Part shown: positions 1 through 35,942 of the stretch, in pieces | Numbering within the stretch: the first letter of the stretch is position 1 | Layout of the letters: each line of letters opens with the position of its first letter | Source of the DNA: a virus | DNA: 35,942 nt | Reading direction: 5' to 3' (one strand) | IMG/VR virus record: IMGVR_UViG_3300042347_000453 | The notes under the pieces: generated by a model | The model's database searches: none | Told to the model about the DNA's origin: nothing | What the model saw: the letters and a program-made list of their open reading frames with translations, nothing else | Translations under genes and position numbers: made by a program

Positions 1-127
1 TGGAAACCCGCAGCACAAGAAGCTTTCCTAAAGGCTGACCGCGGTGAGGCATTGACTGCCGAAGAGATTAAGCTACTAACACAAGAAGCTGAACGACGCG
101 AATCTGACTTTCATAAGGGCGTTTCAG
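1..127. repeat. Terminal direct repeat, copy 1 (identical to 35816..35942); contig closes on itself, unique length 35,815 bp
   Basis: Both termini read tggaaacccgcagcacaagaagc...cataagggcgtttcag. The scaffold reading frame is continuous across the junction. Confidence 0.95.
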
Positions 128-780
128 AGTTCAAAGGCCATTCTGAACGCGCAAAGGCTTATGACGCAGCAATAGCTCCCTATCAGCAACATTTACAGAG
201 TTTAGGCGTAGATGCGCCGACCGCTATCAACGCTTTGATGCGTGCCGATATGACGCTGAGAACGTCAGACCCGGTGACAAAAGCGCAGTATTTCGCTCAA
301 CTGGCTAAAGAATACAACATCGACTTAAATCAGCTTCAAGAACCGCCCCAAGTTGACCCACAAACTCAATATTTAATGAACGAGCTACAGGTGTTGCGTA
401 ATCAGCAACAAATGTGGCAAAATCAGGCTAGGCAACAGGAACAAGCAATAGCGCACGAGCAGTTATCGTCATTTGCTACACCTGGCCGCCCGCACTTTGA
501 CGCAGTGCGTAAAGAAATGGCCGATTTGCTGGAAACCGGCAAAGCCAAAGATTTACAAGAAGCGTATGAAAAGGCTGTTTGGAGCGATCCCGACATCAGG
601 CAATCCCTGTTAGATCAGCAACGCGCCGAAGCTCAGAAAAAAGCACTAGAACAAGCCCAAGCTCAGAAGGCGAGAACCGCCGCAGTGAGTGTAAAAGGCT
701 CTAGTCCTGCTTCCTCTGGGGTTCAGCCCGGTAATAAAGGTTCGCTGCGAGATATTCTCGCCGCGCAATTTGATTCTTAA
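1..780 (+). CDS. Capsid scaffolding protein, 3' portion (gene starts at 35606 and wraps through the junction; 329 aa in total)
   Basis: Frame 1 is open from base 1, and 35606..35815 is 210 nt, so the frame is kept. The protein is helical and Q/E/A/K-rich. It lies directly upstream of the major capsid gene, the usual scaffold position. Confidence 0.65.
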   Translation, partial: WKPAAQEAFLKADRGEALTAEEIKLLTQEAERRESDFHKGVSEFKGHSERAKAYDAAIAPYQQHLQSLGVDAPTAINALMRADMTLRTSDPVTKAQYFAQLAKEYNIDLNQLQEPPQVDPQTQYLMNELQVLRNQQQMWQNQARQQEQAIAHEQLSSFATPGRPHFDAVRKEMADLLETGKAKDLQEAYEKAVWSDPDIRQSLLDQQRAEAQKKALEQAQAQKARTAAVSVKGSSPASSGVQPGNKGSLRDILAAQFDS

Positions 781-794
781 CAGAAAGGATTGTC

Positions 795-1787
795 ATGGCT
801 ACGTTTGCCAATTTAAGCGACATTGTCGCAACCACTATTCAGTCACGCTCTGGTGCGCTGGCTGATAACTGTACCAACAACAACGCATTACTGTATAAAC
901 TGAAAGAACGCGGCAATCAGAAATTATTTTCTGGCGGCAACGTCATTCTTCAGGAAGTAATGTACAACGACCCCACGACTGAAAACGCTGGCTCGTATTC
1001 TGGGTATGACATTCTCGACATTAACCCGAACAGCCCGATTAGTTCGGCTCAGTTTGACATTAAGCAATACGCTGCTGCTGTCTCTATGTCTGGCCTGGAA
1101 ATGCTGCAAAACAGCGGCAAAGAACAGATCATTGACCTGTTAGAAGGCCGCATTCAGGTTGCTGAAGCCCAACTGATTAACGACATTTCTGCTGGCACTT
1201 ACTCGGACGGCACGGGTAACGGCGGTAAGGATATCACTGGTCTGGCTCTGGCTGTTTCTGCTTCGCCTGGTTCGGGCGTTTACGGTGGTATCAACCGTAC
1301 TAACTTCTCGTTCTGGCGCAACATTGCGTTTGATGCTACGACTGATGGCGGTGCTGCTGCTTCGGCTTCCAACATTCAATCGTACATGAACCGTGTAGCA
1401 GTTCAGTTAGTGCGTGGTTCTGACCGCCCCGATATCATTGTGGCAGGTAACAACTACTACCGCTTCTATCTGGAAAGCTTGCAAGCCATTCAGCGTATTT
1501 CTAGCGAGAGTTCAGCGGGTGCTGGTTTCACTAGCCTGAAATACTTCGGTGCTGGCTTTAACTGCGATGTATATCTGGATGGTGGTATTGGTGGTCAATT
1601 GAACACCAACCGCATGTACTTCCTGAATACTAAATATCTGTTCTTCCGTCCGCACCGTGATCGTAACTTTGTGCCTATTGGTGGCGACCGTATGTCGGTC
1701 AACCAAGACTCAATGATTCGACTTATTGGTTGGGCGGGTAACTTGACAAGTTCTGGCCCTCGCTTCCAAGGCGTTTTAACTGACTAA
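795..1787 (+). CDS. Major capsid protein
   Basis: 330-aa ORF with an SD (gaaaggattgtcATG) right after the scaffold gene, followed by a hairpin/T-run terminator. Size and position fit a podovirus HK97-fold capsid protein. Confidence 0.8.
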   Translation: MATFANLSDIVATTIQSRSGALADNCTNNNALLYKLKERGNQKLFSGGNVILQEVMYNDPTTENAGSYSGYDILDINPNSPISSAQFDIKQYAAAVSMSGLEMLQNSGKEQIIDLLEGRIQVAEAQLINDISAGTYSDGTGNGGKDITGLALAVSASPGSGVYGGINRTNFSFWRNIAFDATTDGGAAASASNIQSYMNRVAVQLVRGSDRPDIIVAGNNYYRFYLESLQAIQRISSESSAGAGFTSLKYFGAGFNCDVYLDGGIGGQLNTNRMYFLNTKYLFFRPHRDRNFVPIGGDRMSVNQDSMIRLIGWAGNLTSSGPRFQGVLTD

Positions 1788-1792
1788 TAAAT

Positions 1793-1813
1793 GGGGCTTA
1801 TGCCCCTTTTTTT
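1793..1813 (+). terminator. Rho-independent terminator/attenuator after the capsid gene
   Basis: ggggc-ttat-gcccc stem-loop followed by T7. Confidence 0.8.
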
Positions 1814-1827
1814 GAAAGGATACTAAA

Positions 1828-2130
1828 ATGGCTGCACCTTTTTCCGTAGCCCCAATTTCGGGGTGTGATTTGAATACCATTACTCTGGCCGCTGATGTTG
1901 GCCCCGCTTCCGGTGCAGAAGACGCGCCGCAGTTGGGCACTCAGGTCTTTGGTTCTGATGGTCGTCGTTATGTTTACGCACAAGCTAACGCCGTCATTAC
2001 CGCTTCGACAGCAGTGTGTACCGTCAACGCTACCACGTTCCTAGTGACTGCAACTGGCGGTTCTTACCGCTCACCTGCTGTTGCTATGGCTTCTGGTGAT
2101 CGTGGCTGGTTCTCTGCTACTTCTGTATAA
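1828..2130 (+). CDS. Hypothetical head-module protein (100 aa; possible decoration protein)
   Basis: ATG with aaagga SD. Position is directly after the capsid gene. A/T/G/V-rich. Confidence 0.6.
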   Translation: MAAPFSVAPISGCDLNTITLAADVGPASGAEDAPQLGTQVFGSDGRRYVYAQANAVITASTAVCTVNATTFLVTATGGSYRSPAVAMASGDRGWFSATSV

Positions 2131-2140
2131 GGAGTAACGT

Positions 2141-2497
2141 ATGAGCTACCCTTCACGGTGTATGGGTGTCGGAATGGCTGCTGCACTTACCGAACAGGTG
2201 TGTGGCGACATTCAGGACAACGTGACCGCTGCGGGTTCAACTCAAGGCACGGCAACTCTGGTCACTGGCGCTCATGTCATAGTAACGACAGCGGCAGCCA
2301 GTACCGGAGTTATTTTGCCCCCGGCTGAACCTGGTGCAGAAGTCACTGTTAAAAACCTAGGCGCTAACGCACTCAACATTTACCCGGCTACTGGCGGTGC
2401 TATTAATGCACTGTCAGCTAACGCCGCGTTTTCTGTTGCGGCTGGTGGTCAGGCGAGATTGTTGGGACGTAATAGTCTCAACTGGGTCACTTACTGA
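2141..2497 (+). CDS. Hypothetical virion-module protein (118 aa)
   Basis: Strong SD (aaggag) 6 nt upstream of the ATG. Followed by a terminator. Confidence 0.65.
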   Translation: MSYPSRCMGVGMAAALTEQVCGDIQDNVTAAGSTQGTATLVTGAHVIVTTAAASTGVILPPAEPGAEVTVKNLGANALNIYPATGGAINALSANAAFSVAAGGQARLLGRNSLNWVTY

Positions 2498-2502
2498 GTG
2501 GG

Positions 2503-2529
2503 CAGGGGCATTTGCCCCTGTTTAATTTT
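2503..2529 (+). terminator. Rho-independent terminator/attenuator
   Basis: caggggc-attt-gcccctg stem-loop followed by tttaatttt. It overlaps the GTG start given in the ORF track, which argues for the ATG at 2543 as the true start of the next gene. Confidence 0.7.
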
Positions 2530-2542
2530 GAGCGGAGAAGAT

Positions 2543-3085
2543 ATGAGCAATCCTCAGTCTAGTTTTGTCGAGTTTTTCATGGAATCTGTTGAATTGAAGT
2601 CGGAAAGTGAAAAAGCTGGCCGACCGATTTACAAGGAAATTCCATTTATTCGGATTCAACACCCCGGCGATCGTTTGAATGTTTTAGAAGTAAAAGCAGA
2701 CGCACACTACAAGCAGAGGTATGCAAAACAATGGCGCGAGTTTGAGGCAGGTATGGCGGGGGAAGTGATTGGCACGGTTTTAAGTCAGTGGCCGCAGATC
2801 ACAAAGTCGCAATGCAAAGAAGCCGAGTATTTTGGTATTAGAACAGTAGAAAATCTGGCTGAAGTGAACGATGGCGCATTACAGCGCATGGGCATGGGAT
2901 GGATGGAATTGAGAAAGAAAGCGCGGGATTATCTAGCGGCAGCGGCAGGAAATGCGCCTATTAACGCACTGCAAGCTGAAAACGAGCGATTGCGTAATGA
3001 ATTTGAAGCGCTCAAAGCCTCGTTAGAAAACCCGGAAGTGAAACGCGGAAGACCGCGTAAAGAAACCGAAACCGTCGAGGGCTAA
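2543..3085 (+). CDS. Hypothetical virion-module protein (180 aa) with a C-terminal coiled coil
   Basis: ATG at 2543 preceded by gagcggagaag. The upstream part of the track ORF is the terminator hairpin. Confidence 0.65.
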   Translation: MSNPQSSFVEFFMESVELKSESEKAGRPIYKEIPFIRIQHPGDRLNVLEVKADAHYKQRYAKQWREFEAGMAGEVIGTVLSQWPQITKSQCKEAEYFGIRTVENLAEVNDGALQRMGMGWMELRKKARDYLAAAAGNAPINALQAENERLRNEFEALKASLENPEVKRGRPRKETETVEG

Positions 3086-3087
3086 CT

Positions 3088-3792
3088 ATGAATTACACCC
3101 TGCTTGAGCTAGTGCAGCAGGTTACTGGTGAACTGGGTGTAAGCCGCCCGACATTGGTTATCGGGAACAATGACCCGCAGATCATACAACTACTCGCCTT
3201 GGTCAACCGACTAGGGCGAGACCTTTGCACACAAGGCGAGTGGCAAAGGCTGAATACTGAACACAGCTTTACTACGGTTCAGGGGCAGACACAATACGCC
3301 CTACCGAGTGACTGGGGCAGACAAATACCCCAGACTGAGTGGGATAGAACGTCACAATGGCCGCTGATTGGTCCTGCGACCACTCAAGAATGGCAGATTT
3401 ATAAATCAGCGATTATCAGCGATGGTCCAAACCTTCGCTTCAGAATTGCTAACAACTTCCTGGAGGTTGACCCGCCCACGGGTGGATTGAACCTGTCTTT
3501 TTACTACATTTCAAAAAACTGGATTGATGCAGGTGGCGGGGTTACTCGCAAAACCTACGCAGCCGACACTGACCGAGCGATATTTGACGATTCGCTGATG
3601 GTTTTAGGTCTAAAAGTACAGTGGAAAGCCTCTAAAGGACTTGACCCTGGCTTAGACTTGCCGGAATTTAGAAACATGCTCGACACGATTAAAGCACAGG
3701 ACAAGTCGGCACCAAAACTTACACTCGGCGGTTTGCCACGTAATATATTGCTGACTGAGTGGAACATACAAGACGGCAATTTTCCCGGTTAA
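3088..3792 (+). CDS. Tail tubular protein A-like (T7 gp11-like adaptor)
   Basis: 234 aa. The N-terminal pattern (LLELVQQVTGELG...LLALVNRLGRDL..GEWQRL) resembles the gp11 N-terminus, and gene order fits. Assignment is from memory. Confidence 0.5.
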   Translation: MNYTLLELVQQVTGELGVSRPTLVIGNNDPQIIQLLALVNRLGRDLCTQGEWQRLNTEHSFTTVQGQTQYALPSDWGRQIPQTEWDRTSQWPLIGPATTQEWQIYKSAIISDGPNLRFRIANNFLEVDPPTGGLNLSFYYISKNWIDAGGGVTRKTYAADTDRAIFDDSLMVLGLKVQWKASKGLDPGLDLPEFRNMLDTIKAQDKSAPKLTLGGLPRNILLTEWNIQDGNFPG

Positions 3793-3833
3793 TTATGGCA
3801 ACAGCACGAGCTACCTCAATACCTTCATGCATA

Positions 3834-4370
3834 TTAAAAATGTATGTAACCCCATTCTTTTCCGTGTTTTATCCTACTTATTTGTTGGTGATTTACAGGG
3901 TAATCTTTTGCAATTTTGCAAACACGCTCACCATTTTTAAGACGTTTTTTTATAGCTATAACATCATCAATGCAAAGTTTTGCGCCAAATGCTTTTTGGC
4001 CTTTGTTTGTAACTCCATGAAGAATCTTGTCTTTTTGGTTATTCTGCGCGGTGTCATACCTAAGATTTTTTACGCAATTGTTAGATGCGTTTCCATCATT
4101 GTGACATCGTTCCATTCCATCTGGGATGGGGCCAACAAATTCTTGAAGGACAAGATGGTGAACTCTGATAATTTTTACGTTAAAATTTTTGCAAAGAGAA
4201 ACTTGTTGTCTTTTTGCTTTGTCAGTAACTGGTTTAAGAATTTTCTCAAACACTTTTCTTTTAACCCCGCTGGACGTAAATGTATATCTTTCATGGCTTT
4301 TTACTCTTCCCATGTTAGATACAGAATACAAGCCCTCATACCCAGTAATTGGTTTCCAAATTTCTTGCAT
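3834..4370 (-). CDS. HNH homing endonuclease (NUMOD4 + HNH_3 + C-terminal HTH)
   Basis: WKPITGYEGLYSVSNMGRVKS (NUMOD4), RVHHLV...CHNDGNASNNCVKNLRYDT..NN (HNH) and ISRIKHGKEW (HTH tail). It is the only minus-strand gene and sits in an AT-rich island. Confidence 0.9.
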   Translation of the reverse strand: MQEIWKPITGYEGLYSVSNMGRVKSHERYTFTSSGVKRKVFEKILKPVTDKAKRQQVSLCKNFNVKIIRVHHLVLQEFVGPIPDGMERCHNDGNASNNCVKNLRYDTAQNNQKDKILHGVTNKGQKAFGAKLCIDDVIAIKKRLKNGERVCKIAKDYPVNHQQISRIKHGKEWGYIHF

Positions 4371-4419
4371 AAAGATTCCTTTGTGTTAAGCCTTGATTAT
4401 ACACGATGAGGGGCAGAAA

Positions 4420-5940
4420 ATGAAAGCATCTGCAACTTCTGTTCCATCGCCAGTGCTAGGTCTTAATGACCGAGACAGCATTGCAGATATGAAACCGCAA
4501 TATGCGCTCATACTTGATAACTGGTGGCCGTACCCTTCCTATGTAGGGGTAAGAAAAGGCAGCACTAACCACGTTACAGGTTTTACTAACCCGGTGCAGA
4601 CGTTAGTAGAGTATTTGCCGACAAGTGGCGGGGCAAAACTTTTTGCCGCAGCGGGTACGGGTATTTTCGACGTAACTACAGCCGGAGCGGTAGGCGCGGC
4701 AGTCGTGACCGGGCAGACTTCAGCACAATGGCAACACGCTAACGTGACTACTGCGGGTGGGTCTTTTCTGTACCTAGTGAACGGACAAGACAGACCCCAA
4801 CTATTTAACGGCACGACATGGACGGCAATAGATGGAACGTCAACGCCTTCAATAACCGGAGTGACGACAACTAACCTGGTGCATGTGTGCGTGTTTAAGT
4901 CACGGCTGTATTTTGTGGTCAAAAACAGCATGCAGGTGGTATTTCTGCCCGTTGGACAAGTAGGTGGTGCAGTGGGTACGTTAGATATGAGTGCCATTTT
5001 CCGTGATGGCGGGTCGATTATGGCCTGCTATACATGGACGGTGGACGCTGGCGCGGGTGCTGATGACCATTTCGTTGTAATCTCGACAATGGGCGAAGTG
5101 GCTATTTACAGAGGCAGCAACCCAGGCGCGGGTGGTGATTTTTCGATAGTTGGGGTGTTTCAGTTAGGCAAGCCTTTAGGCCGTCGATGTGCTGAAAAAT
5201 ACGGCGGTGACTTGGCAGTCAACACCACAGAGGGCGTTTTCCCGTTGGGGCGTGGTCTTTTGTCAGCAAGTGTCGATAGGACAGTAGCCCTGACTGACAA
5301 GATACAGAATAGCGTATCTATTGCAGCGAATTCCTACGGCTCGTCGTTTGGGTGGCAACTGACGCTCTACCCTGACGCGAACATGATGCTATTGAACGTA
5401 CCAAACCCCGGCGGGAATTATCAGTACGCACAAAACACGATTACGGGCGCATGGACTAAGTTTGTTGGCTGGAACGCTAACGTACTACTACATGCCTCGA
5501 CGGGACTGTACTACGCAGACAATACACGGGTTTATAAGGCATGGGTGGGCGACTTAGACAACACAACACCTATACAAGCCGACTGCTTACCTGCCTTTAA
5601 TTACTTCGGTAACAAAGCCTTCAATAAGTATTTCACGATGGTCAGGCCGTACATTTTGACGACTGGCAGCCCTTCGGTACTTTACGGACTGAACACTGAT
5701 TACCTAGCCCAGGATGCTCAAGGTACATTGAATTTCACACCACCTACTGGCATGGTGTGGAGTTCGATGGTATGGGGGTCGATGGTTTGGGGTGGCGGGT
5801 TAAGACCGATTACGGGATGGAATACAGTAGGCGCGGTGGCAAATAGTGCATCGTTAAGATTGAAAGTACAGAATAATGGTGCTGAGGTTAGGTTCAATAA
5901 TGTCGATTATCTCTTCCAGCCGTCCAACTCTGTTCTTTGA
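4420..5940 (+). CDS. Tail tubular protein B-like / nozzle structural protein (506 aa)
   Basis: ATG at 4420 after ggggcagaaa. Large beta-rich protein following the gp11-like gene. Function inferred from synteny only. Confidence 0.5.
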   Translation: MKASATSVPSPVLGLNDRDSIADMKPQYALILDNWWPYPSYVGVRKGSTNHVTGFTNPVQTLVEYLPTSGGAKLFAAAGTGIFDVTTAGAVGAAVVTGQTSAQWQHANVTTAGGSFLYLVNGQDRPQLFNGTTWTAIDGTSTPSITGVTTTNLVHVCVFKSRLYFVVKNSMQVVFLPVGQVGGAVGTLDMSAIFRDGGSIMACYTWTVDAGAGADDHFVVISTMGEVAIYRGSNPGAGGDFSIVGVFQLGKPLGRRCAEKYGGDLAVNTTEGVFPLGRGLLSASVDRTVALTDKIQNSVSIAANSYGSSFGWQLTLYPDANMMLLNVPNPGGNYQYAQNTITGAWTKFVGWNANVLLHASTGLYYADNTRVYKAWVGDLDNTTPIQADCLPAFNYFGNKAFNKYFTMVRPYILTTGSPSVLYGLNTDYLAQDAQGTLNFTPPTGMVWSSMVWGSMVWGGGLRPITGWNTVGAVANSASLRLKVQNNGAEVRFNNVDYLFQPSNSVL

Positions 5941-6346
5941 TGCTGAAGTTATAGGACCGTGGGTGTTTGAACGTGCGGGTGGGACTTGGCTACCAGGACG
6001 GGCGACAGCAATAGGGCAAATGCAAGACGGGAAGATAAATGCTGGTGTTTTATACGAAGAATGGAACGGGGCGAATTTGTTTTGTCATATTGCTGGTGAA
6101 GGGAACTGGGCAAACAGAAGATTTTTGTCGGTGATTTACGATTACCCGTTTAACCATGTTGGGGCAAAACGGATAACCGCAAGCGTAAATTCAAACAATG
6201 AACAAGCGATAAAACTTAACATAAAAATGGGATTTAAGTTAGAATGTACTCTGACGCAGGCAACCCCTGACGGCGACATTCTATTGTTCCGAATGTTTCG
6301 GGATGAATGTAAGTATTTGAGGGGTAAATATGCGTTATCTAACTGA
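5900..6346 (+). CDS. GNAT-like N-acetyltransferase (148 aa)
   Basis: RRFLSVIYDYPFNHVGAKRITASVNSNNEQAIKLNIKMGFKLECTL fits the GNAT acetyl-CoA-binding core. It overlaps the upstream gene by 41 nt in another frame. Confidence 0.55.
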   Translation: MSIISSSRPTLFFDAEVIGPWVFERAGGTWLPGRATAIGQMQDGKINAGVLYEEWNGANLFCHIAGEGNWANRRFLSVIYDYPFNHVGAKRITASVNSNNEQAIKLNIKMGFKLECTLTQATPDGDILLFRMFRDECKYLRGKYALSN

Positions 6347-7475
6347 TTTTCCTGACCTTCCAATCATGGCATTTAGAAAAAGGCCGGATGGTCGGATTGC
6401 AACTTTAGAAGGCGGGAAAGGCTATGCACCACCGCCACCCGATTACGAATCAGCCGCAAAAGAAACAGCACGCGGCAACCTAGAAGCTACCCGCGCAGCA
6501 GTTCGTGCAAATCGAATAAACCAATATACACCCTATGGGAAATTGACGTACCGACAAAACCCGGTAGGCGGAAAAATTAACTATGATGCTTACAACAAAG
6601 CATTGCAATCGTATAATCAAAGTCGTTTTCCGGCTAATACAAAAAATGACGTGATTGGCGGGACAGAGTACAGCGCAAGGTACGGCCGGACCAGACCCGG
6701 CGGCGCAACGAGTGTAGCGGAACAACAAGGACAGTTTCAAGGAATTGCTCCAAAGCTAGAAGACTTCATGGAATACGACCCAGATTCAGGCTGGGAGCAA
6801 ACAATGGAGCTTACGCCTGAAGCACAGTCAGCACTTGACCAACAACTAGCCCTGAACCGTAAATATGGCGAAGTGGCTAATTTAGGCTTTGATCGGGTTC
6901 GCTCGATATTTGAAAACCCGGAGCTTGACGTTGGCGCTTTACCTAAACGAGCAATTGACGTAGGCCAGACCGCGCAAGAAGCGTTATTGGCCAGACTTAA
7001 CCCGCAGCTACAGTCACAAGAAGAAGCAACACGGCAACGGTTAGCAAACACTGGCATTGGACTAGGCTCAGATGCTTTCTCGCGTGAGATGGCAATACAA
7101 GGCCAGCAAGCTAACGACTTGAGACTGCAGGCCGCCTTACAAGGGATAAACCTTGACCAGGCTAACCGCGCTGCTGCACTGCAAGAACAAGCCTACCTAC
7201 AAGACAGACCGCTTAACCTGATAAATGCCCTACGTGCTGGAAACCAAGTAACCGCACCGCAGTTTCAACAGTTTGCACAACAGGCAACCACGCAGGGACC
7301 TGATTTGCTAGGTGCAACAAACGCACAGTACAACGCACAAATGAACGCATACAACGCTGACCAAGCCGCAGGTAGTGGGATGATGGGAGGATTGTTTGGC
7401 TTAGGCATGGGTTTGGCTGGACTTCCTGTAGCGGGTGGCGGTTCTTTGCTTGGTAATTTTATAGGGAAAAGATAA
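6330..7475 (+). CDS. Internal virion/ejection-like protein (381 aa) with a Gly-rich hydrophobic C-terminus
   Basis: Q/A/N-rich protein ending GSGMMGGLFGLGMGLAGLPVAGGG. Sits at the position of the T7 gp14-16 block. Confidence 0.5.
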   Translation: MRYLTDFPDLPIMAFRKRPDGRIATLEGGKGYAPPPPDYESAAKETARGNLEATRAAVRANRINQYTPYGKLTYRQNPVGGKINYDAYNKALQSYNQSRFPANTKNDVIGGTEYSARYGRTRPGGATSVAEQQGQFQGIAPKLEDFMEYDPDSGWEQTMELTPEAQSALDQQLALNRKYGEVANLGFDRVRSIFENPELDVGALPKRAIDVGQTAQEALLARLNPQLQSQEEATRQRLANTGIGLGSDAFSREMAIQGQQANDLRLQAALQGINLDQANRAAALQEQAYLQDRPLNLINALRAGNQVTAPQFQQFAQQATTQGPDLLGATNAQYNAQMNAYNADQAAGSGMMGGLFGLGMGLAGLPVAGGGSLLGNFIGKR

Positions 7476-8843
7476 ATGCGAGACTTTGACCTAGAACAGC
7501 AGCTAATAGACGCAAGACGCAGACGCTACGGCGAACAAGCCCAAGCGCAAGCCCCACAAGGCAGAATGGTGGGGGGTAGATTTGTTGCGCCCCATGCGCT
7601 TGAGTATTTAGCCGCTGGACTACGTGGCTTTGGTGGTATTCGTGGTCAACAAATGGCAGAGGATGAGCTAAAACAGCTACAAACTACACGACAGCAAGCT
7701 GTAGCCGATGCCTTGCGTGGGTTTAATGAAAACATGCAAGGAACACCGGAGCAGGTTATACCAAACCTTACGCCAGTGGACGACGAAGGCAACCCAATGC
7801 CGCAAGCGATTAAACCCGCCCAACCGCAAAATATACCCGCAGCGTTTCGCGCACTAAGCACTTCACCTGATGCTGCAATGCGGCAGTTTGCCCAACAGGG
7901 TGCGATGCAATTTGCACAAAAAGCCGCAGAACAGCGTAGAGCCGAGCAAGACAGACAGCGTTTAATGGGTATACTGCAAAACAGTACCCCGCAACAAGCT
8001 ATAGCCGCTGGTGTTCCTGTTGATTTAGTAAAAAGCTACTATGAATCGCCGAACATTGGACGGCAAAAGGTGCAGTTTATTAAAACGCCAAGCGGTGATA
8101 TGGTTCCGCGCACTGAATTTGGCGATGTTCCGCAAAATGTTTCTGAAATTAGAAACACTGGCAACGTATTCAGCGATTTATTGATTAGAGACCCTGTTAC
8201 AGGGCAAATAGTGCCGAATGAGCCTTTGGTTGGCGCGAAAGGCAGAATTGCCGAACGTGGTGCTGCACGTAGCAATGTAACATTAAATATGCCGGACAAG
8301 AAATTTTATGAAGGGTTAGGTACTGCTATTTCTGGTCAAATAGAACAAGGATTTACGCAAGCACAAAGTGCCGTACAAACACTTAATAATGCTAATCAAA
8401 TAGCTCAAGCCTTAGACAAGGCAATAGTAGGTCCGTTGGCTAATCAAAGGCTTGCGTTAGCGCAAATTGGGCAGGTTTTAGGTGTTGGTGGGAAAAACAA
8501 TGTAGAAGTTTTGCAAAATACCAGAAACGTAATACAGGGTTTGGCTAGACAGGAACTATCAGCGGCAGGTCAAATGAAAGGACAAGGGCAAATAACAGAA
8601 TCAGAAAGGGCTATTTTACGTAAAGCTGAAGCTGGCCAGATAAATGAATTCACAAAACCTGAATTGAATGAGTTTATTTCTGCAATACGTAAAACCGCAA
8701 ATTACAGAATAGCATCACACAAAAGAAACATTGAAAGATTAAAAAATGACCCGCAGGCGGCGACAATATTGCCTTATTTGCAGATAGACGCTCCAAAAAA
8801 CCAAGAAAATGAAATGCCGCCCGGTTTTGAGGTGATTCGATGA
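7476..8843 (+). CDS. Internal virion/ejection-like protein (455 aa)
   Basis: ATG immediately after the upstream stop. Q/A-rich and helical. Function inferred from synteny. Confidence 0.5.
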   Translation: MRDFDLEQQLIDARRRRYGEQAQAQAPQGRMVGGRFVAPHALEYLAAGLRGFGGIRGQQMAEDELKQLQTTRQQAVADALRGFNENMQGTPEQVIPNLTPVDDEGNPMPQAIKPAQPQNIPAAFRALSTSPDAAMRQFAQQGAMQFAQKAAEQRRAEQDRQRLMGILQNSTPQQAIAAGVPVDLVKSYYESPNIGRQKVQFIKTPSGDMVPRTEFGDVPQNVSEIRNTGNVFSDLLIRDPVTGQIVPNEPLVGAKGRIAERGAARSNVTLNMPDKKFYEGLGTAISGQIEQGFTQAQSAVQTLNNANQIAQALDKAIVGPLANQRLALAQIGQVLGVGGKNNVEVLQNTRNVIQGLARQELSAAGQMKGQGQITESERAILRKAEAGQINEFTKPELNEFISAIRKTANYRIASHKRNIERLKNDPQAATILPYLQIDAPKNQENEMPPGFEVIR

Positions 8844-10588
8844 AAGAATACAAGGTAAAAGCCCCTGATGGTTCTATTATTCGGATTAAAGGACCGGAAA
8901 ACGCCACTGATGAACAACTGATACAAGCAGCGCAGGCGGCGTATGCACAAAAACCGAAAGCGCCAGAGGTTTATGACCCTACCGAAGGAATGACAACAGC
9001 GCAAAAGTTTTTAGCCGGGACTGGCAAAGCGTTTGTTGATGTTGGCCGTGGTGTTGGGCAAATGATGGGTCTTGTTTCGCGTGAAGATATACAGCGGGCT
9101 AGAGAGCTAGACGCACCATTGATGAGAACAACCGCAGGAACAGTAGGCAATGTTTTGGGTAATGTCGCGGCAATGACCCCGGCAGCATTTATTCCTGGCG
9201 CAAATACGGCTGTAGGCGCAACAACGATAGGCGCATTGTCTGGGTTAGCGCAACCGTCAACCAGTACGGCAGAAACTTTGCAAAATGTTGGCTTTGGGGG
9301 TGCTGCTGGTGCAGCATTACCAGCATTAACGGCCACATACAGAGGTGGTAAATCTTTGATTGAGCCTTTTTACCAAGCAGGGCGAGAAAAAATTATTGGT
9401 AGAGCATTAAGAAGCACCGGAGGCGCACAAGCTGACGAAGCGATGCGCGTTTTTTCTCAAGCAAAGGGAGCAACCAAAGGTGTACAGCCGACCGTAGGCA
9501 TGGCGGCGCAACAAGTGAATTTACCAAGTTATGCAGCGCTTGAACGCGCAACGCAAGCGGTAACGCCAGACGTTACTAATGCGGTGGGCGCTAGAACTGC
9601 CGCGAATCAACAGGCAATGCAGCAAGCACTAGCGGAGGCAACACCTGACATAGGCGCAGCGCGAACGGCAAGAGAGAATATAGCAGGTGCGCTTTATGAA
9701 AAAGCCAGATCGCAGGGAATAGATCAGGCTATGGCGCAAGAATTAGCCCCACAAATACAAAGCCTAACGCAAAGACTGCCTGATGATGTTATAGCACGAG
9801 CCAAAACGCTGGCGCAATTAAGCGGCGCTAATCTTGATGAAACCGGGTCGGTTCAAGGTTTGCATTGGGTTAAAAAAGCGCTTGATGACAAAATAAGCGA
9901 AGCAACAAGAGCGGGAAGCGGAGACCTTGCGCGAGCATACCAAACGCTGCAAACTCAGTTTTTAGATACTTTTGATCAACTTTCGTCAGTTTATGGTGAG
10001 GCACGAAAAAAATACATTGAATTAAGCAAGCCTGTAACACAAGGCGAAATAATGCAAGATATAACCAATCGTGCCACCAACATGCGCGGTGATATTACTT
10101 TAGGTGGACTAACCAGATCAGCGACAGATAGAACAGCAAAGTCATTAACGGGAATGCAACAAGCTACGTTAGCAAGCACGCTAACACCACGACAACAGGC
10201 TACTATTGATGCGTTAAGAAATGATTTGCTTTCTATGGATTTTGCTTCAACGGCTGGACGCGGCGGCGGGTCAGATACAGTGCAAAAACTAGCTTATGCA
10301 AACATGATTCAGCAAGCCGGGATTCCCACGTTTTTGCAAAATTTCGCACCGACACAAATAGTTGGCAATTTGGCTCAACGGGCTTTAGGTTTGGCCTACG
10401 GGGAAGCTAACCAGAAACTTGCTACTGAACTGGCAGAGGCAATGTTAAACCCCCAGCAAGCCGCAGAGTTAATGCGCCAAGCAAAAGGCAACCCACAATT
10501 ACAAAAGGCATTGGCTAATGCTCTGCGATCATCTGCTGTAATGGGAGCGGCGACGCCAGGTGCTATTCAAGCACAAAGAGAGGAATAA
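8840..10588 (+). CDS. Internal virion/ejection-like protein (582 aa)
   Basis: ATGA overlap with the upstream gene. A/Q/G-rich and helical. Function inferred from synteny. Confidence 0.5.
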   Translation: MKEYKVKAPDGSIIRIKGPENATDEQLIQAAQAAYAQKPKAPEVYDPTEGMTTAQKFLAGTGKAFVDVGRGVGQMMGLVSREDIQRARELDAPLMRTTAGTVGNVLGNVAAMTPAAFIPGANTAVGATTIGALSGLAQPSTSTAETLQNVGFGGAAGAALPALTATYRGGKSLIEPFYQAGREKIIGRALRSTGGAQADEAMRVFSQAKGATKGVQPTVGMAAQQVNLPSYAALERATQAVTPDVTNAVGARTAANQQAMQQALAEATPDIGAARTARENIAGALYEKARSQGIDQAMAQELAPQIQSLTQRLPDDVIARAKTLAQLSGANLDETGSVQGLHWVKKALDDKISEATRAGSGDLARAYQTLQTQFLDTFDQLSSVYGEARKKYIELSKPVTQGEIMQDITNRATNMRGDITLGGLTRSATDRTAKSLTGMQQATLASTLTPRQQATIDALRNDLLSMDFASTAGRGGGSDTVQKLAYANMIQQAGIPTFLQNFAPTQIVGNLAQRALGLAYGEANQKLATELAEAMLNPQQAAELMRQAKGNPQLQKALANALRSSAVMGAATPGAIQAQREE

Positions 10589-10591
10589 ACA

Positions 10592-11989
10592 ATGGCACGT
10601 AACGGCAGTGGAACCTATAACCTACTCACAAATAGCTGGAACCCGGCAACTAACGGTGTTTCTGCTACAGCGGTAGACTGGCAAAACCTAATCAATGACG
10701 TAGCTTCTGCACTTACTCAATCTTTAAGTGCAGACGGTCAAACGCCCATGACGGGAAACCTGAACGCTGGCAACAATAAGCTAACCGGACTGGCGGCGGG
10801 GTCTGCGACTGGTGATTCGCTACGATGGGAACAGCTTTTCAGCCAAGGACAGCCTGCTAACTTGGCGAGTGCCGCTACTACGGACATTGGCGCACAAAAT
10901 ACGGTATTACTTAACATTACCGGAACCACGACAATAACGAGTTTCGGGACAAACTACAACGGGCCACGTTACCTTAGATTTGACGGAGTACTGACCCTAA
11001 CCCATAACGCCACTACCCTGATACTACCGGGTGGAGCAAATATAACCACGGCGGCGGGTGATAGTGCAATTGTAGTGCCAAATGGAACGCCTGCTAATGG
11101 GTGGCGAGTAGTGGGTTATCAAAGAAATAGCGGGTCACTTTTTGCTTCTGGCGCTGGACAAACTACCGCAGCCTTAACGGATGCAGGGTTGAGGGGCGCA
11201 ACATTAAGACTTTCTGATACCGGAAACTCAGTTGGAGCTGGCGGCGCTATTTTGTTTGCAAATGCGCAAAGTGATGCAGCCAATTCAGTAGGGTATGCCG
11301 CTATTAAAGGTTTATTAAGTGATGGCGGTAATAATACAAGTGGTGGAATAGCTTTTTCCACACGTAACGCAACAAGCGACATAGCATTAACTACGCGCAT
11401 GACTATGAACCCTGACGGAAGTTTTGGGATTGGTGTTGTTCCAAGTGCTGGGCGTTTGCATGTTAGCCAAGGAACAGGCACGGCAATTTTTGGCACTACT
11501 GGTGGTGCTGGTGGTTATGGTGGAAGTTTTGAAAATACGGACGGCGGTACTACTAAGTTTGTGCGAGCGGCTGGCGCTGGAGGCAATGGCGTTTTTTCTG
11601 CTGGTGTTGGAGCTAATAGTTTTATGTTCTTATCAACAAGCGGGGATAGGACTAGTGTTATACCTGGCGGAACAACTTTACTTCCTGAGTTTCAATGTCG
11701 TGCATGGGTAAACTTTAACGGCACTGGCACTGTGGCAATTCGAGCTAGCGGTAATGTGTCAAGTATTACAGATAACGGAACTGGTAATTACACAGTAAAC
11801 TTTACGACCGCGATGCCTGATGCTAACTATGCTGGGTTTGTTTATGCGCGAGATACGACAACAGTAAATGCTTTGTTAATGTCACGCGCAAATTTTACAC
11901 AAACCACTAGTACATTTCCTTTCAACATAGAAAATACGGGTTTGAGTGGGGTTGATGTAAACCAAGTTTATGTAGTTATTTTTAGGTGA
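10592..11989 (+). CDS. Tail fiber protein
   Basis: The N-terminus GSGTYNL..NSWNPATNGVSATAVDWQNLINDVASALTQSLSADGQTPMTGNLNAGNNKLTGLAAGSATGDSLRWEQL is the widely conserved phage tail-fiber N-terminal anchor motif. The rest is G/T/N/A-rich. Confidence 0.8.
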   Translation: MARNGSGTYNLLTNSWNPATNGVSATAVDWQNLINDVASALTQSLSADGQTPMTGNLNAGNNKLTGLAAGSATGDSLRWEQLFSQGQPANLASAATTDIGAQNTVLLNITGTTTITSFGTNYNGPRYLRFDGVLTLTHNATTLILPGGANITTAAGDSAIVVPNGTPANGWRVVGYQRNSGSLFASGAGQTTAALTDAGLRGATLRLSDTGNSVGAGGAILFANAQSDAANSVGYAAIKGLLSDGGNNTSGGIAFSTRNATSDIALTTRMTMNPDGSFGIGVVPSAGRLHVSQGTGTAIFGTTGGAGGYGGSFENTDGGTTKFVRAAGAGGNGVFSAGVGANSFMFLSTSGDRTSVIPGGTTLLPEFQCRAWVNFNGTGTVAIRASGNVSSITDNGTGNYTVNFTTAMPDANYAGFVYARDTTTVNALLMSRANFTQTTSTFPFNIENTGLSGVDVNQVYVVIFR

Positions 11990-11992
11990 GCT

Positions 11993-12244
11993 ATGAACGT
12001 AATTATCTACAAACAAGACAACAATGTATTGGCAATAGTGCGCCCCACTGAAGAAGCACTTGCTAAGTACGGTATTGAAGCTATTGCACTAAAAGACGTA
12101 CCGGAAGGCAAGCCGTTCAAAATAATTGACGCTGCTGATGTTCCTACAGACCGCACAGACCGCGCTTTTTGGACATGCGACGACGAAGATTTGACGGACG
12201 GAGTTGGAGCTGCGTGGAGTACATTCCCGGAGGTTACGCAATGA
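11993..12244 (+). CDS. Hypothetical protein (83 aa)
   Basis: ATG with ggtgag SD. Tightly packed after the tail fiber gene. Confidence 0.6.
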   Translation: MNVIIYKQDNNVLAIVRPTEEALAKYGIEAIALKDVPEGKPFKIIDAADVPTDRTDRAFWTCDDEDLTDGVGAAWSTFPEVTQ

Positions 12245-12642
12245 GCATTGTAAAAATAGACAGAACTCTTAACCAGCCGCCACTTGCCGAAATTAAAACA
12301 GCAAAGTGGGAAGCCATTAAAGCCGAACGTGAAAGGCGGACATTGTCTGGCGGCTATCAAGCTGGTGGTAAGTGGTTCCACTCTGACATTATCAGTCGTA
12401 ATCAGCAACTCGGCCTCAACGAAATAAACGGCTCGATTCCTCCAGGTATTATGTGGAGCACAATGGACGGGTCATCTATTGAAATGACGTGGGCTTTAGC
12501 GCAACAGATTTTGGCGGCTGCATTACAAAGTGACCGAGCTATATTTGACGCAGCAAGAGCGCACAAAGCAGCTATGGAAGCAAGCGCAGACCCGGCAAAC
12601 TACGACTTTAGTGGCGGTTGGCCGCCGGTGTACGGTGAATAA
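12241..12642 (+). CDS. DUF4376-like protein (tail-fiber-associated)
   Basis: ATGA overlap. AKWEAIKAERERRTLSGGYQAGGKWFHSD...QQ pattern is typical of DUF4376. Confidence 0.5.
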   Translation: MSIVKIDRTLNQPPLAEIKTAKWEAIKAERERRTLSGGYQAGGKWFHSDIISRNQQLGLNEINGSIPPGIMWSTMDGSSIEMTWALAQQILAAALQSDRAIFDAARAHKAAMEASADPANYDFSGGWPPVYGE

Positions 12643-13088
12643 TGAAGATCGCCTTTATCTACGGGAAAAAGCCCAGTAGCACGCTGACCAAGATATTCAC
12701 CGGGTCAAGTTGCTATCACGTCGGCTTTACGAATGAGTTGCATTTCTGGGATATGAACTTGATACGTCGCCGTAGATTATGGTCTATTTACAACAACAAG
12801 AAAACCGTTTTAATCGAAGCGCCCGTTTCTATCACGGCTGAATATCTTGACCACAAACTCGACACTGACGAGGCTAGGTACGGAGTGATTGATTACATAC
12901 TATTTGGCTTGCGGCCTATTTACCACTTATTCGGGAAAAGCACACGGAACGCAAACGGCATTATCTGTTCTGAAATGGTGGCCGATGATTTGAATGCAAA
13001 CGGCTGGCCGTATTCTTTCAAAGAAGTGCCAAGCCCGGCAGATTTAGAATTGGCATTGGGCGGTAAAAAAGATTTGATTGGGAATTGA
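12642..13088 (+). CDS. Permuted papain-fold (NlpC/P60 superfamily, YiiX/C92-like) hydrolase; candidate cell-wall peptidase
   Basis: His-first then Cys order: SSCYHVGF ... NGIICSEMV. It sits at the head of the lysis cassette. Confidence 0.45.
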   Translation: MKIAFIYGKKPSSTLTKIFTGSSCYHVGFTNELHFWDMNLIRRRRLWSIYNNKKTVLIEAPVSITAEYLDHKLDTDEARYGVIDYILFGLRPIYHLFGKSTRNANGIICSEMVADDLNANGWPYSFKEVPSPADLELALGGKKDLIGN

Positions 13089-13089
13089 A

Positions 13090-13371
13090 ATGGAAACAAT
13101 ACAGCCGCCTAGAGTTAATTTGATACGCTACGAGGTGCCGCTAACCTGGTTGATTGGCGGGTGCGGCTGTATCGCGTCGGCCTTATTTTATGCTGGATGG
13201 CAGGCGGCAGACTTAAAAACGCAGTTAGAAAGCGCGGTGAGGTTAGGTAAAGAAGTCATGCAAAAACAGGAAGCCATGAATCAAGATTTGATGAATTTGA
13301 AAGTCAAAGATCAATTGATTGATGCAAAAATTTTGCAGCTCGAGCAACGTGTAGCGAAGGTAGAAAAATGA
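13090..13371 (+). CDS. Type-II membrane coiled-coil protein (i-spanin-like)
   Basis: N-terminal TM segment (LTWLIGGCGCIASALFYAGW) followed by a coiled coil. Located in the lysis cassette. Confidence 0.45.
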   Translation: METIQPPRVNLIRYEVPLTWLIGGCGCIASALFYAGWQAADLKTQLESAVRLGKEVMQKQEAMNQDLMNLKVKDQLIDAKILQLEQRVAKVEK

Positions 13372-13526
13372 CTTATCTAATCAGCTTTTTTATTGTCGCT
13401 GGCGTTATGACACACCCCGTAGTGACTGTTCACGGCTCACAACAAACCTGCGAACTGGCTAAAGCAAAACTGTTAAAAGACATGCCAAAAGAGTACAAGC
13501 TCGTGGCTTCTTGTATAGACAGATGA
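13368..13526 (+). CDS. Small hydrophobic-N-terminus protein (52 aa), no lipobox
   Basis: ATGA overlaps on both sides. MTYLISFFIVAGVMTHP... Below the ORF-track length cutoff, translated by hand. Confidence 0.45.
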   Translation: MTYLISFFIVAGVMTHPVVTVHGSQQTCELAKAKLLKDMPKEYKLVASCIDR

Positions 13527-13948
13527 TAGTCACGCTCAAACGTGGACAGAGTACAGAGCAAGGTACGTTCGGACGTTTGTTGTTTGGCGGCAACACATTG
13601 CACACAATAGAATTGCCGTGGCGGGAAAATCAAAGGCGGGTAAGCTGCATTCCGGTGGGTACATATGAATGCGTTTTAGTCAATAGCCCAAGGTTCGGGC
13701 GAGTTTACGGGGTGAGAAATGTACCGGGCAGAGACCATATTTTAATACATGCGTCGAATTTGGCGGGGGATGTGAATAAGGGATGGGTCACGCAATTACA
13801 CGGCTGCATAGCCCCGTGCGAGAGACTAGGCGCAATCAAGATACCGGACGGACGTATGCAGAGAGCCGGACTTGTTTCACGGCCTGCACTTAGAAAGCTG
13901 ATGGATTGGGCAGGCGGTAAGCCGTTTACTTTGGAGGTTGTATGTTAA
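13523..13948 (+). CDS. DUF5675-like protein with a YkuD-like His...HGC motif; candidate L,D-peptidase endolysin
   Basis: ILIHASNLAGDVNKGWVTQLHGCIAP resembles the H-x(16-19)-GC catalytic motif of the YkuD fold. Located between the spanin-like and holin-like genes. Confidence 0.45.
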   Translation: MIVTLKRGQSTEQGTFGRLLFGGNTLHTIELPWRENQRRVSCIPVGTYECVLVNSPRFGRVYGVRNVPGRDHILIHASNLAGDVNKGWVTQLHGCIAPCERLGAIKIPDGRMQRAGLVSRPALRKLMDWAGGKPFTLEVVC

Positions 13949-14478
13949 GCGCAATTTTAGCGATTTTAGGGTCGAGCACGGTCGGCAGTTTGATTGGTGG
14001 CATATTCGCTTTCCTGAATAAAAAAGCCGACATTGAGATCAGACGACTAGACCAAGCGCACGAGCTAGAACTGAGAAAAGAAGACAGGGAACTAGCCAAA
14101 GTTGAAGCCGAGGGCAAATTACAGGTAGCAGTCGCAGAAGCCGAGGGGAGCATAGAATCAGCCAGAATGACGGCTATCGGACAAGCGCACCAAGCCGATA
14201 ACTTGGACGCTGAGACTGTTAAAAGCGCTGGTAGTTGGGCATGGTTGTTGATATTGACGGACGTTTACCGAAAGTTGATACGGCCTAACCTGACACTTGT
14301 GCTTGTCGGCATGGCGTTATACTTAAACTGGCTATTAATCGATCTCTTAGGCGCTGGCTGGGAAACCCTGAGCAATCAGCAACGGTATGAAGCCGCAATG
14401 CAGGCTTTCGCTTGGATAACCGGGCAGGCTTCGGCGGTGATAGGCTACTGGTTTGTCAGCCGAGGCCAATCGAAGTAG
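13942..14478 (+). CDS. Holin-like membrane protein (3-TM, GTA-holin-like)
   Basis: N-terminal TM, a charged coiled-coil linker and two C-terminal TMs. It is the last gene before the main terminator. Confidence 0.5.
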   Translation: MLSAILAILGSSTVGSLIGGIFAFLNKKADIEIRRLDQAHELELRKEDRELAKVEAEGKLQVAVAEAEGSIESARMTAIGQAHQADNLDAETVKSAGSWAWLLILTDVYRKLIRPNLTLVLVGMALYLNWLLIDLLGAGWETLSNQQRYEAAMQAFAWITGQASAVIGYWFVSRGQSK

Positions 14479-14515
14479 AATTGGTTATCTCCTGGCTGGC
14501 TTGTCCAGCAATTCG

Positions 14516-14541
14516 CCCGGCCTAGTGCCGGGTTTTTTTTT
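14516..14541 (+). terminator. Strong rho-independent terminator ending the late operon
   Basis: cccggc-ctagt-gccggg stem-loop followed by T9. Confidence 0.9.
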
Positions 14542-14556
14542 ACCACAAAAAAGTGC

Positions 14557-14584
14557 TTGCATAGTCTTTGTGAGTGTGTATAAT
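14557..14584 (+). promoter_or_regulatory. Promoter P1 (TTGCAT-16-TATAAT with GTGTG just upstream of -10)
   Basis: ttgcatagtctttgtgagtgtgtataat. First of six near-identical promoters. Confidence 0.75.
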
Positions 14585-14607
14585 ACTAATCATTCACAGG
14601 AGATTAT

Positions 14608-14856
14608 ATGAACCCATACACCGGACACAATGTTGCAGAAGCCACTGGCGAAATGATTTTTTTCGACCAGATGACACCAGAGCGCAAGGCAATAGCCGAG
14701 CGTTTACTTAAAGCAATGAAACAGTACCACAACAACGGCACTGGCGCGGAGAATGTCGCGGCGGCGCTTGAAGCATTAGTTTATGGCTACTGGCAGCCAA
14801 AAATAGAAGCAGAACAAGAGCGCATACACGCATGGAACGGGTGGAATCATGAATAG
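14608..14856 (+). CDS. Hypothetical early protein (82 aa)
   Basis: aggag SD, first gene after P1. Confidence 0.7.
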   Translation: MNPYTGHNVAEATGEMIFFDQMTPERKAIAERLLKAMKQYHNNGTGAENVAAALEALVYGYWQPKIEAEQERIHAWNGWNHE

Positions 14857-15028
14857 CATATTCAAATACGCAGTAATTTTCAAAGACGAGCGCATAGAAA
14901 TTGCTGGCTTCGGCAATTACAGCATAGAAACGCTTGTCTCTGTAATTTTAGATGGCAATGCTGGCACGAGTTACGGTTATTTAACTGACTGCCTGCGCGA
15001 AAGATTAGAAGAGTTGAGGGCGAAATGA
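14849..15028 (+). CDS. Hypothetical early protein (59 aa)
   Basis: Translated by hand (MNSIFKYAVIFKDERIEIAGFGNY...). Fills the gap and has an ATGA overlap with the next gene. Confidence 0.5.
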   Translation: MNSIFKYAVIFKDERIEIAGFGNYSIETLVSVILDGNAGTSYGYLTDCLRERLEELRAK

Positions 15029-15228
15029 TTGAATTCGGAAAATTCAAAGGTAAAACAATAGAAGAGGTGATAGAAATAGAACCTTCATATATTGTTTGGT
15101 TGCACGGCAAAAAGCTAATTGTGATTGATGATGAGACGCTACGCAAAGCAAACAACTCACAACGCGATTACTATTTAGAAAGCATAGCATTTTCGTGTCG
15201 TCACGAAAATGGTGGCGATAGAGATTGA
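15025..15228 (+). CDS. DUF3820-like protein (67 aa)
   Basis: FGKFKGKTIEEVIEIEPSYIVWL matches the FGKYKGKT..DP.Y..WL signature. Confidence 0.55.
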   Translation: MIEFGKFKGKTIEEVIEIEPSYIVWLHGKKLIVIDDETLRKANNSQRDYYLESIAFSCRHENGGDRD

Positions 15229-15237
15229 GAAGATGAA

Positions 15238-15417
15238 ATGAAAGCAAAAGTGTTTTTCCATACAAAAACGGGCGCTATTTCTTGGGGTGGTAAGTCCCTA
15301 GTCGGAAAGTTTGAAGAATGGCGCGAAATGGATTTGACTAATTACGATGACTTGGAGCTATTTGCGCGCTACATTGAACAAAAAACAGCAAGACGCATAC
15401 GAGAGGAAGCAAAATGA
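15238..15417 (+). CDS. Hypothetical early protein (59 aa)
   Basis: Translated by hand (MKAKVFFHTKTGAISWGG...). ATGA overlap with the next ORF. Confidence 0.5.
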   Translation: MKAKVFFHTKTGAISWGGKSLVGKFEEWREMDLTNYDDLELFARYIEQKTARRIREEAK

Positions 15418-15545
15418 TAGGACGTATTGTAATGGAGTGCATATATTGGGGTGTGGGTTTCATAATTTTATTTTTGTTAATGGTCATCACTTTTGGCTTG
15501 TCTTATGAAGAAGTGCAGGCTATTTTTAACTTTTTGGGGGCATAA
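15414..15545 (+). CDS. Small membrane protein (43 aa)
   Basis: Translated by hand. One TM segment (YWGVGFIILFLLMVITFGL). Its stop abuts the next ATG. Confidence 0.4.
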   Translation: MIGRIVMECIYWGVGFIILFLLMVITFGLSYEEVQAIFNFLGA

Positions 15546-15797
15546 ATGAACGGTGAAATTACCCGCATGGCGCTGGAAGCGGGTTTCAGCAAGGATTTCA
15601 GCGGAATTTATTATTCTTGCGGAGGCGCTGCTGCTGACAGCGACCTGACGTCACCGCTTGAACGCTTCGCCGCATTAATTGAATCCAAAGTACGAGCAGA
15701 TGAGCGTGAAGCGTGTGCCGCGCTTTGTAGCGAAGTTGCTGCCGGTAGAGACGCTGAAGCTATTGAGGAAGCCATACTAGCAAGAGGTGAGAAATGA
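15546..15797 (+). CDS. Hypothetical early protein (83 aa)
   Basis: ORF track entry, tight packing. Confidence 0.65.
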   Translation: MNGEITRMALEAGFSKDFSGIYYSCGGAAADSDLTSPLERFAALIESKVRADEREACAALCSEVAAGRDAEAIEEAILARGEK

Positions 15798-16033
15798 CTG
15801 ATATCAAAGAGTTTTTCAAACTGTACTTCCCAGCATCAAAATTTAGACGAGCTTGGCAAAACGGTATTGCTTTTTTTGCACCAGTCGGCGACCAGGCTGA
15901 ACTCGACGCGCTTGAAGCCACCATAGACGACCTAGAAAGACAGCGGAGGATTATTTCGCAACAGCTAACAATTGTGAGATGGGAGCTGCACCGAAAAAAA
16001 TATTTGAAAGGGCAAGTTGATTTAATAGATTAA
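15794..16033 (+). CDS. Hypothetical early protein (79 aa)
   Basis: ATGA overlap with the upstream gene. Confidence 0.65.
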   Translation: MTDIKEFFKLYFPASKFRRAWQNGIAFFAPVGDQAELDALEATIDDLERQRRIISQQLTIVRWELHRKKYLKGQVDLID

Positions 16034-16044
16034 GTGTGTATAAT
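16017..16044 (+). promoter_or_regulatory. Promoter P2 (TTGATT-16-TATAAT, GTGTG context)
   Basis: ttgatttaatagattaagtgtgtataat. Confidence 0.7.
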
Positions 16045-16066
16045 TATAGTTTTACAGGAGAATGAA

Positions 16067-16348
16067 ATGTTTAGTAATAAAGAAATAGCTGAATTAAAAG
16101 AACAGTTAGCTTACTTAAAAGAACGGTTAGATGCACTAGAAAGTAACTTATCTATATATCCAACAAAAAATATTGCTTCTTATTTGCCAAACCAAGTACC
16201 CATAAATCAAGTGGTAAAAGAAATAGTAAACCATTTGGAACTGGATATTCTAGCCATAAAGCCTACATATAAAAAAGTTGAGTTAAAGGCCAAACAGGTT
16301 CTGCCTACCATTTCTACAGGAGAAATCAAGTGGAATGGAGGCCTATAA
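16067..16348 (+). CDS. Hypothetical coiled-coil protein (93 aa)
   Basis: ATG at 16067 after acaggagaatgaa. The track's GTG start at 16034 lies inside the P2 -10 region. Confidence 0.65.
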   Translation: MFSNKEIAELKEQLAYLKERLDALESNLSIYPTKNIASYLPNQVPINQVVKEIVNHLELDILAIKPTYKKVELKAKQVLPTISTGEIKWNGGL

Positions 16349-16560
16349 AAACAGCACCTAAAGATGGTACATGGGTTCTTTTGAAAGGTGGGAATACCCA
16401 AGAATCTTGTTCTTATGAAAAAATTGACGGAGACGACCGCCCCGTTGTCGCCAAGTTTATGACCGATTATTGGGATGGGTACTGGACTTATGCATATTGG
16501 GATTCTGGCTGGAGTTCAACCTACGAAAACCCTACCAATTGGATGCCACTACCTAAATAA
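16330..16560 (+). CDS. DUF551-like protein (76 aa)
   Basis: GTG start after aggaga. WRPIKTAPKDGTWVLL signature. Confidence 0.65.
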   Translation: MEWRPIKTAPKDGTWVLLKGGNTQESCSYEKIDGDDRPVVAKFMTDYWDGYWTYAYWDSGWSSTYENPTNWMPLPK

Positions 16561-16569
16561 GGAGGATTT

Positions 16570-17316
16570 ATGAGCCAACAGGAATTTTACGAAACAGTAC
16601 AACGTGAAGAGGAGTATTTAATGAAAGCATCAGCCGCATTTGTACGCGCCCAGGCAGGATTCGGCGCAGCACTGAAAACCAGCACTAACCCGCATTTCCG
16701 CAGCCGATACGCTGATTTAAGCGCTTGCGTCGAAGCTGTAATCGACAGTCTGCACAAAAACGGCTTTGCCCTGATGCAAAAAACCCACGAGTGTGAATCT
16801 GGCGTGGCGGTGGAAACAATACTGATGCACGAAAGCGGTGAGCAGATCAGCGGCGGGATTTTGCGCGTACCAACAAGCAAGCAAGACCCGCAAGGGTACG
16901 GCTCGGCTTTAACGTATGCGCGACGTTATAGTTTGATGGCAGTGTGTGGCATTGCGCCAGAAGATGACGATGGTAACGCAACAAGCAAGCCAAAACCCGC
17001 TGAAAAAAAAATGCAAATACCCGCTAACGTAGGTGGTATGGACTATTTTGACAAGTGTAACGAACAGGAACGCGCCCTAATTCTTGACTTTTCGATGGAA
17101 ATTGAAGGCGCTGATGACCAAGGCGCATTCGACGCATACACCAAGGCTATACAAACCTTAGACATTGATCAAAAGGCCGCGCTATGGTCAAAAGTAAGCA
17201 GTCAAAAACGAACGGCCATTAAAAAGATTGGCCAAGCTAAGAATGCAGAAAAAAATACATGGACTGATGTTGCACAGTGCGGCGGCATACTAATGGCGAC
17301 GGAGATTGTTCCATGA
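16570..17316 (+). CDS. erf: ERF-family single-strand annealing protein
   Basis: FRSRYADLSACVEAV and GYGSALTYARRYSLMAVCGIAPEDDDGN motifs. ggagg SD. Confidence 0.85.
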   Translation: MSQQEFYETVQREEEYLMKASAAFVRAQAGFGAALKTSTNPHFRSRYADLSACVEAVIDSLHKNGFALMQKTHECESGVAVETILMHESGEQISGGILRVPTSKQDPQGYGSALTYARRYSLMAVCGIAPEDDDGNATSKPKPAEKKMQIPANVGGMDYFDKCNEQERALILDFSMEIEGADDQGAFDAYTKAIQTLDIDQKAALWSKVSSQKRTAIKKIGQAKNAEKNTWTDVAQCGGILMATEIVP

Positions 17317-17498
17317 ATGACGAATTTCAAAAAGTCGTAATTGACCCGCTTTTGCAACAGGAAAAGGAAATAGGTGACGATATTAAAAACTATCGACTAT
17401 GCCCGATTTGCCTAGAGTACGTGCGTCGTGATGAGTATGTGTCTCACACAAAAAAAGTTCATGGCTACGACATTATTGATATAACAGAAAGCAAATAA
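17313..17498 (+). CDS. Small zinc-finger protein (61 aa)
   Basis: ATGA overlap with erf. CPICLEYVRRDEYVSHTKKVH (C2H2-like). Confidence 0.6.
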   Translation: MNDEFQKVVIDPLLQQEKEIGDDIKNYRLCPICLEYVRRDEYVSHTKKVHGYDIIDITESK

Positions 17499-17864
17499 AT
17501 GATGTTTCGTTTAGTCCACCAGGCTGCACGAGAAAACGCCATTCAAGCTATCAGGCAAGCGCCAGATGGTTGGGTGGTGAAAGTGACGGAACCGACCCGC
17601 AACCTTGAACAAAATGCGCTTTTACACGCTGAATTGCAGGAGCTTGTAGGGCGTAAGTGGTGCGGCATGACATTAGACGTGGAGCAATGGAAGCGCCTAA
17701 TGACAAGTGCATGGTTACGCGCTACAGGCGGCGGCGCAGTGTATGTCCAAGCCGTGGATGGTCAGGGAATGGACGTGCTTTATAAACGCACCAGCACCAT
17801 GAGCAAGGCAGAAATGTCAGAATTGATTGAGTATATAAAGGCATGGAAGGCTGAAAATGAATGA
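17499..17864 (+). CDS. ninB: NinB/Orf-family recombination mediator
   Basis: TRNLEQNALLHAELQEL...WKRLMTSAW...MSKAEMSELIEYI follows the NinB pattern. Confidence 0.7.
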   Translation: MMFRLVHQAARENAIQAIRQAPDGWVVKVTEPTRNLEQNALLHAELQELVGRKWCGMTLDVEQWKRLMTSAWLRATGGGAVYVQAVDGQGMDVLYKRTSTMSKAEMSELIEYIKAWKAENE

Positions 17865-18084
17865 TTTTGAGCTTGTAAATTTGCCTAGCGGTGATATTTG
17901 GGCGCATAAAACCATTCCTTATTGGATACGACCAAATGAATTTGACGGGTTTTATAGATGCTTTCTTTCTTGCGTAAAAGTTCCAAAAAACAAAAAGCCG
18001 TGGTCAGTTGATAACAAACTTGTCGGCAAATATACAACACTAGACGAGGCAATGAGCAATGTACCGCAACCGCAAACTACTTGA
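17857..18084 (+). CDS. Hypothetical protein (75 aa)
   Basis: ORF track entry, overlaps the ninB stop. Confidence 0.6.
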   Translation: MNDFELVNLPSGDIWAHKTIPYWIRPNEFDGFYRCFLSCVKVPKNKKPWSVDNKLVGKYTTLDEAMSNVPQPQTT

Positions 18085-18346
18085 AGCCTGCCGTGAAATT
18101 CCATGCCAGCATTGCGGTGCGGAAGATGGCACGGTCGTAGCGGCACACTCGAACCAACTCAGAGACGGAAAAGGAAGGGGGATAAAGGCGCATGATTACC
18201 GCGTAGCGGCTTTGTGTTTCAGGTGCCATGCTGATATTGACCAAGGCAGCATATTAAACAAAGCAGAGCGCATAGAGATTTGGGAAGAAGCACACCGAAA
18301 GACCATAGCTCAACTTTTTGAGCGCGAACTGATAAAGGTGATTTAA
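18059..18346 (+). CDS. DUF1364 (YbcO-like) putative nuclease
   Basis: CREIPCQHCG...VAAHSN...ALCFRCHADIDQG parallels the YbcO Cys/His pattern. Confidence 0.65.
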   Translation: MYRNRKLLEACREIPCQHCGAEDGTVVAAHSNQLRDGKGRGIKAHDYRVAALCFRCHADIDQGSILNKAERIEIWEEAHRKTIAQLFERELIKVI

Positions 18347-18528
18347 TGTACACGCACACTGGAACACTACAACGCCTGAACGTGGCTCAGACAGTAAATA
18401 TACGTCAAGCAGGCAAGTTATGGATTGACGAGCAGGGAAGGAAATACTTAAAAGAAAACGGCAAAAGACCTTTAGACAGTTCAAATGGAATACGTTTATT
18501 GATTGAAACTATTAAGGAGAAAGCATGA
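18346..18528 (+). CDS. Hypothetical protein (60 aa)
   Basis: TAATG overlap, ORF track entry. Confidence 0.55.
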   Translation: MYTHTGTLQRLNVAQTVNIRQAGKLWIDEQGRKYLKENGKRPLDSSNGIRLLIETIKEKA

Positions 18529-18836
18529 AAAAGTCATTAGCCGCCCTACTGTTCGCCGCCTCTACCGCAAGCGCACAAGTGACAGGAAACACACTCATGG
18601 ACAACATAGAAAGCAACGAATATATGCTCAAAAGTCATGCTTTGGGGTACATAACGGGCATTTTCCAGTTTACACGAGGGACTGCTCACTGTTCCCCCGA
18701 TGGAGTTACTTTCGGACAAGCGCGTGATGTTGTGCATAATTACCTAAAGATAGAGCCAAAATATCGGCACTTAGACGCATATGTGATAGTAATAGCAGTG
18801 TTTGGCGCTACATGGCCGTGCAAAGGTCAAATATGA
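18525..18836 (+). CDS. Secreted Rap1a/Tai4-family immunity-like protein
   Basis: Sec signal peptide MKKSLAALLFAASTASA|QV. GN.L...ALGYITG...C.PDGVTFGQARDVVHNYL...P.YRHLDA...WPC matches the Rap1a/Tai family pattern as I remember it. Confidence 0.6.
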   Translation: MKKSLAALLFAASTASAQVTGNTLMDNIESNEYMLKSHALGYITGIFQFTRGTAHCSPDGVTFGQARDVVHNYLKIEPKYRHLDAYVIVIAVFGATWPCKGQI

Positions 18837-18895
18837 CTTGCTTCATACTAATTCGCACACCGAAAAAAATTAACAGCGATTTGCAGGAAGAGAAT

Positions 18896-19084
18896 ATGAC
18901 ATTACCTTATGACATGGCGAGATGCGAGGCTAAAAAGTGCGAACAGCGTAATAAATGCTTGCGGTTCACTTCACCTTGGCGGCCTGTTGGCTATCAAGTA
19001 GTGCGTGACTTTGAGGCTTTTTTGATTCCTGCTAATGGATGTGATTATTTCATAGGAGATGAAAATGAGAGCAAGAAAGACTGA
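18896..19084 (+). CDS. Small Cys-rich protein (62 aa)
   Basis: ATG at 18896 after caggaagagaat. CEAKKCEQRNKC...NGC. Confidence 0.55.
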   Translation: MTLPYDMARCEAKKCEQRNKCLRFTSPWRPVGYQVVRDFEAFLIPANGCDYFIGDENESKKD

Positions 19085-19367
19085 CCCGGCAACGAGTAAG
19101 AATGCCGGTAAGAATGCGGCAAAGTTCGCGCTATGTCATTACAAAGCCATTTTGCTGGCACTAGATGAAATAGGAAGCGCGACCGCCGATGAAATAGCTG
19201 TGTTTTGTTGGCTGGACAAACATCAGATATGCAGACGATTACCTGAGATGACAAATTATGTCAGAGTTACTACTGATACAAGACCAAGCAAAAAAGGGCG
19301 ACCGTCACGAGTGTGGGCGATTACCAAAGCAGGTCTTGCGTTTATTGGAAAAATGAATAAAATCTAA
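19059..19367 (+). CDS. Winged-helix (MarR-like) DNA-binding protein
   Basis: ILLALDEIGSATADEIAVF...ICRRLPEM...GRPSRVWAITKAG is a wHTH pattern. Confidence 0.55.
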   Translation: MKMRARKTDPATSKNAGKNAAKFALCHYKAILLALDEIGSATADEIAVFCWLDKHQICRRLPEMTNYVRVTTDTRPSKKGRPSRVWAITKAGLAFIGKMNKI

Positions 19368-19409
19368 TTGCGCCGTGGAAAGCGTAAAAGGTTGGCATTT
19401 TAGCTGTCT

Positions 19410-19494
19410 TCATTAGCGACTGGCTCAAGATGCCGTTTTTCACTTGAAAAGTGCGCCAGCCCGGTAATTTCCACCTTGGGCTAGTCACTAATGA
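19410..19494 (+). promoter_or_regulatory. 12-bp inverted repeat pair TCATTAGCGACT / AGTCACTAATGA spanning the leader of the initiator gene
   Basis: 19410..19421 and 19483..19494 are complementary at 11 of 12 positions. The right arm overlaps the SD (gagga) of the 19502 gene. Confidence 0.4.
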
Positions 19495-19501
19495 GGACAG
19501 T

Positions 19502-20209
19502 ATGAGTACAAAGATCATGGCCTTGGTCTGGCCGCTTCAAATGCCGCTGCTGGCAAAATCTGTATATATATCCCTGGCTGATAATTCTAACGATCACGGC
19601 ACCTGCTGGCCGTCAATAGCTACTATTTCTGAGCGTGTTTGCGCAACAGATCGAGCTGTACAAAAAGCCATTTTATGGCTAGAACAAAACGGCGCACTGA
19701 CCCGCGAAATGAGTACCGGGAGATCGACTAAGTATTTACTAACCCCCGAACAATATTCACCCCCGAACGACGTTCACCCCCGAACCACGTTCACCACGCC
19801 CCCGAACGTAGTTCACCCCACCCCCGAACCACGTTCACCCCACCCCCGAACGACGTTCACCCTAACCGTAATAGAACCGTCAAAGAACCGTAAGGGAACC
19901 GTAAATATAAAGCCCGATAATTTGCTGGCCGGAGTTAGCGAAAAAATAGCGCATGATTTTATTGCACTGCGGAAAGCCAAAAAAGCACCGGTAACGGAAA
20001 CCGCGCTTGCTGGAATCAAACGCGAAGCGGAAAAAGCCGGGTATTCGCTTGAACGCGCATTGCAAACCTGTTGTGAACGAGGATGGGTTGGATTCAAAGC
20101 GGAATGGGTTGACAAAAACGTACCAATGGTTGACAAAAACGACGCAAAAACCCGAAACCTGGAAGCAAAACGCATGCTTGGATTTTTAGACGAGGTGATT
20201 GATGTTTAA
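19502..20209 (+). CDS. Replication initiator (lambda O-like; N-terminal wHTH, iterons inside the gene)
   Basis: The N-terminus (SVYISLADNSNDHGTCWPSIATISERVCATDRAVQKAILWLEQNGAL) is an HTH. The central P/T/H-rich linker is encoded by the iterons. Confidence 0.7.
   Translation: MSTKIMALVWPLQMPLLAKSVYISLADNSNDHGTCWPSIATISERVCATDRAVQKAILWLEQNGALTREMSTGRSTKYLLTPEQYSPPNDVHPRTTFTTPPNVVHPTPEPRSPHPRTTFTLTVIEPSKNRKGTVNIKPDNLLAGVSEKIAHDFIALRKAKKAPVTETALAGIKREAEKAGYSLERALQTCCERGWVGFKAEWVDKNVPMVDKNDAKTRNLEAKRMLGFLDEVIDV
19743..19860. repeat. Origin iterons: six copies of CCCC(C)GAAC-NNN(N)-GTTCAC
   Basis: Copies at 19743, 19761, 19778, 19799, 19821 and 19843. Each has an internal GAAC/GTTC dyad. Confidence 0.8.
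19864..19907. repeat. Four phased AACCGT repeats (exact 11-bp period) leading into an AT-rich stretch; ori-flanking element
   Basis: AACCGT at 19864, 19875, 19886 and 19897, followed by aaatataaagcccgataattt. Confidence 0.65.
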
Positions 20210-20915
20210 GAATGATTTTGACGACTTTGAAGCATTGCTTGTCAGTACAGCAGAACTGATGGGCAAGAACTCGCCCAAGTCGGGGCAGGTTGCGATGTTT
20301 TTCCGTGTTATGGCTCGGTATAGCATCGAGGACATTAGAAGCGCTTTAGAGGCGCATTTACGTGATTCTGACCGAGGCCGATTTTTCCCAGCCCCGGCTG
20401 ACCTGATCGCAAAAATAGACGCACGACAAGACCCGCGCCCGGATGCTGACGAAGCGTGGGCAACGGCACTGAAAGCGCAAGATGAGTTTGAAACCGTGGT
20501 CTGGACGCAAGACATGGCGCAAGCCTGGGGAATTTGTAAGCCTGTTTTAGCAATGGGCGATGAAGTGGGCGCGAGAATGGCATTTAAAGACGCTTATAAC
20601 CGGATTGTGCGCGAATCTAAAGAACGCGGCGAGAAAGTAGTCTGGAATGTGTCGCTTGGCTTTGATGCCAAAAAAAGAACGCAAGCGATAGAACACGCTC
20701 GACAGATCGGCAGAGATGTTCCGTTTCTTGAAAATAACGTGCCATTGCTTGAACAAAAAATGCCGGACGGTGTTCGGAAAAAACTTAAAGACTTGCTTTC
20801 GATACTAAAGTCACCAAAACCTGCCTGGCATGAAAAAGGCCAAGCGGAACGCGCAGAGTTTGATGCGCGGAAAAAACAGGCTGAAAAAAAAGTACGCGAG
20901 TATCTTGATTTGTGA
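20202..20915 (+). CDS. Replication protein (lambda P-like, putative helicase loader)
   Basis: Follows the O-like gene with overlap. RGRFFPAPADLI resembles the P-family FLPSPGQF motif. Weak assignment. Confidence 0.45.
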   Translation: MFKNDFDDFEALLVSTAELMGKNSPKSGQVAMFFRVMARYSIEDIRSALEAHLRDSDRGRFFPAPADLIAKIDARQDPRPDADEAWATALKAQDEFETVVWTQDMAQAWGICKPVLAMGDEVGARMAFKDAYNRIVRESKERGEKVVWNVSLGFDAKKRTQAIEHARQIGRDVPFLENNVPLLEQKMPDGVRKKLKDLLSILKSPKPAWHEKGQAERAEFDARKKQAEKKVREYLDL

Positions 20916-20933
20916 TTATTTTGTGTGTATAGT
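20905..20933 (+). promoter_or_regulatory. Promoter P3 (TTGATT-17-TATAGT, GTGTG context)
   Basis: ttgatttgtgattattttgtgtgtatagt. Confidence 0.65.
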
Positions 20934-20956
20934 TGTTTTTAATTAAGGAGAGAAAA

Positions 20957-21199
20957 GTGGCAAATAATAGATTGTTTCTGTATAACAAAGAAAGTAAACG
21001 CGCCTATTTGCTTGCAAAATCTTTTGGTGGCGACGGATGGGAAATGAGAAATACAAAAAAATCATTGCAAGAATTTTTGAAACAGGATGATTGGGAATCT
21101 GTTTGTGAGGGAGGTAAATCTAATTTTTGTCTATTAACAGAATTGGAATTGCCGGATGATGCCGAAGATGTGGAAGTTAAACTAGCGCGGTATCGGTAA
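20957..21199 (+). CDS. Hypothetical protein (80 aa), moron-like
   Basis: GTG start after aaggagag, downstream of P3. AT-rich. Confidence 0.55.
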   Translation: MANNRLFLYNKESKRAYLLAKSFGGDGWEMRNTKKSLQEFLKQDDWESVCEGGKSNFCLLTELELPDDAEDVEVKLARYR

Positions 21200-21334
21200 G
21201 AAAGAATACGCATGACCATTGGGACGCGAACCCGGAAAGCGGACTTACCCAGAACCGGAAAGCCAAAGAACACGCGGTCGCTTTGGTAGGAAGATGGGGA
21301 AAACAGTGGTCAGCCGTATTAAAGGAGGGTAATT

Positions 21335-21517
21335 ATGTTTTTAGCTATTCCGATTGTTTATTGGCTAACATGGGCATTTTTTATAGTTAATGACATGCTA
21401 GAAATAGGTATTTTTTACGCAACAGGTGCCGCACTTTTAACCATGTTTGTTTTATCAAAACTGGAAACAGGAAAATGGACATGGGCAATAAAAGCTTTAT
21501 TTGGCAAGGAAGATTAA
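21335..21517 (+). CDS. Small membrane protein (60 aa, 2 TM)
   Basis: aggagg SD, two hydrophobic helices. Confidence 0.6.
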   Translation: MFLAIPIVYWLTWAFFIVNDMLEIGIFYATGAALLTMFVLSKLETGKWTWAIKALFGKED

Positions 21518-21555
21518 AAACAAGCGTGTAACTGAATAATTTGTGCAAGCGTTTT

Positions 21556-21900
21556 ATGTGTGGCGGTGGCGAAATTGGTAGACGTTACCTTAGATGCGAA
21601 ACCGGGGCGACCTGGCAAGCAATAGAACACGCTCGACAGTTAGGCCACGATGTACCGTTGCTGGAAAACAACACGCCGTTACTAGAGCAGAAAATGCCCG
21701 AAGACGTGCGAGAGAAGCTAAAAGACTTGCTGACGATACTGACCGCACCAAAAACCGCCTGGCACGAAAAAGGCGAAGCGGAACGCGCAGAGTTTGAAGC
21801 GAGAAAAAAAGAAGCTGAAAAAAGAGTGCGCGATTTTATTGATAAGAACTTGACAGACCCTTTCGGTGATGTAAACTACACACAAAATGAAGGAGAGTGA
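21556..21900 (+). pseudogene. Truncated duplicate of the C-terminal ~75 codons of the P-like gene, fused to an unrelated 5' end
   Basis: IEHARQLGHDVPLLENNTPLLEQKMPEDVREKLKDLLTILTAPKTAWHEKGEAERAEFEARKKEAEKRVRDF parallels the end of 20202..20915. No SD precedes the ATG at 21556. Confidence 0.6.
21560..21585 (+). pseudogene. tRNA-Leu-like 5' fragment (acceptor 5' strand plus D-arm only)
   Basis: GTGGCGG-TG-GCG-AAATTGGTAGA-CGT matches the class II tRNA D-arm signature. No anticodon arm or T-arm follows. Confidence 0.35.
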
Positions 21901-21903
21901 AAC

Positions 21904-22113
21904 ATGCAAAAATTTTTAAGCAAAGAAAGATTGCGTCAGGAAGAGTTAAAGAAAGCAAAGCAGGATTTGCAAGCATTGGATGTAGCGTTATCAGATTGGC
22001 TTGATTTATTGCAATTGCCGCAACTTGCCGAAGAAACAAAACGGCAAGAAGTGGCTAGTAAATTGCGTACTGTCTTGATTGAAAAGCTAATGCGTCAAAA
22101 AGTACCAGAATAA
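21904..22113 (+). CDS. Hypothetical protein (69 aa)
   Basis: Conserved junction aggagagtgaaacATG. Confidence 0.65.
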   Translation: MQKFLSKERLRQEELKKAKQDLQALDVALSDWLDLLQLPQLAEETKRQEVASKLRTVLIEKLMRQKVPE

Positions 22114-22124
22114 AGGAGAGTGAA

Positions 22125-22295
22125 ATGATACATACATGGAAGGGAAAAGAAATTGACACGCTTTCACGAGAAGAACTGATTGAGGCTCTAAAGTGGTTTA
22201 GCCGTGAATTGCAAACACTTAGAGAAGATAGAAATGCTTGGATGAAAAGCGGTAGCGCAATTCAATACATGCTTCAAAAAAATAAAGGAGAATGA
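22125..22295 (+). CDS. Hypothetical protein (56 aa)
   Basis: Translated by hand (MIHTWKGKEIDTLSREELIEALKW...NKGE). Conserved junctions on both sides. Confidence 0.55.
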   Translation: MIHTWKGKEIDTLSREELIEALKWFSRELQTLREDRNAWMKSGSAIQYMLQKNKGE

Positions 22296-22296
22296 A

Positions 22297-22506
22297 ATGA
22301 CTTGGCAACCTATAGAGACTGCACCGAAGGATGGAACTGTTGTTATCGTGCGCGGGTTCTACGATGCTGATGGTAAGTTGTTTATGAAAGCGGCGGCGGC
22401 GCAATACAGCAAGAGTTGGATGAGGGACAACCATGGATATGGTTATACGGTTTCATGTTACCCAACTCTCTGGATGCCGTTACCAGAACTAACTAAAGGA
22501 GAGTAA
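22297..22506 (+). CDS. DUF551-like protein (69 aa)
   Basis: WQPIETAPKDGTVVIV signature, paralogous in motif to 16330..16560. Confidence 0.65.
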   Translation: MTWQPIETAPKDGTVVIVRGFYDADGKLFMKAAAAQYSKSWMRDNHGYGYTVSCYPTLWMPLPELTKGE

Positions 22507-22509
22507 AAC

Positions 22510-22737
22510 ATGAGTATTAAAATAAACGCTGACGAACTAGACACATTAACACGCGAAGAACTGATTGATTTAATCAAACTTAAAAAAATTGACGCTTATC
22601 TGGAATCAAATATATTTGAAATATCATCAGAGGAAATGGTTAATTGTATTAAAAAACATTCAAAAGAAATAGCTGAAAGTGTAGAAAAAAACAATAAATT
22701 ATTAGCCAAGTTAAAACGGTTAAACAAAGGAGAGTAA
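22510..22737 (+). CDS. Hypothetical protein (75 aa)
   Basis: Conserved junctions on both sides. Confidence 0.65.
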   Translation: MSIKINADELDTLTREELIDLIKLKKIDAYLESNIFEISSEEMVNCIKKHSKEIAESVEKNNKLLAKLKRLNKGE

Positions 22738-22740
22738 GAC

Positions 22741-22923
22741 ATGGTAAAGACCTATGAAGAAATGAAAGCATGGATTAACGAAAAACCGGGGGAGCGTTTT
22801 TTTGGTTGCCCGAAATGTGAGGGTACTGACAAATGGTGCATTCTTGAACTGGATGACGAACGTGGTGCTGTATGCGAAAGACACGGCGTAATAGTTCCTA
22901 ACGTAGAAAATAAAGGTAAATAA
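22741..22923 (+). CDS. Small zinc-ribbon protein (60 aa)
   Basis: CPKCEG...C.....C pattern, conserved junctions. Confidence 0.6.
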   Translation: MVKTYEEMKAWINEKPGERFFGCPKCEGTDKWCILELDDERGAVCERHGVIVPNVENKGK

Positions 22924-22926
22924 GAC

Positions 22927-23133
22927 ATGGAGGTTAAGCATTTCCAAGCCTGGGCAGTAATATTCAAAGACGGGGAACCTATGCGCCTTAGTTTGTCTCG
23001 TGGTCGAAAGTCGTCAATCGCGTTGGCGCGGCGTTATTTTGGTGTTCCGTGGAAGGCGCTTAAAGGGCGTGGGATGCGATGCGTGCAGGTAACTATTGAG
23101 ACACCCAACGCCCGAGTTCAGCCGCTGCCGTAG
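22927..23133 (+). CDS. Hypothetical protein (68 aa); last ~10 codons and the stop are encoded by attC-like site A
   Basis: The frame runs from AT-rich phage DNA into the GC-rich hairpin. The TAG stop lies in the hairpin loop. Confidence 0.6.
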   Translation: MEVKHFQAWAVIFKDGEPMRLSLSRGRKSSIALARRYFGVPWKALKGRGMRCVQVTIETPNARVQPLP

Positions 23134-23160
23134 GCAGTCGGCTGGAACGAAGTGTTAGGC
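23103..23160. repeat. attC-like site A (58 bp)
   Basis: ACCCAAC|GCCCGA|GTTCAGCCG|CTGCCGTAGGCAGT|CGGCTGGAAC|GAAGT|GTTAGGC. The AAC/GTT R box pairs, the spacers are unpaired, and the L box is 9 bp with one bulged G. Confidence 0.7.
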
Positions 23161-23185
23161 CCCATGTTGAACGGAGAGGAAGACG

Positions 23186-23425
23186 ATGCAGACCGAAACA
23201 ATAGACCGGCTCTTTCTGGAGCTTTCGCAGGTGACGCAGGCAACGACAGCCAAGGAACTTGCCATGCGTGCGGCGCTGGCAGACATGCTGGCAGGCTGGC
23301 GCTACATCCGGCAGTCTCACGGCGACCTATACGGCGTGGGGTGGGACCGCGCACAGGAAAAGGCCGAGAAAGCGCTGGGCTTGCAGCCTGGGCAAGAAAT
23401 GCCGGCCGAGTGGTTTGGGGCCTAA
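23186..23425 (+). CDS. Cassette-borne hypothetical protein (79 aa)
   Basis: ggagagga SD 5 nt upstream of the ATG. Balanced helical sequence (MQTETIDRLFLELSQVTQATTAKEL...). The TAA stop is embedded in GCCTAAC of site B. Confidence 0.7.
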   Translation: MQTETIDRLFLELSQVTQATTAKELAMRAALADMLAGWRYIRQSHGDLYGVGWDRAQEKAEKALGLQPGQEMPAEWFGA

Positions 23426-23476
23426 CGCAGAGTTCAGCGGCGAGCGTAGCGAATCCGCTGGAACGACGGGTTATGT
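23420..23476. repeat. attC-like site B (57 bp)
   Basis: GCCTAAC|GCAGA|GTTCAGCGG|CGAGCGTAGCGAAT|CCGCTGGAAC|GACGG|GTTATGT. Same architecture as site A, with a compensatory C:G to G:C swap in the L stem. Confidence 0.7.
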
Positions 23477-23487
23477 GAAAAGGAAAA

Positions 23488-23730
23488 ATGATGAATAAGA
23501 TTGAATGCAGGTGCATAGATGAAGTAACAGAAAGCGTTGAGCGTTTTATAGCTTGGAGCAAAACGTTGCCCGGCACTGGTGGGTTTGTTCCGGTTCCAGA
23601 TGAAGTGCGAGTAAAAACTTTTCAACCAAATTGCTTAAAGCCTTGCGGTTCATATAAAGAACGGCTTGCTACTATTCACCCTTCTCAAGAACATTTAGAT
23701 TTCCTAAAAAAAGGAGTAATAAGCAAATGA
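23488..23730 (+). CDS. Hypothetical protein (80 aa)
   Basis: aaaggaaaaATGATG start, ORF track entry. Confidence 0.65.
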   Translation: MMNKIECRCIDEVTESVERFIAWSKTLPGTGGFVPVPDEVRVKTFQPNCLKPCGSYKERLATIHPSQEHLDFLKKGVISK

Positions 23731-23888
23731 AAGACTACAGCGAAGACGTACTCAAAATACAAGAAGCTGGCAGAAAATTGCCGGTGCTAATGATGAAAGA
23801 CAAAAACGCTGCATTGTTGTTTTTAGCGCAAACAATCATATCAGCACAACAAATAATCGAATACCTGAATGAGCCAGCAAACGAATGA
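23727..23888 (+). CDS. Hypothetical protein (53 aa)
   Basis: ATGA overlap. Translated by hand (MKDYSEDVLKIQEAGRKLPVLMMKDKNAALLF...). Confidence 0.5.
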   Translation: MKDYSEDVLKIQEAGRKLPVLMMKDKNAALLFLAQTIISAQQIIEYLNEPANE

Positions 23889-24090
23889 ACGCGCCGAGAC
23901 CTTTGAGCGTTTCTGCTGCGCCGTCGAGAATTTTCAGCATGGGAAAAGAGATAAGGTCGCGGACTACTTGCGAGACATTGAAGCCCGACTTGGACGCGAC
24001 ATTGCCGAGCGCGTCAAAACCAGCATTCTTGCCTGTGCGAAGTCATCAGGCTGGCTTAGAGATGTCGAAAGGCTGCGCGTTAAGCCCTAA
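23869..24090 (+). CDS. Hypothetical protein (73 aa)
   Basis: Preferred over the overlapping 23885..24175 frame because its composition is more protein-like. Confidence 0.5.
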   Translation: MSQQTNERAETFERFCCAVENFQHGKRDKVADYLRDIEARLGRDIAERVKTSILACAKSSGWLRDVERLRVKP

Positions 24091-24158
24091 AGAGCGGGAG
24101 CTAATGCAGATATTTGGCAGGCTTCCATTTTCTTTTGAGTGCGATTGGGACAAAAGGC

Positions 24159-24186
24159 TTGAACCTGCCGCGTAAGTGTGTAGAAT
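24159..24186 (+). promoter_or_regulatory. Promoter P4 (TTGAAC-16-TAGAAT, GTGTG context)
   Basis: ttgaacctgccgcgtaagtgtgtagaat. Confidence 0.65.
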
Positions 24187-24193
24187 GAGATTT

Positions 24194-24355
24194 ATGGACA
24201 CTAAAAAAATCGGTAAGCCGAAAACAATTGAAGACGCAAAGCGCGTAAACATTTACATTTCTAAAAAAGCGCACGAAAAAGCGAAAAAGATCGGCGGCGG
24301 AAACTTTTCTGCTGGCGTGACAAAGCTGATAAATGAGTATGATCGTCGGACTTGA
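24194..24355 (+). CDS. Ribbon-helix-helix (CopG/Arc-like) small DNA-binding protein (53 aa)
   Basis: Translated by hand. KRVNIYISKKAHEKAKKIGGGNFSAGVTKLI is a typical RHH strand-helix-helix. Confidence 0.5.
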   Translation: MDTKKIGKPKTIEDAKRVNIYISKKAHEKAKKIGGGNFSAGVTKLINEYDRRT

Positions 24356-24764
24356 CCCAGGTACAAATACGGGAGTAGCTATATTTGAAGACGGAAAGCT
24401 TACAAAGCTAACCACCTGGACGCCGATTCAGCTAATAACGCTGCTTTCTAGCCTTTCAGTCAAAAGCGTGATATTCGAGGATTCGCGCTTGACTTCGCCA
24501 GTCTGGAGCCGTGGGACTAGCCAGGCCGCCAGGCTAAAGATAGCCCGGAATGTCGGCCAAGTGGACGCTATATGCAATTTAATATGCGCCCTATGCGAAG
24601 AAATGAAAATCAGCGCCCACGGAATAAGCCCGAAGCACAAAGGGCGCAAGCTGGACGCTGAGACTTTTAACAAGCTGACTGGCTGGGACAAAAAAAGCAA
24701 CCAACACGAGCGTGATGCGGCAATGTGTGTTTTTTCACATGGCGGAATAAAAGGGCTTGCATAG
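24333..24764 (+). CDS. RuvC-like Holliday junction resolvase
   Basis: IVGLDPGTNTGVAIF (first catalytic Asp), VIFEDS, and NQHERDAAM at the C-terminus. Confidence 0.75.
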   Translation: MSMIVGLDPGTNTGVAIFEDGKLTKLTTWTPIQLITLLSSLSVKSVIFEDSRLTSPVWSRGTSQAARLKIARNVGQVDAICNLICALCEEMKISAHGISPKHKGRKLDAETFNKLTGWDKKSNQHERDAAMCVFSHGGIKGLA

Positions 24765-24784
24765 GCTTTTGGAGTGTGTATAAT
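24757..24784 (+). promoter_or_regulatory. Promoter P5 (TTGCAT-16-TATAAT, GTGTG context)
   Basis: ttgcataggcttttggagtgtgtataat, nearly identical to P1. Confidence 0.75.
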
Positions 24785-24832
24785 TCTCTACATGGTTAGC
24801 AATAAAGCTAATCAACATTAGGAGAATGAAAA

Positions 24833-25063
24833 ATGAGCATCACTGTAAAAAACAACAGTTTTATTTTTGACGCAGATTCTGAGCTAAATGAGGCCAAAAC
24901 AGTGGCGCAAGAATTGTTCGGAGACAGGTTTTCTTTAATCGGTTTTGGAGACAACATTTTCAAATGTGTACAAGAGGGTGAAAGCGTGAACTGTTCTATA
25001 TCATCTTTGCCTGACTTGCTTGAATGGTGGGATAACGATTGGAACATCAATCATTTCAAATAA
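24833..25063 (+). CDS. Hypothetical protein (76 aa)
   Basis: aggagaatgaaaaATG junction after P5. Confidence 0.65.
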   Translation: MSITVKNNSFIFDADSELNEAKTVAQELFGDRFSLIGFGDNIFKCVQEGESVNCSISSLPDLLEWWDNDWNINHFK

Positions 25064-25128
25064 TTGCAACCCAGCAATAAAGATTTTTAATACTAAAAAC
25101 AGTGGCGCAAGCCCCTACAGGAGAATAA

Positions 25129-25377
25129 ATGGACATGTACACAACAGGCGAAATATATGAAGTGCTCAATTCTTTTGAAAAAAAACTTCATGATTTTGAA
25201 ATATATGTCGGTTGTAAAGTGGAGCGGTCAGAACAGCAATTTGTAAAAATGCCAAGCGGAAAAGAAAAAAAAATATTTGTAACTTACTACGATAACGGTC
25301 GCTTGAACGAACTATTCAAACTGTATTTGTCTGGGTATTCGGCAGGTAAATTGGAAGGAAGACTGCAAAGCAGTTGA
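25129..25377 (+). CDS. Hypothetical protein (82 aa)
   Basis: acaggagaataaATG junction. Confidence 0.65.
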   Translation: MDMYTTGEIYEVLNSFEKKLHDFEIYVGCKVERSEQQFVKMPSGKEKKIFVTYYDNGRLNELFKLYLSGYSAGKLEGRLQSS

Positions 25378-25396
25378 AATAAACAGGAGAATGAAA

Positions 25397-25474
25397 ATGA
25401 CCATAATCATTTTAGAAGACAAAGAAGTATCCCTAACATGGGATGAGTTTGTAAGCGCTGCGGGGTGGGCATGA
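25397..25474 (+). CDS. Possible 25-aa leader ORF translationally coupled to the next gene
   Basis: acaggagaatgaaaATG junction. Its stop overlaps the next ATG (ATGA). Confidence 0.3.
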   Translation: MTIIILEDKEVSLTWDEFVSAAGWA

Positions 25475-25779
25475 CTGACCGTAAAATGCTGGAACTTGCT
25501 GCGAAGGCCATCGGAATTAAAATTACATGGCACGGCGATGTTGACCCTTGGTGTTTTGCAGAGGTACTTCCAGGCATTAAGTGGAACCCGCTCGACGACG
25601 ATGGCGACAATAGAAGGCTACAAGTCGATTTAAAAATAGAACTGATAATTACAGATCAATCCGCAAATGCTTGTTTTGATGGGGTGTTTTATAGCGAACC
25701 TTTAGGTAAAGATGCTAGAAAAGCAGCGCGCCGAGCGGTTGTCCGTGCTGCTGCTGAAATTGGAAAGGGTATGAAATGA
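25471..25779 (+). CDS. DUF2591 (NinX-like) protein
   Basis: MTDRKMLELAAKAIGI...KWNPLDDDGDNRRLQVDL signature. Confidence 0.6.
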   Translation: MTDRKMLELAAKAIGIKITWHGDVDPWCFAEVLPGIKWNPLDDDGDNRRLQVDLKIELIITDQSANACFDGVFYSEPLGKDARKAARRAVVRAAAEIGKGMK

Positions 25780-26588
25780 CTGACAAAACTGACCGAGAAA
25801 TAATGTATCAAGCGATGGTGGCGTTGGATAGCAAAAACGACATGACAAAAGCTGAGTGGCGCTATCTTCAGTACCACGCTTTTAATGACCTACGTGAACG
25901 ACTAGCCAAGCCAGACCCGCGTAATCAGCGCGGGGTGGGTATGACTGACCGAAAACTTTTAGAACAAGCGCATGATGCGCTATATAAAGAAGATAGGATT
26001 AGTGGGTACGCTAATTACGGAAAATTAAGGAAAGACCTACGTGAACGACTAGCGCAGCCAGACCCACTTCAGCGTTTTACTGACGTGCAGCAAGAGATAG
26101 AGGCCGCATTAGCACCAGAGCAGGAACAGATTGCCCAAGCTGTGCAGACGGTGATTCAAGCCATGCAAGACGACCCTGGGTATGCTTGGGCTTGGCATTG
26201 CAACATTGCAATGGCTTTTGTGGACGCAGGCGGCGACCGATATACAGCTAACCAAGGCGCTGCTCGTTTCCTCGAAATGTTTGCCAAAGTTCAACCGGCG
26301 CATGAGCTACCAGCACCAGAGCAGGAGCCAATGGCTGTAATTAAGCGCAATGAAGCTGGCCAGATTACTATGCAGACGCCCGATGGAAATCCTTTCGATA
26401 TGTCCAAATATATTGGAGCGAAACTCCACACCGCCCCGCCAGAGCAGGAGCGACGCGAATGGCAAGGGCTGACAGACGAGGAAATATCCGCAATCAGCAA
26501 AAGCATACCAGGTGAAACTGTTTTGGGGGCGGCAAAGCGTTTGTTTGCCAGAGCAATCGAAGACAAGTTAAAGGAAAAAAACACATGA
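25776..26588 (+). CDS. Mosaic hypothetical protein (270 aa) with internal repeats
   Basis: DLRERLAKPDP and DLRERLAQPDP. An internal GVGMTDRKLLEQA repeats the gene-start module of 25471. PEQE repeats. Confidence 0.65.
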   Translation: MTDKTDREIMYQAMVALDSKNDMTKAEWRYLQYHAFNDLRERLAKPDPRNQRGVGMTDRKLLEQAHDALYKEDRISGYANYGKLRKDLRERLAQPDPLQRFTDVQQEIEAALAPEQEQIAQAVQTVIQAMQDDPGYAWAWHCNIAMAFVDAGGDRYTANQGAARFLEMFAKVQPAHELPAPEQEPMAVIKRNEAGQITMQTPDGNPFDMSKYIGAKLHTAPPEQERREWQGLTDEEISAISKSIPGETVLGAAKRLFARAIEDKLKEKNT

Positions 26589-26773
26589 AAGATGCTATTT
26601 TTGAAATTTTAATTCAAGTGCTAATTGTGGTGGCTTCTGTTTTTTTACTTGGTGTATTCGCGCAAGGTGTGCTTTCACTAGGTGAAGACCCTGCATCCGA
26701 ATACTGCGCATTGTGCATTAAAAACGAAGGTAAGCCAGTTTTTAACGGCAAGTATTGGGAGTGCATGAAATGA
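26585..26773 (+). CDS. Small membrane/Cys protein (62 aa)
   Basis: ATGA overlap, N-terminal TM. Confidence 0.55.
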   Translation: MKDAIFEILIQVLIVVASVFLLGVFAQGVLSLGEDPASEYCALCIKNEGKPVFNGKYWECMK

Positions 26774-26922
26774 CTGACCGTGAAGCATTTGAAGAACGCG
26801 CAGCAATACTTCAATACGACGCGGGAATGAGTAAAGCGGAAGCAGAAAAGAAAGCAAAAGCGCTAATTGAAAAGCGGGAAATGTTGGATAAGATAGCGAA
26901 AATGAGGGAAAATAAGCACTGA
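26770..26922 (+). CDS. Small protein (50 aa) with the FEERAAILQYDAG motif
   Basis: Translated by hand. The ERAAI.eyDgG...AE motif is common in small phage and plasmid replication-associated proteins. Confidence 0.55.
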   Translation: MTDREAFEERAAILQYDAGMSKAEAEKKAKALIEKREMLDKIAKMRENKH

Positions 26923-26939
26923 CCCCGGAAAGTACGGGG
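26923..26939 (+). repeat. Small hairpin, copy 1 (CCCCG-GAAAGTA-CGGGG), start of the conserved 24-nt module
   Basis: ccccggaaagtacggggactaaca compared with gcccggaaagtacggggattaaca at 27181. Confidence 0.6.
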
Positions 26940-27072
26940 ACTAACATTGAAGCGGCGGCGTGGAGTGCGTAGGCACTTAATGGACACGCACAAAACCCGA
27001 ATGTTCGTGGCCTCAGACGCGATGAGTAGGGACTGAGATAGCAGGTCAAGCCCTGCCCTCTTCAATGTTAGT
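26940..27072 (+). repeat. Long hairpin H1 (13-bp perfect closing stem ACTAACATTGAAG / CTTCAATGTTAGT)
   Basis: 26940..26952 pairs with 27060..27072. The interior holds sub-hairpins agtgc-GTAG-gcact and gcagg-tcaagc-cctgc. Confidence 0.6.
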
Positions 27073-27073
27073 G

Positions 27074-27173
27074 CTAAAAAGTCTAGGGTCTGGCAACGGG
27101 TTAGCGCCGTTGTTTTGGTTTGGTTCTTTCTTGTGCGTCGCTGCTTTATGCGAGCAGACCCTAGACTTGTTAG
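27074..27173 (+). repeat. Long hairpin H2 (19-bp closing stem with one mismatch)
   Basis: ctaaaaagtctagggtctg (27074..27092) pairs with cagaccctagacttgttag (27155..27173). The interior holds caacgg-gttagcg-ccgttg. Confidence 0.6.
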
Positions 27174-27181
27174 TGAATGCG

Positions 27182-27196
27182 CCCGGAAAGTACGGG
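27182..27196 (+). repeat. Small hairpin, copy 2 (CCCG-GAAAGTA-CGGG)
   Basis: Second copy of the conserved module, 258 nt after the first. Confidence 0.6.
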
Positions 27197-27199
27197 GAT

Positions 27200-27275
27200 T
27201 AACACGCATGGGGCTTAGGTGTACCGTGCTAGCCGGGGATGAGCCAATACTCGGCCTAGGCTCCAGTCGTGTTAG
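27200..27275 (+). repeat. Long hairpin H3 (7 bp + 2x2 internal loop + 11 bp with two G-U pairs)
   Basis: taacacg-ca-tggggcttagg pairs with cctaggctcca-gt-cgtgtta. Confidence 0.55.
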
Positions 27276-27433
27276 TGAACAGTCCGGCACAGGAGCTACG
27301 AAAGTAGCCTGCAAAGCGTATGGCCTGGATTTACAGGTGAACCCTGTCGACGGATAGGGCTACGGACATCCGGGGTAATAAGCCCCACCTTATACAGCCT
27401 TATATTTTGATAGATAAAAATTAGGAGCGCACA

Positions 27434-27691
27434 ATGATTTTGAGCGAATTTGTTTTAACGCACACCAAAGGACTAAGCCCGATAGATTTGGCGCTGCTGT
27501 TTGCCGATGTAAGCGTAACAACAACAACGGGCGTGCTGTGGTGGAAAAAGAAGCGAGTTGAGCGCCGCAAGATTGCACGTGAATACGTGGGCTTTTGGCA
27601 CTTTGTAGACAACGGGCAACTCTGCCCCGGCTTCCAAGCGGAGCTTCTGGAAAGAAGCTATAGGGCACGCGAGAAATTGGCTGACGACTAG
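27434..27691 (+). CDS. Hypothetical protein (85 aa)
   Basis: aggag SD, first ORF after the structured block. Confidence 0.6.
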   Translation: MILSEFVLTHTKGLSPIDLALLFADVSVTTTTGVLWWKKKRVERRKIAREYVGFWHFVDNGQLCPGFQAELLERSYRAREKLADD

Positions 27692-27692
27692 C

Positions 27693-27893
27693 ATGAAATA
27701 CTATTTACCTGACTACAACTTTGCTGTAGAGAAATATAAAGCCTGGTGGATTATGCTGCATAAGGGCAGTGATGCGGTATTAGCGACAGCACCGGAGCAG
27801 ATTAAAGCTGTACTTTGGTGGGCTGAAAAAAACAAAAAAAAATATGCCGAATTGGTTGAATTATCATTAAAAAGAACTAGGGGCGCAAAATGA
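27693..27893 (+). CDS. Hypothetical protein (66 aa)
   Basis: ORF track entry, tight packing. Confidence 0.6.
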   Translation: MKYYLPDYNFAVEKYKAWWIMLHKGSDAVLATAPEQIKAVLWWAEKNKKKYAELVELSLKRTRGAK

Positions 27894-28138
27894 AAATAAG
27901 CGTAAAAATGACCTGCGAACAAATGCCTAATCAATTTGAAGGGCATATAAACGGAGTGCCATTCTATTACCGGGCAAGGCATGGAAACCATGAGCTTGTA
28001 TTAAGACCATTTACCGAACAGGAAAGTATTGTTTTCAGCGGGAAGTCAAAAAATGCAGGTTGGTGGGAGCCAAAAACAGCAAAGCGCAGACTAATGCGCG
28101 TTATTTATAAGTGTTGCCAAAATAATACAATTGTGTAG
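27890..28138 (+). CDS. Hypothetical protein (82 aa)
   Basis: ATGA overlap. Confidence 0.6.
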   Translation: MKISVKMTCEQMPNQFEGHINGVPFYYRARHGNHELVLRPFTEQESIVFSGKSKNAGWWEPKTAKRRLMRVIYKCCQNNTIV

Positions 28139-28141
28139 AAT
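28114..28141 (+). promoter_or_regulatory. Promoter P6 (TTGCCA-16-TAGAAT, TTGTG context) in front of the packaging/structural operon
   Basis: ttgccaaaataatacaattgtgtagaat. Confidence 0.65.
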
Positions 28142-28172
28142 AAATCTATCTATAGTAAAAAATGGGTAGAAA

Positions 28173-28499
28173 ATGACTACTAAGCCGAAAACCGGCTTTG
28201 GTCGGCCAAAAGGAACACCAAAGACCGGAGGAAGATCCGCTGGAACACCGAACAAAGCCACAAGGGAATTTAGGGAAACGATCAACAAGCTGCTAGAGGG
28301 CAATGCTGATAATGTTGCCAAGTGGCTGACAATAGTGGCAGAGGGTGATTTGGAAAGAGAAATAAAGCCTGACCCCGGCAAAGCCTTAGATTTACTCGCA
28401 AAGCTGGCTGAGTTTGCCGCGCCTAAGTTGGCAAGGACTGAGCATGTGGGGGATAAAAACAATCCGGTGCAGACGATAGTTAAATGGGCGCAGGACTGA
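28173..28499 (+). CDS. terS: Terminase small subunit
   Basis: Basic N-terminus (GRPKGTPKTGGRSAGTPNKATREFRE). ALDLLAKLAEFAAPKLARTE. Overlaps terL. Confidence 0.7.
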   Translation: MTTKPKTGFGRPKGTPKTGGRSAGTPNKATREFRETINKLLEGNADNVAKWLTIVAEGDLEREIKPDPGKALDLLAKLAEFAAPKLARTEHVGDKNNPVQTIVKWAQD

Positions 28500-29836
28500 C
28501 CCGCGAAATAATCATCCCTTACTCGCCAAGGGATGCATTCAAAAAGTTTCACCGAAGATCAGAACGTTGGGCTTGCCTGGTAGCACATAGACGGGCAGGC
28601 AAAACGGTGGCATGTATTAACGACTTGATACGCCGAGCGTTCGCAGAAAGCAAGACGGAAGCAAGATACGCCTATATTGCGCCTTTTTATAGTCAGGCAA
28701 AAAGTATTGCGTGGGATTATTTGCTGAAATTTAGTGAGCCAGTCAGGGTAAACGCTAATGCTTCTGAATTGTGGGTAGAATTGCTAAACGGCGCAAGAAT
28801 AAGACTGTTCGGGGCAGATAACCCGGACGCACTGCGCGGTTTATACTTGGACGGTGTGATACTGGATGAATATGCAGATATGCGCCCTAGAGTATGGGGC
28901 GAGATTATCAGGCCATTACTTGCCGACCGGGAAGGATGGGCGGTATTCATTGGAACACCCAAAGGTCATAACGGGTTCTATGATATTTGGCGTACCGCGC
29001 AGGCTTCGGATTCATGGTATGCGGCGAGTATTAAGGCCAGTCTGTCTGGACTGCTGCCTAATTCAGAGCTAGAAGACGCAAAAAGAGGAATGACCGAAGA
29101 TCAGTACGAGCAAGAATTTGAATGTTCGTTTGAGGCGGCTATTTTGGGGGCGTACTACGGCAAAGAGCTAAAACAAGCCGAAGAAACTGGACGGATTACC
29201 AGTGTTGAGTATGACCCGGCCATTCCGGTATACACGGCATGGGACTTGGGTTATCACGACGATACAGCAATCTGGTTCTATCAGATAACCCCAAACGAAA
29301 TACACTGCATAGACTACTACGCAGCTTCGGGGCTTTCCATTGAAGACTACGCCAGAGCAGTCAACGGGAAAGGCTACAGGTACGCTAGACATTGGCTACC
29401 CCATGACGCAAGGGCAAAGACGCTATCAAGCGACGGAAAGTCGATTATTGAACAACTCATACCGTTATTGGGTGGCGCTGGAAAGCTGGCTATTGTGCCA
29501 AGTCTGAGCGTACAGGACGGGATACAGGCGGTGCGTATGATGATGCCGCGGGTATGGTTTGACCGTGAGAATTGCGGCGAAGCGGTAGAAATACTCAAAC
29601 AATACCAAAGGGAATGGAACGAAGACAAGAAAGCCTTTAGTGAACGACCGAGACACGATTTTTCCAGCCATTGTGCGGATGCTTTCAGGATGTTGGCACT
29701 AAGTTGGCGCGAAATTAAGCCTAAAGAACCCGAAAAACCCGCAAAATTCAACATAAAAGCTCAAAACGGTGTCATAATTACAGCACCTCTAGATGAATTA
29801 TGGCAAGACGTTAAACGCCATCAGGAAAGATACTAA
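28484..29836 (+). CDS. terL: Terminase large subunit
   Basis: Walker A-like AHRRAGKT, Walker B-like GVILDEYADM, and a C-terminal nuclease-type DLGYHDDTAIWF ... HWLPHDA. Confidence 0.85.
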   Translation: MGAGLTREIIIPYSPRDAFKKFHRRSERWACLVAHRRAGKTVACINDLIRRAFAESKTEARYAYIAPFYSQAKSIAWDYLLKFSEPVRVNANASELWVELLNGARIRLFGADNPDALRGLYLDGVILDEYADMRPRVWGEIIRPLLADREGWAVFIGTPKGHNGFYDIWRTAQASDSWYAASIKASLSGLLPNSELEDAKRGMTEDQYEQEFECSFEAAILGAYYGKELKQAEETGRITSVEYDPAIPVYTAWDLGYHDDTAIWFYQITPNEIHCIDYYAASGLSIEDYARAVNGKGYRYARHWLPHDARAKTLSSDGKSIIEQLIPLLGGAGKLAIVPSLSVQDGIQAVRMMMPRVWFDRENCGEAVEILKQYQREWNEDKKAFSERPRHDFSSHCADAFRMLALSWREIKPKEPEKPAKFNIKAQNGVIITAPLDELWQDVKRHQERY

Positions 29837-30174
29837 TGTCTATATTTACAGTATCAGCAGAAGTAGTGCAATTAGGAACTGGCGCTATTCAGCCGACAGA
29901 CACATTTCAGAACGGTGTGCTTTTATCTGGTGATTTGAACAGGGCTATTTCAACTGGTGGTGATGAGTACGCTAACGGTCTTCTAATGACAGACGCTGGC
30001 CAGATTCGATACGTTGATGCGACTGCTGGACTTCCTGTAGGTGTGGTGTGGTCTAACGGACTTCCCAGAGCCAATGATGGCGCTTTGTGTGTCTCGACAG
30101 GCGCACTGGCGACATATTCAAACGGCACGCCTATGGTGGCAAATGGCGCGGTAAGAGTGAGCATAGTCCCATGA
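29836..30174 (+). CDS. Hypothetical protein (112 aa)
   Basis: TAATG overlap with terL. G/A/V-rich. Confidence 0.55.
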   Translation: MSIFTVSAEVVQLGTGAIQPTDTFQNGVLLSGDLNRAISTGGDEYANGLLMTDAGQIRYVDATAGLPVGVVWSNGLPRANDGALCVSTGALATYSNGTPMVANGAVRVSIVP

Positions 30175-30422
30175 TATTTGTACAAGCGCACCCACAAGCC
30201 AGGCCGCCCGTCATTGATAAAATTGGCGCGGTTCAATATGTCATGTGGCACCCGGTTAAATGTGAAGACAAAACAGCATATTTTCTATTTCCCAATGGCG
30301 CAGAGTTAAAAACAAGCGCAACACCCGAAAGACTGGTGGCCGTTGCGGAAAGCCCAGAAGAAGCTTGGTCAAGAATCATGACCGACAAGCCGCTTCTCGA
30401 AAAATACGGAATACCCACATGA
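30171..30422 (+). CDS. Hypothetical protein (83 aa)
   Basis: ATGA overlaps at both ends. The track start at 30087 would overlap the previous gene. Confidence 0.55.
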   Translation: MIFVQAHPQARPPVIDKIGAVQYVMWHPVKCEDKTAYFLFPNGAELKTSATPERLVAVAESPEEAWSRIMTDKPLLEKYGIPT

Positions 30423-32596
30423 ATCCAGTAGACGCAAGCACAAAATGGCTGGCTGAGTTAAAACTTGCCAAACGCGAAGATGAGAAGTTTATTGAGCGTG
30501 GCGACAGGATAATCAGACGTTATCGTGACGACCGCAAAAACTTCACGACATACGGTAGGCGATTCAATATACTCTGGTCGAACGTTGAGACCCTGAAACC
30601 CGCCCTATACGGAAAAACCCCTAGAGCCGAAGTATCAAGACGTTGGAAGGATTCTGACCCGGTTGGACGCACTGCTTCGGTGATTATAGAACGCTGTTTA
30701 CAGTACGAGATTGACAAGGGCGATTTTGACGCCTCGATGCGGCTGGCGATAAGTGACAGACTGCTTCCGGGACGCGGTACGGTGTGGGTGCGGTTTGAGG
30801 AAAAAGAACTCGCCCAGCCTGTTGACGCTTTGCCCGGTGTGGAAGGTGGCGAGGCGCAGGTCATGCCAAACGCACCTTATAAATACGAATGCACCCCAGT
30901 AGATTATGTCTTCTGGAAAGATGTGAGATATTCACCCGCTAGATGTTGGGATGAAGTGACATGGATCGCCCGTAGGGTGTACATGAGCCAAGAGGATGGC
31001 ATTAAGCGATTTGGCGAGGATTTTAAGCAAGTTCCATTAACTCACGAGCCTGTTGGCCTAGATGAGATGGAAAAGATGGGTGTTGAAGGCCTGGACGACA
31101 TGAAAAAAGCCGTTGTCTGGGAAATATGGAGCAAGACGACAAAGCAGGTCTTCTGGGTGTCTGAGGGATACTCTAAGACGCTGGACATTAAAGACGATCC
31201 GCTCGGTTTAGATAATTTCTGGCCATGCCCCAAGCCTTTATTTTCTACCCAAACCACCGAGACTTTAGTACCCATACCCGATTACAGCCTTTACCAAGAC
31301 CAAGCCGAAGAGATTGATATGCTAACCAACCGGATAGCAAAGTTAGTCGAAGCGGTTAAAGTCGTGGGTGTCTATGACGCAAGCCAGCAAAGCGTACAAA
31401 GGATGTTAAGCGAGGGCGTGGATAACCAGTTAATATCTGTGGATACTTGGGCAGCTTTTGCCGAAAAGGGCGGGCTAAAGGGTGTCGTGGACTTCATGCC
31501 GCTCGATTCTGTCCTTCAAGCTTTAAGAGAATGCTATGCAGCCAGAGAGCAAGCGAAGCAGGTGGTGTATGAGATTACTGGACTGTCTGACATCATTCGC
31601 GGTGCGTCGATAGCTTCAGAAACGGCTACCGCGCAACAGATTAAAAGCCAGTACGCTTCACTGAGACTGAAACGCCTACAGACCGAAGTGGCGCAGTTTG
31701 CTTCGGAAGTGCTGAGAATCAAAGCCCAGATAATGTGCGATTTTTACGCACCCCAGACGCTTGTCGAGATGTCTGGAATCATGGGGACAATGGACGCTCA
31801 ATACGCAGAGCAGGCCATTATGTTGTTGAAGTCTGAGCCCGCCAGAGGTTTCAGGATTGAGGTTGCCTCTGATTCACTGGTAGAAATGGACGAGGCCAGC
31901 GAAAAACAGAGCCGGATTGAGTTTCTGGGCGCGGTCGGTCAGTTTATGGATAGAGCCTTACCCGTAACCCAACAAGTGCCAGAACTCGCCCCGCTTATGG
32001 GTGAGATGTTGATGTTTGGCGTTCGGGCATTCAAAGGCGGCAGAATGATGGAATCTGCCTTTGATGAAGCCTTGGCAAAACTTAACGCACCAAAACCGCC
32101 TGAACAACCTCAACCGGATCCGGAACAAATGAAAGCCGAGGCTATGATGCAGGTTGAACAGGGCAAGATGCAGCTAGAACAGGCAAAAATACAAACTCAA
32201 GGACAGATTGAGCAATTTAAGGCGCAGCAGGCTAAAGAATTAGAGCAGATGCGGCAAGAATACGAATCGGCTAGAGAACAAGTCAGACAAGAAGCCGAGA
32301 CGAAACGCTTGCAAATGAAAGCCCAGATTGAGGCAGAAACAAAGCTACAAATAGCCGAAATGCAGCGCAGTTTATCTGAAAAGCCAGCCGTATCAGTCGA
32401 AATTGCTGGCGAGGAAAAACTAAGTGAGGTAGGTGAGCAAGTAAAACAAATGGCTGACATGCAACAAAGTGCAGTATTGCAAGCCGTCGAAATGCTTGCC
32501 GAGGCCGTCGAAAAGATGAATAAACCGAGACGCAAATTGTTGCAACGCGGCGAAGATGGCAGGGCAATTGGCGTGATTGAAATAGAGGAAGACTGA
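30419..32596 (+). CDS. Portal protein (725 aa) with a long C-terminal Q/E/K coiled coil
   Basis: Size, and position after terL. Starts at the ATG at 30419 (ATGA overlap). The C-terminal ~150 aa form a helical barrel-like repeat of Q/E/K/A. Confidence 0.75.
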   Translation: MNPVDASTKWLAELKLAKREDEKFIERGDRIIRRYRDDRKNFTTYGRRFNILWSNVETLKPALYGKTPRAEVSRRWKDSDPVGRTASVIIERCLQYEIDKGDFDASMRLAISDRLLPGRGTVWVRFEEKELAQPVDALPGVEGGEAQVMPNAPYKYECTPVDYVFWKDVRYSPARCWDEVTWIARRVYMSQEDGIKRFGEDFKQVPLTHEPVGLDEMEKMGVEGLDDMKKAVVWEIWSKTTKQVFWVSEGYSKTLDIKDDPLGLDNFWPCPKPLFSTQTTETLVPIPDYSLYQDQAEEIDMLTNRIAKLVEAVKVVGVYDASQQSVQRMLSEGVDNQLISVDTWAAFAEKGGLKGVVDFMPLDSVLQALRECYAAREQAKQVVYEITGLSDIIRGASIASETATAQQIKSQYASLRLKRLQTEVAQFASEVLRIKAQIMCDFYAPQTLVEMSGIMGTMDAQYAEQAIMLLKSEPARGFRIEVASDSLVEMDEASEKQSRIEFLGAVGQFMDRALPVTQQVPELAPLMGEMLMFGVRAFKGGRMMESAFDEALAKLNAPKPPEQPQPDPEQMKAEAMMQVEQGKMQLEQAKIQTQGQIEQFKAQQAKELEQMRQEYESAREQVRQEAETKRLQMKAQIEAETKLQIAEMQRSLSEKPAVSVEIAGEEKLSEVGEQVKQMADMQQSAVLQAVEMLAEAVEKMNKPRRKLLQRGEDGRAIGVIEIEED

Positions 32597-32997
32597 TGCC
32601 TAATGCAATTTATCCTAAGTTCAAAGAAGCACTGTGGTTACAGTCGGCCAACAGCAACGCTAACACTGGAACCGTTAAAGTTGCGTTAGTAGATACTGGT
32701 GTTTATACCTACAGCGCGGCTCATGAGTTTCTGACAAGTTTGACGGGTGTGGTCGGAACCGCGCAAATAGTAGGCTCCAAGACGTTCACTGATGGCGTAT
32801 TTGACGGCACAGACGTGACTTATACCGCAGTGACCGGAAACAGCGCAGAAGCACTTGTTTTTTACATTGACACCGGAACGGCGGCAACATCGAGACTGGT
32901 TTCTTACATCGACAGTGGTTTTAGTGGGCTTCCCGTTACACCTAACGGCGGCGATATTACGCTTTCATTCAACGCTTCCGGTATTTTTGCACTATAA
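32596..32997 (+). CDS. Hypothetical virion-module protein (133 aa)
   Basis: TGATG overlap with portal. Confidence 0.6.
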   Translation: MPNAIYPKFKEALWLQSANSNANTGTVKVALVDTGVYTYSAAHEFLTSLTGVVGTAQIVGSKTFTDGVFDGTDVTYTAVTGNSAEALVFYIDTGTAATSRLVSYIDSGFSGLPVTPNGGDITLSFNASGIFAL

Positions 32998-33006
32998 GGG
33001 TAAAAA

Positions 33007-34566
33007 ATGGCTAATAACGTAATTTTGCCCGGTACTGGTGAGCCAATAGCCACAGATGACATAGGTACAGCACCAAACAACGCGCACTATCAGCGCTATA
33101 AGCTGACCGATGGCTTAGAAGATTCGACCGTACCTGCGAGAGTAAAAGCGACAAACGCAGACGCTAATGATGCTGGCATTGTTGTTCGCCCCACACCGCA
33201 AGACACATGGTCAGTGAGTTTTACGCGAGTAAGTGCCTCGGCACTCAATAGCCCGGAAATGACACAGCGCAGGCTTGGTACGGGCATGGGCGTTTCGCAG
33301 TCGGCAGGCAATTTAGTAGTGACGACAGGAACAACGGCAAACAGTGAATTTTTAGCACGCTCTACTGTCACATTTAACGGCGCACTTATTGAGCGACACC
33401 AAACTATATTGAGCCAGCGTATTGCCAACAACAACTTCGCGGTATTACTGGCTGACCGTATTGCTGAAGGTGCCTCGTGTACGATTAACAGCGCTACAAG
33501 TATTACAGTAACAGTTACCGCTCACGGCTTCACTGCGGCAAATGTTGGCCAGTCTATGAATATTGGCGCTATTAACGGCGCAAACGGTGTGCCGGGACGC
33601 TACGCTATTGCTTCCATTCCGTCGGTCGATACCATTACTTTCACGGTGGCTGGCTGGCCTGCCTCTGGTTCATGCACGGTTGACCTATTTGGCTGGAACT
33701 ATGTACGGTGGTTGTATTCAGGCACGACTGCCACTAACGCTGCGATTGATGCTCAACGGTACGGCTGGAACAGCGGCGACACGACAGCCACCATCAACAC
33801 GACTGCTTCGCCGGGTCACATGGCGCAGACGGCAATTGACGGTCGAAATATCTATTTTTCTGATGCATTAGTCGCATCAAGTACAACACCCGCAGTAGTG
33901 GTGCGCGGTCATAGATACGTGAATATTCCCGATGATGAAATCGAGTTATTTATGTACTTATGGGCGTTTAACGGCTCAACGGCTCCAGCTAGTACGACAA
34001 CATGGACAGTGGGCTTTGTAGCGGTTGAAGATGTTGTAAATACACCTGTTTACTTAGCGGGAATTCGACAACAGGGTTTTTCATCCCCGCTTCCCGTAGT
34101 ATTTCCTGCTACGCCAGCAGTTACAGTATCAAGCGGGACGGTTACATTATCTGCTAATACCCCTACACTGGCGGCAGGCACAAACTTAGCTGCTGACTTT
34201 GGCGTTCAATACCGCGCCAGTGCGACAGGCGCAGGTACTTTAACTAATGTGAACTGTCCAGCCACACCCGCAGCACAGCAGTTAAAAGGAACGGCTGGAC
34301 GTTTAATAGGTATTGTTATAACAAACACATCAGCATCAGATAGATGGTTGAAACTTTTTAATGCTACTTCCGCATCCGTCACACCTGGTACTACTTCGGC
34401 ATTGTCTGAAGTCGGCATTAAAGCGGGGCAAGCTATTAGATTTACGTTCGAAGGTGGCGCAGCATTCTCCACTGCAATAACAATAATGATTACAGGCGGT
34501 CAAGGGCTGACAAATAACACGGCGGTGACGTTAGGTGACGTTACCGGATTTGCAATTTTTGCATGA
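33007..34566 (+). CDS. Large virion-module protein (519 aa), function unknown
   Basis: T/A/G/V-rich and beta-rich. Lies between the portal and scaffold genes. Confidence 0.6.
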   Translation: MANNVILPGTGEPIATDDIGTAPNNAHYQRYKLTDGLEDSTVPARVKATNADANDAGIVVRPTPQDTWSVSFTRVSASALNSPEMTQRRLGTGMGVSQSAGNLVVTTGTTANSEFLARSTVTFNGALIERHQTILSQRIANNNFAVLLADRIAEGASCTINSATSITVTVTAHGFTAANVGQSMNIGAINGANGVPGRYAIASIPSVDTITFTVAGWPASGSCTVDLFGWNYVRWLYSGTTATNAAIDAQRYGWNSGDTTATINTTASPGHMAQTAIDGRNIYFSDALVASSTTPAVVVRGHRYVNIPDDEIELFMYLWAFNGSTAPASTTTWTVGFVAVEDVVNTPVYLAGIRQQGFSSPLPVVFPATPAVTVSSGTVTLSANTPTLAAGTNLAADFGVQYRASATGAGTLTNVNCPATPAAQQLKGTAGRLIGIVITNTSASDRWLKLFNATSASVTPGTTSALSEVGIKAGQAIRFTFEGGAAFSTAITIMITGGQGLTNNTAVTLGDVTGFAIFA

Positions 34567-34573
34567 GGAATAT

Positions 34574-34738
34574 ATGACACTCGAATTTTTAATTGATATG
34601 TGTGAAAAGCGGTTAAATCATTTGACCGTGCAGCGTGCATCCGCTTCGGAAATTGGCGACATTAGCCAGATCGAACGTATTGACGCAGAAATTACAACCA
34701 CACAAACAACATTAAATCAACTCAATAGCCTGATTTAA
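34574..34738 (+). CDS. Hypothetical protein (54 aa)
   Basis: ATG at 34574 after gaggaatat. Confidence 0.5.
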   Translation: MTLEFLIDMCEKRLNHLTVQRASASEIGDISQIERIDAEITTTQTTLNQLNSLI

Positions 34739-35298
34739 TGCTGCTGCTGTTTTTCCAGCCGACTACTGGCAATCAAACCTTAACGCAAACCGCAAGGTTT
34801 AACAATGCCCAGACTTTTTATAGTGGCACTGTTACGCAGGCTGGAGGAACGCAGACACTAACGCAAACGGCGCGGTTTAATAATGCCAATGCGTTTTATG
34901 GCGGGACAGTAACCCAAAGCGGCGGAACGCAGACAGTAACGCAAACCGTCCGCTTTAACAATACGCAAGTATTCTACGGCGGCACGGTCTCTGGTGGAGA
35001 ACAGACTACCGGAGGCCATTATTACGAGTTTTGGCGTAAAAAATGGGCAAAACAGTGGGAAACCAAAACCCCGGACATTGAAGAAGTCATAGAGTTCATT
35101 GAGGAAGAACCAGAACAAGCTATAGAAGTGGCGGCAACAGTCGCGCCAAAATATGCATCAATTCAGCCAGAAACGCTCAAAATCAATGAAAAATTAGCAG
35201 AAAACATCGCTAATCAAATAATTGTTGCAATAAAAATACAACAGCTTAAAATCGCGCAAGAGGAAGAAGATATAGAAACCCTATTATTGATAGCCTAA
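34738..35298 (+). CDS. Repeat-containing protein (186 aa): three 26-aa repeats plus an acidic C-terminus
   Basis: QTLTQTARFNNAQTFYSGTVTQAGGT repeated three times, followed by an E-rich tail. Confidence 0.6.
   Translation: MLLLFFQPTTGNQTLTQTARFNNAQTFYSGTVTQAGGTQTLTQTARFNNANAFYGGTVTQSGGTQTVTQTVRFNNTQVFYGGTVSGGEQTTGGHYYEFWRKKWAKQWETKTPDIEEVIEFIEEEPEQAIEVAATVAPKYASIQPETLKINEKLAENIANQIIVAIKIQQLKIAQEEEDIETLLLIA
34774..35007 (+). repeat. In-frame tandem repeat, 3 x 78 nt
   Basis: Three diverged 78-nt units encode the 26-aa repeats. Confidence 0.8.
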
Positions 35299-35302
35299 GA
35301 CT

Positions 35303-35593
35303 ATGCCCAGACAAAGATACATACAGCACAACGGCGAACTGATACCGGCCGAAGAGTTCTATTCCAGAGAATATTCCGCGCCGATGATAATGCCGGACAT
35401 TCAGCCTTACCAAAGTCAGGCAACTGGCGAAATGATTACCAGCCGAAGCCAGCACCGTGAACATCTAAAACGTCACGGATTAATCGAAATCGGAAACGAA
35501 ATCGACCACCACATGAAAAAACAGCAACGGCCAGACGACCGGGAAGCCCGGCGTAGGACTATTGCCGAAGTATTGAATTCAAAAGGTTATTAA
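35303..35593 (+). CDS. Hypothetical protein (96 aa)
   Basis: ORF track entry, directly upstream of the scaffold gene. Confidence 0.6.
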   Translation: MPRQRYIQHNGELIPAEEFYSREYSAPMIMPDIQPYQSQATGEMITSRSQHREHLKRHGLIEIGNEIDHHMKKQQRPDDREARRRTIAEVLNSKGY

Positions 35594-35605
35594 AAGGAAA
35601 CCACT

Positions 35606-35942
35606 ATGCCATCCATAGCCGAAGCCCTAGAAAGCGCACTCGAACAACACGAAACGACAGAGGCCGAAGTCGCGCCAGAGGTTGCCCCCGAAGTAACCAC
35701 GGAAGTAACTAAAGAACCGAGAGCCAGGTCAGAGGATGGCAAGTTTGCCAAGAAAGAACCCGAAGCCACACCAGAAGTTGCCCCAGAACCCGCCCCGCGC
35801 AAAGCCCCGTCAAGTTGGAAACCCGCAGCACAAGAAGCTTTCCTAAAGGCTGACCGCGGTGAGGCATTGACTGCCGAAGAGATTAAGCTACTAACACAAG
35901 AAGCTGAACGACGCGAATCTGACTTTCATAAGGGCGTTTCAG
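35606..35942 (+). CDS. Capsid scaffolding protein, 5' portion (continues at base 128 / wraps to 1..780)
   Basis: aaaggaaaccactATG start. Acidic PEV/PEA-rich N-terminus. Runs off the contig end in frame with 1..780. Confidence 0.65.
   Translation, partial: MPSIAEALESALEQHETTEAEVAPEVAPEVTTEVTKEPRARSEDGKFAKKEPEATPEVAPEPAPRKAPSSWKPAAQEAFLKADRGEALTAEEIKLLTQEAERRESDFHKGVS
35816..35942. repeat. Terminal direct repeat, copy 2 (identical to 1..127)
   Basis: Base-by-base identity with the first 127 nt. Confidence 0.95.

Follow-up and report, generated by a model that had tools for sequence, protein, structure and literature searches.

The window analysed here, that is the whole stretch of 35,942 nucleotides of IMG/VR record IMGVR_UViG_3300042347_000453, is a complete phage contig, bases 1-127 being repeated at 35816-35942. 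Nearly all of its long ORFs lie on the + strand, over the entire length of which the GC skew is positive. According to Pfam and PHROGs, the phage encodes a major head protein, a portal, a large terminase, an adaptor, a tail fibre and an amidase, as well as replication and recombination genes, namely an Erf-type annealing protein (16570-17316), an HTH_36 replication protein with iterons (19758-19862) and a RuvC-like resolvase (24333-24764). Its portal is just 30-41% identical to those of isolated phages, and a megablast of the region 22500-24100 against deposited phages gave no match. When the window was compared with bacterial loci by blastn and tblastx in search of a host, the sole matches were the attC sites described below.

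Between positions 23000 and 23500 the GC content rises to 0.58-0.63, the flanks being at about 0.37-0.48. A preliminary description, made from the letters of the sequence, had singled out this GC-rich segment as a 79-aa ORF with its own Shine-Dalgarno sequence and with its stop inside an inverse core, bracketed by two elements having the architecture of integron attC sites. All of this was recovered in our analysis, and the sequences of the two elements are exactly as quoted there. The features of the locus are the following, the scores being those of the covariance model R1 presented further on.

22896-22902, + strand: isolated box TCCTAAC of the R' type, lacking an attC core
22927-23133, + strand: upstream phage ORF of 68 aa, stopping at a TAG in the site A loop
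23103-23160, + strand being the bottom strand: attC site A (R1 71.2 bits, E 1e-18)
23103-23109, + strand: R' box of site A, ACCCAAC, predicted cleavage A23108/C23109
23110-23115 and 23149-23153, + strand: unpaired spacers of site A
23116-23124 paired with 23139-23148, + strand: L stem of site A
23125-23137, + strand: variable terminal stem-loop of site A, with a GTA triloop
T 23138 and G 23145, + strand: extrahelical bases of site A
23154-23160, + strand: R'' box of site A, GTTAGGC
23109-23425, + strand: mobile cassette of 317 bp, absent from the related contig L205
23186-23425, + strand (attC bottom strand): cassette ORF of 79 aa (ORF79), inverted with respect to canonical cassettes
23420-23476, + strand being the bottom strand: attC site B (R1 64.8 bits, E 1e-16)
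23420-23426, + strand: R' box of site B, GCCTAAC, predicted cleavage A23425/C23426
23427-23431 and 23465-23469, + strand: spacers of site B
23432-23440 paired with 23455-23464, + strand: L stem of site B
23441-23453, + strand: terminal region of site B, including GCGTAGC
T 23454 and G 23461, + strand: extrahelical bases of site B
23470-23476, + strand: R'' box of site B, GTTATGT, one base off GTTRRRY
23488-23730, + strand: downstream ORF of 80 aa, travelling with the site B core

Site A reads ACCCAAC GCCCGA GTTCAGCCG CTGCC-GTA-GGCAG T CGGCTG G AAC GAAGT GTTAGGC, and site B reads GCCTAAC GCAGA GTTCAGCGG CGAGCGTAGCGAA T CCGCTG G AAC GACGG GTTATGT. The two sites are direct repeats, 77% identical, with 260 nt between them. 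Apart from the deviant base of site B, both display the RYYYAAC and GTTRRRY boxes in which AAC pairs with GTT. These boxes are followed inwards by spacers of 5-6 nt and 5 nt devoid of pairing, and the 3' arm of the + strand contains T-CSGCTG-G-AAC, with the extrahelical bases that this implies. Two occurrences of the L-box pattern are found in the window, whereas 100 shuffles give an expectation of 0.00. The DNA of site A folds at -15.1 kcal/mol (z -3.4 versus shuffled sequences), while site B folded alone is not better than shuffled sequence (z -0.25). Folding of each strand, which the preliminary description had proposed, favours the + strand over the - strand by 0.9-1.6 kcal/mol. No Rfam family matched at gathering thresholds, Rfam itself being without an attC family.

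The same L-box pattern is present in 71 IMG/VR contigs, most copies having YYTAAC-G-N4-5 upstream and G-N4-GTTAG downstream. Among 31 distinct copies that were aligned, none deviates in AAC, in GTT or in the extra G before AAC, and the T preceding the 3' L arm is conserved in at least 90% of the sites. The terminal stem-loop varies in both length and sequence, and paired changes on both sides are seen at five stem positions. A C:G to G:C exchange in the L stem between sites A and B had initially been read as compensatory, and this reading extends to the whole family: the S positions of the L stem are complementary in all 73 distinct copies flanked by R boxes, from viral and bacterial contigs together. 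Among matches to the pattern that have no R boxes, these positions are complementary in 81 and not so in 46.

The covariance model R1 was built from phage-contig copies only, which had themselves been picked out by a pattern derived from this window. On the - strand of the window it gives 22.9 bits for sites A and B alike, and it detects no further site in the window, the next best score being 13 bits. Opposite the aadA1 gene of plasmid R100 (Tn21/In2), R1 matches the aadA1 attC with 53.4 bits (E 3e-13), aligning end to end with the bottom strand of this site, whereas the gene strand gives 17 bits. It also matches a second class 1 attC, of the aacA4 type, with 46 bits (E 1e-11), again antisense to its gene. 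Since R1 recognizes the aadA1 attC opposite aadA1, the + strand of the phage is the recombinogenic bottom strand. In an attC bottom strand, the cleaved AAC is in R' and the extrahelical bases are on the opposite arm, these being G16 and T23 in attCaadA7 (Nivina et al. 2016, PMC5027507). Both sites of the window have a G at position 16 and a T at position 23, numbered from the 3' end of the + strand. These two bases, together with the folding data, bear out the resemblance to the attCaadA7 bottom strand that had been proposed at the outset. The further proposals that + is the recombinogenic strand and that the ORF is antisense to the canonical cassette orientation are upheld by the strand scores of R1, by the extrahelical bases and by the linkage data given below. 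Altogether, sequence comparison directly supports the assignment of the strand, and confirms sites A and B as genuine integron attC sites.

The family to which these sites belong also exists in bacterial integrons. Sites of the form GTTCAGCSG...CSGCTGGAAC with R boxes are arrayed in Pelomonas sp. KK5, in Pseudoduganella violaceinigra and in several MAGs. In Pseudoduganella and several MAGs, the arrays adjoin genes for IntI homologues (50-58% identity with IntI1), and family sites lie beside the integrase gene in loci L073, L088 and L183; two viral contigs, L024 and L052, carry them too. The intI gene is downstream on the R1 model strand in five of seven cases, as would be expected from canonical integron geometry if the model strand is the bottom strand. 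In arrays, moreover, 56% of 3' boxes are complementary over their full length to the 5' box of the site that follows, compared with 21% for the two boxes within one site and 12% for random pairs. Such complementarity across a cassette is the signature of circularisable cassettes. On the phage side, a blastn search of 50,697 phage records with the consensus family site and with site B returned chance matches only, in tail genes (E 0.4).

The relatives of the phage reveal what is mobile at this locus. By anchoring on the upstream gene, we located an empty site in the metagenome collection, on contig L205, whose left flank matches the window with 97.3% identity over 1543 nt and whose right flank does so with 99.4% over 325 nt. 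This contig is without exactly 317 bp, so that the 5' box of site A is joined to the core of site B; its junction reads ...GAGACACCCAAC directly followed by GCAGAGTTCAGCGGCGAGCG..., or, in a second rendering, ...GAGACACCCAAC directly followed by GCAGAGTTCAGCGGCGAGCGTAGCGAATCCGCTGGAACGACGGGTTATGTGAAAAGG... Neither the predicted empty-site junction nor the junction of a circular cassette had an exact match in IMG/VR. Another contig, L018, is 96-98% identical to the window and has two other cassettes in the same slot. Its match to the window ends at ...GAGACACCCAACG, where a different attC core and the two other cassettes begin. More precisely, identity breaks after ACCCAACG, resumes at the CTAAC of site B and runs through the downstream gene. 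The upstream 68-aa ORF, at the end of which the resident R' box ACCCAA is found, does not differ in L018 and L205 as far as ACCCAACG, and the core of site B is identical in both contigs despite the differing sequence upstream of it. One different cassette occupies the slot in L071, and L008 has a single site. Closely related phages thus display at least four allelic states of one slot, among them a precise empty site, which is direct evidence for both the presence or absence of a cassette and its replacement.

These observations were extended to all viral loci in a linkage test, in which the box figures are percentages of identical boxes. Pairs of sites having only the downstream flank in common share the core (91% identity on average) and the 3' box (88%), and seldom the 5' box (6%). 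Conversely, where only the upstream flank is in common, the 5' box is shared in 63% of pairs and the 3' box in 19%, with a median core identity of 0.735. In all 32 informative pairs, the break falls between the 5' box and the core. In another case, one cassette is found behind four unrelated upstream genes, and homology begins at YTAAC. The comparisons directly support an exchange within the common AACGC, which is as finely as the alleles place it; the exchange point itself would be AA/C in the 5' box. The cassette is thus the unit 23109-23425, which takes site A with it, and site B travels with the downstream gene. By its linkage, site B is then the resident site. The 317-bp unit comprises the core of site A, a 25-nt leader with the Shine-Dalgarno sequence, the 79-aa ORF and GCCTAA, i.e. 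the first six bases of the next R' box.

On this point the preliminary description has to be revised. It had placed the crossover at G/TT and had taken site B as the cassette's own attC, and L205, L018 and the linkage data locate the crossover at AA/C instead. A G/TT model, in which + would be the top strand, would put an identical site B core in two unrelated cassettes and would give an identical upstream gene two different cores; we thus rejected it. The complementarity between TTAGGC and GCCTAAC that had been invoked for G/TT is real, but it fits either model and does not support that one in particular. In the AA/C frame it is the GCCTAA at the cassette end that is complementary to the GTTAGGC of the cassette's own attC, site A, as in a gene cassette. 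Similarly, the suggestion to look for relatives lacking the cassette proved fruitful with L205, except that the missing unit is 23109-23425 and not 23110..23469. The lone TCCTAAC box at 22896-22902 is another junction within this variable region: contig L040 is 99.8% identical to the window up to 22907 and then has an attC and another cassette, and the homology of L008 to the window begins at 22897.

The Shine-Dalgarno sequence of the cassette gene, GGAGAGG, is at 23173-23179, and the TAA stop of this gene is within GCCTAAC. A search with ORF79 found 223 homologues. Copies that are 95-97% identical at the protein level lie in other, unrelated phage backbones, again after an attC site and again ending in GCCTAAC, so that the cassette recurs together with attC; the attC before these copies has a compensated GCT...AGC L box. 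Neither ORF79 nor the neighbouring small ORFs matched a Pfam or PHROG family. PF27050 is listed for distant homologues of ORF79, although no family matched those homologues in our Pfam scan. The conserved motif GWRYIRxSHGDLYGVGWDRAQ of these proteins is common among small proteins of phages, and in some of them it is joined to a Lar-like zinc ribbon. ORF79 would presumably be expressed by read-through transcription of the phage, from its own Shine-Dalgarno sequence.

We also compared the orientation of cassettes in bacteria and viruses, using as a proxy for the coding strand the longest ORF covering each inter-site segment, a measure that is crude, especially in GC-rich DNA. With this proxy, bacterial arrays of the attC family have the ORF on the top strand in 41 cases and on the bottom strand in one, eight being ambiguous; for viral contigs the figures are 10 top, 32 bottom and 28 ambiguous. 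Leaving aside the ambiguous cases, the top strand is used by 41 of 42 bacterial segments and the bottom strand by 32 of 42 viral ones. That several of these viral contigs come from phages is clear from the portal, DNA polymerase, primase/helicase or replication initiator that they encode. A canonical cassette has its ORF on the top strand, upstream of attC, and is expressed from Pc. ORF79, being on the bottom strand and downstream of its own attC, is inverted relative to the cassettes of bacteria, in whose arrays inverted cassettes are a minority class. The sharp difference between bacterial and viral orientation suggests that phages may have a separate cassette pool. One could imagine that arrays are always co-oriented with the flanking phage genes; this is true in the lineage of the window, but not of every viral contig.

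As for the enzyme, a tblastn of IntI1 against the window gave no match at E<=10, and no tyrosine recombinase was found among the ORFs of at least 216 aa scanned with Pfam or PHROGs, in agreement with the initial reading that no intI-like recombinase is encoded. With no IntI homologue and no tyrosine recombinase among the scanned ORFs, the window does not carry a complete integron (intI, attI and Pc). Two attC sites close together with no intI are what is called a CALIN (cluster of attC sites lacking integron integrase), and sites A and B are a two-site CALIN. That no IntI or other tyrosine recombinase was found in the window points to a host IntI acting in trans.

Other explanations of the locus have to be weighed. 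The repeats could be simple homology linkers, through which general recombination of the phage Erf/RuvC-like type shuffles modules with no integrase involved. This would suit a phage without integrase that encodes both an Erf protein and a RuvC-like resolvase and that carries, in sites A and B, direct repeats of 77% identity. The location of the breaks argues against plain homologous recombination, however. In L205 the joint falls within AACGC, 5 nt at the outermost 5' end of the repeats, and not in the longer common tracts GAGTTCAGC (9 nt) and GCTGGAACGA (10 nt), and the 32 informative pairs all break between the 5' box and the core. Homology linkers would also leave unexplained the complementarity of boxes across cassettes and the close match to functional attC sites, and we consider this explanation unlikely. 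Alternatively, the sites could be inert relics, i.e. a fragment of a bacterial array acquired once by illegitimate recombination and no longer recombining. That there are two sites only and no IntI would fit with such an origin, and illegitimate recombination has been raised as a possible source of phage CALINs (Qi et al., PMC9892861). A relic would hardly account for at least four allelic states at one slot with a precise empty site among them, for the same cassettes behind four different upstream genes with homology starting from YTAAC, or for near-maximal model scores with both extrahelical bases kept. This makes a single inert acquisition very unlikely.

It could finally be argued that the hairpins act at the RNA level, as terminators or as RNase III-type processing sites like those of T7-like phages, their likeness to attC being coincidental. 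The hairpins are indeed intergenic, on the transcribed strand and provided with an internal loop, and attC sites have been considered weak terminators (PMC9892861). We dropped the terminator reading because a T tract follows neither hairpin and a terminator scan calls neither. The absence of an Rfam match, the strict conservation of the AAC/GTT boxes, G16 and T23, the association with intI and the cassette indels at AA/C speak against an RNA role more generally, which leaves it next to no probability as the explanation of these sites. The hairpins could still have a secondary effect on the mRNA.

We therefore favour, with considerable confidence, an account in which sites A and B are a bona fide attC pair, the + strand is the bottom strand and a 317-bp cassette is exchanged by a host IntI. 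Once single-stranded, the + strand would fold into an attC hairpin made of the R'/R'' stem, a 5-6/5-nt unpaired spacer, the L stem with G16 and T23, and a small variable stem-loop. An integron integrase from the host would cut between A and C of the 5'-AAC-3' in the R' box of each site, and cleavage would lead to the insertion or excision of the unit 23109-23425. With no integrase in the window and the attC sites as the sole bacterial matches to it, this catalyst is one that we infer, and the timing of recombination and the route to single-strandedness are likewise conjectural. Exposure of the + strand could come from its being the lagging-strand template, provided that forks leave the iterons at 19758-19862 in a rightward direction. 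Folding and excision of attC are favoured when the bottom strand lies on the lagging-strand template (PMC13108822).

A broader and more tentative idea, which we regard as possible but rather doubtful, is that some uncultured phage lineages keep attC platforms of their own in early/accessory regions and trade a phage-specific pool of inverted cassettes, in which attC precedes the ORF on the coding strand. The recombinogenic bottom strand would then be the non-template strand and, should replication proceed rightward from the iteron origin near 19.8 kb, the lagging-strand template too. Phage read-through would express the cassettes, which would recombine at high efficiency during replication in a host expressing IntI, and the same cassettes would be silent once captured by a bacterial integron. 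If this were true, phages would be active players in the cassette economy, hijacking the host IntI for gene shuffling, rather than accidental carriers.

Among gene-capture systems, integrons are the chief one underlying multi-drug resistance, and genes for defence against phages are stored in them as well. The case for phages taking part in cassette traffic had previously been built on a small number of static arrays and on assays of heterologous recombination. The window and its relatives constitute natural before and after alleles, all with the crossover placed at the bottom-strand AAC. These alleles show integron-type gain and loss of cassettes in phage genomes that encode no integrase, presumably by means of a host enzyme.

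A parallel can be drawn with several known systems. The closest sites are those of the aadA1 and aadA7 cassettes, with which the phage sites share the RYYYAAC and GTTRRRY boxes, 5-6-nt unpaired spacers, a GTTNAGCSG...CSGCTN-G-AAC L stem with extrahelical G16 and T23, and a GNA-type triloop. Their lengths are 57-58 nt here and 60 nt there, and even the spacers are similar in sequence (GCCCGA/GAAGT in site A, GCTTGA/GAATT in aadA1). Unlike an attC of mobile integrons, the phage site is upstream of the cassette ORF on the coding strand, the ORF being on the bottom strand; moreover attI, the Pc promoter and intI are absent nearby, and the locus is an early/accessory region of a phage. The sedentary chromosomal integron arrays of Beta- and Gammaproteobacteria, such as those of Pelomonas sp. 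KK5 and Pseudoduganella violaceinigra, have the same attC family, with near-identical arrayed sites and the same R'/R'' complementarity over each cassette, but differ from the window in that intI is adjacent in several of them. Phage morons also come to mind, since they are small ORFs of atypical GC content that are inserted among conserved genes of a phage and that its close relatives lack, as is the case here. Classical morons have their own promoter and terminator and no defined recombination sites, whereas the present 317-bp unit is bounded by attC crossover points.

The nearest precedent is the work of Qi et al. (2023, Front Microbiol, PMC9892861), who found integron components in 21 of 10,705 deposited phage genomes, 17 of which were CALINs, and showed that five of six phage attC sites tested recombined with IntI1. 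The idea that integrase-less attC clusters of phages can be recombined by a bacterial IntI is thus already published. Their CALINs resemble ours in having at least two attC sites within 3-4 kb and no intI in the phage, and bacterial IntI used in trans is what we propose here as well. Recombination by IntI1 was shown experimentally for the phage attC sites of their study. On the other hand, their CALINs are static arrays in deposited genomes, whereas empty-site and replacement alleles locate the crossover here, and the cassette ORFs are, unlike theirs, mostly inverted. What is new here is an aadA-like attC family in uncultured phages, with no credible match among the 50,697 deposited phage records, together with natural empty-site and replacement alleles that map the crossover and with cassettes that are mostly inverted.

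In the slot that the window's cassette occupies, the close relatives L018 and L032 carry a cassette encoding a 139-aa membrane and zinc-ribbon protein:

L018, 3763-4182, minus strand: 139-aa membrane and zinc-ribbon protein
L032, 3802-4241: the same cassette-encoded protein

Its gene and those of the phage lie on opposite strands, the arrangement that is canonical for a cassette, and a homologue of the protein is present in a Gammaproteobacteria MAG (L151). Homologues of IntI, with 52-56% identity to IntI1, the integrase of class 1 integrons, were found in three IMG/VR contigs classed as viral, each together with attC sites of the same family as those of the window:

L024, 1400-3749: IntI homologue and 2 attC sites
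L052, 907-3979: IntI homologue and 2 attC sites
L043, 9532-12869: IntI homologue and 1 attC site

These three contigs could represent complete integrons in phages, or possibly bacterial DNA wrongly classed as viral.

Upstream of site A, the sequence TCCTAAC at 22896-22902 forms a solitary R'-type box (the 5' box of an attC site), with the attC core absent behind it. The related contig L040 is 99.8% identical to the window as far as ~22907, after which it carries an attC and another cassette, and the homology of contig L008 to the window starts at 22897. The box looks like either a cassette junction whose attC has been lost or the product of a secondary-site insertion.

The phage itself encodes two recombination proteins near the attC region, and several repeated elements were also identified in the window:

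16570-17316: Erf-type single-strand annealing protein
24333-24764: RuvC-like Holliday-junction resolvase
19758-19862: at least 4 copies of a 22-nt iteron (CACCCCCGAAC-N-ACGTTCA), within the HTH_36 replication-protein gene (19451-20209)
14549-14587 and 24749-24787: 39-nt element, 87% identity, TTGCAT, 16-nt spacer, TATAAT
20681-20909 and 21615-21843: 229-nt direct repeat, 79% identity, yielding paralogous segments in two early genes
34774-35007: tandem repeat, 3 x 78 nt (26 codons), in ORF 34738-35298
1-127 and 35816-35942: exact 127-nt terminal direct repeat

The iteron cluster is probably the origin of phage replication. Both 39-nt elements, the second of which lies 1.3 kb 3' of site B, are probably phage promoters. 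The terminal repeat would be either an overlap from circular assembly or genuine direct terminal repeats.

Finally, GCGNAGC or CCGNAGG motifs, known as DNA mini-hairpins of unusual stability that have GNA triloops, are frequent on the bottom strand in the variable tips of this attC family, as in GCGTAGC at 23446-23452 of the window and GCGAAGC in L018 and contig L023. The bottom strand of the aadA1 attC likewise displays GCGAAGC at the equivalent tip position.

Follow-up and report, generated by a model that had tools for sequence, protein, structure and literature searches.

A non-coding block upstream of phage terminase is organized as an array of separate RNA modules

Between a 50-aa gene and the next gene downstream, the viral DNA analyzed here (IMG/VR record IMGVR_UViG_3300042347_000453; 35,942 nucleotides, hereafter the window) carries a block at 26923-27400 which raises the question of whether it represents a gene, a DNA element or RNA and, if the last, RNA of what kind. 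The block has a GC content of 54.4%, compared with 46.8% genome-wide. Upstream of it lie a Holliday-junction resolvase gene (24333-24764) and small nin-like genes, and downstream the terminase, with 773 nt separating the block from the putative small-terminase gene (28173), in agreement with a preliminary description made from the letters of this DNA. All genes of the window, as well as all copies of the motif described below, are in the sense orientation. The plus strand of the whole block folds with -200 kcal/mol, as compared with -170 ± 7 for shuffled sequences (z = -4.2), and none of 100 shuffles was as stable; the fold of the minus strand has z = -3.7. The block had no match by DNA similarity among 50,697 phage records. 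A scan against Rfam 15 gave no gathering-score match in the whole window and none even at E ≤ 10 within 26700-27600, in line with the earlier statement that the block is no known tRNA, tmRNA, RNase P RNA, 6S RNA, riboswitch or ribozyme. The same search returned only noise for the betaproteobacterial version of the array and, for related arrays, one tRNA and one int-alpA RNA (the latter in L030), otherwise noise. A tRNA gene was also sought with ARAGORN and the Rfam tRNA model, and none was found in the window.

The block is non-coding. Open reading frames of 80 and 45 aa on the plus strand and of 167, 123 and 30 aa on the minus strand overlap it, and we agree with the preliminary description that none is credible. 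A protein-coding gene would be expected to show a conserved frame and a family match; instead, the three frames scanned against PHROG (80, 167 and 123 aa) had no match, and a 1-nt insertion breaks the 80-aa frame in the closest relative (L009). We also considered whether the block could be the remains of a protein-coding gene or consist of several small genes, keeping in mind the overlap with the 80-aa and 167-aa frames and the fact that in two relatives (L043 and L064) a 125-aa ORF enters the terminal domain described below in the frame of the 80-aa ORF. This is highly improbable in view of the frameshift and the lack of protein-family matches. Moreover, substitutions in the terminal domain keep the base pairs while altering the amino acids non-conservatively (ATKVA, AMKMA, SAKAD), and the presence or absence of modules among relatives destroys every frame.

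The block is a plus-strand array of separate RNA modules rather than a single RNA. From 5' to 3' these are a small hairpin, H1, H2, a damaged second copy of the small hairpin, H3 and a terminal four-helix domain (Table 1). Both the sequence and the minimum-free-energy folds contain every helix listed in the preliminary description, where it had been placed. Along H1, the stalk is followed by a linker of 2 nt and a 5-bp arm whose loop contains GG; after a variable middle comes another 5-bp arm, stacked on the stalk's 3' strand. The resemblance of H1 to tRNA goes no further: it has no match to the tRNA model and its loops differ from T-loops. Two finer points of the preliminary description did not survive comparison with relatives. 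UAUGG, read as half of a tetraloop receptor, varies (UAUAG, UAUGAG), and the other receptor half is absent; an alternative pairing of UGGGGCUU with AAGCCCCA, put forward as a pseudoknot or switch, is unnecessary, with AAGCCCC sitting in the invariant local hairpin GGGGU-AAUAA-GCCCC that is kept in relatives without H3.

Table 1. RNA modules and associated elements of the block.
Feature	Position	Strand	Description
Small punctuation hairpin, copy 1	26920..26939 (hairpin 26923-26939)	+	UGA is the stop of the 50-aa gene, then CCCCG-GAAAGUA-CGGGG; 7-nt-loop variant of UGACA-stem-GAAAGA-stem, with 5' flank UGAC instead of UGACA-C
Module H1	26940..27072	+	13-bp perfect stalk (26940-26952 with 27060-27072) closing a multi-hairpin core; conserved elements GCGG-CG-GCGUG...CACGC and GCAGG-UCAAGC-CCUGC
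Module H2	27074..27173	+	19-bp stalk with one mismatch, from folds and homolog L136; encloses conserved inner hairpin GGCAACGG-GUUAGCG-CCGUUG then U-rich run (terminator-like, 27092-27124), and element CUGCUUUAUGCGAGCAG
UGAAUGCG	27174..27181	+	3' flank of stalk and first bases of otherwise deleted module C; deletion junction relative to relatives such as L004 (window compared with L004 and L002)
Small punctuation hairpin, copy 2	27182..27197 (hairpin 27182-27196)	+	CCCG-GAAAGUA-CGGG then G; lacks UGACA flank and outermost pair
Module H3	27198..27276	+	Stalk with conserved internal loop ACGCAUG / CAGUCGU, from minimum-free-energy fold; apical element GUGUACCGUGCUAGCCGG...CUCGGC
Terminal (distal) domain	27282..27367	+	Four-way junction closed by GUCCGG/CGGAC, from 16-sequence alignment A1; contains GNRA hairpin GCUAC-GAAA-GUAGC (27295-27308) and two further hairpins
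Invariant hairpin GGGGU-AAUAA-GCCCC	27372..27386	+	Ends block; no variation across 16 sequences; no U-run directly after
Short direct repeat CCUUAUACAG-CCUUAUAUUUUGAUA	27388..27412	+	Between block and next gene; 1-3 copies in relatives

A single large structured RNA, as envisaged in the preliminary description, would be of the ornate GOLLD/ROOL type. The size (480 nt here, reaching ~900 nt in relatives), the freshwater phage source, the tRNAs adjoining or nested inside and the combination of a variable 5' part with a conserved 3' domain all recall GOLLD as it has been described. A single folded molecule of this kind is nevertheless quite improbable, since the block matches neither model in Rfam 15, even at E ≤ 10, and its modules are independent, occurring alone, duplicated and in many orders and numbers. 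Further, long-range pairs joining one module to another are neither predicted nor conserved, and the conserved 3' domain is only ~90 nt long.

Comparison of homologous sequences shows conservation of the helices at the level of RNA. In the terminal domain (A1, 16 sequences), 31 pairs are 98.4% paired and 10 of them are compensatory, compared with 2.4 ± 1.1 in shuffles; none of 500 shuffles scored as high, and sliding the partners gave at most 3. In the H1 family, for which alignment A2 brings together 11 sequences of freshwater phages and betaproteobacterial prophages, pairing amounts to 97.5% and 12 pairs are compensatory, compared with 6.6 ± 1.4 in shuffles; the module C family has 14 such pairs, including a compensated kissing loop (GCUGA/UCAGC), compared with 3.7 ± 1.3. 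For H2 and H3, support comes from one diverged homolog each: in L136 the inner elements of H2 are kept and the stalk GGGUCUG/CAGACCC has become GGGACUG/CAGUCCC, and in L138 the H3 stalk GGGGCUUAGG/CCUAGGCUCC has become GAUGAUUAAG/CUUAGUCAUC. In other relatives the base of H3 is retained and the interior replaced. G-U pairs are fixed in helices, and in the stems of the small hairpin they outnumber A-C by 22 to 8. The RNA-level structure proposed in the preliminary description is thus supported by covariation above the level of shuffles in both the terminal domain and the H1 family, by G-U pairs (which would be C-A on the opposite strand) and by the conserved GNRA loop.

The arrays of close relatives differ in content. 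Phages with 92-100% identity in their shared modules display at least 10 module arrangements, and L013/L056, with a TerL 100% identical to that of the window, nonetheless have different module sets. In some relatives the same slot holds a tRNA-Tyr-like gene or a protein gene. These comparisons show that the block is modular and that its modules are interchangeable with tRNA and tRNA-like genes. Such shuffling between near-identical phages fits one of the options raised earlier, that of an array of hairpin-type exchangeable units.

Could the units then be DNA-level hairpin cassettes or recombination sites, similar to integron attC, MITE or REP elements, with the RNA folds as a by-product? Short inverted repeats do bound the modules (ACUAACA / UGUUAGU in the window), each genome using one boundary sequence that differs from those of other genomes (ACCAUCA, CCAAAACA, CUCUCACA); the breakpoints between close relatives fall at module boundaries; and the window boundary is loosely similar to the attC core sites RYYYAAC/GTTRRRY. 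We consider this explanation unlikely. On inspection, GACTAAC/GTTAGTG of the window mismatches the attC consensus, the boundaries change completely between genomes (ACCATCA/TGATGGT and others), and there is no integrase beside the arrays and no associated transposase. In addition, the helices tolerate G-U and far less A-C, the orientation is always sense, and the conserved loops, internal loops, GNRA tetraloop and compensated kissing loop are features of RNA.

Gene order in relatives shows that the slot of the block is one in which they keep tRNA genes. In L020 and L048 a tRNA-Tyr-like gene lies between the small hairpin and H3, and in L314, L237 and L310 tRNA-like payloads lie within stalks, these tRNA-like payloads of relatives being detected only at relaxed settings. 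Modules are found inside tRNA/tmRNA islands of Xanthomonas phage FoX2 and Bordetella phage PHB04; the FoX2 RNA island is annotated with spurious 'hypothetical proteins'. In Erwinia phage phiEt88 a small hairpin, a stalk hairpin, module C and a tRNA come after the Q gene, late promoter and terminator, and in P22-like prophages of E. coli the stalk hairpin and module C directly follow PR'/tR'. The annotation of Sf6 lists PR', qut and tR' and then tRNA-Asn and tRNA-Thr, and both Sf6 and phage 21 carry these two tRNA genes there. The gene order of the window (resolvase, nin-like genes, block, terminase) fits this lambdoid late-leader slot; no Q, PR' or tR' was found, the search of the window for a late promoter or Q-like antiterminator yielding only a weak promoter-like site at 26867-26894. 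Given that the same modules adjoin tRNA genes, follow Q/PR'/tR' and occur elsewhere unrelated to terminase, a packaging-related cis element, which had also been suggested, is without support. Taken together, the non-coding and RNA-level nature of the block, its lack of a known class and its organization as an exchangeable array were correctly anticipated in the preliminary description, whereas the single RNA, the switch, the receptor and the packaging role were not borne out.

The small hairpin reaches far beyond these relatives. In its general form, UGACA precedes a covarying stem whose GAAAGA loop is invariant; this motif recurs in hundreds of contigs, phage as well as prophage, spanning many bacterial phyla (at least 120 contigs in IMG/VR and at least 120 in a metagenome collection). 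The exact 23-mer of window copy 1 occurs in 14 IMG/VR contigs, and an exact 20-mer of the motif in 64 GTDB species genomes, compared with an estimated ~2 expected by chance. The commonest form is GCCCG-GAAAGA-CGGGC, and a tandem partner hairpin has the loop GACAGA. Typically, tRNAs or long stalk-closed RNAs lie 1-10 nt downstream: among 162 distinct units, the motif is followed by a stalk-closed hairpin in 45 and by a tRNA within 25 nt in 18. Neither copy in the window has the canonical UGACA flank and, if this flank matters, the window array may be partly degenerate. The motif has no entry in Rfam 15 and no match in the literature searched by sequence string and topic. An all-against-all comparison of ORFs at ~180 motif loci revealed no common family that could represent a shared partner protein, the most frequent being a CI/LexA-type repressor at 23 loci. 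In L297 the motif itself is a spacer target.

Several identities were considered for the small hairpin and rejected. An intrinsic terminator does not fit, since the window copies are followed by A(C/U)UAACA and only 19/162 units have a U-run; it is the inner hairpin of H2 that is terminator-like. For a sigma-70 promoter, no upstream -10 offset was enriched in 266 instances and the bases after the hairpin are unlike TATAAT. The UGA of UGACA was in frame with upstream ORFs no more often than in control frames, contrary to a stop-codon or recoding (SECIS-like) signal. A CRISPR repeat (type I-E-like) or solitary mimic was rejected because the two copies, 258 nt apart, flank structured modules and because it is the loop, and not the stem, that is conserved across phages. 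The region upstream of the hairpin is not a boxA (CGCUCUUA-like) of a lambda-type nut site, positions -15 to -2 being unconserved and only the U at -1 conserved. As regards hammerhead, twister, pistol and hatchet ribozymes, no Rfam model matches and the UGACA linker is unlike the CUGANGA core. Further candidates (CsrA site, box C/D or K-turn, Y RNA/Ro, retron msr-msd and IS200/REP hairpins) were set aside, since the features or partner genes that define them are missing.

Cumulatively, our findings lead us to propose that the block is an accessory RNA-gene island in a late leader, the modules of which mature like those of tRNA clusters, making it an RNA counterpart of the phage tRNA cluster; we estimate the probability of this reading at about one half. 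The island would lie at the boundary of early (replication, nin-like) and late (terminase, head) genes and would be transcribed from the plus strand together with neighbouring genes. The stalk helix, formed by the paired ends of each long module, may insulate the module and present it as a discrete unit, with the small conserved hairpin (UGACA, stem, GAAAGA loop) one base before the stalk as putative punctuation. By analogy with the leader-trailer stems of rRNA and tRNA precursors, the precursor would be cut at or near the stalks and punctuation hairpins; the stalks, with 13-21 bp, are at the short end for RNase III. The predicted products are stable RNAs of 75-135 nt acting in trans late in infection. 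Because payload turnover is fast and some relatives carry anticodon-less tRNA mimics, it is a plausible guess that these RNAs are tRNA-related or anti-defence decoys. The terminal domain, which is the last module in all relatives and abuts the late genes, may act in cis instead.

Indeed, a cis-acting leader would account equally well for two features of the array: its sense orientation ahead of the late genes and the unchanging place of the terminal domain. The block as a whole could be such a late-operon leader, in which the small hairpin would serve as a nut/boxB-like or put-like antitermination signal; alternatively, the structured leader would shield the 5' end of late mRNA or contribute sites for RNase III. 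Its location between early and late genes, the related modules directly after PR'/qut/tR', the terminator-like hairpin in H2, which would need read-through, and the small hairpins preceding an SD and ORF in 14/162 units are all compatible with this explanation. The hairpin also looks like boxB: its commonest form resembles that of lambda (GCCCU-GAAAA-AGGGC; nutL loop GAAGA), and the loop of its tandem partner is similar to GACAA of P22. Nevertheless, we find a purely cis-acting role doubtful. The number and kind of modules vary among phages with the same downstream genes and identical TerL, and therefore no particular module is required in cis. Moreover, the same modules are found among tRNA/tmRNA genes far from late operons, the hairpin is at no fixed distance from promoters, and 19/162 copies are followed by a U-run, as in terminators. 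Neither a boxA-like sequence nor a shared N-like protein was found at motif loci, although N proteins are too small and divergent for this comparison.

Returning to the accessory RNA-gene island, we tentatively extend it to a broader, possible interpretation, in which the small hairpin and stalk grammar would be an undescribed pan-phage system for expression or processing of RNA cassettes. As the mark of a cassette start, the hairpin would be recognized by machinery conserved among hosts (RNA polymerase or else a universal RNase) that range from Proteobacteria to Firmicutes, Bacteroidota and Cyanobacteria, and a genome-specific stalk would close the payload. The payloads, i.e. tRNAs, anticodon-less tRNA mimics, tmRNA pieces and several new ornate families such as H1, H2/H3 and module C, would serve in phage-host conflict as accessory RNAs that are swapped rapidly. 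At least four new structured RNA families are present, represented among others in cultured phages and in hundreds of E. coli prophages. Cultured carriers are Erwinia phage phiEt88, Xanthomonas phages FoX2 and FoX5, Vibrio phages of the Nahant collection such as 1.285.O and, for the stalk hairpin and module C, E. coli phages Huey and IME10. Annotation of phages is nearly all protein-based, leaving RNA islands blank or filling them with spurious 'hypothetical proteins', and the hairpin-stalk-payload grammar could allow systematic finding of phage RNA genes. Payloads that proved to be tRNA mimics or decoys would be relevant to the means by which phages overcome tRNA-targeting defences, and a hairpin that served in processing or antitermination would represent a general phage tool across phyla.

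Among known systems, integron attC sites share with the array imperfect palindromes and conserved inverse core sequences bounding exchangeable units; they differ in that the core sequences here depart from the consensus and are genome-specific, no integrase is present and conservation is of the RNA type. The small hairpin has in common with the nut boxB of lambda and P22 a 5-bp G+C stem, a purine-rich loop of the G-A-A-(A/G)-A type and a location on the sense strand upstream of terminators, but it has a hexaloop, its UGACA flank is not boxA, and it occurs in many phyla and is repeated in RNA-gene arrays. Theta (minimal HDV-like) ribozymes, which are located at the tRNA 3' end, adopt a nested double-pseudoknot fold and have a proposed role in tRNA maturation (PMC10879173), are likewise small conserved RNA elements abutting tRNA genes of Caudoviricetes, and a role in tRNA maturation is proposed for both; the small hairpin, however, is a simple stem-loop 5-10 nt upstream of the tRNA 5' end and matches no Rfam ribozyme, so that neither position nor fold agrees with a theta/HDV-like ribozyme. 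GOLLD and ROOL (RF01998, RF03087) are also phage-borne, ornate and tRNA-associated, GOLLD coming from lake samples as well; the array differs from them in consisting of independent shuffled modules, not one fold, and in matching neither model. The tRNA cluster of T4 encodes the stable 'species 1 and 2' RNAs. In both T4 and the arrays, non-tRNA structured RNAs are encoded with tRNAs and probably co-mature with them, but there is no sequence relationship, and the stalk grammar and punctuation hairpin have not been described for T4. Finally, the related modules of phiEt88 and the E. coli prophages occupy the same slot, in the same orientation, as the tRNA and further RNA genes of the lambdoid late leaders in phage 21, Sf6 and Stx phages and as the short PR' transcript (lambda 6S RNA; StxS); the window modules differ in not being tRNAs and in belonging to families absent from Rfam 15, and no Q, PR' or tR' was found in the window.

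Inspection of positions 26500-27700 of the window located each helix listed in the preliminary description at the coordinates it had given, and confirmed its view that the block holds no plausible ORF (see table). The 80-, 167- and 123-aa ORFs overlapping the block have no match in PHROG and the 80-aa frame is broken in the closest relative by a single-base insertion; therefore, these ORFs are not genes, and the block is non-coding. It is richer in G+C than the genome (54.4% vs. 46.8%), and its + strand RNA folds at -200 kcal/mol compared to -170 +/- 7 in dinucleotide shuffles (z = -4.2), with z = -3.7 for the - strand folded as RNA. A conserved hairpin inside H2, GGCAACGG-GUUAGCG-CCGUUG followed by UUUUGGUUUGGUU, scores as an intrinsic terminator; its homolog in the diverged locus L136 keeps the hairpin and lacks the U-run. 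The decamer CCTTATACAG and a variant of it are directly repeated in the short interval that separates the RNA block from the following gene; relatives (e.g. L007, L010, L062) have one to three copies, and the repeat may be a site bound by a regulator or may have arisen by slippage.

Coordinates of the features in the window
Feature	Position	Strand	Basis
Major head protein	795	+	annotation
Erf recombinase	16570	+	annotation
O-like replication initiator	19451	+	annotation
Holliday-junction resolvase	24333	+	annotation
50-aa gene ending at the block (MTDREAFEERAAILQYDAGMSKAEAE...)	26770-26922	+	match to PHROG 22422, function unknown
Weak promoter-like site TTGAAA-16-TAAGAT	26867-26894
Stop codon UGA of 50-aa gene	26920-26922	+	sequence of 26500-27700
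Small hairpin copy 1, CCCCG-GAAAGUA-CGGGG, directly 3' of UGA	26923-26939	+	sequence
H1, closing stem 13 bp, perfect	26940-27072	+	sequence, predicted fold
H2, stem 19 bp with one mismatch	27074-27173	+	sequence, predicted fold
Terminator-like hairpin inside H2	27092-27124
Small hairpin copy 2	27182-27196	+	sequence
H3	27198-27276	+	sequence, predicted fold
Terminal domain, closed by GUCCG/CGGAC, holds GCUAC-GAAA-GUAGC hairpin	27282-27367	+	sequence, predicted fold
Final hairpin GGGGU-AAUAA-GCCCC	27372-27386	+	sequence, predicted fold
Decamer direct repeat	27388-27412
TerL	28484	+	~44% identical to TerL of Pelagibacter HTVC010P / Rhodoferax P26218 type phages

The pairing is maintained by compensatory change. 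In the terminal domain (16 distinct sequences, 31 pairs) 98.4% of cells are paired, with 10 compensatory pairs vs. 2.4 +/- 1.1 in shuffles (0/500 as high) and at most 3 when partners were slid; its loop stays of the GNRA type (GAAA, GUAA) while the stem varies (GCUAC/GUAGC, GCCAU/AUGGC, UCUGC/GCAGA). The H1 family, with members in freshwater phages and in prophages of Achromobacter, Chromobacterium and other Burkholderiales (11 sequences, 26 pairs, 97.5% of cells paired), has 12 such pairs vs. 6.6 +/- 1.4 (slid, at most 3), and the module C family, which takes in Erwinia phage phiEt88 and one E. coli prophage (12 sequences, 22 pairs, 98.5%), has 14 vs. 3.7 +/- 1.3 (slid, at most 4). Both of these alignments were trimmed, the variable middle of H1 being excised and replaced by AAAAAA before alignment and module C being treated likewise. 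A loop-loop interaction of module C, GCUGA/UCAGC, is compensated in locus L300 as GGUGA/UCACC. One diverged homolog of H2 (L136) and one of H3 (L138) keep the inner conserved elements and have a stalk altered by several compensatory substitutions. Several helices contain fixed G-U pairs; read from the opposite strand they would become C-A mismatches, which identifies + as the strand that folds. RNA pairing in this strand is under selection. A decayed gene is an unlikely reading of the block.

A 23-mer common to both small hairpins retrieved 14 IMG/VR contigs, and more relatives were added by TerL search. Their loci carry the same units in many combinations, with at least ten arrangements counted: the small hairpin, H1 (same stalk, at least four different interiors), H2, H3 (several interiors), module C (~170 nt, absent from the window) and the terminal domain, which is last in every array. 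L013/L056, with a TerL 100% identical to that of the window, runs hairpin, H1b, H2, C, hairpin, H1a, terminal domain. L020 and L048 have a tRNA-Tyr-like gene, found by ARAGORN at a relaxed threshold only, between the small hairpin and H3; in L043 (1818-2195) and L064 a 125-aa ORF (NYITKDDINRMAREAGF...) has taken the place of the H3 3' half and continues into the terminal RNA domain, indicating that the site takes protein-coding inserts too. In the window, small hairpin copy 2 adjoins a remnant of module C, its first bases (GUGAAUGCG joined to CCCGGAAAG); this junction is the scar of a deletion. The block is, therefore, not the one large structured RNA considered in the preliminary description but a series of independent units, exchanged between close relatives at a variable hot spot. 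A single GOLLD-like RNA is unlikely. A cassette mechanism acting on DNA could explain the exchange of modules, but leaves the RNA-type conservation unexplained.

The small hairpin is a pan-phage motif, of which the window copies are variants with a 7-nt loop. Its commonest form plus 5' flank, the exact 20-mer GACACCCCGGAAAGACGGGG, occurs in at least 120 contigs of the metagenome collection and in 64 GTDB species genomes, vs. ~2 expected by chance in GTDB as estimated from collection size; the GTDB carriers include Burkholderiales, Cyanobacteria, Lachnospiraceae, Oscillospiraceae, Bacteroidales, Saccharibacteria, Planctomycetota and Treponema. For an unbiased test of the stem, IMG/VR was scanned with TGACANNNCGGAAAGACGNNN, leaving three outer stem positions free. 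Among the matches listed there were 122 distinct instances, 83 with all three free positions paired (vs. ~5% by chance), more than 25 different stems and, in near-perfect stems, 22 G-U vs. 8 A-C oppositions. The scan defines the motif as U-G-A-C-A, a covarying 5-bp stem and an invariant G[GAAAGA]C. For 46% of the matches listed, no mechanical ORF of 80 aa or more covers the hairpin, vs. 15% for random positions. Cultured carriers include Xanthomonas phages FoX2/FoX5, Erwinia phage phiEt88, many Nahant Vibrio phages, Ralstonia phages and Bacteroides phage BS-TP2, and in every one found the hairpin is unannotated. A Ca. Kapaibacterium MAG (L297, JAEUSO010000600.1, about 150-200) carries the hairpin (..GAGCGGTGACACCCCGGAAAGACGGGGG) as a CRISPR spacer flanked by two type I-E-like repeats (GTGTTCCCCGCTCGCGCGGGGATGAACCG), suggesting that a host gained immunity against this conserved phage motif. 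Candidate instances were also noted in a Pacearchaeota MAG (L273, exact 20-mer) and, at ~89% identity, in the haloarchaeal Halorubrum tailed viruses OP630574-6. A second recurrent small hairpin, with loop GGGUAAG and 5' flank CUAACC (L026, L030, L036; e.g. CCUAACCUGACCGGGUAAGAGUCAGGG), takes the same position before stalk hairpins in some arrays, and a variant with loop GACAGA stands in tandem with the GAAAGA hairpin in L399, L418, L426 and L429.

We classified what follows the hairpin in 162 distinct units among the matches listed of two exact-20-mer scans (metagenomes, GTDB genomes): a stalk-closed long hairpin starting one base later (45), a tRNA within 25 nt (18), a U-run (19), a Shine-Dalgarno sequence, start codon and ORF (14), or other sequence including many H3-type hairpins (66). 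Among the matches listed, spacing to -10 hexamers was not fixed, so a promoter-linked element was rejected, as was a stop-codon role for its UGA, which is in frame no oftener than in control frames. No protein family common to the loci listed was found. The main rival to our interpretation holds that the block serves as a late leader acting in cis, in which the small hairpin would be an antitermination signal of the boxB or put kind. Its loop does resemble boxB; however, neither a boxA at the hairpin nor a partner protein was found, the hairpin is repeated within RNA-gene arrays, and modules differ between phages with the same late genes.

Every long module is closed by a stalk whose outer 7-10 bp are alike within one genome and different between genomes: ACUAACA/UGUUAGU in the window, CCAAAACA in L026, ACCAUCA in betaproteobacterial prophages, CUCUCACA in L300 and CUUUCAC in L030, usually with UGA(A) right after the 3' strand. 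This 3' strand (e.g. GAUGGUG) has two complementary partners, the 5' strand ahead of the module and a copy that follows module C (L263 5750-6020, L441 1520-1830, L004 9380-9660, and others). Both pairings covary and are mutually exclusive, and could represent a switch or a three-strand arrangement. In three loci (L314 about 4176-4350, +; L237, - strand; L310 about 1715-1860, +) the stalk extends the acceptor stem of a tRNA-like payload with normal D and T arms, in which a tetraloop hairpin plus extra hairpins replace the anticodon arm; these may be anticodon-less tRNA mimics. The arrays of FoX2 and Bordetella phage PHB04 lie within tRNA/tmRNA islands. By eye, the PHB04 locus (L320, MF663786.1 45076-47783; 2.7 kb with hardly any annotated genes) contains several tRNAs and an apparent circularly permuted (two-piece) tmRNA gene, followed by a ACCAUCAUCGAAGCGG...CCGCUUCGAUGAUGGUG stalk hairpin. 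In L030, an int-alpA RNA (Rfam RF02996, 42 bits; 7120-7188, -) lies ~1.9 kb downstream of the small hairpin in the same orientation, amid a long series of hairpins and tRNA-like elements; int-alpA, a motif whose function is unknown, may also be a payload of such arrays. Slot and frame (hairpin, then stalk, then payload) are common to the units and to tRNA or tRNA-like genes. We infer that the array would be expressed in the manner of a tRNA cluster, stalks and small hairpins punctuating a precursor that would be cut into stable RNAs acting in trans, and that the terminal domain may work in cis.

The window, in which every gene is on the + strand, appears to be a complete genome (~36 kb), and the annotated gene order places the block between a nin-like early region and the late genes. 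The phiEt88 locus runs from the Q antiterminator gene through a promoter and a terminator, a small ORF, the small hairpin, a stalk hairpin and module C to tRNA-Phe. The Q-S intergenic region of P22-like prophages of E. coli has, directly after PR' and the terminator tR', a stalk hairpin plus module C, both homologous to modules of freshwater phages and Burkholderiales prophages; phages Huey and IME10 have both too, and 876 of 5,426 complete E. coli genomes match part of the phiEt88 array query (best 52% of query, 73% identity). In E. coli S10 (L443, NZ_CP010229.1, 1560-1870) the stalk hairpin and module C, the latter with its kissing loop, are both unannotated. Sf6, in whose record PR', qut and tR' are annotated, has tRNA-Asn and tRNA-Thr in the equivalent position. 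Judging by gene order, the block probably occupies the equivalent slot in a distant phage. No Q gene or late promoter was identified in the window; the only promoter-like site here is weak, its -35 is not kept in relatives, and it lies within the 3' end of the 50-aa gene, just as PR' of Sf6 lies within that of Q.

The Rfam scan proposed in the preliminary description, run with Rfam 15, assigned the block to no family, with 0 matches at gathering score in the whole window and 0 at E<=10 in 26700-27600. ARAGORN found no tRNA or tmRNA in the window, and the DNA of the block has 0 matches in 50,697 phage records. Neither Rfam 15 nor the literature searched yielded anything on H1, H2/H3, module C, the terminal domain, the stalk grammar or, above all, the pan-phage GAAAGA hairpin. 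RNA genes in the late-leader slot and ornate phage RNAs adjoining tRNAs are known kinds of element; the hairpin-stalk system has a real chance of being new.
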